Of a stretch of 64,000 bases of DNA, positions 1 to 64,000 are shown piece by piece. Made by a program: the position numbers and the translations under genes. Numbering within the stretch: position 1 is the stretch's first letter; every line of letters begins with the position of its first letter. Source of the DNA: an uncultured cyanobacterium. Lineage in GTDB: Bacteria > Cyanobacteriota > Cyanobacteriia > Cyanobacteriales > Cyanobacteriaceae. The notes below the pieces were generated by a model. It did not search any database and was not told the DNA's origin. It worked only from the letters and a program-made list of their open reading frames with translations. Where the stretch lies: NCBI GenBank assembly GCA_963710605.1, contig CAVQBA010000004.1, positions 896,001 to 960,000 on the forward strand. Reading direction: 5' to 3'.

Positions 1-231
1 GCAACTAATTCCCTTGATAATATATCAGAAAAATATATTCAAGAGTCGATCGAATCACTCAGTAAAAATAAAACTATCATTATCATCGCCCACCGTTTAT
101 CTACTATTGAAAATGCTGATAAAATTATCGTATTGAACAAAGGTAAAATAGAAGAAGAAGGTTCATTAGAGTATCTCAAGAAAGAAGGTAAATTTTTCCC
201 TCAAATGTATAAACTAGAATCAACTCAATAA
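1..231 (+). CDS. ABC transporter ATP-binding protein, C-terminal end (partial; starts before window)
   Basis: Frame 1 reads ATNSLDNISEKYIQESIESLSKNKTIIIIAHRLSTIENADKIIVLNKG...ESTQ*, with the D-loop and the IAHRLST H-loop of ABC exporters. Confidence 0.9.
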   Translation, partial: ATNSLDNISEKYIQESIESLSKNKTIIIIAHRLSTIENADKIIVLNKGKIEEEGSLEYLKKEGKFFPQMYKLESTQ

Positions 232-275
232 ACTACCCAAAGCAACTTTTTTAAAATTTATAATTACTATCTTAA

Positions 276-906
276 ATGTCGATCTTGTTTGTCGAAAAAC
301 ACATACTGTACGGCGAAAATGGGAAACCCGTAGATTTTATCAGAACACCGAATAAGTCAGGAAATCTCAATCCATCTTATTTAATTATGCACTATACAGC
401 TAATACGTCGTTTCGCAACACCGTAAAGTGGTTTTCAAAACGTAGAGCGAAAGTTTCTTCCCATCTTGTGATTGGACGTGATGGAAAAATATGCCAGATG
501 GTGCCATTTAATAGAATAGCTTGGCATGCAGGTGAAAGTAAATGGGGTGAATTAGAATCTCTTAACAGACACTCCATTGGCATCGAGCTGATCAATGCAG
601 GTAAATTAGAACGCCAAGATGATAATTGGCTAAGTTGGGAAGGAAAACTTATACCCGATCGTGAAGTGGATATTCTATTACACAAGAACGAATCTACAGC
701 TACAGGATGGCATAAATACAGTAAAAAGCAAATTTCAATGTCCATCAAAGTTGCTTGTGCATTACATGAAGAATACACTTTTAGAGGCATTTTAGGTCAT
801 GATGATATTGCTCCAGAGAGGAAAATAGATCCAGGCACCTGCATTTCCGATGAAGGATTTTGTAAGTTGCGTACTACTTGAAAAACCTTTTAAAGTATAT
901 CAATGA
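276..906 (+). CDS. N-acetylmuramoyl-L-alanine amidase (Amidase_2/AmpD-like), apparent +1 frameshift near 837
   Basis: Motifs IMHYTA, SSHLVI, AWHAGES, SIGIEL, GHDDI, KIDPG. Given ORF ends at 881. Removing one base at ~836-837 restores DPGPAFPM and moves the stop to 904-906. Confidence 0.85.
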
Positions 907-1724
907 AATTAACGAGAGAAGATTGGATATTCGGATGGGCGTGCGTACCTTCAAAAATTCCTAATACAGTTTTGGGATTTTTAGTTTGGTTTTGCCGAAA
1001 ATTGTATCGAACGTTGGCAAAACTAAGTCTGTTGTTATTATTTGCAATTATCGCAGGAGTCGTTTCAACACCTATTTTTTTACGGATATTGAGTCTAATT
1101 TTAATGGTGTTTGCTATTCCAATAATCCTACTACAATGGATTAATCCCCCTACTAGTTCATTTATACAGCAAAAGTCCAGTCAAATGAATGGACAAATTG
1201 CCTTGGATTGGGTCGATTACAATAATATCTCTAAGTATTTGATCTTAGCTATTCTTGTTGCAGAAGATCCTTATTTTGCTTGGCACATTGGCTTTGATCC
1301 TATTAATATATATAGAGCTTATAAACATAATAAAATAGGAAAGTCTGTAAAAGGTGGTAGTAGCATCACTCAACAGCTAGTCAAAAATCTATTTCTTTGG
1401 CCTGCAAGATCGTATATGAGGAAGATGATAGAACTGGCAATTACTCTAGTAATGGAAGCTTTTGTGACCAAAAAAAGAATTATCGAAATATATTTGAATA
1501 TTATTCAGTTCGATCGCACAATTTTTGGAATTAAACCAGCAACTCAACATTTCTATCATAAAAACGTATCTGAAATAACGATCGAGGAAGGTGCTTTAAT
1601 GGCGGCAGTTCTTCCTAATCCGATTATCTATAGAATAGATGCACCGTCACTAACTATACTTCAGTCGCAGGAATTGATTATCAGGAAAATGAAATTTACG
1701 GGCTTAGAAGCACTTCAGTTCTAA
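903..1724 (+). CDS. mtgA: Monofunctional peptidoglycan transglycosylase (GT51)
   Basis: AEDPYFAWHIGFD, GGSSITQQLVKNLFLW, RKMIE, KKRIIEIYLN, AAVLPNP motifs; N-terminal TM segments. Confidence 0.85.
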   Translation: MKLTREDWIFGWACVPSKIPNTVLGFLVWFCRKLYRTLAKLSLLLLFAIIAGVVSTPIFLRILSLILMVFAIPIILLQWINPPTSSFIQQKSSQMNGQIALDWVDYNNISKYLILAILVAEDPYFAWHIGFDPINIYRAYKHNKIGKSVKGGSSITQQLVKNLFLWPARSYMRKMIELAITLVMEAFVTKKRIIEIYLNIIQFDRTIFGIKPATQHFYHKNVSEITIEEGALMAAVLPNPIIYRIDAPSLTILQSQELIIRKMKFTGLEALQF

Positions 1725-1750
1725 CTAAATTAATTTGGAGCTATCAACTA

Positions 1751-2581
1751 TTAAATTGTCTCTTTAATTAAAACGCCTTCTAGAGTAGCTAATTCAAAAT
1801 TAACTTGATTAATATTAGCTTGAAGCAAATTAGCATTAGTCAAATTACATCTAGTTAAATTAGACCATAATAAATTAGATTCAAATAAATTAGCTTCTTC
1901 TAAATTACTCATTTTCAAACTGCACCATGTAATTGTACTTTGAAAAAAATTACACCCAGTAAAAATACTATTGGCAAAATTACTTGAGCTTAAATTGGCA
2001 TGACTAAAATCAGCACCTTTTGCCATGATACCGATTCCATTAATCCCATTCATCTGGGTAGAAGACAGATTAGCTTGTTCTAGATTAGTATTCATCATAA
2101 TAGCATTAGTCAAATTCGCTCCTTGTAGGTTTGCACCTTGCAAATTAGCATCAGTTAAATTAGCTCGACTAAGCAAACAACCAATCATTTTAGCTTTTTG
2201 AAAATTAGTTTTTCTAAGATTAGTATCATGTAATAAAGACTGAGTTAAAACACAACCACTAAAATCACTTTCGCTTAAATTAGCATTTCTTAAACTAGCA
2301 TTAGTAAGGTTACAATCTAATATTTTACTTTGTTTTATTTTGGCTTGAATCAAATTTATTTCACTCAAATTTGCTTTCGTTAAAGTAGAGTGATTGAGAT
2401 TAACTTCTTTTAAATTCGCTCTTACTAATAAACAATCAATAAAATTTGTTCCACTTAAGTCAGCTTCTTTGAGATTAATACGGTTAAGTTTTAAATGAGC
2501 TAAATTTTGACCACTAAGATCAACTTTCTGAAAATCGGTTTGACCTTGATTATATCTTTCTATTAATTCTTGAATATCCAT
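1751..2581 (-). CDS. Pentapeptide repeat protein
   Basis: A(N/D)Lxx repeats along the whole protein. Confidence 0.9.
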   Translation of the reverse strand: MDIQELIERYNQGQTDFQKVDLSGQNLAHLKLNRINLKEADLSGTNFIDCLLVRANLKEVNLNHSTLTKANLSEINLIQAKIKQSKILDCNLTNASLRNANLSESDFSGCVLTQSLLHDTNLRKTNFQKAKMIGCLLSRANLTDANLQGANLQGANLTNAIMMNTNLEQANLSSTQMNGINGIGIMAKGADFSHANLSSSNFANSIFTGCNFFQSTITWCSLKMSNLEEANLFESNLLWSNLTRCNLTNANLLQANINQVNFELATLEGVLIKETI

Positions 2582-2608
2582 TCTTTATCTTAATTTAATT
2601 GAGGCTAG

Positions 2609-3844
2609 TTAAAGTATTTTTTGTTTGATAAATTGAGCAATACGTAGTGATGCACCAACTTCTCCTAATCTTTTTTTGCCATTAATCTTCATTTCTTCTT
2701 GCCATTGTGAGGGTTGTGATAATAATTGTTGTATTTTTGAACCAACTTCTTGGGGATGATTTAATAATTGTAATGATTTGCCTAACAAACGTTTTTGATT
2801 TTGAGCAAATTGTAAGTTATATTGAGGTCCAAAACCTGGAAAAACGATCGCACATTTTCCTAATCCAACAAATTGTTCGGTTGCTGTACCAGCGGTTGCT
2901 AAAGCTAAATTACAATAGTTTAAACACTGATTATAGGCTTGTTGACTTAAAACAAGTTTAGTCTTTTTTTTCCTAAAGTAATATAGTACATTAGGATCGT
3001 CAATTATTAGATCAAAATCTTTAATCATTTGTTTTTCCCAACCGAAATCAGACAAATGTGTTTCAAACTTTTCTAATGATAATGAAGGTGCGATCGCACC
3101 CAGACAAACAAAATCTTCAGTAAATGTAGCGATGATTGAATCAATACCTTGCAAAATTAATTGCCAATTATCGATCGCTTCAGGTATTCTTGAGCCAGGT
3201 AACAACAAAACTTTTAACTTATATTTCCTATCATCTTCAACCAAATTAGCCGATAAATCATCTATCATGGGATTGCCTAAATTCTGAGCTGAAATCCCTA
3301 ATTTTTGTAACTTTAGTGTAGTAATATTGTCACGAGGAAAAACAGCCAAACAACGACGATTTTTCATTAACCAACATTCCCAGGGATAATAAACACTATC
3401 TCCATAACGCTGTAAAAGTGAAATATCTTCTAACCAACCATTTTCATCTTGGCGATAATATTCAGATTTAGCTGTGCCGACAAAAAAATATTTACCTCCA
3501 GCTAACCAAGCTACTAATAAAGGTAATATATCCCCAACAGCTAAAATTTTCCCGCCTTTTTTTACCCATGCTCTTACCGCCTGATATTGCTGTATAGTTA
3601 AACCAATTAAGCCATGACGTATATCTGACCATAATTGTTTTCTATCCATATTGACAAACCCACCAGACGGCATAGATTTGACAGCGGTAATTATCTCTAC
3701 TCCTTGTTGCTGATAAGCAAAACCTTTTCCCACCATTGGCAAACAAGCAATTTCGATCGAGGGTAATATTTGTTTTAATTGCTGAATTATTTTCACCGCA
3801 ATAATATCTTCACCATGCCCGTTACTGATAACTAATAATTTCAT
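2609..3844 (-). CDS. Lipid-A-disaccharide synthase-related glycosyltransferase (cyanobacterial family)
   Basis: SNGHGED start, MPSGGF, GTAKS, GNPM, LLPGSR, AGTATEQ motifs. Confidence 0.85.
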   Translation of the reverse strand: MKLLVISNGHGEDIIAVKIIQQLKQILPSIEIACLPMVGKGFAYQQQGVEIITAVKSMPSGGFVNMDRKQLWSDIRHGLIGLTIQQYQAVRAWVKKGGKILAVGDILPLLVAWLAGGKYFFVGTAKSEYYRQDENGWLEDISLLQRYGDSVYYPWECWLMKNRRCLAVFPRDNITTLKLQKLGISAQNLGNPMIDDLSANLVEDDRKYKLKVLLLPGSRIPEAIDNWQLILQGIDSIIATFTEDFVCLGAIAPSLSLEKFETHLSDFGWEKQMIKDFDLIIDDPNVLYYFRKKKTKLVLSQQAYNQCLNYCNLALATAGTATEQFVGLGKCAIVFPGFGPQYNLQFAQNQKRLLGKSLQLLNHPQEVGSKIQQLLSQPSQWQEEMKINGKKRLGEVGASLRIAQFIKQKIL

Positions 3845-4316
3845 GGCTAAATTCGTAAATCATGAATATAGATAATATATGGCACAAAACAGACAACAGA
3901 AATAATTTAATTGTCAATTGTCAATTGTCAATTGTCAATTCTCTTTGTACATTTTAAGACAATCTCTACCTGCATTTTTAGCACTATAAAGAGCTTCATC
4001 AGCTTTTTTAATAATTGTCTTTACATTTGTACCATGATTTGGACATATAGCAAAACCGATCGAAATACTGATTGATTCTAATTTTTTTCCTTCATAATAT
4101 AAATCTAAATTTTTGACTTGCTTTCTAATTGTTTCTAATTGTTGTTCGAGATTGTCTAAATCAATGTTGGTAAAAACTAAAGTCATTTCTTCGCCACCAT
4201 AACGACAAGCAATACTGTCATCTGTGGTTTGAGAATTTAGATAGTTTGCCAATCGTTGTAAAACATAATCACCCGCTGGGTGTGCGTAAGTATCATTAAT
4301 ACATTTAAAACGATCG
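3781..4316. repeat. Direct repeat copy 1 (536 bp) of 5670..6205
   Basis: Aligns at offset 1889 from gctgaattattttcaccgcaat to catttaaaacgatcg. Intergenic part is nearly identical; coding parts are diverged. Confidence 0.95.
3935..4316 (-). pseudogene. Truncated duplicate of the GGDEF C-terminus of the diguanylate cyclase at 5824..7770
   Basis: DRFKCINDTYAHPAGD...RYGGEEM...KNAGRDCLKMYKEN. Similarity stops at CGATCG 4311-4316; no upstream domains. Confidence 0.9.
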
Positions 4317-4430
4317 TATCAATATTATCAAATCAAAAATCCAACATTAATAATTTTATAATAAGACAAAAAAAAGGAACAATTATCATTAATTGCCCCC
4401 TAAAAATAAATTGATTTCAAAATAAATTGA

Positions 4431-5066
4431 TTAAGCATTTTGCTTTTTGCGTTTTTTCATTAAAGTACCAAATCCTAAAGCAGTCATCGTACCTAAAATA
4501 GTAATAGGTTCGGGTACTTCCTGAAATTGATAAGTAATCGTATCTGCACCACTATTAAAACCAGAAGTATAAGTACCAGGATTGATTCCTAAACTGTCAA
4601 AATCTTCACCAGAAAAAGTCATAGTACCACTGAGAGAGCCACCTGAATAACCTGCTGGTAATCTAACAGGGGTATTGTCATTGTCAGCACGAAGGAAAAA
4701 GAAATCACCTGAGGAGAAAGAATCTGCTTGAGTTGTCCCATCATCTCCAAAAATCAAAGCTAATGGATTATCAAGAAGATTACGATAAACATCGGTAGAG
4801 GTTGAAGCAGTTGGATTAAATCTGACTATGCCACGATTTGGTCTGATTCTAGAACTACCCGTAATAGAATTAGTACTGTTAGGAGTCAAACCAGTGACAT
4901 CTAAACTTCCGCTAAGAGTAAATACTACATCACCTGCTCCTGTTTCTACCCCTCTAACAAGTATCGCTGCATCTGCTTTTTGTGTTGTCAAACCGCTAAT
5001 TAATCCACCGCCGATAATAGTTACGGCTAAAGTGTTTTTCAGGGTTGAATTCGATCGTTTTTTCAT
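4431..5066 (-). CDS. PEP-CTERM sorting-domain surface protein
   Basis: Signal peptide ending ADAA; C-terminal VPEP, hydrophobic TM, then KKRKK. Likely start is MKKRS at 5066. Confidence 0.9.
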   Translation of the reverse strand: MKKRSNSTLKNTLAVTIIGGGLISGLTTQKADAAILVRGVETGAGDVVFTLSGSLDVTGLTPNSTNSITGSSRIRPNRGIVRFNPTASTSTDVYRNLLDNPLALIFGDDGTTQADSFSSGDFFFLRADNDNTPVRLPAGYSGGSLSGTMTFSGEDFDSLGINPGTYTSGFNSGADTITYQFQEVPEPITILGTMTALGFGTLMKKRKKQNA

Positions 5067-5498
5067 AGCTATAATTTTAATATTTAAAAATAGTAATAGG
5101 ATACTCTTCAACTATACGTTTAAAAACCAAAAAAGTAAACTAGTTTGAGAACAAAATTGTAAAAAAATAGTTATTTTTAAAAAGGTTTATGATATTAATA
5201 TTATATTTACTTATAATCTAACTGAATATAGCTTTTATTTTCAGACATAATTAATTCATTATACTAAAAAAATAAAATATATTGATAAATCTCTTTCAAG
5301 CCACGACTGTAATAATTAATAATAGATAATTACTCTGAAAAATAAATTTTGTAGTCATTTTTACAGTTTTAAATAGCTTTATGTAATTCAATAAGTTTCC
5401 TAAATCTAATCTCTTTCCAAAAAATTGTCTTTGACTACCTACTTCTGGACTAACTTGTTTTCGGGTAAGATATCGGTTAATTATTTTTAAAATATTTA

Positions 5499-5673
5499 TT
5501 GATAAAATTAATTTCTATGTTAGGTTCTACAGGTTTTGTCGGTACATGAATACTAAATGTTGTACGAAAAAATCCAGAAAGCTTTAAAGTTATTGGTTTA
5601 GCCGCAGAAAATTATATTACTTTACTTGCCTAACAAATCAAAGAATTTCAACCCGAAACTGTGGCGATAGCTG
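5499..5673 (+). pseudogene. dxr: Decayed 5' fragment of 1-deoxy-D-xylulose-5-phosphate reductoisomerase
   Basis: Manual translation (M)IKLISMLGSTGFVGT*ILNVVRKNPESFKVIGLAAENYITLLA*QIKEFQPETVAIA matches the Dxr N-terminus (ILGSTGSIGTQTL...FxVVGLAAG...QxxEFxPExVAI). Two in-frame stops. Confidence 0.85.
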
Positions 5674-6205
5674 AATTATTTTCACCGCAATAATATCTTC
5701 ACCATGCCCATTACTAATAACTAATAATTTCATTCCTAAATTCGTAAATCATGAATATAGATAATATATGGCACAAAACAGACAACAGAAATAATTTAAT
5801 TGTCAATTGTCAATTGTCAATTCTCAATTCTCTTTGTATATTTTAAGACAATCTCTACCTGCATTTTTAGCATTATAAAGTGCTTGATCAGCTTTTTTAA
5901 TAATTGTTGTGACATTTGTACCATGATCAGGACATAAAGCAAAACCGATCGAAACACTGATTGAATCTAATCTTTTTCCTTCATAATATAAATCTAAATT
6001 TTTGACTTGCTTTCTAATTTTTTCTAATTGTTGTTCGAGGTTTTCTGAATCAATTTGGGTAAAGACTAAAGTCATTTCTTCTCCACCATAACGACAAGCT
6101 ATACCCTTATCTGTGACTTGAGTGTTCAAAAAATGTGCTAATTGTTGTAAAACATAATCGCCCGCAGGATGCCCATAAGTATCATTAACACATTTAAAAC
6201 GATCG
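5670..6205. repeat. Direct repeat copy 2 (536 bp), including an orphan ~21-codon 5' copy of the glycosyltransferase gene
   Basis: Minus strand 5733..5670 reads MKLLVISNGHGEDIIAVKIIQ and then breaks off. Confidence 0.95.
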
Positions 6206-7770
6206 ACATCAATCATTGCTAAACCCAAACTAGTTTTATTCACCAAACTTTTACTAATTTCTTTATGTAAATATTTTTCTAAATAACGGCGATTATACAA
6301 ATTCGTCAAACTATCTTTGAGACTTTGGTTATGAAGATCTTCTTGAATATTAATATTAGCAAAAGCCAAAGCAATTTGTTTAGATAAAGTTTCTAATAGT
6401 GATTTTTTTTGTGGTTGTATTAATTGATTATTATTATCAAAAATACTGAATAAACCTATATTTTTACCTTGAGCAGTTAAAGGTACACATAAACTATTAT
6501 TAGGTAAAAATTGCTCTTGTAGATGATGACAAAAAAGCTTTTCTTTTGCTTTATCTGCTGTATAAAGATTTCCTCTTCTTAATCCCCAACATTGCTCACT
6601 AGTTAGATATAAACTGCTATATTTTTCTTCACCCCAAAAAACGACTCTAACTAATAAATCATCTTCTATATTATTCATAAAAATTGCTCCGGAAGTATCA
6701 GGAAATATGGAGCAAATTAGATCAGGTAAAACAGTAATTACTTCATCCAAACTCAGACAAATAGATAGAAAATCATTAAATTTACCTAACTGAATCATTT
6801 CCTGATGGCGAGTTTCTAGAGCGGCTATTTTGTCAGCTAATTGAATGTTAACGTCTCTTAATTCTAATTCGATGTTTTTACGTTCGGTTATATCTACTGC
6901 TAAACCTAAAATTTTAGTAACTATACCGTCTGGATTATATTCAAAAGGTGTATCTCTTGTATGTATCCAACGCCATTTATTGTGTAAATCTTGAATTCGA
7001 TAATCAATTTCTAGATAATTATCTGGTGCTAAAACACTACATTTTTCTAAATGTTTTGCCATTATTTGACGATCGTCATTATGTACTAAATCAGGAATAA
7101 TACTAGTTAGCTGAATACTATTTCTTTCATATTTTAAGGTTTCTTCAATAAAGTTATTAAAATAAATATTTTGCTTTTTTTCTAAGTCATAAATATATAA
7201 CATACAAGGAGTCAAATCGGTAATTTTTTGAGTTAAATCTTGACTTTCTTTTAATTTTTTATTAGTTTCTTTTAATTCATGAGTTCTAGTTTCTACTCTT
7301 TTTTCTAACTCCAAATTAAGTTGTAAAATTTGTTCTTGAGCAATACGTCTTTCTTCTACTTCTTTTTCTAATTTTTTATTCAAATTCTCTAATTCTTGCG
7401 GTGATGCCATCGTCAAGGCTAAGGGAATAATAGAATATAAAGAAAAGGCAGTATAAATAGAAATTAACGCCGTAGAAGCTTTGAGCAATCCTGAAAACCA
7501 ATACCATGGATACCAAAGAGTAACAACTGCCATTAAATGGGTTGTGCCACATAAAATGATAAAAGCCGAAAACATAACAAAAATACCTTTAAAAGGAATA
7601 TCTTGCCGATTACGAATAAAATAAATCAGTGTTAAGGGTATTGAATAATAAGATAAAGCAATCATTGCGTCGGATAAAGTATGTAACCCAACTAAAGGAG
7701 TTTGCCATAAGTAACAATGTCCATGAGGAATATAAGACGTTTGAAAAATATTATTAATTGATTCTGCCAT
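5824..7770 (-). CDS. Diguanylate cyclase: ethylene-receptor-like TM domain, coiled coil, PAS, GAF, GGDEF
   Basis: N-terminal PHGHCYLW..SDAMIALSYYSIP..FIILCGTTHL; PAS ending DITERK; DSLTNLYNRR, DVDRFK, RYGGEEM. Confidence 0.9.
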   Translation of the reverse strand: MAESINNIFQTSYIPHGHCYLWQTPLVGLHTLSDAMIALSYYSIPLTLIYFIRNRQDIPFKGIFVMFSAFIILCGTTHLMAVVTLWYPWYWFSGLLKASTALISIYTAFSLYSIIPLALTMASPQELENLNKKLEKEVEERRIAQEQILQLNLELEKRVETRTHELKETNKKLKESQDLTQKITDLTPCMLYIYDLEKKQNIYFNNFIEETLKYERNSIQLTSIIPDLVHNDDRQIMAKHLEKCSVLAPDNYLEIDYRIQDLHNKWRWIHTRDTPFEYNPDGIVTKILGLAVDITERKNIELELRDVNIQLADKIAALETRHQEMIQLGKFNDFLSICLSLDEVITVLPDLICSIFPDTSGAIFMNNIEDDLLVRVVFWGEEKYSSLYLTSEQCWGLRRGNLYTADKAKEKLFCHHLQEQFLPNNSLCVPLTAQGKNIGLFSIFDNNNQLIQPQKKSLLETLSKQIALAFANINIQEDLHNQSLKDSLTNLYNRRYLEKYLHKEISKSLVNKTSLGLAMIDVDRFKCVNDTYGHPAGDYVLQQLAHFLNTQVTDKGIACRYGGEEMTLVFTQIDSENLEQQLEKIRKQVKNLDLYYEGKRLDSISVSIGFALCPDHGTNVTTIIKKADQALYNAKNAGRDCLKIYKEN

Positions 7771-8043
7771 TTTTATTTTTTCTAAACTTAGACTCGTTTA
7801 GTCAATAATTTATATAATAATCAAGATTGTGTATTAATAACTTAATGGTAAGTTTATCGATCGATTTTTAATTATCATCAAAGATTAGCGAATCAATTTT
7901 AATAATTAATTTATCATTTACGATCGTTTGCCGTTAGCAAATAATTAGCCTAAAAACTACAATTAAGAATTTTTACGATGAAACTCATCTCTTGTTAGTT
8001 TTTACTCGTTACTCGTTACTCCTTACTCATTACTCAATTAACG

Positions 8044-10164
8044 ATGGTATCTTTACAGCAAGCACTCAAAAAATATTTTGGTTATGATAGTTTTCGCCAA
8101 GGGCAAGAAGAAATAATTCAATATGCATTATCAAATCAAGATTTACTGGTAATTATGCCCACAGGCGGTGGTAAATCTCTGTGTTTTCAACTTCCTGCAT
8201 TATTAAAAAAAGGTGTAACTATTGTTGTATCTCCTTTGATTGCTTTAATGCAAGATCAAGTTACTTCTTTAAATGATAACGGTATTAATGCCACTTTTCT
8301 TAATAGTACGATCGATTCTACTGAAGTTCGTCGCCGAGAAAATGCTATCCTTGCAGGTGAAACCAAGCTAGTTTATTTAGCCCCAGAAAGACTAGTTAAC
8401 GATCGATGTCAAGAGTTTCTACACAAAATACATCGTACTGTTTCAATTAGTGGTTTTGCGATCGATGAAGCCCATTGTATCTCGGAATGGGGGCATGATT
8501 TTCGGCAAGAATACCGACAACTAAGAAAACTACGCTCGACTTTTCCTCAGGTTGGTTTTATGGCATTAACAGCTACAGCTACCCCTAGAGTACAAAAAGA
8601 CATTATTCGTCAACTTAATTTACGTCAACCGATTATACGTCGCTTTAGTTTTAATCGTCCCAATCTCTATTATGAAGTACAGCCTCGGCAAAAACGTCCT
8701 TATCCACAAATTTTACGTCTGATTAATAGTATCTCAGGTTCAGGTATCATTTATTGTTTTGCTCGTAAAACTACCGAAGAATTAGCTCAAGGATTACAAA
8801 AAAGTGGGATTTTAGCATTACCTTATCATGGTGGTTTAAGTGACTCTATAAGAGCTAAAAATCAAGAAAAATTTATTCGTGATGATGTCCAAATTATAGT
8901 TGCCACAATTGCTTTTGGTATGGGTATCAACAAACCTGATGTGCGTTTTGTCATTCATCATAATTTACCCAGAAATATCGAAAGTTATTATCAAGAATCT
9001 GGTAGGGCGGGAAGAGATGGAGAATCAGCAAAATGTATCTTACTTTATAATTCTGGTGATGAATTTAAAATTAATTATTTCATTAGACAAAAAGAAAATT
9101 TAGCTGAACAAAAAATTGCTCATCAACAATTACAAAAAGTTTTAGATTATGCTCAAACAAATGATTGTCGTCGGATTGTTCAATTAAGTTATTTTGGTGA
9201 ATATTTTGCAGGGGATTGTGATGGTTGTGATAATTGTTTAAATCCTGCTGAAAGAGAAGATTGGACGATCGAAGCACAAATGTTTTTATCTTGTATTGCT
9301 CGTACTAATCAAAGATTTGGAACTAACTATATTATAGATGTTTTAAAAGGCTCAAAAAGTGACAAAATCCAAAAATATGGTCATCATTTATTATCAACTT
9401 ACGGTATTGGTACAGGTAAAACTAACGAACAATGGAAACATTTAGCTCGTAGTTTAGTTTCTAAAGGATTAGTAAATCAAACGACAGATGGCTATAATGT
9501 TTTAAAATTAAATCGACAAAGCTGGTATGTTTTAAAACAACAAAAAAAAGTCGAAATAGCTGTTTTATCTAAAACTAATAAGTCAGCTAATCAAGATGAT
9601 AATCCACGTAAATTGCAAGCCGAATTATTATTCAATAAACTTAAACAATTAAGAAAAAAATTAGCCGATCGAGAAAATGTTGCTCCTTATGTGGTTTTTG
9701 GAGATTCAACTTTAAAATTAATGGCTCAAATACAACCAAAAAGTTTAGCTAGTTTAAGTAAGTTATCTGGTATTACTGAATATAAATTAAATAAATACGG
9801 TAATCATTTTGTTCAAGAAATACTCGCTACGACTGCTGATGTGATTCCGATTGCTTTACCAACAAGTACACAAATGAAAACATTACAATTATATCAGCAA
9901 GGAAATACGATCGAGCAAATTGCTAAAACCAGAGGTTATAACACAAGAACGATCGTTGATCATATTAGCGAATTAATCGAACTAAATCAACCTTTAAATA
10001 TCAATAGTTTTGTTGATAAAACAACCAGAAAAGCTATTATGGAAGTGATCAAAAAAGTAGGAGACAAATCTTTAAAAGTGATTAAAGAAAATCTCGATGA
10101 TAGTTATTCCTATGATCAAATCAAATTTGTCAGAGCATGGTATCGTCGGCAGAATAATAATTAG
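8044..10164 (+). CDS. recQ: ATP-dependent DNA helicase RecQ
   Basis: MPTGGGKSLC, DEAHC, LTATA, QESGRAGRDG, Zn/RQC, HRDC and C-terminal HTH. Confidence 0.97.
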   Translation: MVSLQQALKKYFGYDSFRQGQEEIIQYALSNQDLLVIMPTGGGKSLCFQLPALLKKGVTIVVSPLIALMQDQVTSLNDNGINATFLNSTIDSTEVRRRENAILAGETKLVYLAPERLVNDRCQEFLHKIHRTVSISGFAIDEAHCISEWGHDFRQEYRQLRKLRSTFPQVGFMALTATATPRVQKDIIRQLNLRQPIIRRFSFNRPNLYYEVQPRQKRPYPQILRLINSISGSGIIYCFARKTTEELAQGLQKSGILALPYHGGLSDSIRAKNQEKFIRDDVQIIVATIAFGMGINKPDVRFVIHHNLPRNIESYYQESGRAGRDGESAKCILLYNSGDEFKINYFIRQKENLAEQKIAHQQLQKVLDYAQTNDCRRIVQLSYFGEYFAGDCDGCDNCLNPAEREDWTIEAQMFLSCIARTNQRFGTNYIIDVLKGSKSDKIQKYGHHLLSTYGIGTGKTNEQWKHLARSLVSKGLVNQTTDGYNVLKLNRQSWYVLKQQKKVEIAVLSKTNKSANQDDNPRKLQAELLFNKLKQLRKKLADRENVAPYVVFGDSTLKLMAQIQPKSLASLSKLSGITEYKLNKYGNHFVQEILATTADVIPIALPTSTQMKTLQLYQQGNTIEQIAKTRGYNTRTIVDHISELIELNQPLNINSFVDKTTRKAIMEVIKKVGDKSLKVIKENLDDSYSYDQIKFVRAWYRRQNNN

Positions 10165-10246
10165 TTCAAAAATAAATCAGATAATTATTCATTAACTTAT
10201 TTTAACTTTTATTACTACTTTTTAGTTTGTTATATCTAATTATTTT

Positions 10247-10312
10247 CAAGTCCCCAATCTTGGGGGATTTAGGGGGCTTTCTTTGTACTTCATAATGGTG
10301 ACAATTGCTATA
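10247..10312 (+). mobile_element. Partial MITE-like repeat (AAGTCCCC..GGGGGATTTAGGGGG..AATTGCTATA family)
   Basis: Right half resembles 62632..62700 and 57260..57326. Confidence 0.6.
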
Positions 10313-10337
10313 TACTCAATAATAAATTCAATTTAAT

Positions 10338-11165
10338 TTAAGTTAGTAATAATTGCATTTGTCGATCGATTTGGTTCAAATCATGATGATTAACTTGTTG
10401 TATTTGCTGTTTAACCGCTTTTGCTAAACAGTAAGCTAAATTACAAGGCACTGCATTACCAACCATCTTGTAACCAGCCGTTACATTGTTGTAATAGAAA
10501 ATATAATCGTCTGGAAACGTCTGAATTCTAGCACATTCTCTAACGCTTAAACGTCGATAAAGATGTTCGTAACTAGGTACAAAAATTCTTTTATCTTTTT
10601 CAACAAGTTTCATTTTAGGTGCTTGAGGATGAATAGGTGCGTGTCTTCCTCCTGCTTGGATTGTAAATGATGGCTCGTCCCAATTTCTAACTCTATTTCT
10701 AGACATATACATAGTTGAAAAACTACCAAGCATATATTCATGATTGGGAATTAAACAATTATTTCCATTGGTATGGTTATTATTTTTAGCTGGAATAATG
10801 TTATCTTTCAAATTCCAAATAACATCTTTTAAAACTATTTTATGAGATAAGCTATTAGGAAAATAAAATCTAATATTTAAATCATTTCTAATACCAACAA
10901 AAAAGACTCTTTTTCTTTCTTGAGGCACTCCATAATTAACAGCATTTAAAAGTTCAAAAGATAAAGTATATCCACTTTCAATAAATAATTTTTTAATATT
11001 ATTTAAAGCTGATTCGTGTCGTTTTGCTAACATTCCGCCAACATTTTCAGCTACAAAAAATAAAGGTTGCTTATCTCGTAAAACTCTAATAAATTCAAAA
11101 AATAATTGTCCTCTTTTATCTTCTATTCCTCTTAACGCTCCCGCTTCACTCCAACTTTGACAAGG
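10338..11165 (-). CDS. C5-cytosine DNA methyltransferase (M.HaeIII-like, predicted GGCC), C-terminal part after frameshift
   Basis: Frame open from PCQSWSEAG (11165) through [35 protein letters not shown]. Confidence 0.9.
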
Positions 11166-12280
11166 AAGCCGCCGATAATTCCATCACAATCGGGAATATC
11201 TGATGAAGGAATATCTTTAATAGAACGTGTATCTAACTTTGTATTCGGAAAGTTACTTTCAAAAGTTTTCCAAATTTCTTTGTCATATTCGTTTGCCCAA
11301 ATTGTTTGAAAACCTGCGTTTTCAAAACCTTTATCTAATCCTCCAGCACCAGTAAATAAGGATACGATCGTATCTTTAGATTGATTTTGTTGACTTATTT
11401 TTTCATCTCTATTGTTACTAAAAATAAGTTTTTTATTATCTTCAAAACTAAAAGTAATAATTTTTGCGTCAATTAACTGAACAGGATTGTTAGGGTTTTT
11501 AATCTTGATATCTTTAACGATTAAAACTGACGATGATTCTATTTGACTTCGATTGAATTGTGGAAAAGATAAGTATTTATCCTTTCTCATGATCACGACC
11601 AATTCAAACTTACTAGTGTGAGTTTGGTTATATAAATAACTAAAGACTTTTTTAGGATTGGTAATACTCCACATTCCTCTGATTCTTAGATTAGTAATAC
11701 CTAAGGGGTCAACTTTATTTACTCTTCCTAATTCCTTAGTTTCGGCAAATTCAACATTAGGAATGCTTTTAATTCCTTGAGAAATAGTAGATTGAATTCT
11801 TTGATAAGTTTCTTTGTCGGCGGCGTAACAATCACCATAAACCATCCATAAAGTTTTTAAGCAATTATTAGATGTATAACCAACAGTATAAATAATATCT
11901 TTTTGGCTCCAATCCTCACAATCTCGACAAGCTTTAGTTATCATCGGACTGTTAGAATACAACTTTGCTTTTGGATATGAGCTATTTAATGCTAAGTCTG
12001 ATAATGGCGATTCTATTTTTTTGATTTCGATCGCATCACCATTTTTTAACATAAGATCAGGTGGGTTATTTTTATTACCCAAATAAGAATATGTCTTTTC
12101 TAATTTATTTAATCTAATTTGCTCATTTTTTTCTTCAATTGTATTAGCAAAAATATCTTGAATAAAAATTTCAAGACCTGTACCTATATTATTAATTCTA
12201 TTCCTACCTTTATAAAAATCGATAAGTTCAATAACTGGATGCTTAGTAATTGCGATACAGGCTTGCAAAATATTTGACAT
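11132..12280 (-). CDS. NgoPII-family restriction endonuclease fused in frame to the methyltransferase N-terminus
   Basis: REase motifs [48 protein letters not shown]; then linker and MTase motif [11 protein letters not shown]...DGIIGG. Confidence 0.85.
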
Positions 12281-12397
12281 ATTTTATCAATTTATTTAAT
12301 TCTAACTACACTATTTTAATATGCTCAATATTTTTTGATTAATAAAGATTAGTAATGTCGAAATTTACTCACTTTCTTTAAATTTAAGAATAGAGAA

Positions 12398-12883
12398 TTA
12401 TTGTAAGGATGTATAAGCAAAAGTCACGTTAAACTCACGACACCAAATACCGATGGATTGAAAATCATCAAGATTAACATCATCACCAATTAAGTAACGT
12501 TGCCCACCAGCAAACTTCTCTAATTTAGCAACATTGATATAGTCTTTTTCTTTAATGTTATTTTCAACTTGAGAATCACGATGTAAAATAACAAATACAT
12601 CAGGACCATTAGGAGTGCTAAAATCAGAACTGAAAACAAGATAACGTTTACCATTTTCAGTAACTACATTAACTGTACCTGTAGTGGGTTGTTGTTTACC
12701 GACGGCAGTGAAAGTGTTTTTACTTTGAGTATTTTGGGCAATTACAATCTCGCTTGTCTGATTTGATAAATTAACCTCTTTTGCTTCTGATGGTAAAAAT
12801 GGGTTTAAAGCTAATCCTGTAGTGGAAACGAGTAATAATAAAGTAGATAGTTTGGTAACGGCTTGGTTGTTTAAAAATTTCAT
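12398..12883 (-). CDS. DM13 domain exported protein
   Basis: Signal peptide; GPDVFVIL, GGQRY, IWCREFNVTF. Confidence 0.85.
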   Translation of the reverse strand: MKFLNNQAVTKLSTLLLLVSTTGLALNPFLPSEAKEVNLSNQTSEIVIAQNTQSKNTFTAVGKQQPTTGTVNVVTENGKRYLVFSSDFSTPNGPDVFVILHRDSQVENNIKEKDYINVAKLEKFAGGQRYLIGDDVNLDDFQSIGIWCREFNVTFAYTSLQ

Positions 12884-13330
12884 TAGTGGAAAACTCCTTT
12901 TTTTTTGCTTAACTACTATTATTAAGTACCAACATTAAGAGTATCTATACAGTGACTGAAGGTTTGATGAGTAGTTTTGGCTTAAAAATGAAAAAAAGAT
13001 AGTATCAAGCTGAGTGATTTCTCAGTTAGAATAAAAGAAAGATAGTTAGGTGAATTGAGAATTGATAATTGAGAGTTGAGAATTGAGAATAAACTGGTTA
13101 TTACCTATTACCAAAAATTTATAGAGTATATGCCTTCCCTCAATTAGGGATAAAAAGAAAAATTTTCCTTTTACTCAATCTTCTTTTTTCAAAAAGAGGT
13201 GATTGTTAATTATACATACTTAGACATCGTTCAGTATAAATTATTCATTGCTAATTATTCATTGCTAATTGCTCATTGTTGAAGCTGTTTTTGTTTTCGG
13301 TTTAATTAACTATTATTTCTAATTAAGATT

Positions 13331-14503
13331 ATGAATACTTCTAATACCCCTAAGTCTAGTTTACAAATTCGTCCTTTACAATATCGTGATCTTAATGCGA
13401 TCGCTTTTTTATTAACTCAACGTTTAGAGACGGAGTACGATTACGCCCGAGCATCTTTACTCAAGAAAATACGCAAGTATCAAAGTTATTATGGGCTTTT
13501 ACAACTTTCTCATCTTGTGGGGGACAGTTTTAGTAAAGACTTATATCTATACATCGCTGAAAAAGACGAACAAGTACATGGCTTTATTGAAGTAAATCCT
13601 CATAATGCTAATCGTACAACTTGGAAAGTAGAACAAATTTTAGTTAATCACAATACTTCCTTAAGTCATTTACTCGTAGGTAGATGTAGCATCGGCTCAC
13701 AATTACTTAAATATTGCTTTGAGAAAATTTGGGAAGCTAGAACATGGATACTAGAAGTTAATATTAACGAAAAAAATACGATCGGGCTTTACCGTGAGAA
13801 TGGTTTTCAACCAATGGAACAAATTACCTATTGGGAATGTAGCTCAGAAATTTTACAATCTTTAGCGGTACAAGATACAAGTTTACCGAATCTATTACCG
13901 GTGAGTAATGCTGATAGTCGTTTGATTTATCAATTAGACTGTATGTGTCTGCCACCAATGTTAAGACAAATATTCGATCGACACGTAGAAGATTTTAAAT
14001 GTAGTTTGTGGCAATATTTGCAAGAAAAATTACAAGGATTATTACATCAAGTTGATACGGTTAGTGCTTATGTGTTTGAACCGCAAAGAAAAGCGGCGAT
14101 CGGTTATTTTAAATTAGAGGTATGTAAAGATGGTAGCCAATCTCACCAGGCAACCTTGCTCGTCCATCCTGCTTATACTTGGTTATACCCTAAATTACTC
14201 AGTAAAATGGCGGAATTAGTTAATCCTTTTCCTGCTCAGTCATTAATACTTTCCTCCGCAGATTATCAAACAGAAAGAGAAGAGTATTTAATTAACTTAG
14301 GTGCAACCAGAAAAGATCATAACTTATTTATGTCTCGCTCGGTATGGCATAAATTAAGAGAAGCAAAAACGATCGATTGGAGTTTACCAGAAGTATTAAA
14401 AGGCTTTAAACCAGCTCGTAGCCCTATTCCTACTCCTTGGACTAAATCTTATTGGAAGGAAGATTCAACGAACCCTAACAATAATTCATCAGAAAATAAT
14501 TAA
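13331..14503 (+). CDS. GNAT family N-acetyltransferase (conserved cyanobacterial)
   Basis: IRPLQYRDL, GSQLL, LYRENGFQP; tandem GNAT-like architecture. Confidence 0.8.
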   Translation: MNTSNTPKSSLQIRPLQYRDLNAIAFLLTQRLETEYDYARASLLKKIRKYQSYYGLLQLSHLVGDSFSKDLYLYIAEKDEQVHGFIEVNPHNANRTTWKVEQILVNHNTSLSHLLVGRCSIGSQLLKYCFEKIWEARTWILEVNINEKNTIGLYRENGFQPMEQITYWECSSEILQSLAVQDTSLPNLLPVSNADSRLIYQLDCMCLPPMLRQIFDRHVEDFKCSLWQYLQEKLQGLLHQVDTVSAYVFEPQRKAAIGYFKLEVCKDGSQSHQATLLVHPAYTWLYPKLLSKMAELVNPFPAQSLILSSADYQTEREEYLINLGATRKDHNLFMSRSVWHKLREAKTIDWSLPEVLKGFKPARSPIPTPWTKSYWKEDSTNPNNNSSENN

Positions 14504-14546
14504 GATGAGTTCGTAATTCGTAGTTAACTTTAGTTAATGTATCTGA

Positions 14547-14602
14547 TTAGCCTTGAACTTAAGTTCAAGGCTCAAATAAAGTCGTTCAATAAATTGAACT
14601 AA
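14547..14602 (+). repeat. REP-like dispersed repeat (AGCCTTGAAC..GTTCAAGGCT plus GTTCAAT..ATTGAAC hairpins)
   Basis: Related copies at ~31416-31468, 39667-39718 and 40496-40548. Confidence 0.65.
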
Positions 14603-14707
14603 GATTCTTGAAAACACGCTCGATCGTATTTGGCTATACAATTAGTAATTTAGTTAGATTAAGGTAGGTAATGCCCACCCTATTATTAATTAACTGTTTG
14701 CTATTGC

Positions 14708-15529
14708 TTATTTTTTTTTGCCTTTTGGGAAATAGTCAATTTCAGCAGTGCCATAAAAAACAAATTCTTTATTTTTTACCCTTGCTCGATCGACCCTTAA
14801 ACGAGTACCATCTAGTTTAAACTTTTCTAAGTCAAGTAGATTATTAACATGAGCTAAAATAGCTTTACTAACTTCTTGGGATTCTTCATCACCCTCATAC
14901 TCAGGGTTAGTAAACATAATTTTAGTTCTGTCTTTTACTTCTAATTCAGTTTTAATATTCATTTTCAGAACATTATCACTTTTACCCTTGGTAACATCTG
15001 ATTTAATCTTTAAAGATTTATCTTGATCTACAATAATTTGAGTATTACTAAAATTTAAGGGTTCTCCTTCATACTCAAGTTTTTGTAACTTCTCAACAAT
15101 AAAAGGCGTGTTAAACGAAGAAGTTAAATCTTCCTCTGTCAAAACAATCCTCATTGTAGCTTGGGTAGGCTGTTTTAATTTTACCTGACCTGTAAAAACG
15201 GCTCCTACATCGATCGATAAAGCTTGTAAATACAACTCCATCGCCTCAAGACGTAATCCATTGTACATCAGCAGTCCATTACCAACGAAATCTAAACCAT
15301 CGATACTGCCCTGTAACAACTTGGCTACAGGCTCTGCTTTTACATTTACGTTCATTGAGCCTGTTTTTTTAAACAAGGCTGAAATTGCCGTTGTAACTAC
15401 TTTACTGACGACTTGATCGCCACTTTGGCCGGAAAAGGGTAAACTACCAAACACAATTGCTGTCATCGCTAAGATTTTCAATTTACACTTATACATCTTA
15501 ACATTAAGAAATGTTAAATTGATAAGCAA
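14708..15529 (-). CDS. DUF2993 (LmeA-like) protein
   Basis: AEPVAKLLQGSIDG, LTEEDLTSSFN; true start probably at MTAIV. Confidence 0.75.
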   Translation of the reverse strand: MLINLTFLNVKMYKCKLKILAMTAIVFGSLPFSGQSGDQVVSKVVTTAISALFKKTGSMNVNVKAEPVAKLLQGSIDGLDFVGNGLLMYNGLRLEAMELYLQALSIDVGAVFTGQVKLKQPTQATMRIVLTEEDLTSSFNTPFIVEKLQKLEYEGEPLNFSNTQIIVDQDKSLKIKSDVTKGKSDNVLKMNIKTELEVKDRTKIMFTNPEYEGDEESQEVSKAILAHVNNLLDLEKFKLDGTRLRVDRARVKNKEFVFYGTAEIDYFPKGKKK

Positions 15530-15567
15530 TAATACTTATTTAATGATATGAATATTTTATCAAGAGC

Positions 15568-16734
15568 CTAATCTCTCGTTATAGAAAGAGCGAATCTTTG
15601 AGTTATTTGTTCCATAACCATTACCGTCCATTCTAAATCTTCTTGGGTGATCCGACAATCAAAACTTAGTCTAATTCCTCTAATTGCTTGTTGGGCAGAA
15701 TATCCCATCGCTGTCAAAACAGGTGAGGGTAGTGATTTACCACTATTACACGCACTACCTGCACTAATAGCAATACTGGCTAAATTTAATTCTCTGACCA
15801 TTTTTCTACCTGTCAAATCTTGGTTAGAATGATTAATCATAAAACTAGCATGATGAGGTAAACGTTGTTTTCTATCTCCTGTTAAAGATAACCAAGGGCA
15901 ACGACTCAAGGTTAAATCAATAAAATTATCTCTTAAACTAGTTAACTGTAGATATTCGCTCTTTAATTCTTTTTGTACCAAACTCGCCGCTAAACCCAAT
16001 GAAGCAATATTAGGTAGTGCTTGTGTCCCTGCTCGTAATCCTAATTCTTGTCCTCCTCCTCGTAACCAAGGTTCAATTTTTGTTTTTGGTTTGATATATA
16101 AAGCCCCTGCCCCTTGTATTGAGTGAAATTTATGTCCAGACAAAGAAAGTAAATCTACCCCCAAACTTTGAACATCGATCGGTAAACGTCCGACTGTTTG
16201 TACTGCATCAGTATGAAACAATGCACGGCTATTTTCTTTAGTAACTTGAACTAATCGTTCAATTGGTTGAATTGTACCTACTTCACTTTGCCCATGAATA
16301 ATTGAGACAAGTACTGTATTTTCTTGTAAAGATGCTTGCAAATCAGTAGGATTGACTTTACCATAACGATCGACCTTGAGGCGAGTAACTTGCCACCCTT
16401 TTTTTTCCAATTGTTTGACAGGAGCGGAAACACCAGAATGTTCTACACTTGAGATAATAATATGTTGTGGTTGATCGTATTGTTGAGTAACACCAAAAAT
16501 TGCCAAATTATCAGCTTCAGTGCCACCACTTGTAAAAACGATCGATTGACTATCCACCGCATTAAGTAAAGAAGCTACCTGAATACGAGCAGTTTCCACC
16601 GTCATAGTAGCTCTTTCTCCTGCAAAATGTAAACTAGAAGGATTACCCCACTCCTTAGTCAATATAGTTTGTAATAATTCCACCACTTCCGAGCGTGGAG
16701 CGGTTGTAGCACAAGAATCAAGATAAATTTGCAT
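15568..16734 (-). CDS. iscS: Cysteine desulfurase (IscS/NifS-like)
   Basis: YLDSCATT, GNPSSLH, FTSGGTEADN, HTDAVQ, SGHKF, SAGSAC. Confidence 0.9.
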   Translation of the reverse strand: MQIYLDSCATTAPRSEVVELLQTILTKEWGNPSSLHFAGERATMTVETARIQVASLLNAVDSQSIVFTSGGTEADNLAIFGVTQQYDQPQHIIISSVEHSGVSAPVKQLEKKGWQVTRLKVDRYGKVNPTDLQASLQENTVLVSIIHGQSEVGTIQPIERLVQVTKENSRALFHTDAVQTVGRLPIDVQSLGVDLLSLSGHKFHSIQGAGALYIKPKTKIEPWLRGGGQELGLRAGTQALPNIASLGLAASLVQKELKSEYLQLTSLRDNFIDLTLSRCPWLSLTGDRKQRLPHHASFMINHSNQDLTGRKMVRELNLASIAISAGSACNSGKSLPSPVLTAMGYSAQQAIRGIRLSFDCRITQEDLEWTVMVMEQITQRFALSITRD

Positions 16735-16744
16735 TCACAGTTAG

Positions 16745-16827
16745 TTAAAAGTTAAAAGTTAAAAGTTAAGAGTTAAGAGTTAAAAGTTAAAAATTATTCT
16801 CAATTCTCAATTCTCAATTCTCAATTC
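16745..16827. repeat. Heptamer short tandem repeats (TTAAAAG)n and (TTCTCAA)n
   Basis: Visible tandem 7-mers. Similar arrays near 3909, 5798, 8002, 13054, 18122, 38179, 41177, 44298, 44391, 50003 and 50057. Confidence 0.85.
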
Positions 16828-17832
16828 TCCATTCCCCAATCCTACTTTACCAATTTGTGTTGCTTCTAGTCCATACTTACTAAAATGTTCGATCGTCGAT
16901 GAAGCCTCACTTGAGTCAACTATCACCACAAAACCAACACCCATATTAAAAGTATTAAGCATTGCATCTCGATCGACATTACCAGTTTGAGCTAACCAAG
17001 TAAATATTGGCGGAATTTTCCAACTATCGTTAATAATCTCCAAAGATTTACCTTCAGGTAAACAACGAGGTAAATTTTCAGGTAATCCTCCTCCAGTAAT
17101 ATGTGCCATCGCTTTGATATTTAATCCAGATTTTAAAGCAGATAAAACAGGTTTGACATAAAGTTGAGTCGGAGTAAGACATTCATCACCTAAACTTTTA
17201 CCACCTAACTCTGCTGGTTGGTAATCCCAATCTAGATTTGCTTGTTCAATTATTTTACGTACCAAGGAAAAACCATTACTATGAATTCCACTACTAGGCA
17301 AGGCAATGGCTACATTACCAATATCAACTTGACTACCATCAATAATTTTACTTTTTTCAACTATCCCGACACAAAAACCCGCTAAATCATATTCTCCTTG
17401 CTGATAAAAACCGGGCATTTCTGCTGTTTCGCCACCAAGTAAAGCACATCCACTTTCTTTACAACCATCAACAATACCATTAACTACTTGTGCTAACTGA
17501 TTACTATTTAATTTACCTGTAGCTAAATAATCGAGAAAAAATAATGGCTCAGCACCACTGGTTAAAATATCATTGACACACATCGCTACTAAATCTATAC
17601 CAACAGTGTCATGTTTATCTAATTGATGAGCAATCTTTAATTTCGTGCCTACTCCATCCGTGCCTGAAACTAAAACAGGTTGAGTATAGCCTGTGGGAAT
17701 CTCAAAGCAACCACCAAAGCCACCTAATCCACCTAATACTCCCTGACGATAAGTGCTGGCAACTCGATCGCTTATTTTACTAACAAATTCTCTTCCTGCT
17801 TCAACATCCACTCCTGCTTGTTTGTAATCCAT
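16807..17832 (-). CDS. purM: Phosphoribosylformylglycinamidine cyclo-ligase
   Basis: [44 protein letters not shown]. Confidence 0.97.
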
Positions 17833-18433
17833 TCTCTGAATAACTCCTTTTCCAGCTTTAATAACTATTTACAATATTATGAATTTTAACCTTTAATATG
17901 ATCAATTTTTCTTATCAATAGTTCGTAAATTAAGTGGATTAAATTAAGAAAATACTTGACAAATAAATCACGAGCGATCTTTTTTAACGCTATTTGATAA
18001 CTTATGAGTCGATCGATAAAAACAATAAGACATTATTGATCATAAAATCAAAGGTTTCAAGTCTTGCCTTTTAAGGCGTTGTTGATTTTGGTGGTCGTTT
18101 CAAACTACTTTTATTTATTACCTTTGCCCTTTGCCCTCTGCCCTTTGCCCTTTGTTGACGATCGATTAGTTTTATTTAACTGTTTTCAACAATTTAAAAT
18201 TAAACAGCCTTTTACTATAACACCGTTTGATTAGTGATCAACTCAATGTTAAAGAAACAAAATTGAACAGCAAATTTAGATAAGAAATACTTTAGTTTAC
18301 TCAAAAATTATCATGTTACCTTGAATAGGGTTTGCAAACCAATGACTTTAATTTCAAAAAAAGAACCAGTAAAAGCCGAATTATTGAAACGGTACTCACA
18401 ATTTTAGGATTACCAAAAAAATACAGATTCATT

Positions 18434-19351
18434 ATGAGTAAAAAAACTTATCAAAATATTGTTACCTCTGCTCTTACCGCAGTAATTGGATTAAGTCTAA
18501 ACTACACATCATTAATCGCTACAGCAAGTGCCGAAAATTTACAAACCGACGAAAATAAGACTGTTGTTTCCCCTACACCAGAAGACTCATTAGCTGTCAA
18601 ACATATTGAACAAAATTTTCTTGAAACCAAGCTATATCAACATCAATGGCAAGGTAAAAACGTTGTTACTTTACAATTCAAGAGTATTCCTTTATTTACC
18701 TTCATCTCTACTCCTGAGTCTGATGCAGTTGAACAAGCGACAAAAGTAGCACAACAATTAGAACAATTGAGCCAAGAATCGATCGATGCTACTAATATTT
18801 TAGTTGAATGGAATGACAAAACCAAAGATTATTCAGTGAAATACGAAGAGCAAGAGTTAATCAGAGTCAACAAACTTGTTCGTTTACCTGATAGTAAAAA
18901 TAATTTATCTCAAGACGCACTACAAGCAACAAATCGCTTACGTCGTTTGCTGGGTAATGCTGAGCCTTTAACTAAAATAAAAGGAGAGCCGAAAAAAGTA
19001 ATTGCCAAAAAAGCGAATACAACTCGGATTAAAAACGTTGCGAGAAGGAATGTCGGTCGATCGTATAGAGGTCAAGCTTCTTGGTATGGCCCTGGGTTTC
19101 ATGGGCGTAGAACGGCTAACGGTGAAGTATTTAATCAAAATGCGATGACAGCCGCTCATAAGACATTGCCTTTTGGTACTAAAGTTCAGGTGACTAATTT
19201 ACGTAATGGTCGTTCTGTTGTAGTTAGAATAAACGATCGAGGTCCTTTCACTCGTGGTCGAATTGTGGACTTATCAGCAGGTGCGGCACGTGTTATTGGG
19301 CTAAAAAGTAGCGGTATTGCTCCTGTAAAAGTTGAAGTTTTAAGACGTTAA
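18434..19351 (+). CDS. rlpA: Septal ring lytic transglycosylase RlpA family protein
   Basis: [33 protein letters not shown]; likely start MSKK at 18434. Confidence 0.9.
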
Positions 19352-19480
19352 AAATATAATTTCAGATAAAAAAATTCAACCACCCCTGACCCCTCCTTCA
19401 AAAGGAGGGGAAGTAGATGTAGCTAGATTTCGATCGTATTTTATTGAGTTTCGTATTCTAAAGACGATCGTAACTATATC

Positions 19481-19634
19481 GTAGGTTGGGTTGAAGTAAT
19501 GAAACCCAACGTTTAAAATTAAAATGTGTATCACGATCTATCTAGTTAATATTTCGATCGTCTGAATGTTGGGTTTCGCATGACAAAACGATCGTAACTA
19601 TTACTCCAAATTTTAAAGGCTCAACCCAACCTAC
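19481..19634. repeat. GTAG-type REP doublet (inverted pair)
   Basis: GTAGGTTGGGTTG..AAACCCAAC ... GTTGGGTTTC..CAACCCAACCTAC. Confidence 0.8.
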
Positions 19635-20446
19635 TTTTTATTTAGATTATCTAAAAAGCTGAGAGGATTACTCATATTTTCCGCAAAACCGAGGATACCT
19701 TTATCTTGATGTTGATAGATTAGTTCTCCTTCAGAATTGAATAAAAAAGTTGCTCCTCTTTGAGTTAGAAAACGATCGTCGGGTACATACGTTTGCCAAT
19801 TTGGTAAAACTTCTAACATATTTTGTAACCGTAAAGTCGCTAATTCAAACGGGCGTTGATAATCTTTACCGACAGTCTTAAATAATGAGCCTTTAATTGA
19901 GGGAAAAAATTTGAGGTTAATTTCTTCTTCTGAATCAAACAATTGTGGTGCATTTTTGTCGCCTTTATAACCTCGAAATACTTCTTTGAGAGTACCTTTA
20001 CTACCAATTCCTGCACACATCAACATCAAATTTAACCAAGCATTTTGCCCGTCATCAAGAAAAGGCAAACGCCAATCTAAACCTTGATAGAGATTTAATT
20101 GTTGATGGATTGAAGCGGTTGGGTCAATATATAAGTGTTCGGTAGGAAAATTGGTATATTCACAAAACTTTCGTCCTGATGTTAAATTACCGATTGCGAT
20201 CGCTTTAACTTTAATATTTTTAGCTTGAAGTTTATCTGCTTGTTTATTTAACCACCAAGCATATTCTAAAGTATCAAAATCTCCTAGTTGCGACCAAATT
20301 AAAACTAAGGTATTTTTCTGAATCGATCGATCTTCGGGCGAGATAATTAGACTTTGTTTTCCATCACTAACCCTTTGTTTTGTAGTGGTAATAAAAATAG
20401 AATAAGGATCGATTTTTTCAGATGAATTATTTAAAGTAGTTGTCAT
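19631..20446 (-). CDS. Peroxiredoxin-like AhpC/TSA-2 family protein
   Basis: QLGDFDTLEYA, MCAGIGS, RPFELATLRL, TQRGATF; likely start MTTT at 20446. Confidence 0.8.
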   Translation of the reverse strand: MTTTLNNSSEKIDPYSIFITTTKQRVSDGKQSLIISPEDRSIQKNTLVLIWSQLGDFDTLEYAWWLNKQADKLQAKNIKVKAIAIGNLTSGRKFCEYTNFPTEHLYIDPTASIHQQLNLYQGLDWRLPFLDDGQNAWLNLMLMCAGIGSKGTLKEVFRGYKGDKNAPQLFDSEEEINLKFFPSIKGSLFKTVGKDYQRPFELATLRLQNMLEVLPNWQTYVPDDRFLTQRGATFLFNSEGELIYQHQDKGILGFAENMSNPLSFLDNLNKK

Positions 20447-20568
20447 TTGATGATTGATAATTATTTTTTGGTGTTTAGTCTTGATATTATAGTTACAGCA
20501 ATCCTGCAAATATTGTTTGGTGGCTTGGTATTGAAACACATTTATTTTTTTATTTTAATCAAACTTTC

Positions 20569-21138
20569 ATGCTTATCGATAAAAATAGTAATTATTCACA
20601 ATTAGAACAGTTATTAAAAAAATACAACATAGATACTAGCAAATGGTGTCATCAGCAAGGAAATAAAACGATCGAACAGTTGCTAATAGAAATTAAAGCA
20701 GGAGAATCCACCCTTAAACTAGTCGAGAAAAAACTAGTCAGAGTTGTTCGAGTTGCCTCGATGAAAGTTAAATTTCAGCTAGGCGATAATTGTTTTCAAC
20801 TGATTGAAGACAAACAAATATTTTTTACAGGCAAAGTGAGAAAAAGAGAATTAGTTACTATTACCGAAAAAATAAAACATGGAGAAAAACCAATTGAAGG
20901 TGCATATAGAGGTTTAGCTGAAGAAATTGGTTTATCTCTAAATGAAGGTTTAATGCTCGAAAATGAATCTCGTTGGCAAAATATTTCACCTAGTTATCCT
21001 AATTTAATTAGTGTTTATAATGTTTTTAATTACTCGATCGTATTAGGTAAAGACGATCTGAAAAAAATTAGATTCTCTGAATATCAAGAAGAAGAAGAAA
21101 TGGTCAATCTTTATACCCTTATACCCTGTGAGAGTTGA
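20569..21138 (+). CDS. Hypothetical protein with a NUDIX-like box
   Basis: GEKPIEGAYRGLAEEIG resembles a Nudix box; SPSYP motif. Confidence 0.6.
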   Translation: MLIDKNSNYSQLEQLLKKYNIDTSKWCHQQGNKTIEQLLIEIKAGESTLKLVEKKLVRVVRVASMKVKFQLGDNCFQLIEDKQIFFTGKVRKRELVTITEKIKHGEKPIEGAYRGLAEEIGLSLNEGLMLENESRWQNISPSYPNLISVYNVFNYSIVLGKDDLKKIRFSEYQEEEEMVNLYTLIPCES

Positions 21139-21346
21139 GCTAATAAATACATTTCGCAGTTTTTTTTAAGTATTCTTCTGAATATAATTCGATGTCAGTA
21201 ATGATCATACAAATTGTAGTTGAATTAATTAAACGAATTTCCTTAGTCTTGAATGAGAATTCAAAGCAGGTTTAAGACTAAACTGAAGATGAAAAATAAA
21301 TAAAGTATTGATTATTGATTATTGCAATAATGGTGACTAAACGATC

Positions 21347-22063
21347 GTGATAAATGGTAAAAAGTTAGTATCTCTTACTGCCAAAGTATTTCCTGATGCA
21401 GTTTTCTGCCAAAAAATAAAAACTCAAGCTAAAATTATCGCTTTAACTATTGATGATGTACCAGCTAGAGACGATGATAAGGATATATCAACACAAAAAA
21501 TAATAGAAGTCATTGAGCAACATAATCAAAAAGTTGGCACTAACTTTAAAGTAACTTTTTTTGTGACTACCAATCACTTGAGTAAGAATTCTACCATTGT
21601 TGAGAAGATGGCTGAAAAAGGACATGAAATAGGTAATCACGGTAAGTGCGATTGTCGTCACGCTGATTTATCTGCACAACAGTTTGAAGCTGAATTTATC
21701 ACAGCACACCAAATCTTACAGGAAAAAATTAGCCAACCTATTCGCTGGTTTCGTCCTGCCCAAGGCTTTTATAATCACAATATGATTCAGACTCTCAAAA
21801 ATAAAGGGCGACAATTAAATTATCACGATCGATTTGCTCTTGCTTCGATGATTCCTTTTGACACTCGTGAAATATTAGACAACCCTCAATTTACCTTGCA
21901 AAATATCGATCGATTCACATTTTCTGGCTCAATTCTTGTTTTACATGGAGGGTTTAAATATCAAGCTTTGAATACGGTAAAAGTATTAGAAATGTTATTG
22001 CCTCAGTTACATAGTAAAGGATATCAATTAGTTACTCTTTCTGAATTATTTGCAGTTGAATAA
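21347..22063 (+). CDS. Polysaccharide deacetylase (CE4)
   Basis: LTIDD, TFFV, HEIGNHG, WFRP, ILVLH motifs. Confidence 0.85.
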   Translation: MINGKKLVSLTAKVFPDAVFCQKIKTQAKIIALTIDDVPARDDDKDISTQKIIEVIEQHNQKVGTNFKVTFFVTTNHLSKNSTIVEKMAEKGHEIGNHGKCDCRHADLSAQQFEAEFITAHQILQEKISQPIRWFRPAQGFYNHNMIQTLKNKGRQLNYHDRFALASMIPFDTREILDNPQFTLQNIDRFTFSGSILVLHGGFKYQALNTVKVLEMLLPQLHSKGYQLVTLSELFAVE

Positions 22064-22127
22064 ACTTGTAATTATATTTAACGATCGTAATTTAGATGTA
22101 TAGCTATTTTCCGTAACTAAAAAAAAG

Positions 22128-22155
22128 GTAGAGACAAGGCATGCCTTGTCTCTAC
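22128..22155. repeat. Perfect 28-bp GTAG-type REP palindrome
   Basis: GTAGAGACAAGGCA|TGCCTTGTCTCTAC. Confidence 0.85.
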
Positions 22156-22736
22156 GAATCTAAAATTTCGGATAAATCTACAGTTAAATTAGGCATAACG
22201 TCTTCTCCTGATAGCGTTTGCGGATTATCTAATATTTCTGTCTCTTTTCCTTGACGATATATTTCCACTTGTTTATCATCGGGATTGATTAACCAACCTA
22301 ATCTCACACCGCAGTTGATGTATTCTTTCATTTTACTTTGTAAATCTTCAAGATTATCAGTCGGACTCATCAGTTCGAGGACAAAATTAGGGTCGATAGG
22401 AGCAAATTTTCTTCTCTGCTGATTGTTTAAACGATTCCAACTATCAATTTTGACCCAGCTAACATCAGGAGAACGCACAGCACCATTAGACAATTTAAAT
22501 CCACCAGAAGAATCAAAAACTTTACCTAATTTATTTTGCTTATTCCAGTTCCAAATTTGTGCCAATAAATCCGAATTTCGTTCGCTAGTCTCGCTACCAG
22601 TAGGAGGCATAATAATTAATTGTCCTGTTGAATTAGTTTCCAAACGAGCAGAAGGATTATCACGAGAAAGAAGCTCAAGCTCACGATCGCTAACTTTATC
22701 GACTAAAGAGGAAAGATTCAATGTAAGAGTAGTCAT
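22152..22736 (-). CDS. Uma2 family endonuclease
   Basis: IMPPTG, FDSSGGF, RSPDVSW, PNFVLELMSP, GVRLGWLI. Confidence 0.92.
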   Translation of the reverse strand: MTTLTLNLSSLVDKVSDRELELLSRDNPSARLETNSTGQLIIMPPTGSETSERNSDLLAQIWNWNKQNKLGKVFDSSGGFKLSNGAVRSPDVSWVKIDSWNRLNNQQRRKFAPIDPNFVLELMSPTDNLEDLQSKMKEYINCGVRLGWLINPDDKQVEIYRQGKETEILDNPQTLSGEDVMPNLTVDLSEILDS

Positions 22737-22902
22737 AGAATCATTTTAAAGATTGAAATACGGCTATTCTAACCTATATTTTTGGTAGATTGCAATCGCT
22801 TTTTGGTTTCTAGGTGAGGACTAAACTTTTCCTCAACCTTTATCTTCTATATTCTGCTAGTTAAGCAAATATCTCGCTAGTTGAGCGGAGTCGAAACTAG
22901 CC

Positions 22903-25900
22903 TTAAAGTGTAATCGGTGCGATCGGTTCTATGTCAGGATCGTTTCCGCCGATTTGAGTAGTACGTAAAACCCATACCGAAGCATTGTAGTCTAAAAAAG
23001 TTGATACGATCGTATCACTAGCTAAACGAGGTAAAAGGGTACGCCAACTACCTAAACCCGTCACAAGATTTCTTAAAGGAGCGTCTTCTAGGGTACTACC
23101 TAAATTATATTCATTTTCTTGCCAATCAGCACGAGGTGAGCCTAATGGTTGGAGTTGTTTTCTTAAAGCAGTTTGGAGTTGCCTTAATTGTTGGTAACGC
23201 TCAGCTTGTTGAGGATTATCTGATAACCACGATTGTAAAGACTCTTCATTGGTATTAATAGTAAGTTCTAAACTACGCAAACTGGCAAATAAAGCTTGAT
23301 TAGAATCTTGAGAGCAATTGTTAGCCGCTCCAACATAAGTCGCACCAGTGCCGTCACCAATGCGATAACGGGCTGTCATTACTTGTAAATGGCGTAACAT
23401 CAAATTAAGGGCAGAAGTTTTCTTCTCATTGATGTCAAAATTACCCGTGAAAGCATTTTGCTTAATTAAAATATCACAAACAGGACGAGTACCTACCCAG
23501 CCAAATTGTCGATCGCCCATATACCTCGACCAATGTAAAGTTCCTGCAACTAGTCCATCTGTATTGTGTGTATAAACTTGATGGTACTGTATTTCAAAAC
23601 GAAGTTCATCGGCTAAAGGCTCTTTAACTACTGTAGCCAAGCCATAAGCAAAATGACCGAAGAAAATAGGTGCCGCCGCCGCCGGTTCTTTTTTCTCACC
23701 ACCAATACCACCATATACGTGTAACAACAAAGCACGATCGCCTTCTTGCCATTGATTGATTGCACCAGAAACAGATTCTTCTTGGGTACTTAATAATACA
23801 GAACTAACTTGACCTTTTTGATCCAAAATATCTGACCAAGCTTCGTTACGAATGTATTCATAGGCAGACTTACGACCGAATAAAACACGATCGGGTTCTA
23901 ATCTCAAAAGCGATCGAGGTGCTAAAGATTGGACAACAAACGTCCCCGAAGCATCTTTCGCACCATAAATATACCAGCCTATTTCGTTAAGAGGAGATAG
24001 TTGAATATCATTGCTTGTAGAAGGAAAACAACCGTTGAGATCTGCCATAACACGAGGTATTTGGATACTTTCGGTTAAACCATCAAATTGCCCAGAATTA
24101 GAATTGAAATGGACAACTTCAAATCGATCGCTATTTTTTACTGGCTGGATAAACTTGATTAAAGCGTAATAACGTCCTGTAATTTGTACAGGTTGATTAC
24201 GAATGCGAAGTGTTGTTGTCTCTCTCTCAACTTCAATTTCTACCTTATTTTCTAACATCACGATAATATCATCAGTGGGATGAGAACCAGCAAGAGACTC
24301 TAAAGGATCGACTTGTTGCCAGTGATTAATCCGAGATGGATGAATTTGTCCATCGTATTTACTACTATATTGGGCATCAACACTAAAGTGAACGTCTCTT
24401 GTAACTGCTCGTACCTGATTTTGGACTCTTTGGTCATTACTCCAACGTAAATTAACAATTTGCCCGACTAAATGTTCGTAGCCAGTATCGGCGTGATGTA
24501 TTTCAAACAATACTCCTTTAACAGTCGATCGATCTTCTAGTTTAGGTAAAATCAAACGACCAATCCAGTTACCGATCGGTTTATACCAATTCTCATCGAC
24601 TGTTTGCTCAAGAGGATAGTAAGCAGGGTGGTTAAAGTCGGCTTGTTTATATCGTTCGTAGTTACTGGTTTTAGGCGTGATACTATCTTCAATTTCCTCG
24701 ACTATTCTGCCATTAAGAATATTAGTAATTACATCGATCGTTTGTTGTAAGTGGGTACGCCCGTCGGGTAAAATAGCATTAGGATCCATCAAACCATTAG
24801 GAACTTGATGCTCAACAGGACCTAAAGAAATAAAGCTAATTTTACCTTTACGTTTAGCTCGATTCCAATAAGATAAACGAAACACTTGCCAACGTCCGGG
24901 AAAGACGATCGCTCCTATTTTCTCTACTTGATCTTTTTCTCCTGCCAAATGATATAAATGCTCTAATTTGAGTAAATTATTTTTCGCACTCATCACGCCC
25001 CCCAAGGAAATGACATCGATCGGTGTTCCAATCGATCGAAGCAGATAAGGAGCCGCCGCTGTCGCCATTTCTGCCCCACCACTGTATCCAATTAGGGTTA
25101 CAGGGACACCACTACCTGCTTGATAACCTTGTCGGGTTAAACCTTTATAAAGTGTTTGAGCTAGACCTTGATTATAAATTGGACCGTAACGTTTATCCGC
25201 AGATACCGCCACAATTAAAACATTACGTAAATTAACTAAAATACCTAGTAATGCAGTCGGGTTAGCCCAACGTGTTTTGTCTGCTAGTTTCCACAGGAAT
25301 GCCAAAGGGCGGTTTTGAACGAGTGGTTTATTCAACACAGAATACATCATCAATCCTTCTACTAATTCCATATCCTCAGGTAAAATGGACTTTAATTCTT
25401 GGATAAAATCTGCTACATCGGGAGTGTATTCCTGCCCAGATTGTCCGATACCATCCAAATAAATTAGGTAACGGGAAACGGATTTATCTCTCTTTTTCGG
25501 CGATTCTGGTACGACATCTGTATCACTGGTATCAAGTTCATCGTTATACCATCCTGCCCACCAACCGAGGGTTTCTAAAGGTGCTAACAATCCGGCAAAA
25601 ATTATGGCAATTAAACCAATCCAAATAAGGTTATAAATAAGTCTTAAAAATTCGGGTACGCTATCATACCAAACGAATATATTGCTACGAATCGGTTGTA
25701 GAGAAATAGCGATCGCTACAAAAAACACGACCATAGCTAATATACTAAGTACTGTGGCAGTTTTAGAAAAGCTATTCGGCGCTCGAGAATTTTGTTTTTT
25801 AGATGAAGATAAATCGATCGGTTTATTTTGTTTGGGCGTTGTCGCAGTTGTGGAAGTAGTGGAAGTATTCGCAGTTGTCGGTTGGTTGGCTACAAATCGA

Positions 25901-26670
25901 TTAACGTTTGGCGTTTTTGGAAAGTTAGCGGATGAGGAAGAGGAGGAAGAAAAAGAAGAAGAAGAAGTCTGACTAACAGTTTGAGGTAAAGGCAAATATG
26001 TTTGTGTAGTTGTCTCCATTGGTGAGGATAATTGCTCGATACCAGATTGCAAAATTTGTAATAATTCTTGTTTGTTATCGGCTAAATCAACTTTGGCTAC
26101 TCCCTCGGCAATTTTACGCCCAAAAAGTGCGATCGGTTGCCCTATTGTATTTTCTAGTGTTTCTTTAACAAACCAACCTAAAGCAACGTAACAAAAAGCG
26201 ATCGGTGTTGATGTATCGGCAACGATCGAAAATCCTACCACCATTGCTAACAGATGCAAGACTGACAAAATAGATAAAATTGGTTTTCCCAAATAAGGTA
26301 AAGCACTCAAAAAACTAAATAGTATGGGGATATAGCTTAAGCCAAAAACTTTTAATAATGTTGTTAATGTTATCGGTTGCGGTAGAAAAAGTTGACACAT
26401 CAACCAAGTGCTAATGACGAGGAATAAAAATCCAAAGACATATAAAACTGCGTTAAGTAAAAGACTGAAAACAAAACGCACGGGCTTAACACGATTGATA
26501 AAAAGAATCACACATTCACCAATAGCTAAAGACAAACCCGCAATTAGTACAATTAGTAATGCGACAATCAAACCATTACCAACCAGATCGATTTGTTGAA
26601 AAACTTCCGCCCTCAGTTGAAATACTCCGTTGATAAATTCCTTAATTGAGAGCGAGTCGATCGTATTCAT
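22903..26670 (-). CDS. Large membrane protein: Yip1-like TM domain, alpha/beta-hydrolase-like domain, and C-terminal domain related to cyanobacterial CAAX/Abi proteins
   Basis: N-terminal multi-TM region, Ser/Thr linker, APLETLGWWAGW, GYSGG, GHFAYG, YRIGDGTG, NNCSQDS. Confidence 0.7.
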   Translation of the reverse strand: MNTIDSLSIKEFINGVFQLRAEVFQQIDLVGNGLIVALLIVLIAGLSLAIGECVILFINRVKPVRFVFSLLLNAVLYVFGFLFLVISTWLMCQLFLPQPITLTTLLKVFGLSYIPILFSFLSALPYLGKPILSILSVLHLLAMVVGFSIVADTSTPIAFCYVALGWFVKETLENTIGQPIALFGRKIAEGVAKVDLADNKQELLQILQSGIEQLSSPMETTTQTYLPLPQTVSQTSSSSFSSSSSSSANFPKTPNVNRFVANQPTTANTSTTSTTATTPKQNKPIDLSSSKKQNSRAPNSFSKTATVLSILAMVVFFVAIAISLQPIRSNIFVWYDSVPEFLRLIYNLIWIGLIAIIFAGLLAPLETLGWWAGWYNDELDTSDTDVVPESPKKRDKSVSRYLIYLDGIGQSGQEYTPDVADFIQELKSILPEDMELVEGLMMYSVLNKPLVQNRPLAFLWKLADKTRWANPTALLGILVNLRNVLIVAVSADKRYGPIYNQGLAQTLYKGLTRQGYQAGSGVPVTLIGYSGGAEMATAAAPYLLRSIGTPIDVISLGGVMSAKNNLLKLEHLYHLAGEKDQVEKIGAIVFPGRWQVFRLSYWNRAKRKGKISFISLGPVEHQVPNGLMDPNAILPDGRTHLQQTIDVITNILNGRIVEEIEDSITPKTSNYERYKQADFNHPAYYPLEQTVDENWYKPIGNWIGRLILPKLEDRSTVKGVLFEIHHADTGYEHLVGQIVNLRWSNDQRVQNQVRAVTRDVHFSVDAQYSSKYDGQIHPSRINHWQQVDPLESLAGSHPTDDIIVMLENKVEIEVERETTTLRIRNQPVQITGRYYALIKFIQPVKNSDRFEVVHFNSNSGQFDGLTESIQIPRVMADLNGCFPSTSNDIQLSPLNEIGWYIYGAKDASGTFVVQSLAPRSLLRLEPDRVLFGRKSAYEYIRNEAWSDILDQKGQVSSVLLSTQEESVSGAINQWQEGDRALLLHVYGGIGGEKKEPAAAAPIFFGHFAYGLATVVKEPLADELRFEIQYHQVYTHNTDGLVAGTLHWSRYMGDRQFGWVGTRPVCDILIKQNAFTGNFDINEKKTSALNLMLRHLQVMTARYRIGDGTGATYVGAANNCSQDSNQALFASLRSLELTINTNEESLQSWLSDNPQQAERYQQLRQLQTALRKQLQPLGSPRADWQENEYNLGSTLEDAPLRNLVTGLGSWRTLLPRLASDTIVSTFLDYNASVWVLRTTQIGGNDPDIEPIAPITL

Positions 26671-27113
26671 AGTTTTTCAGGCTTAATTGATGAAAAATTC
26701 TCTGACCATACATATTTTTACAGGAATTTAACCATAAATACAAATTATCGGATTTTGCTCTTAATCAAAAATAGTTAATTAATTTCTTAGCTAAAAAATA
26801 TCTTACTTTTTAAATAACTATTAGCTTAAAGCTATTTGAAGATGATCAAATCTGTAGTCGTAACTGATGACAATCACTTAGTCTGTAGCTTATCTTAAAC
26901 AATAATGCTATTATCCTAATAAATTTTTTTCGCTATATGATGATATAGGTAACTACTAACTACTAACAGCAGTTTTAGGTAATTTACCTAAACTATCAGG
27001 GCAAGAAGATGTGGTGAGATTAACACTTTCAACATCTTATTTAACTAGATTACTGGTTGTCTCAATTTCTGCCATGTAGCTGTAATAGTAGCAATAGAAA
27101 AATAACTACTTAT

Positions 27114-27710
27114 ATGAACAAAGAAATCAAAATTAGACTAGGGCAAGAAAAAGATTTAGACGCAGTGATGGAGATAAATAAGTTAGCTCTAAAACAACTT
27201 TGGAGTATAGATCAATATCGAAGAGAATTAAGTTTACCCAATAGTCGATTCTGGTTACTGTGCTTGAATGATAGCCAAACTAATACAGAAGAAATTGTGG
27301 GGATGGGTTGCTCTCGTGTAATTGCTTCTAATATAGAAATTCCTTTTTTTGCGATTCATCCAAATTATCAATCTAAAGGTTTTGGTCAATATTTTTTCGC
27401 TTGGTTACTTGATAGTCTTACTCATCATCAATTACGTTATACCAGATTAGAAGTTAAAGAATCAAACCAAAAAGCGATCGATTTTTATCAAAAGTTTGAT
27501 TTTCAAATTATAAATAAATCCGTTCGTAACTATAAATCTAATCAAGAAAATGGTTATCAAATGATGTCACCTTCTTTAATTAGTGATTCATTTCAACAAA
27601 ATTTGAATACTTTCCTTGAAGATTTTTCCGAAAATTTACAACAGCAAGGCTTTACTATCACTAAAAAAGTCAAAAAAACAACACCCAAACAAATGGTAGC
27701 GAATAGATAA
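27114..27710 (+). CDS. RimI-like GNAT acetyltransferase
   Basis: AIHPNYQSKGFG, LEVKESNQKAIDFYQKF. Confidence 0.8.
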   Translation: MNKEIKIRLGQEKDLDAVMEINKLALKQLWSIDQYRRELSLPNSRFWLLCLNDSQTNTEEIVGMGCSRVIASNIEIPFFAIHPNYQSKGFGQYFFAWLLDSLTHHQLRYTRLEVKESNQKAIDFYQKFDFQIINKSVRNYKSNQENGYQMMSPSLISDSFQQNLNTFLEDFSENLQQQGFTITKKVKKTTPKQMVANR

Positions 27711-27802
27711 TAATTAAGCATTAATATTTTTTATTTGTTGCTGACTACTTTGAGGCTTGATTCTTCATCTGTTTTATCTCTTGTCTTCTTACTTATTCAT
27801 TT

Positions 27803-28621
27803 ATGTTGATGGAATTTGACCGATTAACTTTTGCCTATACTTCAACTCAACCGCCAATTGTTGAGCAGTTTTCTTTACAAATGAAGACTAAACAAAGATA
27901 TGCTTTAATCGGTCACAATGGTTGTGGTAAGACGACTTTGTTACGTTTAGCTAATGGTTTGTATCAACCGAGTCAAGGAAAAATTTGTTTAGAAGAAAAA
28001 CCGCTTAAATACGATCGAGTTTCTTTAGCTAAATGGCGACAAAATATTGGCTTGGTGTTTCAAAATCCTGAACAACAATTAGTAGCGACAACTGTAGAAG
28101 AAGATTTAGCTTATGGATTATCTAATTTAGGTTTACCTCATACAGAAATTAAACAAAGAGTCGATCGAACTCTTCAAGAATTTGATTTAAGTGAGTTAGC
28201 TGATTTTCCTGTTAATTATCTTAGTTTAGGACAAAAAAAAAGATTAGCGATCGCTGATGTGATGATTATGCAACCTCTCATCTTACTCTTAGATGAACCA
28301 ACTGCATATCTTGATCCTTCACAGACTAAACAATTACATCATAAGTTAGAACAGATTTATCAACAAGGAACAACAATTTTAATAGCGACTCATAACCTAG
28401 ATTTTGTTTATAGTTGGGCAGATTGGTTATTTGTGATGAATCAAGGCAAACTAGTAATTGAAGGTACACCAGCCCAAGTATTCACACAACAAAAATTATT
28501 AAAACAACTACATTTAGATATCCCGACTATACTAAAAGTAATTCGTCAACTTAAACAGACTCAAGAGAATCTATCACAACTAAATCCTGAACAAATCAGA
28601 ACTATTTTTCGAGATTGCTAA
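27803..28621 (+). CDS. cbiO: ECF/cobalt ABC transporter ATPase (CbiO-like)
   Basis: [29 protein letters not shown]. Confidence 0.8.
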
Positions 28622-28853
28622 CAAAACGATGAGCTACTGTTTCAGGTTGAATAGCGGATAAAACAACATGATTTGAATCGGTTACTATCACCGCTCTTGT
28701 TCTTCTACCGTATGTAGCGTCGATTAATTGACCTTTATCTCTAGCATCACCAATAATACGTTTAATCGGGGCTGATTCTGGGCTAACGATTGCAATCACT
28801 CTATTTGCCGCTACGATATTACCAAAACCGATATTAATTAATTGAATATCCAT
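28602..28853 (-). CDS. remA: RemA/DUF370 family protein
   Basis: [28 protein letters not shown]. Confidence 0.9.
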
Positions 28854-29209
28854 AGATGATGACGCTAATTAAAATCTGTTAAAACACCTCTATCTTATCT
28901 TCAAATTTTGATAATAACAATTATTTTGAGCTTATTTCAGGGAAATTTGACATTTAATCCTGATTAACTAACAAATACTCGTTTACACTCTAATATACGA
29001 TAATTATTGATTATATATTTTATTAATAATTAACAATTTATAGCGAATCAAGATAAATAGTTAAGATGAATTAGTTCGAGTACGCAATTATTCGGGGAGT
29101 ATTAAAAATACTTTTCAATGATTCACTGTTGTCTGTTCACAATTACCTGTTTTCTCATTTTCAAGATAAAATCGATTAATAATGGAAGTAATTATAAAGA
29201 TAGACAATT

Positions 29210-30082
29210 GTGGCAGTTAAACCAGAATGGCTAAGAGTGAAAGCACCTCAAATTCAAAGAGTAGGTAGCGTCAAAGATATTTTAAGAGACTTAGAATTAA
29301 ATACAGTTTGTGAAGAAGCATCTTGCCCGAATATCGGAGAATGTTTTAATGCCGGTACAGCTACATTTTTAATTATGGGGCCAGCTTGTACTCGTGCTTG
29401 TCCTTATTGTGACATTGATTTTGATAAAACACCTAGAGGATTAGATTCTACCGAGCCTTTACGTCTAGCTCAAGCCGTCAAAAGATTAAAACTAAATCAT
29501 GTAGTGATAACCTCTGTAAATCGAGATGATTTAGCCGATGGTGGTGCGAGTCAGTTTGTTGCCTGTATCAAAGAAATTCGTATCTCTTCGCCTCAAACAA
29601 CGATCGAGGTTTTAATTCCTGATTTATGTGGTAATTGGTCAGCTTTAGCTACTATTTTAGAAGCCGAACCAGAAGTCTTAAACCATAATACGGAAACTGT
29701 GCCACGATTGTACCGTAAAGTAAGACCACAAGGTAAATACGATCGTTCTTTAGAATTATTACAACAAACCAGAGCAATTTCAAGTAAAGTTTATACTAAG
29801 TCTGGCATCATGGTTGGTTTAGGGGAAACAGATGCTGAAGTGAAGGAAGTAATGGATGAGTTGAGAAAAGTAGATTGTGATATTATTACGATCGGGCAAT
29901 ATTTACAACCTTCTTCAAATCACTTATTAGTCAAAGAATTTGTCACCCCCGAACAATTTGACAGTTGGCGTCAATACGGGGAAACGATCGGCTTTTTGCA
30001 AGTAGTCTCCACACCTTTAACCCGTAGCTCATATCATGCAGAAGAAGTAAAAAAATTGATGAAACTTCATCCTCGTGATTAA
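29210..30082 (+). CDS. lipA: Lipoyl synthase
   Basis: [26 protein letters not shown]. Confidence 0.97.
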
Positions 30083-30366
30083 AGATAAAAATATCAAGGA
30101 GGAAAAAAGAGTAACTATTGACAATCAATTTTTCTTCGTTATTCGATCGTTCGCACTTGATAGCAAAAAATGAGTAGATTAGAATATTTTGCTTTTTTTC
30201 CCTTTTTCAAAACAAAGGTTAGGGGTGGTTACAAAGTACTAAATAAACCATTAGTTGCTATATCTATTCACTGTCAATGGTGCTACACCTACTTGATTTT
30301 TAGTTAAAAAGTTTTATTTACCAATAGAATGATAATAGTAGTACAAATAACAAACGAAATTTAATA

Positions 30367-31194
30367 ATGTTTAAAAGAATATTAGCTCTTTGTTTTTCTT
30401 TAGTGTTCAGCTTCTTGTGTTTTCTGCCGAATGCCAATGCCGCAGTAACTGCGTCTAACCAATTAAGCGGTAAATATCCTGTTCAACAAGCCAGTATTGA
30501 TGATTCTGATGGGGAATACACCCTCATGTTACTCAATACTCCTGCTGGAACTAGTCCTGTTTTGAAAACCAATGATTTACAAATGGCTAGGTTAACTGAT
30601 GAAGAAGTCTCTGAAGGCGAAGAAACCTACGTTGAAATTAAAGGTAATAATGCAGTAATGCACCTCAGCGAAGATTTTCGGATTGAGTATGTCCACAACG
30701 AAACTCAAGTGGTTGAAAATCCGAATACGGGCAGACAAGAAACAGTAGTAGTTAGAAGAGAATCAAATTTTTGGACTCCTTTTGCTGGTATGATTGCCGG
30801 ACAAGCGATCGGTAATATGTTGTTTGCTCCTCGTTATTATATGCCTCCTGCTTACTCATCTGGTAGAACTTTAACCGGTGTTGGTGGTTATGGTAATACT
30901 TACAATCAAGCGGCGAGAAGTTACCGTAGTAGTCATAACGAGCCACATTCGATCGAAAAAAATCGTCGTACATTCCGTAGTACAGGTAGTCTCAAATCTA
31001 ATAGTAGAGGATTAAATAAATCTGCTAGAGGAGGAATGAAAGCAACTGGTTCGGGTTTCGGCTCAAGTAATCTTAGAACTAACGGTAACTCTAATCGTAT
31101 GAGACAATCTGCTCGTGGTAATAGTTTTGGTACAGGTTCAAGTAATTTCCGTCGCCGTGCACCAATGAGAAGAAGTTTTGGTCGTCGTCGTTAA
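30367..31194 (+). CDS. Secreted hypothetical protein with Gly/Arg/Ser-rich tail
   Basis: Signal peptide; FWTPFAG..AGQAIG motif; RRSFGRRR tail. Confidence 0.7.
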   Translation: MFKRILALCFSLVFSFLCFLPNANAAVTASNQLSGKYPVQQASIDDSDGEYTLMLLNTPAGTSPVLKTNDLQMARLTDEEVSEGEETYVEIKGNNAVMHLSEDFRIEYVHNETQVVENPNTGRQETVVVRRESNFWTPFAGMIAGQAIGNMLFAPRYYMPPAYSSGRTLTGVGGYGNTYNQAARSYRSSHNEPHSIEKNRRTFRSTGSLKSNSRGLNKSARGGMKATGSGFGSSNLRTNGNSNRMRQSARGNSFGTGSSNFRRRAPMRRSFGRRR

Positions 31195-31521
31195 GAATTA
31201 AGAGTTAATTTAATTATCAATTATTCTTTTTTCTTCTTACCTTGTATTTGAATATAGCCACTGAATCAATTTAAACAAGCTCCTCTAATTTAATCAAGTT
31301 AGTTGGGCTTGTCTTTTTATGAGCAATAAGTTTCAAGACATTATCATCAACACATTAAATCATAAAATTACTAAAAAAATAATTGTTATAGTTGTTTTAA
31401 TTAAGATTGCAACACTAACCTTGAATTGAAATTCAAGGCTAATAAATATCGTTTAATCAATTAAACTTAATGATTTAACTGTATCATTCTTGTTTTAAAT
31501 TACTATAATTATTCCTCATTA

Positions 31522-32037
31522 TTAATTATCAAGTACTTGATAACCTTGTAAATTTTCGGGATTTAACGATCGTAAAATAGTAGTTGCTTGTTTTTTAGTT
31601 GTGCCATCTCCTTTAACAATCAATAAATATTTACCTGCTTGAAGACGATTACGATAAGGTAAGACATCTCCACTGCTACCTTCGGCGAAACTAACACCAC
31701 CACCGACAAAAACACTACCCATAGCTCCACCAATAGCACCTAGAATACCACCAATAATGTGATTAAAAGGCTCACCCGCCCAACCAAAAGTATCGATCGT
31801 AGTAATAAGATCAAAAGTAAAACCGCCAAAAAAACCAAAGGGAATTAGCCAATAAGCCATCCGAATTGCATTGTTTTTCGCTTCTGTATTCGGATTAATA
31901 AAACCAAATTCATCAGCATTTTGATAACCTTCACCTAAAATTGAAATTTGCGGAGTCGGAATATTAGCTTGTTTTAACCGAGTATATGCTTCTTCTGCTT
32001 GAAGACGATCGCTTAATACGGCAATTAAATAATTCAT
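31522..32037 (-). CDS. Conserved cyanobacterial membrane protein (general stress-like, Gly-rich TM)
   Basis: MNYLIAVL..DEFG..PFGFFGG..YRNRLQAGKYL. Confidence 0.75.
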   Translation of the reverse strand: MNYLIAVLSDRLQAEEAYTRLKQANIPTPQISILGEGYQNADEFGFINPNTEAKNNAIRMAYWLIPFGFFGGFTFDLITTIDTFGWAGEPFNHIIGGILGAIGGAMGSVFVGGGVSFAEGSSGDVLPYRNRLQAGKYLLIVKGDGTTKKQATTILRSLNPENLQGYQVLDN

Positions 32038-32131
32038 TGGGAAATATCATCTCTAAAATATAATGTTAAATGCTCTTTATTGTATCCATTATCATCGATC
32101 GAGAGTTCGTGAATCAAGAATATCGTTGATT
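31940..32131. repeat. Direct repeat copy 1 (~190 bp) of 35611..35800
   Basis: Shares ggaatattagcttg..ccgagtatatgcttc..gcttgaagacgatcgcttaatac..gcaattaaataattcat..tgaatcaagaatat with copy 2. Confidence 0.85.
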
Positions 32132-32300
32132 TTTAATTTTTTGAGTCTATATCTATAGTTATGAATCAAAAATTAAAATGAAAAGACGATCAAAGAATAT
32201 AGTTAATGAAAATACAAAAGTTAATTTTTAGTCGTAACATTAGCTGGAATTACTGATTTAGCATTAAAATTATGAAAGTGAAAAGAATAAGGTATCAGCT

Positions 32301-33062
32301 TTGAGAAATTACGGACTTAATTTTATTAGTGATCTAGATTTATTCAATCATACGAAAAAGACGGTTGATAAATATCGATTTAAAATTGATTTAAAAAAGT
32401 TCAACAAAAATTTAATCGACCCGATAAAGTTAACTTTTGACTCTAAAGTTTATCGTCAAGATATTGCTACGGTTGTTGAAAATGAGATTATCCGACAAGT
32501 TGACAAGTCAAATAACAACCATATTGGTTATTTTCATCAAAATATTTTTGAGTATATAGGTGATAATTGGAGCTTACCAGCAAAAGGTTATGACATCATC
32601 AGTGAAGAGTTACATTATTATGTGGAGATGAAGAATAAGCATAACACCATGAATTCCTCTTCATCACAAAAAACTTATATGCGGATGCAAAATACATTAT
32701 TAAATAATCCTGCCGCTACTTGTTTATTAGTAGAAGTTATTGCTCAAAAAAGTCAAAATATACCTTGGAAAGTTAGCTTAGATGGAAACTTAGTTGTTAA
32801 TGATCAAATTAGAAGAGTTTCGATCGATAAATTTTATCAATTAGTAACGGGTGAAAAAACAGCATTCAAACAACTTTGTGAGAAATTACCTTTAGTTATA
32901 GATGATATTATTAGTCAAGTTGAAGAAGAAGAGCAAATAAAGACAGTTATTTGCGAATTACAACAAATTTCCCCAAATGTATTAAAAAGTTTATATTTAT
33001 TAGCTTTTAAAGAATATGAAGGTTTTGATAACTTCAATTTAGTAGAAAAAAAAAAGAGTTAG
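32301..33062 (+). CDS. Eco47II-family type II restriction endonuclease (predicted GGNCC-type)
   Basis: NLIDPIKLTFD, RQVDKSNNNHIGYFHQ, EMKNKHNTMNSSS. Confidence 0.85.
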   Translation: MRNYGLNFISDLDLFNHTKKTVDKYRFKIDLKKFNKNLIDPIKLTFDSKVYRQDIATVVENEIIRQVDKSNNNHIGYFHQNIFEYIGDNWSLPAKGYDIISEELHYYVEMKNKHNTMNSSSSQKTYMRMQNTLLNNPAATCLLVEVIAQKSQNIPWKVSLDGNLVVNDQIRRVSIDKFYQLVTGEKTAFKQLCEKLPLVIDDIISQVEEEEQIKTVICELQQISPNVLKSLYLLAFKEYEGFDNFNLVEKKKS

Positions 33063-34342
33063 TAACAGAATCTTTATTAGCTGATATTTTATCGGTTTCT
33101 AAAGCAACGATTGAAAAATGGAAAAAAAACAAAAAAATCACTCCAACAAGTAATGGTAAATATTCTTTAGAAACTTTAACTCATTTCCCTCAAATAAAAG
33201 CGATGTTAAATTCTTGTTGGGATGAAAAGCAAAAGATTGTACCTAAAAGAAATTATCAATCGATCGAACTTTTTGCAGGTGCAGGGGGTTTAGCAATCGG
33301 TTTAGAAAAAGCAGGTTTTCAAGCTGTAGCTTTAAATGAAATAGATAAAGATGCTTGTCAAACATTACGACATAATCGCCCTAATTGGAATGTTATTGAA
33401 AGTGATATTAGCCAAATAGATTTTTTAGGATACGAAAATATCGATTTATTATCGGGCGGTTTTCCTTGCCAAGCGTTTTCTTATGCTGGTAAATCTTTAG
33501 GGTTTGAAGATACTAGAGGCACATTATTTTTTGAATACGCTAGAGCAATAAAACAATTACAACCCAAAATATTTTTAGGCGAAAATGTCAGAGGATTATT
33601 AAATCACGATAATGGCAAAACACTGGAGGTAATCAAATCGGTTATAGAAGAATTAGGATACACATTAATTAATCCACAAGTATTAAAAGCTATTTTTTAT
33701 CGTGTGCCTCAAAAAAGAGAAAGATTGTTTTTAGTAGGTATCAGAAACGACTTAATCAAATATGCTCAGTTTACATGGCCCGAACCTTTTTCAAAAATAA
33801 TGACAGTAAAAGATGCTTTAAAAAAAGGGGAATTATACGATCGTGATTGTCCATTATCAGAAGGGCAAAGTTATCCTCAAAGAAAGAAAGAAATTTTGGC
33901 GATGATACCCGCAGGAGGATGTTGGATTGATTTACCAGATGATATTCAACGAGAATATATGCAAAAAAGTTATTTTCTTGGTGGTGGTAAAACAGGTATG
34001 GCGAGAAGATTGTCTTATGATAATCCTAGTTTGACTTTAACTTGTTCTCCTGCCCAAAAACAAACCGAAAGATGTCATCCTCAAGAAACTAGACCACTTA
34101 CAGTAAGAGAATACGCTCGTATTCAAACTTTTCCTGATCAATGGCAATTTATGGGTTCAATGACTAGTAAATACAAACAAATCGGTAATGCTGTACCTGT
34201 TAATTTAGCTTTAGCAGTAGGTAAAAGACTAATAGCTTTATTAAATTGTATCGAAGATAATAGACAAGTAGATTATTCTCAATCGACTAGTGTTTTAGAA
34301 GAGCAAAAATTAGTAAAGCAAACTAGTTTATTTGACCTTTAA
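33056..34342 (+). CDS. C5-cytosine DNA methyltransferase with N-terminal HTH (M.Eco47II/M.Sau96I-like); first ATG at 33203
   Basis: FAGAGG, GGFPCQ, ENV, QKRER, GGGKTG, SPAQKQTERCHP, GNAVP. Same frame is open upstream as ELVTESLLADILSVSKATIEKWKK (HTH-like). Confidence 0.9.
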   Translation, partial: ELVTESLLADILSVSKATIEKWKKNKKITPTSNGKYSLETLTHFPQIKAMLNSCWDEKQKIVPKRNYQSIELFAGAGGLAIGLEKAGFQAVALNEIDKDACQTLRHNRPNWNVIESDISQIDFLGYENIDLLSGGFPCQAFSYAGKSLGFEDTRGTLFFEYARAIKQLQPKIFLGENVRGLLNHDNGKTLEVIKSVIEELGYTLINPQVLKAIFYRVPQKRERLFLVGIRNDLIKYAQFTWPEPFSKIMTVKDALKKGELYDRDCPLSEGQSYPQRKKEILAMIPAGGCWIDLPDDIQREYMQKSYFLGGGKTGMARRLSYDNPSLTLTCSPAQKQTERCHPQETRPLTVREYARIQTFPDQWQFMGSMTSKYKQIGNAVPVNLALAVGKRLIALLNCIEDNRQVDYSQSTSVLEEQKLVKQTSLFDL

Positions 34343-34360
34343 TGCTTTGATATTTAAATA

Positions 34361-34901
34361 CGATCGAATTGGACACGATAAGGTACGTATTTTAAATGGT
34401 GGTCGCCAAAAATGGCAAATAGATGATTATCCTGTGACGACGGAAAAAACAGCGATCGAAAAGAGAGAATATCATGCTCAACCAGTAAATGAGAATTTAA
34501 GTATTTCTTTAGCTCAATTGCAGGAATCAAAGGAAAAAAATGATTGTGTCTTACTAGATGCACGCACACCGCAAGAATATCGTGGCGAAATGTTTATGAT
34601 GAAACCACCGACAGAAAACCAACGTGCGGGGCATATTCCAGGGGCGATAAATATTTATTACGAATTAGCTCACAATGATGATGGTACTTTTAAGTCTTTT
34701 CCTGAATTAAAGATGATTTACGATCGATTACAAAATAGCATCTCGGCAGGGCAACTGATTATTCCTTATTGTGCTGTAGGTGCTCGTTCGGGACACACTT
34801 GGTTTATCTTAAAATACTTGTTAGGTTATCCTGATGTCAAAAATTATGATGGTTCGTGGAATCAATGGAGTCGAATCCCTGAGTTAGCTGTAGAAAAGTA
34901 A
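34361..34901 (+). pseudogene. 5'-truncated sulfurtransferase (SseA/rhodanese), C-terminal domain only
   Basis: GHDKVRILNGG, LDARTPQEY, GHIPGA, YCAVGARS, NYDGSWNQW; most of the N-terminal rhodanese domain is missing. Confidence 0.8.
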
Positions 34902-35018
34902 TTGACAATAATTTAGACGATCGTTTATCAACTTCATCTAATACTGTAGATAAAGCGATTACAGCTCCTAAAAAATAATTTATGATTAAATATGTTGGAT
35001 TAAAGTTGACTGTTGAGA

Positions 35019-35258
35019 CTAAATCTTTTCATAAGCAGAGATAAAATCATCTCTTGGAATTCCTGATTGAGTGCAAATACTTCTTAAAGTTGATGCCTTA
35101 ATCTTTTTATGGTTAGGTATCGTTAAAGGAGTGATGCTTCCATCTTTATTGGTACGACTCATAGAAATATGTTCTCTTTCCCTAACAATGACAAAACCTA
35201 AAGATTCTAAAGTTTTAATCACTTTCTTTTTCGGTGCATCTACTGGGAATTTGGGCAT
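35019..35258 (-). CDS. hicA: HicA family toxin
   Basis: LESLGF..REREH..LTIPNH..STLRSI. Confidence 0.85.
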   Translation of the reverse strand: MPKFPVDAPKKKVIKTLESLGFVIVREREHISMSRTNKDGSITPLTIPNHKKIKASTLRSICTQSGIPRDDFISAYEKI

Positions 35259-35477
35259 TTAAACCGTTGCCTCCGCCACATAAGCCTCTAATACAGAGGA
35301 AGAAGTTTCTAAGACTTGTTCACCGAAAGTCTCAATATGAAAAGAAATTGCTGAGCGTACGTCATTCAATGCTTCTTCATACGTATCTCCTTGACCTACT
35401 ATTACACCTTCAATACCCAAAGGATAAGCAACATAACCGTCTAAATGTTTTTCGACTAATATTTTGATATTCTTCAT
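35259..35477 (-). CDS. hicB: Short HicB family antitoxin
   Basis: DGYVAYPLG..GQGDTYEEALNDVRSAI; likely start MKNIK at 35477; stop abuts the hicA ATG. Confidence 0.85.
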   Translation of the reverse strand: MKNIKILVEKHLDGYVAYPLGIEGVIVGQGDTYEEALNDVRSAISFHIETFGEQVLETSSSVLEAYVAEATV

Positions 35478-35610
35478 GATTGATATAGTTTGAGATAATA
35501 ATTTAAAACTAAATAAATTGTGCCAATACATCTAAGTTTTTTAAGTTAAGACAATTATACAATTTTTTAAATCGTAAAAAAACTCGAATAAACCTTTATT
35601 GGTAGGTTTG

Positions 35611-35800
35611 ATAGATATTTGTGAAGTTGGAATATTAGCTTGTGTTAGCCGAGTATATGCTTCTTTAGCTTGAAGACGATCGCTTAATACCGCAATTAAA
35701 TAATTCATCTATAAAATAATCCTGAAAATATAATGTCAGATATTACTTACTTTACTCATTACCAACTATCAAGATTACTGAATCAAGAATATTGTTAATT
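35611..35800. repeat. Direct repeat copy 2 carrying an orphan 5' fragment of the 31522..32037 gene
   Basis: Minus strand from 35708 reads MNYLIAVLSDRLQAKEAYTRLTQANIPTSQISI, then diverges. Confidence 0.85.
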
Positions 35801-35814
35801 ATGGATAAAGTCCA

Positions 35815-36411
35815 CTACTTCGGTACAATCATGACTATACGAGTTATTTCTTCATCTTGCTCTACACGCACAGCTAACTCTTCAGACCATATCTTATAGA
35901 TGTCAGTTGATGAATCTGATTTAGCTTCCCACTTTGACGCACCTGCATGAAAATCTATACCATCAATTGGACGAGCTAACCAACTAGGTTTTTCACCTTC
36001 GCACTTACTTGCCGCTCCAAGCAACTCTCCTGATTCATCAAAGATTTCAACAAAGTGACCAGCGTTATCATATCCATCTCCAGCTATACCAGAGATACCG
36101 ATTGCATAAGTATCATACTCTTCTACTTTGATTTTAAAAGCAAAAATATTAGTTAAACATTGTTGAGAAAACCATATGTGCCGATTAAAAGTGTCAATAA
36201 CTTGTTGAGGATGTGTTGTACTAATTTGTTCAATCTCTACCGAATCAAAATCAGCCTCACAGCCATACTCACCCCAGTCACCAGTAGTTACTAACTCAAC
36301 CCGACCAATTCTATTACTTGGCATAAAATACTCAAAACCATCTATTCCACATCCTTCTTTTTCAAGGCGATTTTCATAAAATTCTCGTACTAATTGTTTT
36401 TTACTGCTCAC
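35815..36411 (-). CDS. Hypothetical acidic protein
   Basis: 198-aa ORF, Asp/Glu-rich, no recognised family. Confidence 0.6.
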   Translation of the reverse strand: MSSKKQLVREFYENRLEKEGCGIDGFEYFMPSNRIGRVELVTTGDWGEYGCEADFDSVEIEQISTTHPQQVIDTFNRHIWFSQQCLTNIFAFKIKVEEYDTYAIGISGIAGDGYDNAGHFVEIFDESGELLGAASKCEGEKPSWLARPIDGIDFHAGASKWEAKSDSSTDIYKIWSEELAVRVEQDEEITRIVMIVPK

Positions 36412-36653
36412 TGCCGTTAACTAATAATTTAACTATTTGAATTTATTCTCGATCTGAAATACAAAAAAGAATGCTACAAATCAATAGTCGGTAAAATTGA
36501 GAAAAAGATTGATATGCAGGTAATCAAAATATTTTCTATCCGTAGCAAGTATTAAAGTATTTCATCTAACTATCAGCTAATTTTATCATTGTCTTAATCA
36601 AAAAAGGTGAGCATTGCCCACCTTAATACATTATTAACTTAATCTGCTATTGA

Positions 36654-38075
36654 TTAACTCGCTCGTTTATAAGCTTCATCTAAGACTTCTGACAAAGTAG
36701 GATGAGCATGAATATTAAAGGCTAAATTACTAACGACTTCACGACGGGCGATCGCATTAGCGGCTTCTTGAATTAAATCTGAAGCATGAATACCGATAAT
36801 ATGAACACCTAATAATTCTCCTGTATCTTTACGGAAAACAATTTTAGCGATACCATCAGTTTCTTTTTCAGCGAGTGCTTTAGAATTACCTTTAAAGTAA
36901 GTTTTAGCAGTACCTACAGTAAAACCTTCTTTTTCACCTAATTCTTTGGCTTGGGGTTCATTTAAGCCAACATAGCTAATTTCTGGGTGAGTAAAAGCGG
37001 CGGCTGGTATCGATCGATAATCAATTTCTTTATCTTGACCACACATATTTTCTACAGCCACAATACCTTGCCCTGAAGCGGCGTGGGCTAACATCATTTT
37101 GCCGTTAGCGTCGCCTACTGCCCAAAGATGAGGAACAGGTTTACCATCTTTGATAACTTGCATTTTATCGTTGACGGGAATGAAACCTCTTTCGGTTTCT
37201 ATACCGATGTTTTCTAAGCCGATATTTTTGGTTGCAGGTATTCTTCCTGTTGCTACCAGACAAGCATCTACTTCTAATACTTCAACTACTTCTTTGGTTT
37301 TAGCGTCAGTTAATTCGATCGTCACAGGATTACCGGGAATTACTTTAGTCGCAAACACACCTGTATAAGTTTCGATGTCACGATTTTTGATTAAAACTTT
37401 TTCGGCAATTTTGGCAATATCAGGGTCAAAAGTAGGCATGAGTTGATCAAAGGCTTCTACCATGGTAATTTCGCTACCAAGTGCGGTATAAACATCAGCA
37501 AACTCTAAACCGATATAACCACTACCAATAATAGCAACCCAATCAGGTAAAGATTCGAGTCTGACAGCTTGATCGCTAGTATAAACTGTTTTACCATCAA
37601 CTTCTATGCCTCTAGGTACAAAAGGTACAGAGCCAGGACAAAGCATTATCTCTTTAGCGGCAATAACTTTTTCACCATCATTGGTTAAAACTTCTACTTT
37701 TTGAGGAGCGATTATTTTACCCCAACCTTTGATGATATCAACTTTTAAACGACTTAGACTGTTAGTAAGATCGGATTGTATTTTACTGACCAAATCATTA
37801 GCATGATTGGCGATCGCTTTTCTTTCAAAAGAAACATTATTAATACTAACACCCATCGATTCTAAATGTTCAGTGCTAGAAAGCTCTCTTACTTTACCAG
37901 AAGCCGCTAACAATGCCTTAGAAGGAATACAACCACGATTAACGCAAGTGCCACCCATATCTTTAGCTTCAATGATGGCAGTTTTCAATCCATTTTTGAC
38001 AGCGTGTAAAGCCGCACCATGTCCACCAACACCAGCACCAACAATTACCAAATCGTAATCAAATTGTTCACTCAT
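36654..38075 (-). CDS. lpdA: Dihydrolipoyl dehydrogenase
   Basis: [33 protein letters not shown]. Confidence 0.97.
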
Positions 38076-38217
38076 TATATTTTCTCTCTATTTTTTCTAA
38101 CTACATTTCGACTTGTGCTTAATGACCACCAAATTATCTTATTGTAAAAGGCAAAAGATACTTAGTATAATTATCAATATTGTCAATTGTCAATTGTCAA
38201 TTATCAATTGTCAATTA

Positions 38218-39528
38218 TCATTGTACGATTGGACTAACTTTATCAATAATTTCTAAACCTCCATCAGGCTTAACCTCCCAAACATCATAAATTCCGACAA
38301 CATCACCGTTATCATCAATATCAACATTACCACTCGCACCTTGATAATTAATTTGTTGACCATCACGTATCATTTCTAATGCTTCACAAGGATCAGTAAT
38401 TTCCGCACCATCGCCACCTGCTACCTCTTTAATTTTACTAGAAATTGCCTCTCCTGTGTTTTCACCTGCCGCTTGAGCGGCTAACATTAATAAGATAGTG
38501 GCATCCCATGTATGAGGAACAAAAGCCGTTAAATCACTACCATCAGTAGCATCCTTCCATAACTGGGTAAAATCAGCTAACGCCTCGCCATCAGCACCCG
38601 GCACTGTACCTAATGCACCTGAAATAATTGAATTACCATCAGCGGTTTTGCCCACTTGCTTAGTAAAATCTTCTGAGTAAACACCATCAGTTAAAAGAAT
38701 AGTGACATCTTTACTTAATCCTTGTTTGAAAGCCGCCTGTAAAAGTAAACTACCAGTTTCAGCATATAAAACACCTGCTACAGCTTGAGGATTACCACTA
38801 AAAGCGGCAGTAGCTTCACTATCTAATGTAGTTGCTTTAGGATCATATCTAACAGGTTGATTTTCATTGGTAATGTTTCCGCCTAAATCGACGAAAGATT
38901 TCACAAATTCTTGCTCGAATGCTACACCGTAATCATTATTAATCACCACTGTTGAAATGTTGTCAAATCCTCTAGTTTTAGCTAAGGCGGCTAATGCTTG
39001 AGCTTGATAAGTATCAGGTGGTGCAGTACGAGCCCAATAACCATCAAAATCACCATCGATCGCTCTTTGGGTAAAAACTGGACTTGTGCTACCAGGAGAG
39101 ATTAACATCACCTTGTTTCTCACTGCTACATCAAGGGCGGAAGTAGAAACACTACTGGCAAACGCCCCGACTACTCCTGCAACTTGATCAACTTCGGCTA
39201 ATTTTGTCATTGCCGCACTACCTGCAACGGGATCAGTTTGGCTATCTTCTTTAATTAAAGTTACAGGTTGCCCATTAACTCCACCACAAGCATTGATGGT
39301 ATCTACCGCTAATTGAACAGCTACAGGCATATTTTGACCGATCGAAGATAAATCTCCTGTAACGGGTAGTAATGCTCCTAATTTCAAGCTTTCTGGGCTT
39401 TCTTCACTACTACTGTCTGGAGTTTCTGAAGTGGTATCATCTCCTGTTGTGCCAAAAAGAGTACATCCTGTTAACCAATTCACACTGATTAATATTGTTA
39501 AAAATAGGGTTATTTTATTCTTTCTCAT
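38218..39528 (-). CDS. Amino-acid ABC transporter substrate-binding lipoprotein (LivJ/NatB-like)
   Basis: Lipobox LTGC, GALLPVTGDL, SPGSTS, RTAPPD, YQGASG. Confidence 0.88.
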   Translation of the reverse strand: MRKNKITLFLTILISVNWLTGCTLFGTTGDDTTSETPDSSSEESPESLKLGALLPVTGDLSSIGQNMPVAVQLAVDTINACGGVNGQPVTLIKEDSQTDPVAGSAAMTKLAEVDQVAGVVGAFASSVSTSALDVAVRNKVMLISPGSTSPVFTQRAIDGDFDGYWARTAPPDTYQAQALAALAKTRGFDNISTVVINNDYGVAFEQEFVKSFVDLGGNITNENQPVRYDPKATTLDSEATAAFSGNPQAVAGVLYAETGSLLLQAAFKQGLSKDVTILLTDGVYSEDFTKQVGKTADGNSIISGALGTVPGADGEALADFTQLWKDATDGSDLTAFVPHTWDATILLMLAAQAAGENTGEAISSKIKEVAGGDGAEITDPCEALEMIRDGQQINYQGASGNVDIDDNGDVVGIYDVWEVKPDGGLEIIDKVSPIVQ

Positions 39529-39666
39529 GCTTCTAATATCTATTATGTAGTTTAAAGTAAAATCATATCCTAATATTTCAAATTTGTTCTATTTTTTCAC
39601 TTTAACTACTGACAAAGTTGCAAAAGAAAAGTCCCCCAATTTAAATAAGAGTGAAAATAACTATTA

Positions 39667-39718
39667 CCCGTCTCGAACTGTCGTGCGAGGCTAGCAGTAT
39701 TCGTTCAATGAATTGACC
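39667..39718 (+). repeat. REP-like repeat, left arm of an inverted pair around the PEP-CTERM gene
   Basis: cccgtctcgaactgtcgtgcgaggctagcagtattcgttcaatgaattga matches the reverse complement of 40496..40548. Confidence 0.8.
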
Positions 39719-39899
39719 TAAAATATTAGCTATCTCATTTTAATTTTATTTTGCTACAGTTAGTTTTTACATAAGTGCTAAAAGGGCATTCTTCACCAAT
39801 AACTCAGCTACAGTTTTTCCTTCTATTATTAAAAACTTGTATATAAAAAAAAATTATGTATATTATATATATCTATTATTTTTTTCAATATAAAAAACT

Positions 39900-40413
39900 A
39901 TGAATAAATATTTAGCTGGTATAGTTACAACTAGTTCGATCGCTTTTGCAGGGATTATAATTGCACCCACAGAAGCAAAAGCAGTAACGATTACGTTAGA
40001 TGGAACGGATTATGAAGTAACGACCATACTAACAAGTTTCGATGATAACGAAACTTTACTAGAATCTCAGCCATGGTGGGGTAACGACACATTCGCTGAG
40101 TCAGCCGCAGAACAAGTTGGTCTCAATTTTGGCTTTACTAACGGGTTTGGAACCAGAAGGGAACGGACCATATTTTAGTTTTGAAGATTCGGGTTTAAGA
40201 AGAGGGTATTTCGCAGTTAACCGTCTTGGAGAAGTGCAAAGGATAGATTCAAGTACTACAGGGGGAGCAATTCCATCTATAAAAGAGAGTTATGCGATCG
40301 CAAATGAAGTACCACAACCAATACCAGAACCACTAACCATCTTAGGTACTATTACATTTGGTGGTTTTATGGTAGGGATGAAAAAACGTAAAAACCATTT
40401 GAATGCAGAATAA
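39900..40413 (+). pseudogene. PEP-CTERM protein split by a +1 frameshift near 40143-40148
   Basis: ORF 39900..40178 has the signal peptide and QPWWG; ORF 40117..40413 ends IPEPLTILG..KKRK. Confidence 0.8.
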
Positions 40414-40495
40414 ATGAAATGTAGAATGCAGAATAGATAGAATGTAAGTGCTTTAATTTATTTTTGATTTTAATATTTATTTTATTTGTCTTACA

Positions 40496-40548
40496 GTTCA
40501 ATTTATTGAACGAATTCACGTTAGCCTTGCACGACAGTTAAAGGCGGG
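40496..40548 (-). repeat. REP-like repeat, right arm
   Basis: Reverse complement is cccgcctttaactgtcgtgcaaggctaacgtgaattcgttcaataaattgaac. Confidence 0.8.
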
Positions 40549-40689
40549 ATAAATACGAAGTGAAATTTTTGTAGATAGATCAACTCCCCCTGTATGCCAG
40601 TCCACAAGGGGGACATTTGTTTCTAGGCTTTTTCATCACTACTATTGATAAACTCTTATATTCATACCGCCCTCATACTTCATCCTTGA

Positions 40690-41082
40690 TTAAGATTCGA
40701 CTTCATCTATACGTAAAAGTTTACGATAAAACTTCTGAGCAAAATCTGCTTGACGAGACTTTTGGAATTGTTTAATTAAAGTAATAAGATAACCAATAAA
40801 ATCTGAATTAGATAAATTTACTTCATAACTCAACTCTGCTTGACTGTTGAATTGAATTCGACAACGGGTTTTTTCGTAGGGTAACTTAGATTTTGAGACA
40901 TACCAAGTAGCTAAAAAACTTATTTCTTCTTGCCCTTCAATAATTCTTCCTCCTTCTAGATACCCTTGTTGGTACAAACTCAAAGCATAAGGTAAAATTT
41001 GTTGTTGCTCTTTAGAGTAAAAGGGAAGATACATCTTGGTATCGTCTTTATGGGCTGGTTGTAGTTTTTCAATATTGGACAT
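40690..41082 (-). CDS. ebsA: Type IV pilus/biofilm protein EbsA
   Basis: IEKLQPA..YLPFY..LPYALSLYQQGYLEGGRIIEG..FYRKLL. Confidence 0.75.
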   Translation of the reverse strand: MSNIEKLQPAHKDDTKMYLPFYSKEQQQILPYALSLYQQGYLEGGRIIEGQEEISFLATWYVSKSKLPYEKTRCRIQFNSQAELSYEVNLSNSDFIGYLITLIKQFQKSRQADFAQKFYRKLLRIDEVES

Positions 41083-41250
41083 TGTTGGGTCAATATTAAT
41101 ATTTGGATTATCTTTGTTTAAATTTTAACTTAATCATGGGAAAGTTTAACATAAATAATAGTTGATAGCCTTAACAGTTAAAAGTTAAAAGTTAAAAGTT
41201 AAAAGTTATGAGCTGTAATATTAATTGTTGATTATTCGTTTTTCATTGTA

Positions 41251-42267
41251 ATGACTTCTATGCAATCAAATTTATCTGTTTCCTATCCTTTAATTAGTGT
41301 CGCTCCGATGATGGATTATACCGATCGACATTTTCGTTATGTTATCCGTCAGATGACTAAAAAAGCTTTACTTTATACTGAGATGATTACCACTCAGGCA
41401 ATTATACATGGCGATCGTCATAAGTTATTAGATTTTTCACCGGAAGAGAAACCCGTCGCTTTACAACTAGGAGGCGATAACCCTGAAGATTTAGCCCTTT
41501 GTGCCAAAATTGGTGAAGACTGGGGTTACGACGAAATCAACCTTAATATTGGTTGCCCTAGTGCGAGGGTACAAAATGGCAATTTTGGGGCTTGTTTAAT
41601 GGCAGAACCTGAAAAAGTTGCTCAATGCACAGAAGCGATGCAAAGTCAAGTTAATATTCCTGTGACGGTTAAGCATCGTATCGGGATTGACAATCAAGAT
41701 CGATATGAAGACATGACACGCTTTGTTGAGATAGTTTCAAATGCAGGTTGTCAACGTTTTATTGTTCATGCACGTAAGGCATGGTTACAAGGATTAAGCC
41801 CTAAACAAAATAGAGACGTACCTCCTTTACGTTACTCGGATGTTTATCAGCTTAAACAAGATTATCCCCATCTAAATATTGAGATTAATGGTGGTATTGT
41901 TGATTTATCTCAAGCTCAAACCCATTTACAATTTGTCGATGGGGTGATGATTGGTAGGGCGGCTTATGATAATCCTTATATTTTCGCTTCAATTGATCAA
42001 CAAATATACGGTGAAGATACACCTATTTTAACTAGAGAAGAAATAGTGCGATCGCTTTATCCTTACATTGACTTTTGGGCTAGTCGTCATGTAAAGTTAA
42101 ACACGATTATGAGACATCTGTTACAAATTTTTGCAAGGCAAGCAGGAAGTAGAGTATGGAAAAGATATTTATCTGAAAATGGTAATGGTTTTAATCTCGG
42201 CTCAGAAGTAGTCGAAGAAGCTCTTAAAGCAAGACACGAAGCACATTTATCTTACTCTATTCGGTAG
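41251..42267 (+). CDS. dusA: tRNA dihydrouridine(20/20a) synthase
   Basis: APMMDYTDRHFR, NIGCPS, HARKAWLQGLSPKQNR. Confidence 0.95.
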   Translation: MTSMQSNLSVSYPLISVAPMMDYTDRHFRYVIRQMTKKALLYTEMITTQAIIHGDRHKLLDFSPEEKPVALQLGGDNPEDLALCAKIGEDWGYDEINLNIGCPSARVQNGNFGACLMAEPEKVAQCTEAMQSQVNIPVTVKHRIGIDNQDRYEDMTRFVEIVSNAGCQRFIVHARKAWLQGLSPKQNRDVPPLRYSDVYQLKQDYPHLNIEINGGIVDLSQAQTHLQFVDGVMIGRAAYDNPYIFASIDQQIYGEDTPILTREEIVRSLYPYIDFWASRHVKLNTIMRHLLQIFARQAGSRVWKRYLSENGNGFNLGSEVVEEALKARHEAHLSYSIR

Positions 42268-42347
42268 TTGATTGTAATTCTAACATCTTTTAAATCGCTC
42301 ATTAATCAATTTATCCGACGATTACTAATTATAATCTTTTAATAGAT

Positions 42348-43097
42348 ATGAGAATACAAGATCCCCGTCGCAAAAGAGAATTAACTAAACTACTAGAACA
42401 ATTGGGGATTGAGAATATTACCTCAGTCAAATGGGATTTATTAGATATTGCTTTAACTCATCAAAGTGTTTCTTCTAAATACAACTACGAGCAGTTAGAA
42501 TTTGTCGGTGATTCTGTAGTCCGTCTAGCTTGTGCCGAATTATTATTAGAAGTGTATCCTGAACTTCCTGTGGGTGATTTTGCCGCTATTCGATCGATTT
42601 TAGTTAGTGATATGTTTTTAGCTGAAATAGCCAGAGAATATGGATTTGAAAGATATTTACTGATGAGTACGGGGGTAAAAAACGATCGTGGTGGTAAAGC
42701 TTCTCGTTTAGCTGATGCTTTTGAAGCAGTTTTAGGTGCTTTATACGAAAGTACCAAAGATATGAGTTTAGTACGTCCTTGGCTCGATCCTATTTTACAA
42801 GAAAAGGCAGTTCAAGTAAAAGCTGACCCGACACGTCAAAATTATAAAGATGCTTTACAAGAATGGAGTCAAAGAGAATATAAAATGTTACCCATTTATA
42901 AGGTTAGTCAAAACAAAAATCCCGAAAATAATAACCGTCACGATCGTTTTATCGCTCAAGTTTGGTTAGTTGATAATTTTTTAGGAGAAGGAAAAGGGGC
43001 AAGTAAAAAAGCCTCCGAACAAGCGGCGGCTAAAGAAGCTTACGATAAAATTCAAGCTAATTCTTTACTAATCTTTTTCGATAATACCGCCACCTAA
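42348..43097 (+). CDS. rnc: Ribonuclease III
   Basis: [21 protein letters not shown], dsRBD. Confidence 0.95.
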
Positions 43098-44120
43098 AAG
43101 CAAATCACCATGATAAAGTACTGCCCCTTGCCCTGGGGTAACCCCAAATTGTGAATCAGAGAAAATTAATTTTATTCGATTGTCTGCTAAAGGAATCACA
43201 TCAACAGTCTCGGGTTTAGAGCGGTATCTTACTTTTACTTGTGCTTGAATTGGATGATGAGGCTCAGGGATAGATACCCAATTCATCCGAGAGACAAAAC
43301 ATTCTTTTTTACCACCTTCATCTCTAGTTGCTACAATCACTTTATTCATCACAGGATCTAGTTTAACGACATATAAAGGCTCTGAATAGGCTATTTTTAA
43401 GCCTTTGCGTTGCCCGATCGTATAGTGATGTACTCCTTGGTGTTCACCTAAAACATTCCCTTCTAAATCAATAATTTCGCCTTGTTTGGGGGTGATATAT
43501 TTATCCAAAAATTCTGCCATCGAGCCATGAGATTCAATTAAACATAAATCTTGGCTTTCTGGTTTGTCAGCGGTTTTTAATTCAAATTGTGCCGCCATTT
43601 TTCGGGTTTCGGTTTTGGTATGATTACCAAGAGGAAAAACAAGATGTGATAATAATTCTTGAGTTAAATCGTATAAAAAGTAAGACTGATCTTTATTTTT
43701 GTCAACTGCTTTTAACAATTCGTAGCGATCGTTTTCTGGGTTATATTGAACCCTAGCATAATGCCCTGTAGCAATTTTATCAATACCTAACTTTTCTTGA
43801 GCATAAGCCAACATCGGCGGAAACTTAACCGTACGATTACATTGAGAGCATGGTAGAGGAGTAACCCCTGTTTCGTATCCAGAGACTAAATAATCAATAA
43901 TATGGGTTTGAAACAATTCACGGGTATCAACAACATGATGAGGAATATCTAACTGCTCACAAATAACAGCCGCATCCACCATGCCTTCTGAGCAACATTG
44001 CCCTTTTCCTTTCATTAACCACAAAGTCAAACCTTCAACGTGATAACCTTGCTCGTGTAAACTTGCCGCCGCAACCGAACTATCGACTCCGCCCGACAAT
44101 CCAACTACAACTTTATTCAT
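43068..44120 (-). CDS. mnmA: tRNA 2-thiouridine(34) synthase
   Basis: SGGVDSS, TGHYA, KDQSYFL, ESQDLC, TIGQRKG, TPGQ. Confidence 0.97.
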
Positions 44121-44409
44121 GGATTCTCAAATTAAGAAATAAAATAACAACTAGATTGAAACTTATTGGTAATTGACAAATCATAATTAACCCTAACAGT
44201 CTAGTTAACAAGACAATTACCTATTTTTTTATAAACTCAGAATTCAGAACTGATTCACTGATGAAGAGCTTAACCTTTTATAATTATACTCAAAATAAAT
44301 GAATAATGAATAATGAATAATGAATAATTAGTAATTAATAATATTTTTTACTTTTGTACAGACGTTTTGCCAAAACGTCTCTTCCTCCTCAATTGTCAAT
44401 TGTCAATTG

Positions 44410-45192
44410 TTAATTGTCAATTATTCGATCGAGCATCATTTTTCGTCCTCGATTGGCTAAGGTATCATCTAAAGGAGTTAGAGTAATTTTTTCTTGATAC
44501 TTATGTTCGATCGCTTTAACTATTAACCAATCAGCTAAAAAAGGATTTTTCGGTAACAAGGCGCCATGAGCGTAAGTTGCGATCGCATTTTGGAAAAAAG
44601 CACCTTCAAAACCATCTTCACCATTGTTACCATAACCACTCACCACTTTACCTAAGGGCGAAACATCACCTAAATATGTTCTACCACCATGGTTTTCAAA
44701 ACCAACTACTGTCGGTAATTCATTCAACATAGCTTTTAAGTCTTCAGCCAAAGGAGAAGCCACGATATCAAAAGCGACATTACCAATACAACGAGAAGTT
44801 TCTACCCCCGGATGTTTAGTCACCAAATCAAGGATTCCTAAGCCATCAATCCTCTGCCCTAAGGCGGGTTCGTAATATTTACCTAATAGTTGCGGTGAGC
44901 CACAAGTAAATACCCCCGGTGTACCGTTTGTGAGTTTTTCTTTCATTATTTGGGCTTTTTTTCCTTGCAAATCACGCATGACAATTTCTTGTTGTCTATC
45001 TTGTGCACCGCCACCAACGACGATATCAAACTGGGCAAACTCATCTGCATCTGTTTGTTGATCTAAGGGTAAAATAGAGACATCTAAGCCACGCCATTGG
45101 CATCTTCTTTGTAAACAAATAACGTTTCCTCGATCGCCATACGTACTCATTAATTGAGGATAAAGCCAACCTATTTTTAATTCCATAGTCAT
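44410..45192 (-). CDS. GatD/CobQ-like type 1 glutamine amidotransferase
   Basis: LYPQLMSTYGDRGN, GGGAQD, CGSPQLLG, GFENHGG, LPKNP. Confidence 0.88.
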   Translation of the reverse strand: MTMELKIGWLYPQLMSTYGDRGNVICLQRRCQWRGLDVSILPLDQQTDADEFAQFDIVVGGGAQDRQQEIVMRDLQGKKAQIMKEKLTNGTPGVFTCGSPQLLGKYYEPALGQRIDGLGILDLVTKHPGVETSRCIGNVAFDIVASPLAEDLKAMLNELPTVVGFENHGGRTYLGDVSPLGKVVSGYGNNGEDGFEGAFFQNAIATYAHGALLPKNPFLADWLIVKAIEHKYQEKITLTPLDDTLANRGRKMMLDRIIDN

Positions 45193-45322
45193 GATAGTTA
45201 AAAGTTAAGAGTTTTTCATAGCTATAAGCTATAAGCCTGACATTCTCCAATATCTGTATCAGGATTTTACCTGATTATAGGATTAACAGGATTATTTTTC
45301 GATCGATTAAGATTAGAATAAT

Positions 45323-45475
45323 TATAGTAATTCTTGGTTAAATGAAGTACAAACTAATCCCCCTAAATCCACAGGGCTTACAAGCACCTGAAATAAATTC
45401 AGGTGACAGCCCTTCCCCTTTGTAAGGGGGACTTGCCAATTTTAAATTTACCTCATAATTAAGATAAATGCTATA
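45323..45475 (-). mobile_element. TATAG(C/T)..GCTATA MITE-like element with nested ~44-bp hairpin insertion (45371..45414)
   Basis: Reverse-oriented copy of the 62593 element; internal AGGGCT..CACCTGAA/TTCAGGTG..AGCCCT hairpin. Confidence 0.7.
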
Positions 45476-45502
45476 TTAATTATTAACTATTAATTATCAT
45501 CT

Positions 45503-46198
45503 ATGTCCGAAAAACCAGTAGAAAAAACTAAAAGTAATTTTGACTTACTTGCTGAGGAATCTTTAAAGCGTGGCTCACCTTCAGGTTGGTTTGATACACT
45601 ATATCAACAAGCCCAAAATGACCCAAATAAAGTGCCTTGGGCAAAAATGCAACCTCATCCTTTTTTTCAGGATTGGTTAGATAATCATGGGCAATCGCTC
45701 GAAAACAAAGATGCTTCTATTTTAGTTATCGGTTGTGGATTAGGTGATGATGCTCAAGCTTTAGCTGATTTAGGTTTTACTAATATTACTGCTTTTGATA
45801 TTTCTGGTGAGGCGATTAGTTGGTGTCAAAAACGTTTTCCTGATTCGGATGTTAATTACATGGTTGCTGATTTATTTGATTTAGATTCAAATTGGCAAAA
45901 TAAGTTTGACTTTGTTTATGAATGTCGTAATATTCAGGCATTACCATTAGATGTAAGAAGTCAGATCATTAATAATATAGCGAATTTGGTTGCTCCTGAA
46001 GGTATTTTGCTGGTAATCGATCGTCTTCGTGATCGGAGCGAAAAAAACCCTTTTGGACCACCTTGGGCTTTGTCTGATGAAGAATTTGATTTATTTGTTA
46101 AGTTTGGTTTACAACAAATTCAGATAGATACTTTTAAAGAAGGGGAAAATGAAGAAGTGACTACTTTAAGAATTCAATATCAAAACGATAAAAAATAA
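45503..46198 (+). CDS. Class I SAM-dependent methyltransferase (TPMT-like)
   Basis: VPWA, VIGCGLGDDA, FDIS, GPPWAL. Confidence 0.85.
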   Translation: MSEKPVEKTKSNFDLLAEESLKRGSPSGWFDTLYQQAQNDPNKVPWAKMQPHPFFQDWLDNHGQSLENKDASILVIGCGLGDDAQALADLGFTNITAFDISGEAISWCQKRFPDSDVNYMVADLFDLDSNWQNKFDFVYECRNIQALPLDVRSQIINNIANLVAPEGILLVIDRLRDRSEKNPFGPPWALSDEEFDLFVKFGLQQIQIDTFKEGENEEVTTLRIQYQNDKK

Positions 46199-46262
46199 AA
46201 GATAACGAATAACAATCTTGTTTCAAATCTGTGAAAATAATAGTTAAAACAATTATTAATTA

Positions 46263-46814
46263 TCACGGTAAATTATCTCGAAAACAAATAGCACAAACTC
46301 CCCAACGTTTTAACTCCCCCTCAGGGCAAGATGTATGACAATTAGGGCAACTATGCCAAGTAGAAGTCCGATTTTTAATCTGCTCAAACCATTTTTCTAA
46401 AGCTTCTGTCGGTGTTTCGCTTTTTTCTAAGGAAGAAGAATTGACACCTGAATCAGCAATTAAGCTAGGATGTTTTTCTTGTCGGGTATCATCTTCCATA
46501 TTTATAGTAACTAGATGATTGTTATACCAAGACATCGAAGCAAAATGTAAATCTTTAATCGGTTTTTCTGTACGACGATTAATTTTAACAATTAAACCAC
46601 GTCTTTGTAAGCTCAATTCTTGAGCCCATACAGCATTAGAAGTCGCAACGTATAAAGTATCGTTTTTAACTGAAACAGGACGAGTATGTTGTGTTACCTT
46701 ATGATTAGCAATCTCATACCAGCATTTTTTTAATTCATAATATCTTCTTTGTTTCTCCCATTGTGGTTGAGACAAAATTACTTGTAATAATTTATCTAAA
46801 GAATTGAATGACAT
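46263..46814 (-). CDS. DUF721/DciA family protein with Zn ribbon
   Basis: HTRP..LYVATSNAVWAQEL; CPNC..CAIC. Confidence 0.85.
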   Translation of the reverse strand: MSFNSLDKLLQVILSQPQWEKQRRYYELKKCWYEIANHKVTQHTRPVSVKNDTLYVATSNAVWAQELSLQRRGLIVKINRRTEKPIKDLHFASMSWYNNHLVTINMEDDTRQEKHPSLIADSGVNSSSLEKSETPTEALEKWFEQIKNRTSTWHSCPNCHTSCPEGELKRWGVCAICFRDNLP

Positions 46815-46821
46815 AATTTTT

Positions 46822-47673
46822 ATGAATCAAAACAATATTTCTGTTCATCCTATAATAATAAAAACGATCGAAAATTTAGATTTGGATTTACAATCAGAAT
46901 TGAGTCAATTTGAAGATAGTCGTTTACACAACACAGCTTTAATTACTCAGGCATCTAATCAAAATAACATGATAGATGGTAATGATGAAGATGTTTATGT
47001 TGTCTATCAATCAGCTACTTTAGAAACTAAGTCAACTACTGAAAATGAAAATCTAGTCTCAGTTTCTACGACTCAAATCAATCCAGAAGAGAATGTTCTC
47101 GATCGCCGCGTAGCGCCGGCTTTGCCCGATCGTATCTTAACACCTTGGGGAATATTTGGGATCATCTTTTTTATCACCGCTAATATTTTAATTATTTTCC
47201 ATTTAGATAATCAAAATTTGGTTAAACAAAACAAGATTGCAGTCTCAACTAATTCTTCTCTCAATCAAAATAAAATTGCTGAAAATTCAACATCATCAAC
47301 TGAAGAAGTCTTAGAAACGACTATACCTTCTCCTTATCCTGATTTAAAAACAGCATTGTTTGCCCAAATCGATCAACAAAATTCTAACACTTCAACTCAG
47401 CAACAAACTAATTCTGACAACACTTCTGTTAAACCAGTATCCAAAACTAATCAGAGCAATTCTTCAACAAACTCTTATCATATCATTAGTAACTATAAAG
47501 ATATGAACCAGTTTAATAAAATCAAAGAAAAAGTTCCTTCTGCTGTCATTACAACTATTGACAAAAAGATGAAGATTAGATTAGCCGTCGTACAAGACAA
47601 AACTAAAGCCAGAAAAACATCTGAGCAATTAGAAAATAAAGGAATCAATAATTATATTGAAGAATACAAGTAA
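46822..47673 (+). CDS. Single-pass membrane protein with possible C-terminal SPOR-like domain
   Basis: TM LTPWGIFGIIFFITAN, Ser/Thr/Asn linker; likely start MNQNN at 46822. Confidence 0.65.
   Translation: MNQNNISVHPIIIKTIENLDLDLQSELSQFEDSRLHNTALITQASNQNNMIDGNDEDVYVVYQSATLETKSTTENENLVSVSTTQINPEENVLDRRVAPALPDRILTPWGIFGIIFFITANILIIFHLDNQNLVKQNKIAVSTNSSLNQNKIAENSTSSTEEVLETTIPSPYPDLKTALFAQIDQQNSNTSTQQQTNSDNTSVKPVSKTNQSNSSTNSYHIISNYKDMNQFNKIKEKVPSAVITTIDKKMKIRLAVVQDKTKARKTSEQLENKGINNYIEEYK
47100..47132. mobile_element. 21-nt GC-rich mini-element between duplicated HIP1 cores (SDR5-like)
   Basis: CGATCG-CCGCGTAGCGCCGGCTTTGCC-CGATCG, in frame within an AT-rich CDS. Confidence 0.75.
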
Positions 47674-48030
47674 ATTCAACTGCTAAAATTGATAATGACA
47701 AATAAGCCATTGTTTACTTGAAGATAATTGATTTGTTGATTAAATTTTTGTTGAACAGTAAAATGCTAAAAAAAAGGATATTAGTAATGTAATTACGTCT
47801 GTCTTTGAATTAATTTCGTGATAAATTATAAAAAAGTAATCTCAATCTTATAATTAGTGTAATCTGAAAAAAACGAATGTTTTAGTTCTAGTAGGAATAC
47901 GAATGTCTTTAACCATTAATAATTTTTGGTCATTTTGACTGTATTCTCAATATGAGGTTAAATATCAATTATTTTTTATTGACAAATTGATTTTAGAAAA
48001 TTAAGATATTCGATCGATTGAAATTAATGA

Positions 48031-48810
48031 TTAGATAGTAGCCGCACTTACGTTGCTACTTCTTTGAACAATAAATTGAGGATAATTACTTGTTTGAGTA
48101 CTTGAATTTTCATTAGTAATAAAATTAATGAAATCTTGTGTATTAGGGAAACAATCAATAGAAGAATGAATGATTTTTCCTTGTTTTAAAGCAATACGAT
48201 TACAAACAACTTGTTCAAATTTAGTTTTACTATTTATTTGCCAATCTTCAATGATAATAGCATCTAAATTAGATCCACTGAAGTTAGTATTGTGAGCATT
48301 AACATCCGTCAAATCAGCTTTTTTAAAGTCAGCATAGGTTAAAACTGCACTTTCTAGATTAGCTTCCATAAAATTAGCACCACAAAAAATACCTTTGCTT
48401 AAATTAGCAAAACGTAAATCTACTGTAATAAAATACGATTCTGAGCAATTAGCGTTGTGAAAATTTGCTCCTGACAAATTAGCCCTTGAAAAATCGGCTT
48501 CCATAAAGTAAGCACCATTAAAATCGGTATCTTGTAGATTCGCACGGCTTAAATTAGCATCTCTACCAAAAGCAGAAGAAAAATTAGCCCTAAATAAATC
48601 AGCCTTTACTAAATTAGTATTACTTAAAGTTGTCTGGCTCAAATTAGCTTGTTTTAAATTTGCTCCTTTTAAGTTAAATTTACTTAAATTTAAACCCGTT
48701 AAATTAGCGTTACTTAAATCAGGAATAATCTGAGGGTTATTTTTTCTCCAAGAATTCCAATCTTGAACAGATAAAGTCGTGACATATTCTAAATGCTGTT
48801 TGTTTGCCAT
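48031..48810 (-). CDS. Pentapeptide repeat protein
   Basis: MANKQHL..WNSWR..PDLSNANL followed by pentapeptide repeats. Confidence 0.9.
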   Translation of the reverse strand: MANKQHLEYVTTLSVQDWNSWRKNNPQIIPDLSNANLTGLNLSKFNLKGANLKQANLSQTTLSNTNLVKADLFRANFSSAFGRDANLSRANLQDTDFNGAYFMEADFSRANLSGANFHNANCSESYFITVDLRFANLSKGIFCGANFMEANLESAVLTYADFKKADLTDVNAHNTNFSGSNLDAIIIEDWQINSKTKFEQVVCNRIALKQGKIIHSSIDCFPNTQDFINFITNENSSTQTSNYPQFIVQRSSNVSAATI

Positions 48811-49112
48811 CTTTAAATTCCTCAAGTAAGCTTTATAATTTCTTTATATTTATATTAGACAGTACAAATGTGTAGAAGTTGTGGAGATTTAAAAAAAAAT
48901 AAAATTATTGATTATATTACAAAATGGTTTCAAATAGTAAAATAAACTATAACAAGTTAACAAATATTTATATTTATAGTTGACAATTATTAATTTGAAT
49001 GCTTTTTCCTTAAGTATAACCATTGTCATCAGTCTAAAGTAGTAATTAATACTAGTATTTGTACTGATAAATATTGTCTTAACAAACTTTAATATAATTA
49101 ACTTAAGTAATA

Positions 49113-50000
49113 TTATGGAATAAATTGGATAATACCAGTATTACCATTAATTTTGACAAATTCACCTACGGGTAAACAAGCATTGACTCCTTCATGTCCG
49201 AAGGGTAAATTACTAATTATGGGGATATTTAAATCTTGAAAACGATCGATTAAGACTTCTTCTACTGTCAAACTAGGTACACCTTCTGGTGCATCGCTAC
49301 TACTAAATCTGCCAATGAGGATACCTTTAACTCGATTAAAAATACCCATCAATCGCCATTGAGTTAACATTCGATCGATTCTATAAGGTGCTTCACCCAC
49401 ATCTTCAAAAGCTAAAATAACGTTATCCAAATTTGGACACACAGGTGTGGATAATAAGTGAGTCGCAACGGTTAAATTAGCAGGTAATAGTCTTCCTGTG
49501 ACTGTTTCTCCTCCCCACCCTTTGCCTTGTAAATTAGCTAGGGATTCTCCTTCTAAATAATTAAATAAACGATTTAATGACCATTCTGGTTCGTTAGCGA
49601 TAGTTGTTAAAACAGGTGCATGAAGCCCAACAATATTATGGTGATACAAACTCCACAATAAAGCGGTAATATCAGAAAAACCAATCAACCATTTAGGCGG
49701 TGAAATAGATTGCCATTGCCAATCTTCGAGAATTCTTGCTCCTCCATAACCACCCCGAATACATAAAATAGCTTTATATTCAACGCTTAACCATGCGTTA
49801 TTTAACGCTCGACGACGAGTTTTATCATCTCCTGCCAGATATCCTTGTTTTGCTAAATAGTTTTCGTCTAATACGACGTTGTATCCTCTTTCTCGCCAAA
49901 TGTCCAAGCCTTGTTGCAGTTTTTCTTTTTCTTTAAGTAAACCACTAGGTGCGATCGCAATTAAGGTGTCTCCTTTTTTTAAATAAGGCGGTAGGTACAT
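49113..50000 (-). CDS. LD-carboxypeptidase (peptidase S66)
   Basis: RGGYG, GFSDIT, EDVGE, PFGH. Confidence 0.92.
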   Translation of the reverse strand: MYLPPYLKKGDTLIAIAPSGLLKEKEKLQQGLDIWRERGYNVVLDENYLAKQGYLAGDDKTRRRALNNAWLSVEYKAILCIRGGYGGARILEDWQWQSISPPKWLIGFSDITALLWSLYHHNIVGLHAPVLTTIANEPEWSLNRLFNYLEGESLANLQGKGWGGETVTGRLLPANLTVATHLLSTPVCPNLDNVILAFEDVGEAPYRIDRMLTQWRLMGIFNRVKGILIGRFSSSDAPEGVPSLTVEEVLIDRFQDLNIPIISNLPFGHEGVNACLPVGEFVKINGNTGIIQFIP

Positions 50001-50074
50001 GATAGTTAATAGTTGATAGTTAATAGTTAATAGTTAATAGTTGATAATTAAACTAACTGTTCATTGTTCATTGT

Positions 50075-50662
50075 TCATTGTTCATTGTTATCTGTTTTGT
50101 CTTCGATGATATAAAAGCGTTTTTTCTCGGAATCAAAAAAAATATTGTATTTACTTAACTCATCTCCTTTAGCTTTTAAAAAAGTATCATAACCAGCAGA
50201 TTTAATATAGTCAGTTTTTTTTAATCTTTGCCAAGTTTGATGACGAGTTAGATAGACTATTTTTTGCTTATCGGTGATTTCAACCAAAGAATATTCCTCT
50301 GATTGTATTGGTTTTGTCGGTGTAGTGGTATTACTAACTTGAGTTTTGTCTAATTTTTCGGTTGCGAGGGAAGAATTCTGCTCAATTTGTCGTTCTAGTA
50401 TTTTAATTTTATCAATTAAAGGTGCTAAAGATTGATTAATCAATAACTGTATTTTTTGCTCTAAATTGTTATCACTACTACTTTGGTTTAGTAAAAACTC
50501 TGTTACAATCGGCTGATTAGTTATACAACCATTAATTATTTTGCTGATGACGGTTTGACTACTGACTTGATTTTGCTCGCACCATTGCTCAAATTTCGCT
50601 AGTTGGTTTCGATCGAGAAAAACGGAAAATAATTCTTCTTCTGAGTGATGATTATCCATCAA
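50075..50662 (-). CDS. Hypothetical protein
   Basis: 195-aa ORF co-oriented between moaB and the LD-carboxypeptidase; coiled coil. Confidence 0.6.
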   Translation of the reverse strand: MMDNHHSEEELFSVFLDRNQLAKFEQWCEQNQVSSQTVISKIINGCITNQPIVTEFLLNQSSSDNNLEQKIQLLINQSLAPLIDKIKILERQIEQNSSLATEKLDKTQVSNTTTPTKPIQSEEYSLVEITDKQKIVYLTRHQTWQRLKKTDYIKSAGYDTFLKAKGDELSKYNIFFDSEKKRFYIIEDKTDNNEQ

Positions 50663-50678
50663 ATATCTTCTTTTAATC

Positions 50679-51182
50679 TTAATCAGGATTAATTTGGGTT
50701 ACTAAATGATTTAATTCAGGGATAATTAACTTTTCCATCGCCAAAGAAACCGCATTTTTCGCCCCTGGTAAAGAAAAAATTATTTTATCTTGATATATTC
50801 CTGCTGTCGCCCTAGAAGCCATTGCCCTTGAGCCTATTTCTTGGTAGCTGAGAAAGCGAAATATTTCGCCAAACCCAGAAATCGTTTTTTGTAAAATAGA
50901 ATTTAAAATATCATAAGTATTATCCCTCGGAGAAATACCTGTACCACCAGAAAAAATAATTACTTTAATCAGTTTATTTTCTACTAGACTTTCGATTAAT
51001 AATTTGATTTGTTCTGGTTCATCTTTAATTATTTGATAATAAATTATGTGGTGACCAGCTCTATATAATATATCTTGAGCTAATCTACCACTATAATCAT
51101 TTTCTTGAGTCCGAGTATCACTTACAGTTATCACAGCACAATTAATCGATCGTTTTTTATGATCCTGATGAGGTATTTTCAT
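50679..51182 (-). CDS. moaB: Molybdenum cofactor biosynthesis protein B (MogA/MoaB)
   Basis: ITVSDTR, GGTGISPRD, GFGEIFR, SRATAG, LPG. Confidence 0.92.
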   Translation of the reverse strand: MKIPHQDHKKRSINCAVITVSDTRTQENDYSGRLAQDILYRAGHHIIYYQIIKDEPEQIKLLIESLVENKLIKVIIFSGGTGISPRDNTYDILNSILQKTISGFGEIFRFLSYQEIGSRAMASRATAGIYQDKIIFSLPGAKNAVSLAMEKLIIPELNHLVTQINPD

Positions 51183-51473
51183 CTCGTTTTATATGTGCCA
51201 AGTTTAAGACTGTTAATTAACTATTCTGTTCATTTTTCAAGTTACAGAATCAACTTTTGAGTAAAAAAAATAATTAACTAGACATTATTATAAATATTCA
51301 ATTTTTTTTATTAAAAATAAAACGACCCAAAATTTATACGCAAGTACAAGACTAAATTAATATAATGATCATTAATTGCTGACTACAAAACAGTAATTAC
51401 AATTAATCCTAATCTAGTAATATATTGAATATAATCTATTTAAAGTTGGACTATTGACAACTAACTAATCATC

Positions 51474-51812
51474 TTATTTTGATTTATTAAAACCCAATTC
51501 GTTTTCTTCAGCATAACGCTCCATAAAACGCATAAATCTTTCCCATTCATCCGCTGAGCGAATAATATAAGTTGCTTCTAAAGCTGTAGGCTCACCATTA
51601 ATGAATTTACAATTAACTTCTCTGGTTAATAATTCACCTTCTTCATCAATTAGGTACATCCCTGTTACTTCTTGAGTATTACCACTATCAAGAATTTCAC
51701 TTTCTTCAAAACGGAAGATAGCTTGACCATTACTGCCATCACGAGAACGAGTTAATCTAACATCAGGGATAGACTGCTCAACTATGCCTCTTGCAAATTC
51801 TATTCTTGCCAT
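51474..51812 (-). CDS. psb28: Photosystem II assembly protein Psb28
   Basis: [23 protein letters not shown]. Confidence 0.97.
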
Positions 51813-52073
51813 TAATATTTTTTCTTTATTAAACTACACATTCTCTATCTTCTCATATCAATGACGAATAATAAATAGATAACAGTGGACAGATAAAGTG
51901 CGAACAATGAACAGATAAAATATTTTAATTATCCTCAAAAGTGGACATTCGATACTTTAATTGATTAGAGATGGTAAGGTAACCTCACCGTCTCTCCACC
52001 GCTTTTGTTCGCAATTATCTATTATTCACTATTAACTATTTACATTCTCCATTCTCGATTATTTTTTGCCGTT

Positions 52074-54035
52074 TTAGGCTGTTGTAGTTGTACGACGACG
52101 GCGAGTAAATTTATCGTCTAAATTAGGTTTAGAAACAGAAATAGATTCTTTTTGAATATTATTATGACTGTTTCCGTTACCGTTACCATTACCATTACCA
52201 TTACCATTACCATTGTTGTCACTGTAATGATTAGCAAATGATTGGTGATTACTTTCTGGGGCTTGTAAAATAAATAAGACTAAAGGATTACTTTGAAATT
52301 CCCTTTGAATCATACGGTTTAATGCTGTCTCTACTTCGATGCGAATATTATGCCAATTAATTGCATCACCGTCGTTTAAAAGAAGATTACTTTTAACTCG
52401 ATCGTTTATATTTCTTTCTACAGTACGATCGATTAAACGTTCTAAAGTACTGCTATCCATATTACAAACAACCCCTCGTAAATCAACTTGAGGCTTGCTT
52501 AATAAGTTACCACCCTCATCAACTGCACAAGCAATAGTAATAACACCATCTTCTGCTAATTGTTGACGCTCTTCCATTACATTGTCATGAACGACACCTG
52601 CGGTATCAACTAATTGTATTCCTGAAGGTACTTTTTCTCCTTTACGAATACTATTGGCAGTTAATTCGATCGTATCGCCATTATTCATAATAACAATATT
52701 TTCGGCAGGAATACCTACACTTTGAGCAGTTTGTGAGTGTTTAACCAACATACGATGCTCACCATGTACAGGTACTAAATATTTAGGACGAGCTAAGGAT
52801 AACATCAATTTGTGGTCTTCTTGGCAACCATGTCCAGATACGTGGACACCGTTTTGTTTACCGTAAATTACATTTGCACCTTGAATCATCAAGCGATCGA
52901 TTGTATTAACAACCCCGATGGTATTACCCGGAATTGGATTAGCTGAGAAAACAATCGTATCATTTTGACGGACTTTGATTTGTCTATGTTCACCACGAGA
53001 AATTCTCGTCATTGCCGCAAATTTTTCGCCTTGCGAGCCTGTACAAAGAATTAAGACTTCTTCATCTCTCAAGCTACCCAAATGCCTTAAAGGTAAAAAT
53101 ATATTATCAGGACATTTGATATAACCCAAATTACGGGCATGGGCAATTACGTTTAACATCGATCGCCCGACAACACCTACTTTACGTTTGTATTTCATCG
53201 CTAAATCGAGAATGATATTAATTCGATGAACAGATGTCGCAAATGTGGTTAGCATTACCCGTCCTGGTGCTTGAGATATGGCTTTATCTAGAGCAGGATA
53301 AACTGCTTTTTCTGATGGGGTAAAACCTTCTACTTCAGCATTAGTTGAGTCACCCATCATACACAAAACACCTTGTTGCCCTAACTCAGCTAGACGATGT
53401 AGGTCAAAATATTCTCCATCAACAGGGGTATAGTCTATTTTGTAATCTCCCGTATGAATTAAGACACCAATAGGGGTATGAATTGCGAGGGTAAAACTAT
53501 CTGCGATCGAGTGAGTGTTGCGAATAAACTCTACTTGAAAATGTTTACCAACTTTAACAACATCACGAGGACCTACTGTGTTAATATTGGTTTTCTCTAG
53601 TAAACCTGCCTCTTTTAACTTGTCTGTTAATAAAGACATTGCTAAACGAGGGCCATAAATCAGGGGTATATCTAGCTGTCTTAAATGATAAGGAATACCA
53701 CCAATATGATCTTCATGACCATGAGTTGCTATCATGGCTGTAATTTTATGATTGTTCTCCTTTACATAAGTCATGTCTGGTAAGACGATATTAATACCGT
53801 GCATACCATCAGTAGGAAAACCAATACCCGCATCTACTAAGATCATTTCGTCTTCGTATTCATAAATACAGGTATTTTTACCAATTTCGTGTAATCCACC
53901 TAAAGGTATTACTTTCACTTTTGGTTGATTATCATCAATCTTTGGCTCAATAATCGGGTTGATGCTTTCCGATTCATTAGTTGTTGTTGTTCTTCTTCTT
54001 CTGTCTTTAATTGTATATACTTTTTTATCTACCAT
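52074..54035 (-). CDS. rnj: Ribonuclease J
   Basis: LGGLHEIGKN, HGHEDHIG, HSIAD, GSQGE, HVSGH, PVHGE. Confidence 0.96.
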   Translation of the reverse strand: MVDKKVYTIKDRRRRTTTTNESESINPIIEPKIDDNQPKVKVIPLGGLHEIGKNTCIYEYEDEMILVDAGIGFPTDGMHGINIVLPDMTYVKENNHKITAMIATHGHEDHIGGIPYHLRQLDIPLIYGPRLAMSLLTDKLKEAGLLEKTNINTVGPRDVVKVGKHFQVEFIRNTHSIADSFTLAIHTPIGVLIHTGDYKIDYTPVDGEYFDLHRLAELGQQGVLCMMGDSTNAEVEGFTPSEKAVYPALDKAISQAPGRVMLTTFATSVHRINIILDLAMKYKRKVGVVGRSMLNVIAHARNLGYIKCPDNIFLPLRHLGSLRDEEVLILCTGSQGEKFAAMTRISRGEHRQIKVRQNDTIVFSANPIPGNTIGVVNTIDRLMIQGANVIYGKQNGVHVSGHGCQEDHKLMLSLARPKYLVPVHGEHRMLVKHSQTAQSVGIPAENIVIMNNGDTIELTANSIRKGEKVPSGIQLVDTAGVVHDNVMEERQQLAEDGVITIACAVDEGGNLLSKPQVDLRGVVCNMDSSTLERLIDRTVERNINDRVKSNLLLNDGDAINWHNIRIEVETALNRMIQREFQSNPLVLFILQAPESNHQSFANHYSDNNGNGNGNGNGNGNGNSHNNIQKESISVSKPNLDDKFTRRRRTTTTA

Positions 54036-54835
54036 TTGTAGAATCTCTCCTTTGAAATATGATTATTGTTTGTTCGTTGTGATAAAACCAAAAGCTAGAA
54101 TAGATAGCTTAATTGATATTCAGGGCATTTTTTCTCGACAATAAAATGTCTTTATTTTCTGATTAAATTACTTATTTATTTTGCCCTAATTAGCTTATAG
54201 TTATCCTCAAACTTAATAATGTGATTAATTATTAATTATGTTTGATTGATTTGTTAGTTTATTTTAGCACTTGAGCATTAGCTTTTATGCTTAAACAATC
54301 AGTTATTTAGCTTTGATTTTCTTAGTTTTTAACTAATATCTTAATAACATATATTTTCGATTTTTACCTTTTTTTGTTTATCTAAATAGATAATCGCTCT
54401 AAAATTAAATAAAAATCTATTTTCAATGCTCATCAGACAATTCGTTTAGTTTTACTTTGCTCGAAATTACTATTTAACTACAAAAAATTTTTTTAAATTA
54501 GAATAATAATTAGATTTAGCCGTTTTAGTCAAACTGAATTTACAGTTTTTGATTAGCTTAGATTATTATTCAGCCAAAAAGATAATATCTTCTTTAAATT
54601 TAATATCCTTTTATTCTAGAATATTAATCTAAGAATTGACAATTATTAAAGTATTAACTTTAATTTTTTTGGTTTAATTATATTTAAGTTCAGCAAATAA
54701 ACTATTAATTTTTATTTTTATTTATTAGTAATTATTTCTTATTTATTATTCATTATTTTAACCTCAATAATTTATCTTAAATACGATCGCTAAAAAAATG
54801 TATCTTTTAGCGTAATTAGTAGCAAAAATATCATG

Positions 54836-55729
54836 CTATAATAACTCTAATTTTTTTAAAACTGCTTCTACTTCTTGTTGATGATTAGATTGAAGTGCAG
54901 TTAATGGTAATCTTAATTGACCAACATCCCATCCTTGTAGTTGTAGGGCATATTTAACTGGAATAGGATTGGTATCACAAAACAATACTTTAAATAAACT
55001 ATGCAATTTTTTTTGAATTGATTGAGCTTTGGTTATATCGCCATTAAAATAGGCTTGTATCATACTTTGCATTTGGTTACCGACGAGATGACTAGAAACA
55101 CTCACTACACCAATACAACCAACTGTCAGCATCGGTAAGGTCAAAAAGTCTTCCCCTGAGTAAATTAAAAAGTCTGTTGGTGCCAATATATTAATAGTTG
55201 CTGTTTGTTCTAAATCACCACTGGCTTCTTTTACTGCCACGATATTATCTACATCATGACCTAATTTAGCTGTAGTTTCTGGTTCTAAATTTCTACTCGT
55301 ACGTCCAGGTATATTATATAACATAAAAGGAATATCTGGGCAGGCAACTGCGATCGATTTAAAGTGTTGATAAAGTCCTTCTTGGGGTGGTTTATTGTAA
55401 TAGGGAACAACCTGTAATGAACCATCTACACCGATTTTAGCCGCTTTTTTCGTCTGTTCGATCGCATCAAGGGTAGAATTACTACCTGTACCCATAATTA
55501 TTTTGGCACGATCGCCCACCGCTTTTTTAACAACTTTGAGTAATTCGTATTTTTCGTGACTATTTAAAGCAGGAGACTCACCTGTTGTACCACAAATCAC
55601 TAAACCGTCACTACCATTATTAACTAAATGATCAGCTAATTTTTCGGCTACAGCATAATTAACTGATAAATCATCGTTAAAAGGTGTAACCATGGCGGTT
55701 AAAACTCGACCAAAAATATAATCACTCAT
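54836..55729 (-). CDS. dapA: 4-hydroxy-tetrahydrodipicolinate synthase
   Basis: GTTGES, PYYNKP, YNIPGR, KEASG, NPIPVK. Confidence 0.97.
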
Positions 55730-55865
55730 TACAATCAATAAATATCAAATACCAAAAAGATGTTGTTAAAAAAAAGTGGCGTTGTGTTCAATATTCGTGC
55801 CTTAAAAAAAAGCATTGACTATCTACAATTGATTAAATATCGAGCTTTAATCTCCTAATTAGTTA

Positions 55866-56894
55866 TCAATTATTGGTTGTCAACAAGTTTTTATCAATTA
55901 ATAATTCAGCAATTTGGACTGCATTAAGTGCCGCACCTTTACGAATTTGATCACCACATAACCATAATTCTATACTATTGGGGTTAGATAAGTCTTGACG
56001 AATTCTACCTACTAAGACATCATCTTTACCTGTGGCATCGATTGGCATCGGAAAATAATTTTTTGACCAGTCTTCTAATAATGTAACACCATTGGCTTGA
56101 TCGATTGCAACTCTGGCTTCATCTAAATCAAATGGTTGAGAAAATTCTAGATTAATTGCTTCTGAATGAGCCCTTAAAACAGGCACTCTGATACAAGTTG
56201 CGGTAACACGTAATTCGGGAGTCGAGAATATTTTACGGGTTTCGTTAACCATTTTCATTTCTTCTTCACAATAACCGTTATCTAATAAAGGAGAATTATG
56301 AGGAAAAAGATTAAAAGCAAGAGGATAAGGTAAAATCTCAGGTTGAGGTGTTTCGCCGTTTAAAATTGCTTGAGCTTGATTTTTTACTTCCTCCATCGCC
56401 CTTGCACCCGCACCACTAGCTGATTGATAAGTAGAAACTACAACTCTCTCGATCGGTTGAATTTGATGTAAAGGATAGATAGCAACCCCCATTAAAATAG
56501 TTGTGCAATTGGGGTTAGCAATAATTCCTTGATGGTCTTTGACTGCTTCTGGATTAATTTCGGGTACAACCAAAGGAACGCTTTCGTCCATCCGAAAAGC
56601 ACTAGAGTTATCGATCATCACAGCACCAGAAGAAACGATCGTCTCCGCCCATTTTTTAGAAGTTGAACCACCAGCCGATGCGAGTACAATATCAATACCA
56701 TCAAAAGAATTCTCATCAACAGCTTCTACTTCAATTTCTTGATTTTTAAAAGCGATTTTTTTACCAGCCGAGCGAGGTGATGATAGCAGTTTCAATTGTT
56801 TGACAGGAAAGTTTCTTTCAATGAGGAGATTGATAAGTTCGGCACCAACTGCCCCTGTAGCACCTAAAATTGCGACATTAATTTGATTTGACAA
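55866..56894 (-). CDS. asd: Aspartate-semialdehyde dehydrogenase
   Basis: GATGAVG, DNSSAFR, NPNCTT, STYQSASGAG, RKGAALN. Confidence 0.97.
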   Translation of the reverse strand: MSNQINVAILGATGAVGAELINLLIERNFPVKQLKLLSSPRSAGKKIAFKNQEIEVEAVDENSFDGIDIVLASAGGSTSKKWAETIVSSGAVMIDNSSAFRMDESVPLVVPEINPEAVKDHQGIIANPNCTTILMGVAIYPLHQIQPIERVVVSTYQSASGAGARAMEEVKNQAQAILNGETPQPEILPYPLAFNLFPHNSPLLDNGYCEEEMKMVNETRKIFSTPELRVTATCIRVPVLRAHSEAINLEFSQPFDLDEARVAIDQANGVTLLEDWSKNYFPMPIDATGKDDVLVGRIRQDLSNPNSIELWLCGDQIRKGAALNAVQIAELLIDKNLLTTNN

Positions 56895-57044
56895 TATTTT
56901 TCCTCCTTTGTTACTTTAAATAGAATAGAAATTATTTGATCTATTTGTATCTAGTTTAGTGTTATATTTTATCGCTTATTCTCAACAAAGTAACATAAGT
57001 CAAAAGGGCACTCGTGCAAAGGTAATTTTAAAAATAGCTTGAAC

Positions 57045-57326
57045 TATAGCGTCTCCCGTCTTTATGAGGTACAGTTTATATTTGTAAGTCCCCTAGAAGG
57101 AAGAGCGATTCATTCTTATAATTTCTACAAATAAGAAATAGTAATAAATGTAGCTGTTTTTTCCTAATAATAAAAATATAATGTGACCAAATCGATCGAT
57201 CGTTTTGTAGTAATAGCTTCTAGCTATTTACGGCTAACAAGAATGAAACAGCCCTGCCTTACAAAGGGGGCAAGGGGGATTGGTAGGGGGATTGATATGT
57301 AATTCATAATACTAATAATTGCTATA
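57045..57326 (+). mobile_element. TATAGC..GCTATA MITE-like element enlarged by an internal insertion
   Basis: Left end tatagcgtctcccgtctttatgaggtacagtttatatttgtaagtcccc matches the 62593 copy; right end ..aattgctata. Confidence 0.7.
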
Positions 57327-57511
57327 TTAACTATCCACTTTTATCGTGATTATTGTTGATTATTCACGATCGAGCTAGAATATAGTCTTACTTATAATCA
57401 ACTAAATTTTTTGATAACTTGGAAACCATTATTTCAATGATTCCTTCCCTTGAGATAAGTTATTATCTTGAGTACAAAAAAACTGTTTGATTTTTAGTCT
57501 ATCAATAAAAA

Positions 57512-58267
57512 ATGAATGTCAAACAAAGTTTAATCGAACTACCCTCGAATTTAAAAAGACAAAGTATGCCTAATCATGTCGCAGTTATCATGGATGGTAA
57601 CGGACGTTGGGCAAAAAACCGTGGTTTACCCAGAATCGTCGGGCATCAAAGAGGAGTGGATACACTCAAAAATCTTTTGCGTTGTTGCGATGATTGGGGT
57701 ATCAAATCATTAACTGCCTATGCTTTTTCCACCGAAAATTGGTGCCGCCCGATTAATGAAGTAGAATTTTTAATGACTTTATTTGAAAGAGTTTTGCGTC
57801 GAGAATTAGCTGATATGATGAGAGAAAACGTCAAAATACGCTTTGTGGGTAATTTGATGGGTTTACCTCAATCTCTACAAAAAGAGATAGCTTACTCGAT
57901 GGAAAAAACGAGTCACAATAAAGGTATAGAATTTAATGTTGCCACTAATTATGGTGGTCGTCAAGAAATACTTCATGCTTGCCGTAGTATTGCTAATCAG
58001 CTTAAAAATGGAGAAATAGATTTCGATGATATTGATGAAAAATTATTTGAAAATCATCTTTATACCAATGGTTTAACTTCTCCTGATTTATTGATTCGTA
58101 CTAGTGGCGAAATGCGTTTGAGTAATTTTTTGCTCTGGCAAATGGCTTATAGTGAAATATATGTCACCAATGCTTTTTGGCCAGATTTTAATCGTGAAGA
58201 ATTTCATCAGGCTTTGTTAAGTTATCAACAACGTGATCGTCGTTTTGGTAAACTAAATGGAGAATGA
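57512..58267 (+). CDS. uppS: Undecaprenyl diphosphate synthase (isoprenyl transferase)
   Basis: [35 protein letters not shown]. Confidence 0.97.
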
Positions 58268-58306
58268 TTAAATCAATCTCACTATTAATTGTTAATTTCT
58301 CCTTTT

Positions 58307-58981
58307 ATGGCATTAGCAGATCAAATATACGTATGGCGACAATTTGCAAATATTGACGGAGTATATCAACATCACGGCATAGATATGGGTGATGGCGGTG
58401 TAATTCATTATCGTAAACCGAGCGAAGTAGTGGAGTTAACTTCATTGGAAACTTTCAGTAGAGGAAATAAGGTTTATGTGCGTCAATATCCCCAAGGTTT
58501 TTGTTTTTTACCTGAAGTTGTCACTAAGAGGGCAACAAGTCGCCTCGGAGAAAATAAATATAATTTATTATTTAATAACTGTGAACATTTCGCTGCATGG
58601 TGTAAAACAGGTATTAGTGAAAGTAAACAAGTTGTCGAGTTTCTTCCCGCCATAGATAAGTTAGATGCTTATGGTTTGTTTAATCCCCTCAAAACAGCTT
58701 TTGCCAATGTTGACACGAAACAAAGTAATAATTTAATTGATGAAGCTTTAAACCGTATTCGGGTAGTTTGGGATGATATTCAACCACAATATACTAAAGC
58801 ATTAGCTGAAATAGATACATGGCAAAAAGTTGCTTTTAAGGCTTTGGAAAAAAATCGAGAAGATTTAGCAAAAGAAGCAATTAAAAAGAAACAAGCAGAA
58901 GAGAAAAAAGCTAAGAAACTAGAAAAGGAATTAGAAAAATTAGCTTTAATGACAGAGAATTTGTTACAAAATCATCCTTGA
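58307..58981 (+). CDS. LRAT/NC-domain protein with coiled-coil C-terminus
   Basis: YQHHGI, YNLLFNNCEHFA; PspA-like helical tail. Confidence 0.85.
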   Translation: MALADQIYVWRQFANIDGVYQHHGIDMGDGGVIHYRKPSEVVELTSLETFSRGNKVYVRQYPQGFCFLPEVVTKRATSRLGENKYNLLFNNCEHFAAWCKTGISESKQVVEFLPAIDKLDAYGLFNPLKTAFANVDTKQSNNLIDEALNRIRVVWDDIQPQYTKALAEIDTWQKVAFKALEKNREDLAKEAIKKKQAEEKKAKKLEKELEKLALMTENLLQNHP

Positions 58982-59022
58982 TAATGAATAATTACTTTTT
59001 TTAAAAAGATTTGGTAAATTTT

Positions 59023-59502
59023 GTAGCTTGGGTTGAAGCCTCAAAACTTGTAATATATAAACAATACATGAGAGAAGCAAAACCCAACAAACAACGTTCA
59101 AAATACCAACAAGGTTGGTGATGGGTTACGGCATTCGTTATTAATAAATTGATTGAAGTTGATCATAAATAGAGCTATTTCCTATCCTACAAAAGCTCGA
59201 TTGTACTTATTTACCCAATCGTTATCGGAAAGTGAATCTTGAAATAGATTTAGAATCAGGCAGAAAAGCAATAATCGATTGACAACAATGGATAATTAAC
59301 AATTGATAATGATTTACCACGATTGTCTCTCTGTAGGTTGGGTTAAGCCTCCAAAGAATAGATATACATTACGATACATACAATAAAAGCGAAAACCAAC
59401 AACCAACGTTAAATCAACACAACTTAATCAATGATGGGTTACGGCTAGATTATTGATGAATGTATTAAAGTCGATAATGGATAATTGCCTAACCCATCCT
59501 AC
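59023..59502. repeat. Two ~170-bp GTAG REP doublets (59023..59190 and 59333..59502)
   Basis: GTAG-(G/C)TTGGGTT..AACC(C)AAC..GATGGGTTACGGC..ATCCTAC. Confidence 0.8.
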
Positions 59503-59808
59503 GACTTTCGGGGCAGAAAATGATGATTATGCAATTACTCTTTATAATAATTCGTAATAATTCTTATAAATTACATATTAGTTAAAGGGATAGAAGTTAA
59601 ACAGAGTTTTTTTAAGAAAAGATTTTTTACAGGCTTTATCATCACGATTTTGACAATCAATTTATCTGCCCATAAATTTTCTTTTAATTATTCAATATCA
59701 GCAAAACTTTGTTTAATTTCTAATTCGCCAAATCAGGATTCAGCTCATCGCCTTGTCTAGTTGCTGAGTGCTTTTTGTCGGCATCTTTATCCTTTAATTC
59801 TCCTGTTG

Positions 59809-62085
59809 TTACTTATTACTAATTTCTTGTTGGATTAAAATCAGTATTTCTTGAGATTTTTGATAACCTGCCTCATTTTTTTGCTGACGATATAATTGAG
59901 CCGCTTTTTCTACATTTTGAATTGCATTAGTGTATTCTCCTATCAAAGCAAAAGTAATACCGCGATTGTAGTAGGCAGTTGCATCATCGGGATTAATGGC
60001 GATGGCACGATCGAAACTTTCCACCGCTTCCTCATATTCTCCCAACTTGTTGTAAGCAAAACCGCGATTGTAATAGGCATCTGCATATTCTGGATTAATG
60101 GCGATGGCACGATCGTAACTATCAACTGCTTTAGAATATTCTCCTAAGTTACCGTAAGCAATACCGCGATAGTTGTAGGCAGATGCGTATTCGGGATTAA
60201 TGGCGATGGCACGATCGAAATCTGACACCGCTTTATAATATTCTCCTAACTCATCGTAAGCAATACCGCGATTGTAGTAGGCTTTTGCGTATTCGGGATT
60301 AATAGCGATGGCACGATCGTAACTATCAACTGCTTTATAATATTCTCCTAAGTCACCGTAAGCATTACCGCGATTGTTGTAGGCTTTTGCGTATTCGGGA
60401 TTAATGGCGATGGCACGATCGTAACTATCCACTGCTTTATAATATTCTCCTAAGTTACCGTAAGCAATACCGCGATAGTTGTAGGCATCTGCGTATTCGG
60501 GATTAATAGCGATGGCACGATCGTAACTATCCACTGCTTTATAATATTCTCCTAAGTTATAGTAAGCAATACCGCGATTGTAGTAGGCATATGCGTATTC
60601 GGGATTAATAGCGATGGCACGATCGTAACTATCAACCTCTTTATAATATTCTTTTAAGTTACCGTAAGCAAAACCGCGACCGTAGTAGGCATATGCGTAT
60701 TCGGGATTAATAGCGATGGCACGATCGTAACTATCCACTGCTTTGTAATATTCTCCTAACTCATCGTAAGCAATACCGCGATAGTTGTAGGCATCTGCGT
60801 ATTCTGGATTAATAGCGATGGCACGATCATAATCTGACACTGCTTTATAATATTCTCCTAAGTTAAGGTAAGCATTATCGCGATCGTAGTAGGTATCTGC
60901 ATCATCGGGATTAATAGCGATGGCTTTGTTATAATCAGCGATCGCTTTTTCGTATTCTTTTAATTCTGAGTAGAGATTCCCTCGACTGTAGTATGCGTTT
61001 GCATCTTCAGGGTCAAGTTCGATCGCTTTGTTATAATCAGCGATCGCTTTTTCGTATTCTTTTAGTTCAGAGTAGAGAGCCGCTCGAAAGACGTATGCAA
61101 ATGCTAATTCAGGGTTAAGTTCGATTGGTTTGCTATAATCAGCGATCGCTTTTTCGTATTCTTTTAATTCTGAGTAGAGATCCCCTCGACTGTAGTATGC
61201 GTTTGCATCTTCAGGGTCAAGTTCGATTGGTTTGCTATAATCAGCGATCGCTTTTTCGTATTCTTTTAATTCTGAGTAGAGATCCCCTCGACTGTAGTAT
61301 GCGTTTGCATCTTCAGGGTCAAGTTCGATCGCTTTGTTATAATCAGCGAGAGCTTTTTCGTATTCTTTTAATAGAGAGTAGAGATTCCCTCGACTGTAGT
61401 ATGCGTTTGCATCTTCAGGGTCAAGTTCGATTAATTTGCTATAATCAGCGATCGCTTTTTCGTATTCTTTTAATCCTGAGTAGAGATACCCTCGAACTAA
61501 GTATGCGTTTGCATTTTCAGGGTCAAGTTCGATTAATTTGCTATAATCAGCGATCGCTTTTTCGTATTCTTTTAATCCTGAGTAGAGATACCCTCGAACT
61601 AAGTATGCGTTTGCATTTTCAGGGTCAAGTTCGATTAATTTGCTATAATCAGCGATCGCTTTTTCGTCCTCTTGTAATTCTGAGTAGAGATTCCCTATCC
61701 AGAATAATCCGCTTGCTAATTTAGGGTCAAGTTCGATTAATTTGCTATAATCAGCGATCACTTTTCCGTACTCTTGTAATTCAGAGTAGAGAATCCCTCG
61801 AAAGAAGTATGCTTCAACATTTTCAGGGTCAAGTTCGATCGCTTTGCTAACTGCTGATAATGCTAATTCTGTCTTTCCCCTTTGCCATAATCGGTTGGCG
61901 TAATCTAGCCAATCTTTGGCGTTATCGTTTTCTGGTGGCGATAATTCTTCTAATGAGTCTTGTGTTTGTGCTTGTTCTACTGCCGTTAAGGTAGGTAATG
62001 AATCTGTTTTCGCATAAAGATTAGGGGCTATCGAGGTAACGGTCAATGCAGTTAAAATAGAGGTTAAAATTAGTTTTGATTTCAT
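59809..62085 (-). CDS. Secreted tetratricopeptide repeat protein (~20 TPRs)
   Basis: Signal peptide; 34-aa (102-bp) tandem units in two sequence families. Confidence 0.92.
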   Translation of the reverse strand: MKSKLILTSILTALTVTSIAPNLYAKTDSLPTLTAVEQAQTQDSLEELSPPENDNAKDWLDYANRLWQRGKTELALSAVSKAIELDPENVEAYFFRGILYSELQEYGKVIADYSKLIELDPKLASGLFWIGNLYSELQEDEKAIADYSKLIELDPENANAYLVRGYLYSGLKEYEKAIADYSKLIELDPENANAYLVRGYLYSGLKEYEKAIADYSKLIELDPEDANAYYSRGNLYSLLKEYEKALADYNKAIELDPEDANAYYSRGDLYSELKEYEKAIADYSKPIELDPEDANAYYSRGDLYSELKEYEKAIADYSKPIELNPELAFAYVFRAALYSELKEYEKAIADYNKAIELDPEDANAYYSRGNLYSELKEYEKAIADYNKAIAINPDDADTYYDRDNAYLNLGEYYKAVSDYDRAIAINPEYADAYNYRGIAYDELGEYYKAVDSYDRAIAINPEYAYAYYGRGFAYGNLKEYYKEVDSYDRAIAINPEYAYAYYNRGIAYYNLGEYYKAVDSYDRAIAINPEYADAYNYRGIAYGNLGEYYKAVDSYDRAIAINPEYAKAYNNRGNAYGDLGEYYKAVDSYDRAIAINPEYAKAYYNRGIAYDELGEYYKAVSDFDRAIAINPEYASAYNYRGIAYGNLGEYSKAVDSYDRAIAINPEYADAYYNRGFAYNKLGEYEEAVESFDRAIAINPDDATAYYNRGITFALIGEYTNAIQNVEKAAQLYRQQKNEAGYQKSQEILILIQQEISNK

Positions 62086-62441
62086 GGTTGTTTATCACTT
62101 ATTTGATTCTCATGTCAAATTCTTTTGATTTTTGTCTAAATTATTTTACAAGTATTATAAATAACTAACTTGCAAAATAAATACTTTGTGTCCACATTCG
62201 TTTATTTTTTATCGGGGCAATTTTTTTATTTATGTATTTATTGTTCTTTGTTAATCAATTTAAGTAAAATCAAAGATACAGCAGAATTACAAAAATAAGT
62301 AAATACTCAAAGAAAATACAGATTGTCATCAAGAATTAACAATATATCCGTATCCTGAAGCTAAAGAACCTTGATTAATTTTCTATTTGTTATTTTGCTA
62401 TAATTTTGACGATCGATAAATCAATTATTTGTCTTTTTTTA

Positions 62442-62840
62442 ATGAGCCAATTTCCTCATGATGACTTTGTTAAAGAATATTTACCCGAACTAATCTCAAA
62501 ATACGGAACAGTTTCTTCAGGTAAAAAAATAGCCTCTCAAACTTTCATATATTGATGTCTTTTTTCAACCCGATAAGACAAAAATAAATAATATAGCGTT
62601 TCCCACATTTATGAGCTACAGTTTATATTGACAAGTCCCCCGTGGGCAAGGGGGATTCAGGGGGATCGTTCTGTATTTTATAAGTATGACAATTGCTATA
62701 AGTCTAACTATTTGGGTTTATTGAGCAAACTACTAAATATAACTTAGTTGTTTGAAGTCTATAGAAATTCGGTTAAAACTCAGCAAATTAATGAATGTAT
62801 TGGTAAATTAGTCGATTTCAAAACATTACTAAATCGGTAA
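62442..62840 (+). pseudogene. Decayed cyanobacterial hypothetical gene (HDxFxKxYL..IDVxF..LGLL..FExYRN family) interrupted by a MITE
   Basis: MSQFPHDDFVKEYLPEL..(frameshift) IDVFFQP, MITE, NYLGLLSKLL..*LFEVYRNSV..CIGKL*. Confidence 0.65.
62593..62700 (+). mobile_element. 108-bp TATAGC..GCTATA MITE-like element
   Basis: Inverted TATAGC ends, internal CCCCC/GGGGG hairpin, inserted inside a pseudogene. Confidence 0.75.
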
Positions 62841-63320
62841 TCTATATCTAGTCTGATTACTTCATCCGAGCAACAAATCGGTGATTTCTCAGGGCGAAAA
62901 ATAGTTTATTTGACAGAAGATGGAAATGCAGAAAAACAAGTAGAAATTAATTTTACAATTTTCGATGGGAAAGTTTATATTGTTAGAATTACTACAGCCA
63001 ATTTCGGTCAACCAGTAAAAAAAGAAATTACTAATAGAATTCTTGATTCATTTACGTTTACTGCTACCCACTACAATCAACGTAATGCACACTATGATTT
63101 GGAAGAATATCAATTAGCAATTGATGATTATGATAAAGCGATCGCTCTAAATTCCGATTATACTGATGCCTACAATAATCGTGGTCTTAGCTACTATAAT
63201 TTAAAAGAAGATCAAAGTGCGATCGATAATTATGACAAAGCAATCGCTCTAAATCCTGATTATACTGATGCCTACAATAATGAAAAAATAGGTAATTTTC
63301 TTATTAAGTGCGATTGCTAG
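62841..63320 (+). pseudogene. Chimeric remnant: PsbP-like domain fragment joined to about 2 degenerate TPR units
   Basis: ..GRKIVYL..FDGKVYIV..ILDSFTF then AIDDYDKAIALNSDYTDAYNNRG; no convincing start. Confidence 0.55.
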
Positions 63321-63327
63321 TAAGCTA

Positions 63328-63580
63328 GTCGGTTGGGTTGAGCCTAATAAGCTAAGATATAAATAATCATCACAAAAGCCAAACCCAACAACCAACGTTC
63401 AAAATATTAAAAAGATTAATGATGGGTTACGGCACTCGTTAATAATAAATTGGTTGAAGTTGATAATGAATTAATGCCTAACCCATCCTACAAAAGCCGT
63501 AAAAGTTAGTGATGAGTTACGGCTAAATTGTTAATGAATAGGTTGAAGTTGATAATCAATAAAGCTATTACACATCCGAC
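63328..63580. repeat. REP doublet (63328..63491) plus an extra half unit (63511..63580)
   Basis: Same family and orientation as the 59023 and 59333 copies. Confidence 0.8.
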
Positions 63581-63598
63581 AAAAGCTAAAAAGAGATA

Positions 63599-64000
63599 TT
63601 ATTTAAGTTGCTTTTCCGAGATTTTTAAACGAATTAACGATCGCACTAGCAACAAAGTAAATAACCCTGTCAAACCAAACAAAATAAACGCCCACGGGCG
63701 ATAAACTGTCGTCACTAAAAGAATCGCTCCAATTAAAGAAAAACCAGTCAGGCAGGTATAGATAAGAGCTTTAAGAGCCATTACGATCGTCTTTTTAAGT
63801 AGTTCAGCTTCTAATGAACGTACTCTAACTTGTAACTCACCTGTTTCTAATTTATTTTGTAAGTTTCTACTCATGGTTTGAAAACGAAATGATTTACCTA
63901 ATTGTTGTTTAACTAAAAGTTTACCTTGACGAGCCAAAATTAAGACTAAATTTGCTTTAGGGGTTGTTTTGGTCAAATTACTCACAAATGGTTGACTTGC
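63599..64000 (-). CDS. C-terminus of an AarF/ABC1/UbiB-family kinase (partial)
   Basis: Frame open to the window end (ASQPFV..); LETGELQVRVRS followed by two TM helices, typical of cyanobacterial ABC1 proteins. Confidence 0.65.
   Translation of the reverse strand, partial: ASQPFVSNLTKTTPKANLVLILARQGKLLVKQQLGKSFRFQTMSRNLQNKLETGELQVRVRSLEAELLKKTIVMALKALIYTCLTGFSLIGAILLVTTVYRPWAFILFGLTGLFTLLLVRSLIRLKISEKQLK

Follow-up and report, generated by a model that had tools for sequence, protein, structure and literature searches.

How can the N-terminal domain of a DNA methyltransferase be made when the segment encoding it has no start codon of its own? The question is raised by a restriction-modification (R-M) locus of an uncultured cyanobacterium (assembly GCA_963710605.1, contig CAVQBA010000004.1). 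Within the 64,000-nucleotide stretch that was analysed, here called the window, a restriction endonuclease (REase) gene is followed by a C5 cytosine methyltransferase (MTase) whose helix-turn-helix (HTH) segment lies in frame -1 relative to the end of the REase gene, and a run of ten adenines (A10) marks the change of frame (Table 1). The original prediction took the locus to be a candidate for a recoded or phase-variable fusion of the two enzymes.

Table 1. Features of the R-M locus and of its surroundings, in window positions
Feature	Position	Strand	Remarks
Left copy of ~90% identical direct repeat	31940..32131		Families D1 and D10, spacing ~3670 nt
Eco47II-family type II REase gene	32301..33062	+	TTG start, 253 aa, TAG stop followed by in-frame TAA
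TAA closing the MTase frame 5' of the run	33029..33031	+	
A10 homopolymer at REase 3' end, point of frame change	33046..33055	+	
A_AAA_AAG heptamer, in phase with REase frame	33050..33056	+	Codon phasing from ORF coordinates
Startless -1-frame segment encoding MTase N-terminal HTH domain	33056..33202	+	Aligns with orthologous MTase N-termini
Weak RNA hairpin	33072..33104	+	16 nt downstream of heptamer; not stimulator evidence
C5 cytosine DNA MTase ORF from first ATG, HTH-less	33203..34342	+	379 aa
Right copy of ~90% identical direct repeat	35611..35800		Same repeat families
Second REase-MTase locus	10338-12283	minus	Fused in frame, then frameshifted

The upstream gene appears to encode an intact member of the Eco47II family. 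Its product matches PF09553 over the entire profile (positions 1-202 of 202, E 5.5e-87 in the Pfam search) and retains 79 of the 81 columns with a conservation of 90% or more across the 120 homologues compared, and a TTG start is found at the same position in the six orthologues shown (L015, L016, L021, L023, L024 and L058). From the family name we take the recognition site to be of the GGNCC type, for which the observed/expected ratio across the assembly is 1.06, a value uninformative on site avoidance. The gene ends GAA AAA AAA AAG AGT TAG, and the protein has a tail of six residues that sets it apart from its orthologues.

The downstream enzyme is equally well defined in its catalytic part, matching PF00145 (4e-89, positions 2-323 of 324) and TIGR00675 (1.5e-86) and unchanged at all columns that are invariant in a 20-sequence alignment; motif I and the PC and ENV motifs are all present. 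This domain is autonomous; related MTase-REase fusions start at motif I, as in P0139, where PF00145 begins at residue 4. Ahead of it the -1 frame, open from 33032 to 34342, reads KKKELVTESLLADILSVSKATIEKW before entering the C5 MTase. The HTH segment is free of stops through 57 codons and retains all the invariant columns of the alignment of orthologous MTase N-termini. It is through a further alignment that the segment is tied to HTH-matching homologues: among 25 aligned N-termini, HTH_17 was matched in 10, MerR_1 in 9 and MerR in 8 (best E 3.4e-14), while the window's own segment gave no profile match at E ≤ 0.01, YdaS_toxin alone appearing at 0.048. Expressed as a ratio to the identity of the MTase body, the identity of the HTH to its orthologues is 0.80, against 0.72 ± 0.10 in 112 ortholog pairs that have diverged to the same degree. 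This freedom from decay fits a recent loss of the start and continued translation equally well.

The frame geometry set out in the original prediction was confirmed throughout, namely the A10 run within the REase ending, the closing stop 5' of the run, the want of any ATG, GTG or TTG from 33032 to 33202 in a frame that runs on into the MTase, and the heptamer lying in phase with the REase frame. In that frame the heptamer supplies AAA (33051-33053) and AAG (33054-33056), and the zero-frame stop follows one codon downstream. The first conventional start in the MTase frame is the ATG at 33203. When all table-11 start codons are permitted, the first becomes an ATT at 33086, within the HTH segment, and non-standard initiation as a source of the full HTH, which had originally been allowed, was rejected because this codon would cut the first helix. 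Two TAG codons directly 5' of the run in the third frame further mean that a separate start would not be restored by any length of the A run. With no usable start, the HTH segment can therefore be translated only by extending the REase at its C-terminus. Suppression of the amber stop of the REase was likewise rejected: the 'tRNA-Pyl(cta)' reported by ARAGORN in this genome matches none of the tRNA models of Rfam at E ≤ 0.01 and was taken as a false positive, and the in-frame TAA after the TAG provides a second ground.

The other routes to the HTH that had been proposed stand. A -1 shift, an A11 mRNA and a DNA tract of A11 or A8 would all lead to the same 680-aa REase-HTH-MTase protein (252 + 428 codons). 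An A11 or A8 tract encodes it as a single in-frame gene, and the A10 state requires either the addition of one A by a slipping RNA polymerase or a -1 ribosomal shift. Of the three products first envisaged, the 680-aa fusion and the 379-aa HTH-less MTase are both possible by this geometry.

The coincidence of run and frame change is unlikely to be fortuitous. A single A10 was observed in the window (7.04 expected from dinucleotide shuffles), and 28 A/T runs of at least 10 occur across the 3.93-Mb assembly; from those run counts, the chance of a run falling within the 31-nt two-frame overlap is estimated at ~3 in 10,000, which ties the A10 run to the change of frame, by mutation or by function. 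Startless downstream ORFs were present in 29 of 122 overlapping ORF pairs genome-wide, in a screen that does not distinguish genuinely split genes from frames open by chance, and among the 29 a run longer than 7 was seen solely at this junction.

Comparison with 84 other orthologous loci, 79 of them readable at the MTase N-terminus, bears on whether the link is one of mutation or of function. The HTH-MTase has its own start in all 79 (ATG in 78, TTG/GTG in 1), placed 5-17 codons before a conserved LLADI, and the window is the sole locus without a start before that motif. In 23 loci the MTase ATG and the stop codon of a REase gene running in the same direction overlap, in 15 of these as a AATGTCTAA-like junction in which 8 nt are shared. 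Relative to the orthologues, the window junction is longer by about 10 nt and has ATT in place of ATG, and the run joins the two frames at most 1-2 residues from the orthologous N-terminus and exactly in phase. That several changes separate it from the orthologues suggests that the junction has persisted for some time. The startless two-frame arrangement is absent from all 79 loci, and the junction pattern with a variable run of 6-14 nt found no match in metagenome contigs; in the databases searched the next-closest MTase is 77% identical, and relatives in the plasmid collection are only 60-80% identical. By these comparisons the startless A10 junction appears in a single genome. The original prediction had named a normal start codon before the HTH in orthologues as the outcome that would overturn it, and this is what the orthologues have.

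It could nevertheless be argued that the A10 run is kept as a selected expression switch, with slippage, frameshifting or a change in tract length setting the ratio of free REase to fusion; how much regulator-bearing MTase is produced would in that way depend on translation of the REase. The in-phase heptamer with a zero-frame stop one codon on, the rarity of A10 runs in the genome and the full conservation of the HTH segment all point in this direction. So does the finding of tRNA-Lys(UUU) as the sole tRNA-Lys among 39 tRNA genes detected, although in an assembly that is 84.9% complete a tRNA-Lys(CUU) gene may have escaped detection. According to the sections of a review that deal with the subject (PMC5009743), transcriptional slippage is highly efficient at runs of at least 9 A, the threshold used here, and mainly adds A's. 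The window run would by its length qualify as a transcriptional slippage site (at least 9 A/T), and one added A gives exactly the MTase frame; given the efficiency reported there, the fusion could be a sizeable product. For the C5 MTase M.HaeIII, an excerpt of PMC3812077 describes DNA that was still protected, at basal expression in E. coli, despite indels in an 8A run. The second locus of the window, an in-frame REase-MTase fusion, indicates in addition that the lineage tolerates this order of the two enzymes.

Set against a switch are the restriction of the arrangement to one locus, with no closer relative in the databases searched, and the absence of any REase-HTH-MTase fusion among the 120 long homologues listed. 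Neither is there a sign of a stimulator, by which we mean an SD-like element upstream or a hairpin or pseudoknot at about 5-9 nt downstream. No GGAG or AGGA occurs within 28 nt 5' of the heptamer, the downstream hairpin (MFE -9.9 kcal/mol, z = -0.92) is equalled or bettered in folding by 37 of 200 shuffles, and Rfam gave no match at E ≤ 1 over 32000-34600. Heptamers without a stimulator, in the E. coli reporter results of PMC4066793, gave only 2.1-10 times a background of 0.055%. The locus has the slippery heptamer of a programmed -1 site, but neither its stimulator nor its conservation, and the programmed recoding or phase variation originally proposed finds no support in these comparisons. 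Nothing shows that slipping at A10 is a selected feature, and a selected switch seems unlikely. A little more doubtful is the specific version in which A10 is a working switch, the HTH-MTase is made only as a fusion by slippage or A10/A11 phase variation, and the HTH-less MTase from ATG 33203 gives basal protection; together with the second in-frame pair, such a switch would indicate a lineage habit of chaining the MTase translationally behind the REase.

Consensus errors arise most often at homopolymers as long as this one, and a miscounted tract that is truly A11 (or A8) would turn the locus into a constitutive 680-aa fusion gene. An A11 tract would give a clean single ORF in which the loss of the ATG is harmless, and precedents for the order may be found in the in-frame fusion 21 kb from the A10 junction and in one NgoPII-family fusion (P0247, 613 aa) with two Pfam domains and 97% coverage of a REase-first query; the Eco47II family itself, among the same 120 homologues listed, provides none that carries the HTH. 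We consider a miscount improbable in view of the quality of the assembly. Its other A/T runs of 10-11 sit inside intact ORFs of 455-1363 aa, the valS, ileS-like and leuS-like frames run uninterrupted for ~900-1070 aa, the domain matches of the 45 other window ORFs scanned are mostly full-length, and ORFs of at least 100 aa make up 76% of the assembly. Since rpoB and rpoC2 were not found in the assembly, its low completeness stems at least partly from missing regions and, taken with the intact long ORFs, gives no sign of widespread indel errors. A second A10 with an ORF-junction signature in the same genome (C5:111645) was tried as a test of assembly quality and proved uninformative, there being no homologues in 20 relatives.

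The surroundings of the operon invite a further reading, that of a decaying R-M system that lost the start as a step in pseudogenisation, with a REase that is silent or does no harm and a fusion and HTH that are no longer of consequence. The R-M operon lies in a small rearranged island, where the direct repeats enclose a block made up of the R-M genes, a rhodanese gene in truncated form and the HicAB pair. The MTase of the second locus is broken at the catalytic PC motif. Forms of decay are seen in relatives as well: P0159 is a deletion product, REase(1-154)-MTase(129-407), and in L042 the reading frame shifts between HTH and MTase. Both enzymes of the window operon look intact, however, and an intact REase without its MTase would be lethal unless the sites are protected by another enzyme; just two further loci for C5 MTases turned up, of which one is broken. 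Decay of the system is accordingly very improbable.

On balance, we regard as probable a lineage-specific start-loss or frameshift variant, with the 379-aa HTH-less MTase mainly protective and an incidental leak of slippage into the fusion. Frameshifts in the window cluster in R-M genes, the second REase-MTase locus being frameshifted too, in contrast to the mostly full-length domain matches of the other ORFs scanned. In this type II operon, where the REase gene precedes that of a C5 MTase with an N-terminal HTH of probable MerR type, the conserved MTase ATG overlapping the REase stop has given way to a junction that is ~10 nt longer and includes A10, and the HTH segment is left startless, its frame being -1 to that of the final REase codons. 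Initiation of the catalytic MTase would then be at ATG 33203, yielding the main protective product, and the HTH-bearing form would appear solely as the fusion, whether through one A added by RNA polymerase, a ribosomal -1 slip on A_AAA_AAG or a change of the DNA tract to A11 or A8. Such leakiness would be incidental to the homopolymer and not a conserved programmed recoding signal. The identities of the genes, the lost start, the frame geometry and a junction unique among the orthologues are observed; which of these products are made, and in what amounts, we infer from the sequence. Against this reading, no SD-like sequence lies upstream of ATG 33203, and homologues do not conserve a Met at this place. 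A promoter-like site upstream of this codon (9/12, 33111-33138) was not counted as evidence; the promoter and terminator scan as a whole was uninformative (14 promoter-like sites, 12.9 expected, and 0 terminators).

The locus resembles several known systems without coinciding with any of them. With the Eco47II-family R-M systems whose C5 MTase bears an HTH (cyanobacteria, gammaproteobacteria and metagenomes) it shares PF09553, 67-77% MTase identity, the REase-then-MTase order, the REase TTG start and the N-terminal HTH segment; there the MTase ATG overlaps the REase stop, whereas here the start is gone and the extra nucleotides, the A10 and the altered REase tail take its place. In SsoII-type C5 MTases, as PMC3978073 describes them, a region of ~70 residues ahead of the catalytic domain regulates transcription of the R-M genes. 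The likeness is one of architecture, the HTH here being MerR/HTH_17 by homologue matches and lacking its own initiation; no shared palindrome that might serve as an HTH operator was seen by eye in the regions upstream of 21 REase genes. Frameshifting in dnaX and IS3-IS911, as described in PMC5009743 and PMC4066793, uses the identical in-phase A_AAA_AAG, and the zero-frame stop closely 3' of the window heptamer resembles a minority dnaX arrangement; Thermus thermophilus dnaX, which undergoes transcriptional slippage on a 9-nt run, is matched by a window run that is also at least 9 nt long. The window differs from these in having no stimulator or conservation and in a transframe product that is a fusion of two enzymes. 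Phase-variable R-M systems with simple repeats and leaky OFF states, on the evidence of extracts from bioRxiv 10.64898/2026.04.01.715767 and PMC3812077, similarly have a homopolymer that shifts the frame and slippage that partly rescues it, but in the window the run lies at a gene junction, not inside a mod gene, and the host, judged by the names of its relatives, is a free-living cyanobacterium. Natural fusions of the Eco47II family (P0150, P0151, P0206 and P0172) unite the same two domains in one polypeptide, and P0150 and P0151 (680 aa) also have an HTH region; they are encoded in a single frame with no slippage and in the opposite order, the MTase being N-terminal, an order that holds in 116 of the 120 homologues listed.

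R-M loci of this kind influence cyanobacterial transformability. Should the fusion be produced in useful quantity, the level of a regulator-bearing MTase in a type II system would be governed by slippage where the endonuclease gene ends, and the product would be a C5 fusion with the REase in front, opposite in order to the MTase-first natural fusions of the family. We know of no C5 type II system for which this order and this mechanism of chaining an MTase behind a REase have been described. If the junction is a mere lesion, it would offer a clean natural case of start loss that an adjoining homopolymer may partly rescue, echoing the laboratory results excerpted for M.HaeIII (PMC3812077). The protein-database entry for the window MTase (P0003) is the 379-aa form, an annotation that conceals the conserved startless HTH.

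The upstream ORF is predicted to encode a complete restriction endonuclease (REase) of the Eco47II family, matching PF09553 over the entire profile (5.5e-87) and retaining 79 of the 81 columns in which 120 homologues are at least 90% conserved; its specificity we take, from the family name, to be GGNCC. Its TTG start is no defect: in six orthologues (L015, L016, L021, L023, L024 and L058) a TTG occupies that position too, preceded by a GGAG-like sequence. The downstream frame, with matches to PF00145 (4e-89) and TIGR00675 (1.5e-86), is predicted to encode a complete C5 cytosine methyltransferase (MTase). Both enzymes look functional, and some MTase must therefore be made.

Features of the restriction-modification (R-M) loci and the surrounding block
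Feature	Position	Strand	Remark
REase ORF	32301..33062	+	3' end GAA AAA AAA AAG AGT TAG, TAA next in frame
A10 run	33046-33055	+	sequence reading
A_AAA_AAG heptamer	33050-33056	+	in phase with REase ORF
TAA closing the -1 frame upstream	33029-31	+	-1 frame then open to 34342
Direct repeats, ~90% identical, 3.67 kb apart	31940-32131 and 35611-35800		flank R-M pair, rhodanese fragment and HicAB pair
Rhodanese-domain ORF, 189 aa	34332-34901	+	start inside MTase gene end
HicA-toxin family ORF and adjoining 90-aa ORF	35019-35531	-	PF07927, 9.5e-13
NgoPII-family REase and C5 MTase	10338-12283	-	REase complete, PF09521 at 2.6e-120

On rereading, the features behind the original prediction were all borne out: the end of the REase gene, the A10 run, the phased heptamer, the TAA at 33029 and a -1 frame in which ATG 33203 is the first ATG, GTG or TTG. 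If every table-11 start codon is admitted, the first start becomes ATT 33086. The predicted fusion of ~680 aa also agrees with the codon count, as a -1 shift and an mRNA with one extra A both give 252 REase codons followed by 428 codons from 33056, or 680 aa. A tract of A11 or A8 would place REase and MTase in one frame, and A9 or A12 would alter only the REase tail; TAG TAG lies directly 5' of the run in the third frame, so that no A-tract length restores a separate MTase start. Because such runs are scarce (one A10 in the window against 7.04 expected from shuffles, and 28 A/T runs of at least 10 across the 3.93-Mb assembly), it is no coincidence that this one falls within the 31 nt shared by the two frames.

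In the protein search, orthologous MTases were 400-468 aa long and 66-78% identical, N-terminal region included; nothing comes closer except the 379-aa MTase called in the window itself, and the closest relative stands at about 77% identity. The junction was compared in 84 other loci (4 related genomes and 80 metagenome contigs), of which 79 had their N-terminus read by script; L018, L035, L042 and L092 are cut or unaligned there, and L005, on the other strand, was left out of the script reading. The original prediction had proposed a candidate recoded or phase-variable fusion; the orthologues show what it named as evidence against this, a normal start before the helix-turn-helix (HTH) segment, 5-17 codons ahead of a conserved LLADI (ATG in 78 of 79 loci, TTG/GTG in L070). 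Selected slippage or a phase switch appears unlikely. A co-directional REase directly upstream was flagged in 24 loci, including one contig-end artefact (L091). In the remaining 23, REase stop and MTase ATG overlap or adjoin (1, 4, 8 or 35 nt), most often in the 8-nt form (15 of 23, for example AATGTCTAA), and L005 likewise has an ATG overlapping the REase stop. Among the loci read, only the window has a startless MTase junction: compared with L002 or L019 it has ATT for ATG and about 10 nt more, the A10 run among them, and its REase carries a 6-residue tail past the usual family end ...FNV. No orthologue was found in the same-genus relative G001 (67% complete), and small plasmids of unrelated bacteria carry related R-M cassettes whose DNA is 60-80% identical. 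A different frameshift is seen in a relative, on a 2.6 Mb metagenome contig (L042 1501-2717), where the HTH of an orthologous HTH-MTase lies in frame 1 and the MTase body in frame 3.

The 57 codons 5' of ATG 33203 align with the orthologous MTase N-termini and keep all invariant columns. Their description as HTH-like holds by homology, members of a 25-sequence N-terminus alignment matching HTH_17 (10), MerR_1 (9) and MerR (8) with a best E of 3.4e-14, but not directly, as the window's own segment has no domain match at E <= 0.01. The identity ratio of the segment is 0.80, against 0.72 +/- 0.10 in 112 comparable ortholog pairs; as far as its sequence goes, the segment is not in decay, and a recent lesion or ongoing translation would account for this equally well. 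Inspection by eye of the regions upstream of 21 REase genes revealed no shared palindrome that could serve as an operator for the HTH. A comparison is offered by M.SsoII-type MTases, in which the N-terminal region regulates transcription of the R-M genes (PMC3978073).

ATG 33203 lies 18 codons before the catalytic MTase domain, which is autonomous in relatives lacking the HTH. The reading we favour, and hold to be moderately probable, is that of a lineage-specific start-loss or frameshift variant: the HTH segment is without a start, the 379-aa MTase from ATG 33203 would be the main product, and slippage at the A10 run would leak some product into an REase-HTH-MTase fusion. For ribosomal shifting, sections of PMC4066793 place A_AAA_AAG among the most shift-prone heptamers in E. 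coli once stimulated, and heptamers without stimulators at 2.1-10 times a 0.055% background. The sole candidate hairpin begins 16 nt 3' of the heptamer and folds no better than shuffles do (z = -0.92), the 28 nt upstream hold no SD-like sequence, and the locus has no Rfam match. Of the 39 tRNA genes that ARAGORN found in this incomplete assembly, one is a tRNA-Lys (UUU) and none is the CUU species. The program's 'tRNA-Pyl' call (anticodon CTA, 92 nt, C4:820043-820134, L095 244-335) is probably a false positive, with no Rfam tRNA at E <= 0.01. In vivo slippage of bacterial RNA polymerase is described in parts of PMC5009743 as highly efficient where a run has 9 A or 9 T, and Thermus dnaX as relying on such a 9-nt run, chiefly by gaining A's. 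One A added at the A10 run gives exactly the MTase frame; since runs of at least 9 nt slip efficiently and mainly add A's, polymerase slippage would be a more likely source of any fusion than a ribosomal shift. According to a portion of PMC3812077, DNA in E. coli was still protected, at basal expression, by a C5 MTase whose 8A run carried frameshifting indels.

Were the run truly an A11, the two genes would simply form an in-frame fusion. This is quite unlikely, although this one run may still be miscounted. Indirect checks speak against indel errors being widespread in the assembly: A/T runs of 10-11 sit inside unbroken ORFs of 455, 457, 579 and 1363 aa, ORFs of at least 100 aa cover 76% of the assembly, the valS, ileS-like and leuS-like frames (898-1072 aa) are unbroken, and the domain matches found among 45 other window ORFs are mostly full-length, the exception being one GGDEF fragment. 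The low completeness (84.9%) is due at least partly to missing regions, because the rpoB and rpoC2 profiles found no match in the 7-contig assembly (G000). The GGDEF fragment, a 127-aa ORF within 3938-5111 (-), covers profile positions 41-160 only and has a 226-aa ORF without a family match upstream, possibly making this another split or truncated gene. Elsewhere in the genome, at an A10 run at C5:111645-111654 (L093 ~1046-1055), a 181-aa frame gives way to one of 141 aa, a candidate split gene; homologues of these frames were found in none of 20 relatives.

Single chains carrying both domains are common in the family, though with the two the other way round. At E <= 0.001 the REase had 156 homologues of more than 443 aa, and among the 120 listed, 116 had the MTase N-terminal by BLAST placement (Pfam agreed in all 10 checked), 3 had other N-terminal parts, and none had the order REase-HTH-MTase; two 680-aa Vibrio-type proteins are HTH-MTase-REase. 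One more of the 120, the 449-aa database entry P0159, has REase residues 1-154 (73% identical) joined directly to MTase residues 129-407 (78% identical) and is, to judge from these matches, a deletion remnant of a like R-M pair. A limited literature search found no precedent for an REase-MTase pair joined by slippage or frameshifting.

The repeat-bounded block around the pair has the look of an island that was acquired or rearranged. Its right repeat copy represents a fragment (55 aa) of the 171-aa gene at 31522-32037 (-), its rhodanese ORF seems to be a two-domain sulfurtransferase missing its N-terminal part, and the two ORFs beyond are probably a HicAB toxin-antitoxin pair.

At the second R-M locus, the NgoPII-family REase reads without stop or ATG across a linker (~11369-11497) into the first 69 profile positions of the C5 MTase, the remainder of which is in another frame, beyond an apparent one-base loss at the catalytic PC motif near 11162-11167. 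In the relatives G001 and G034, a stop ends the REase and an in-frame ATG comes after it, and a 613-aa entry, P0247, holds both domains in one protein, covering 97% of the REase-first query. The window thus has two REase-first pairs whose MTase is without its own start, each broken by a frameshift, which may reflect R-M decay or a lineage that tolerates an MTase chained behind its REase. That the Eco47II-type pair is itself an inert, decaying system is very improbable, given two enzymes that appear intact.
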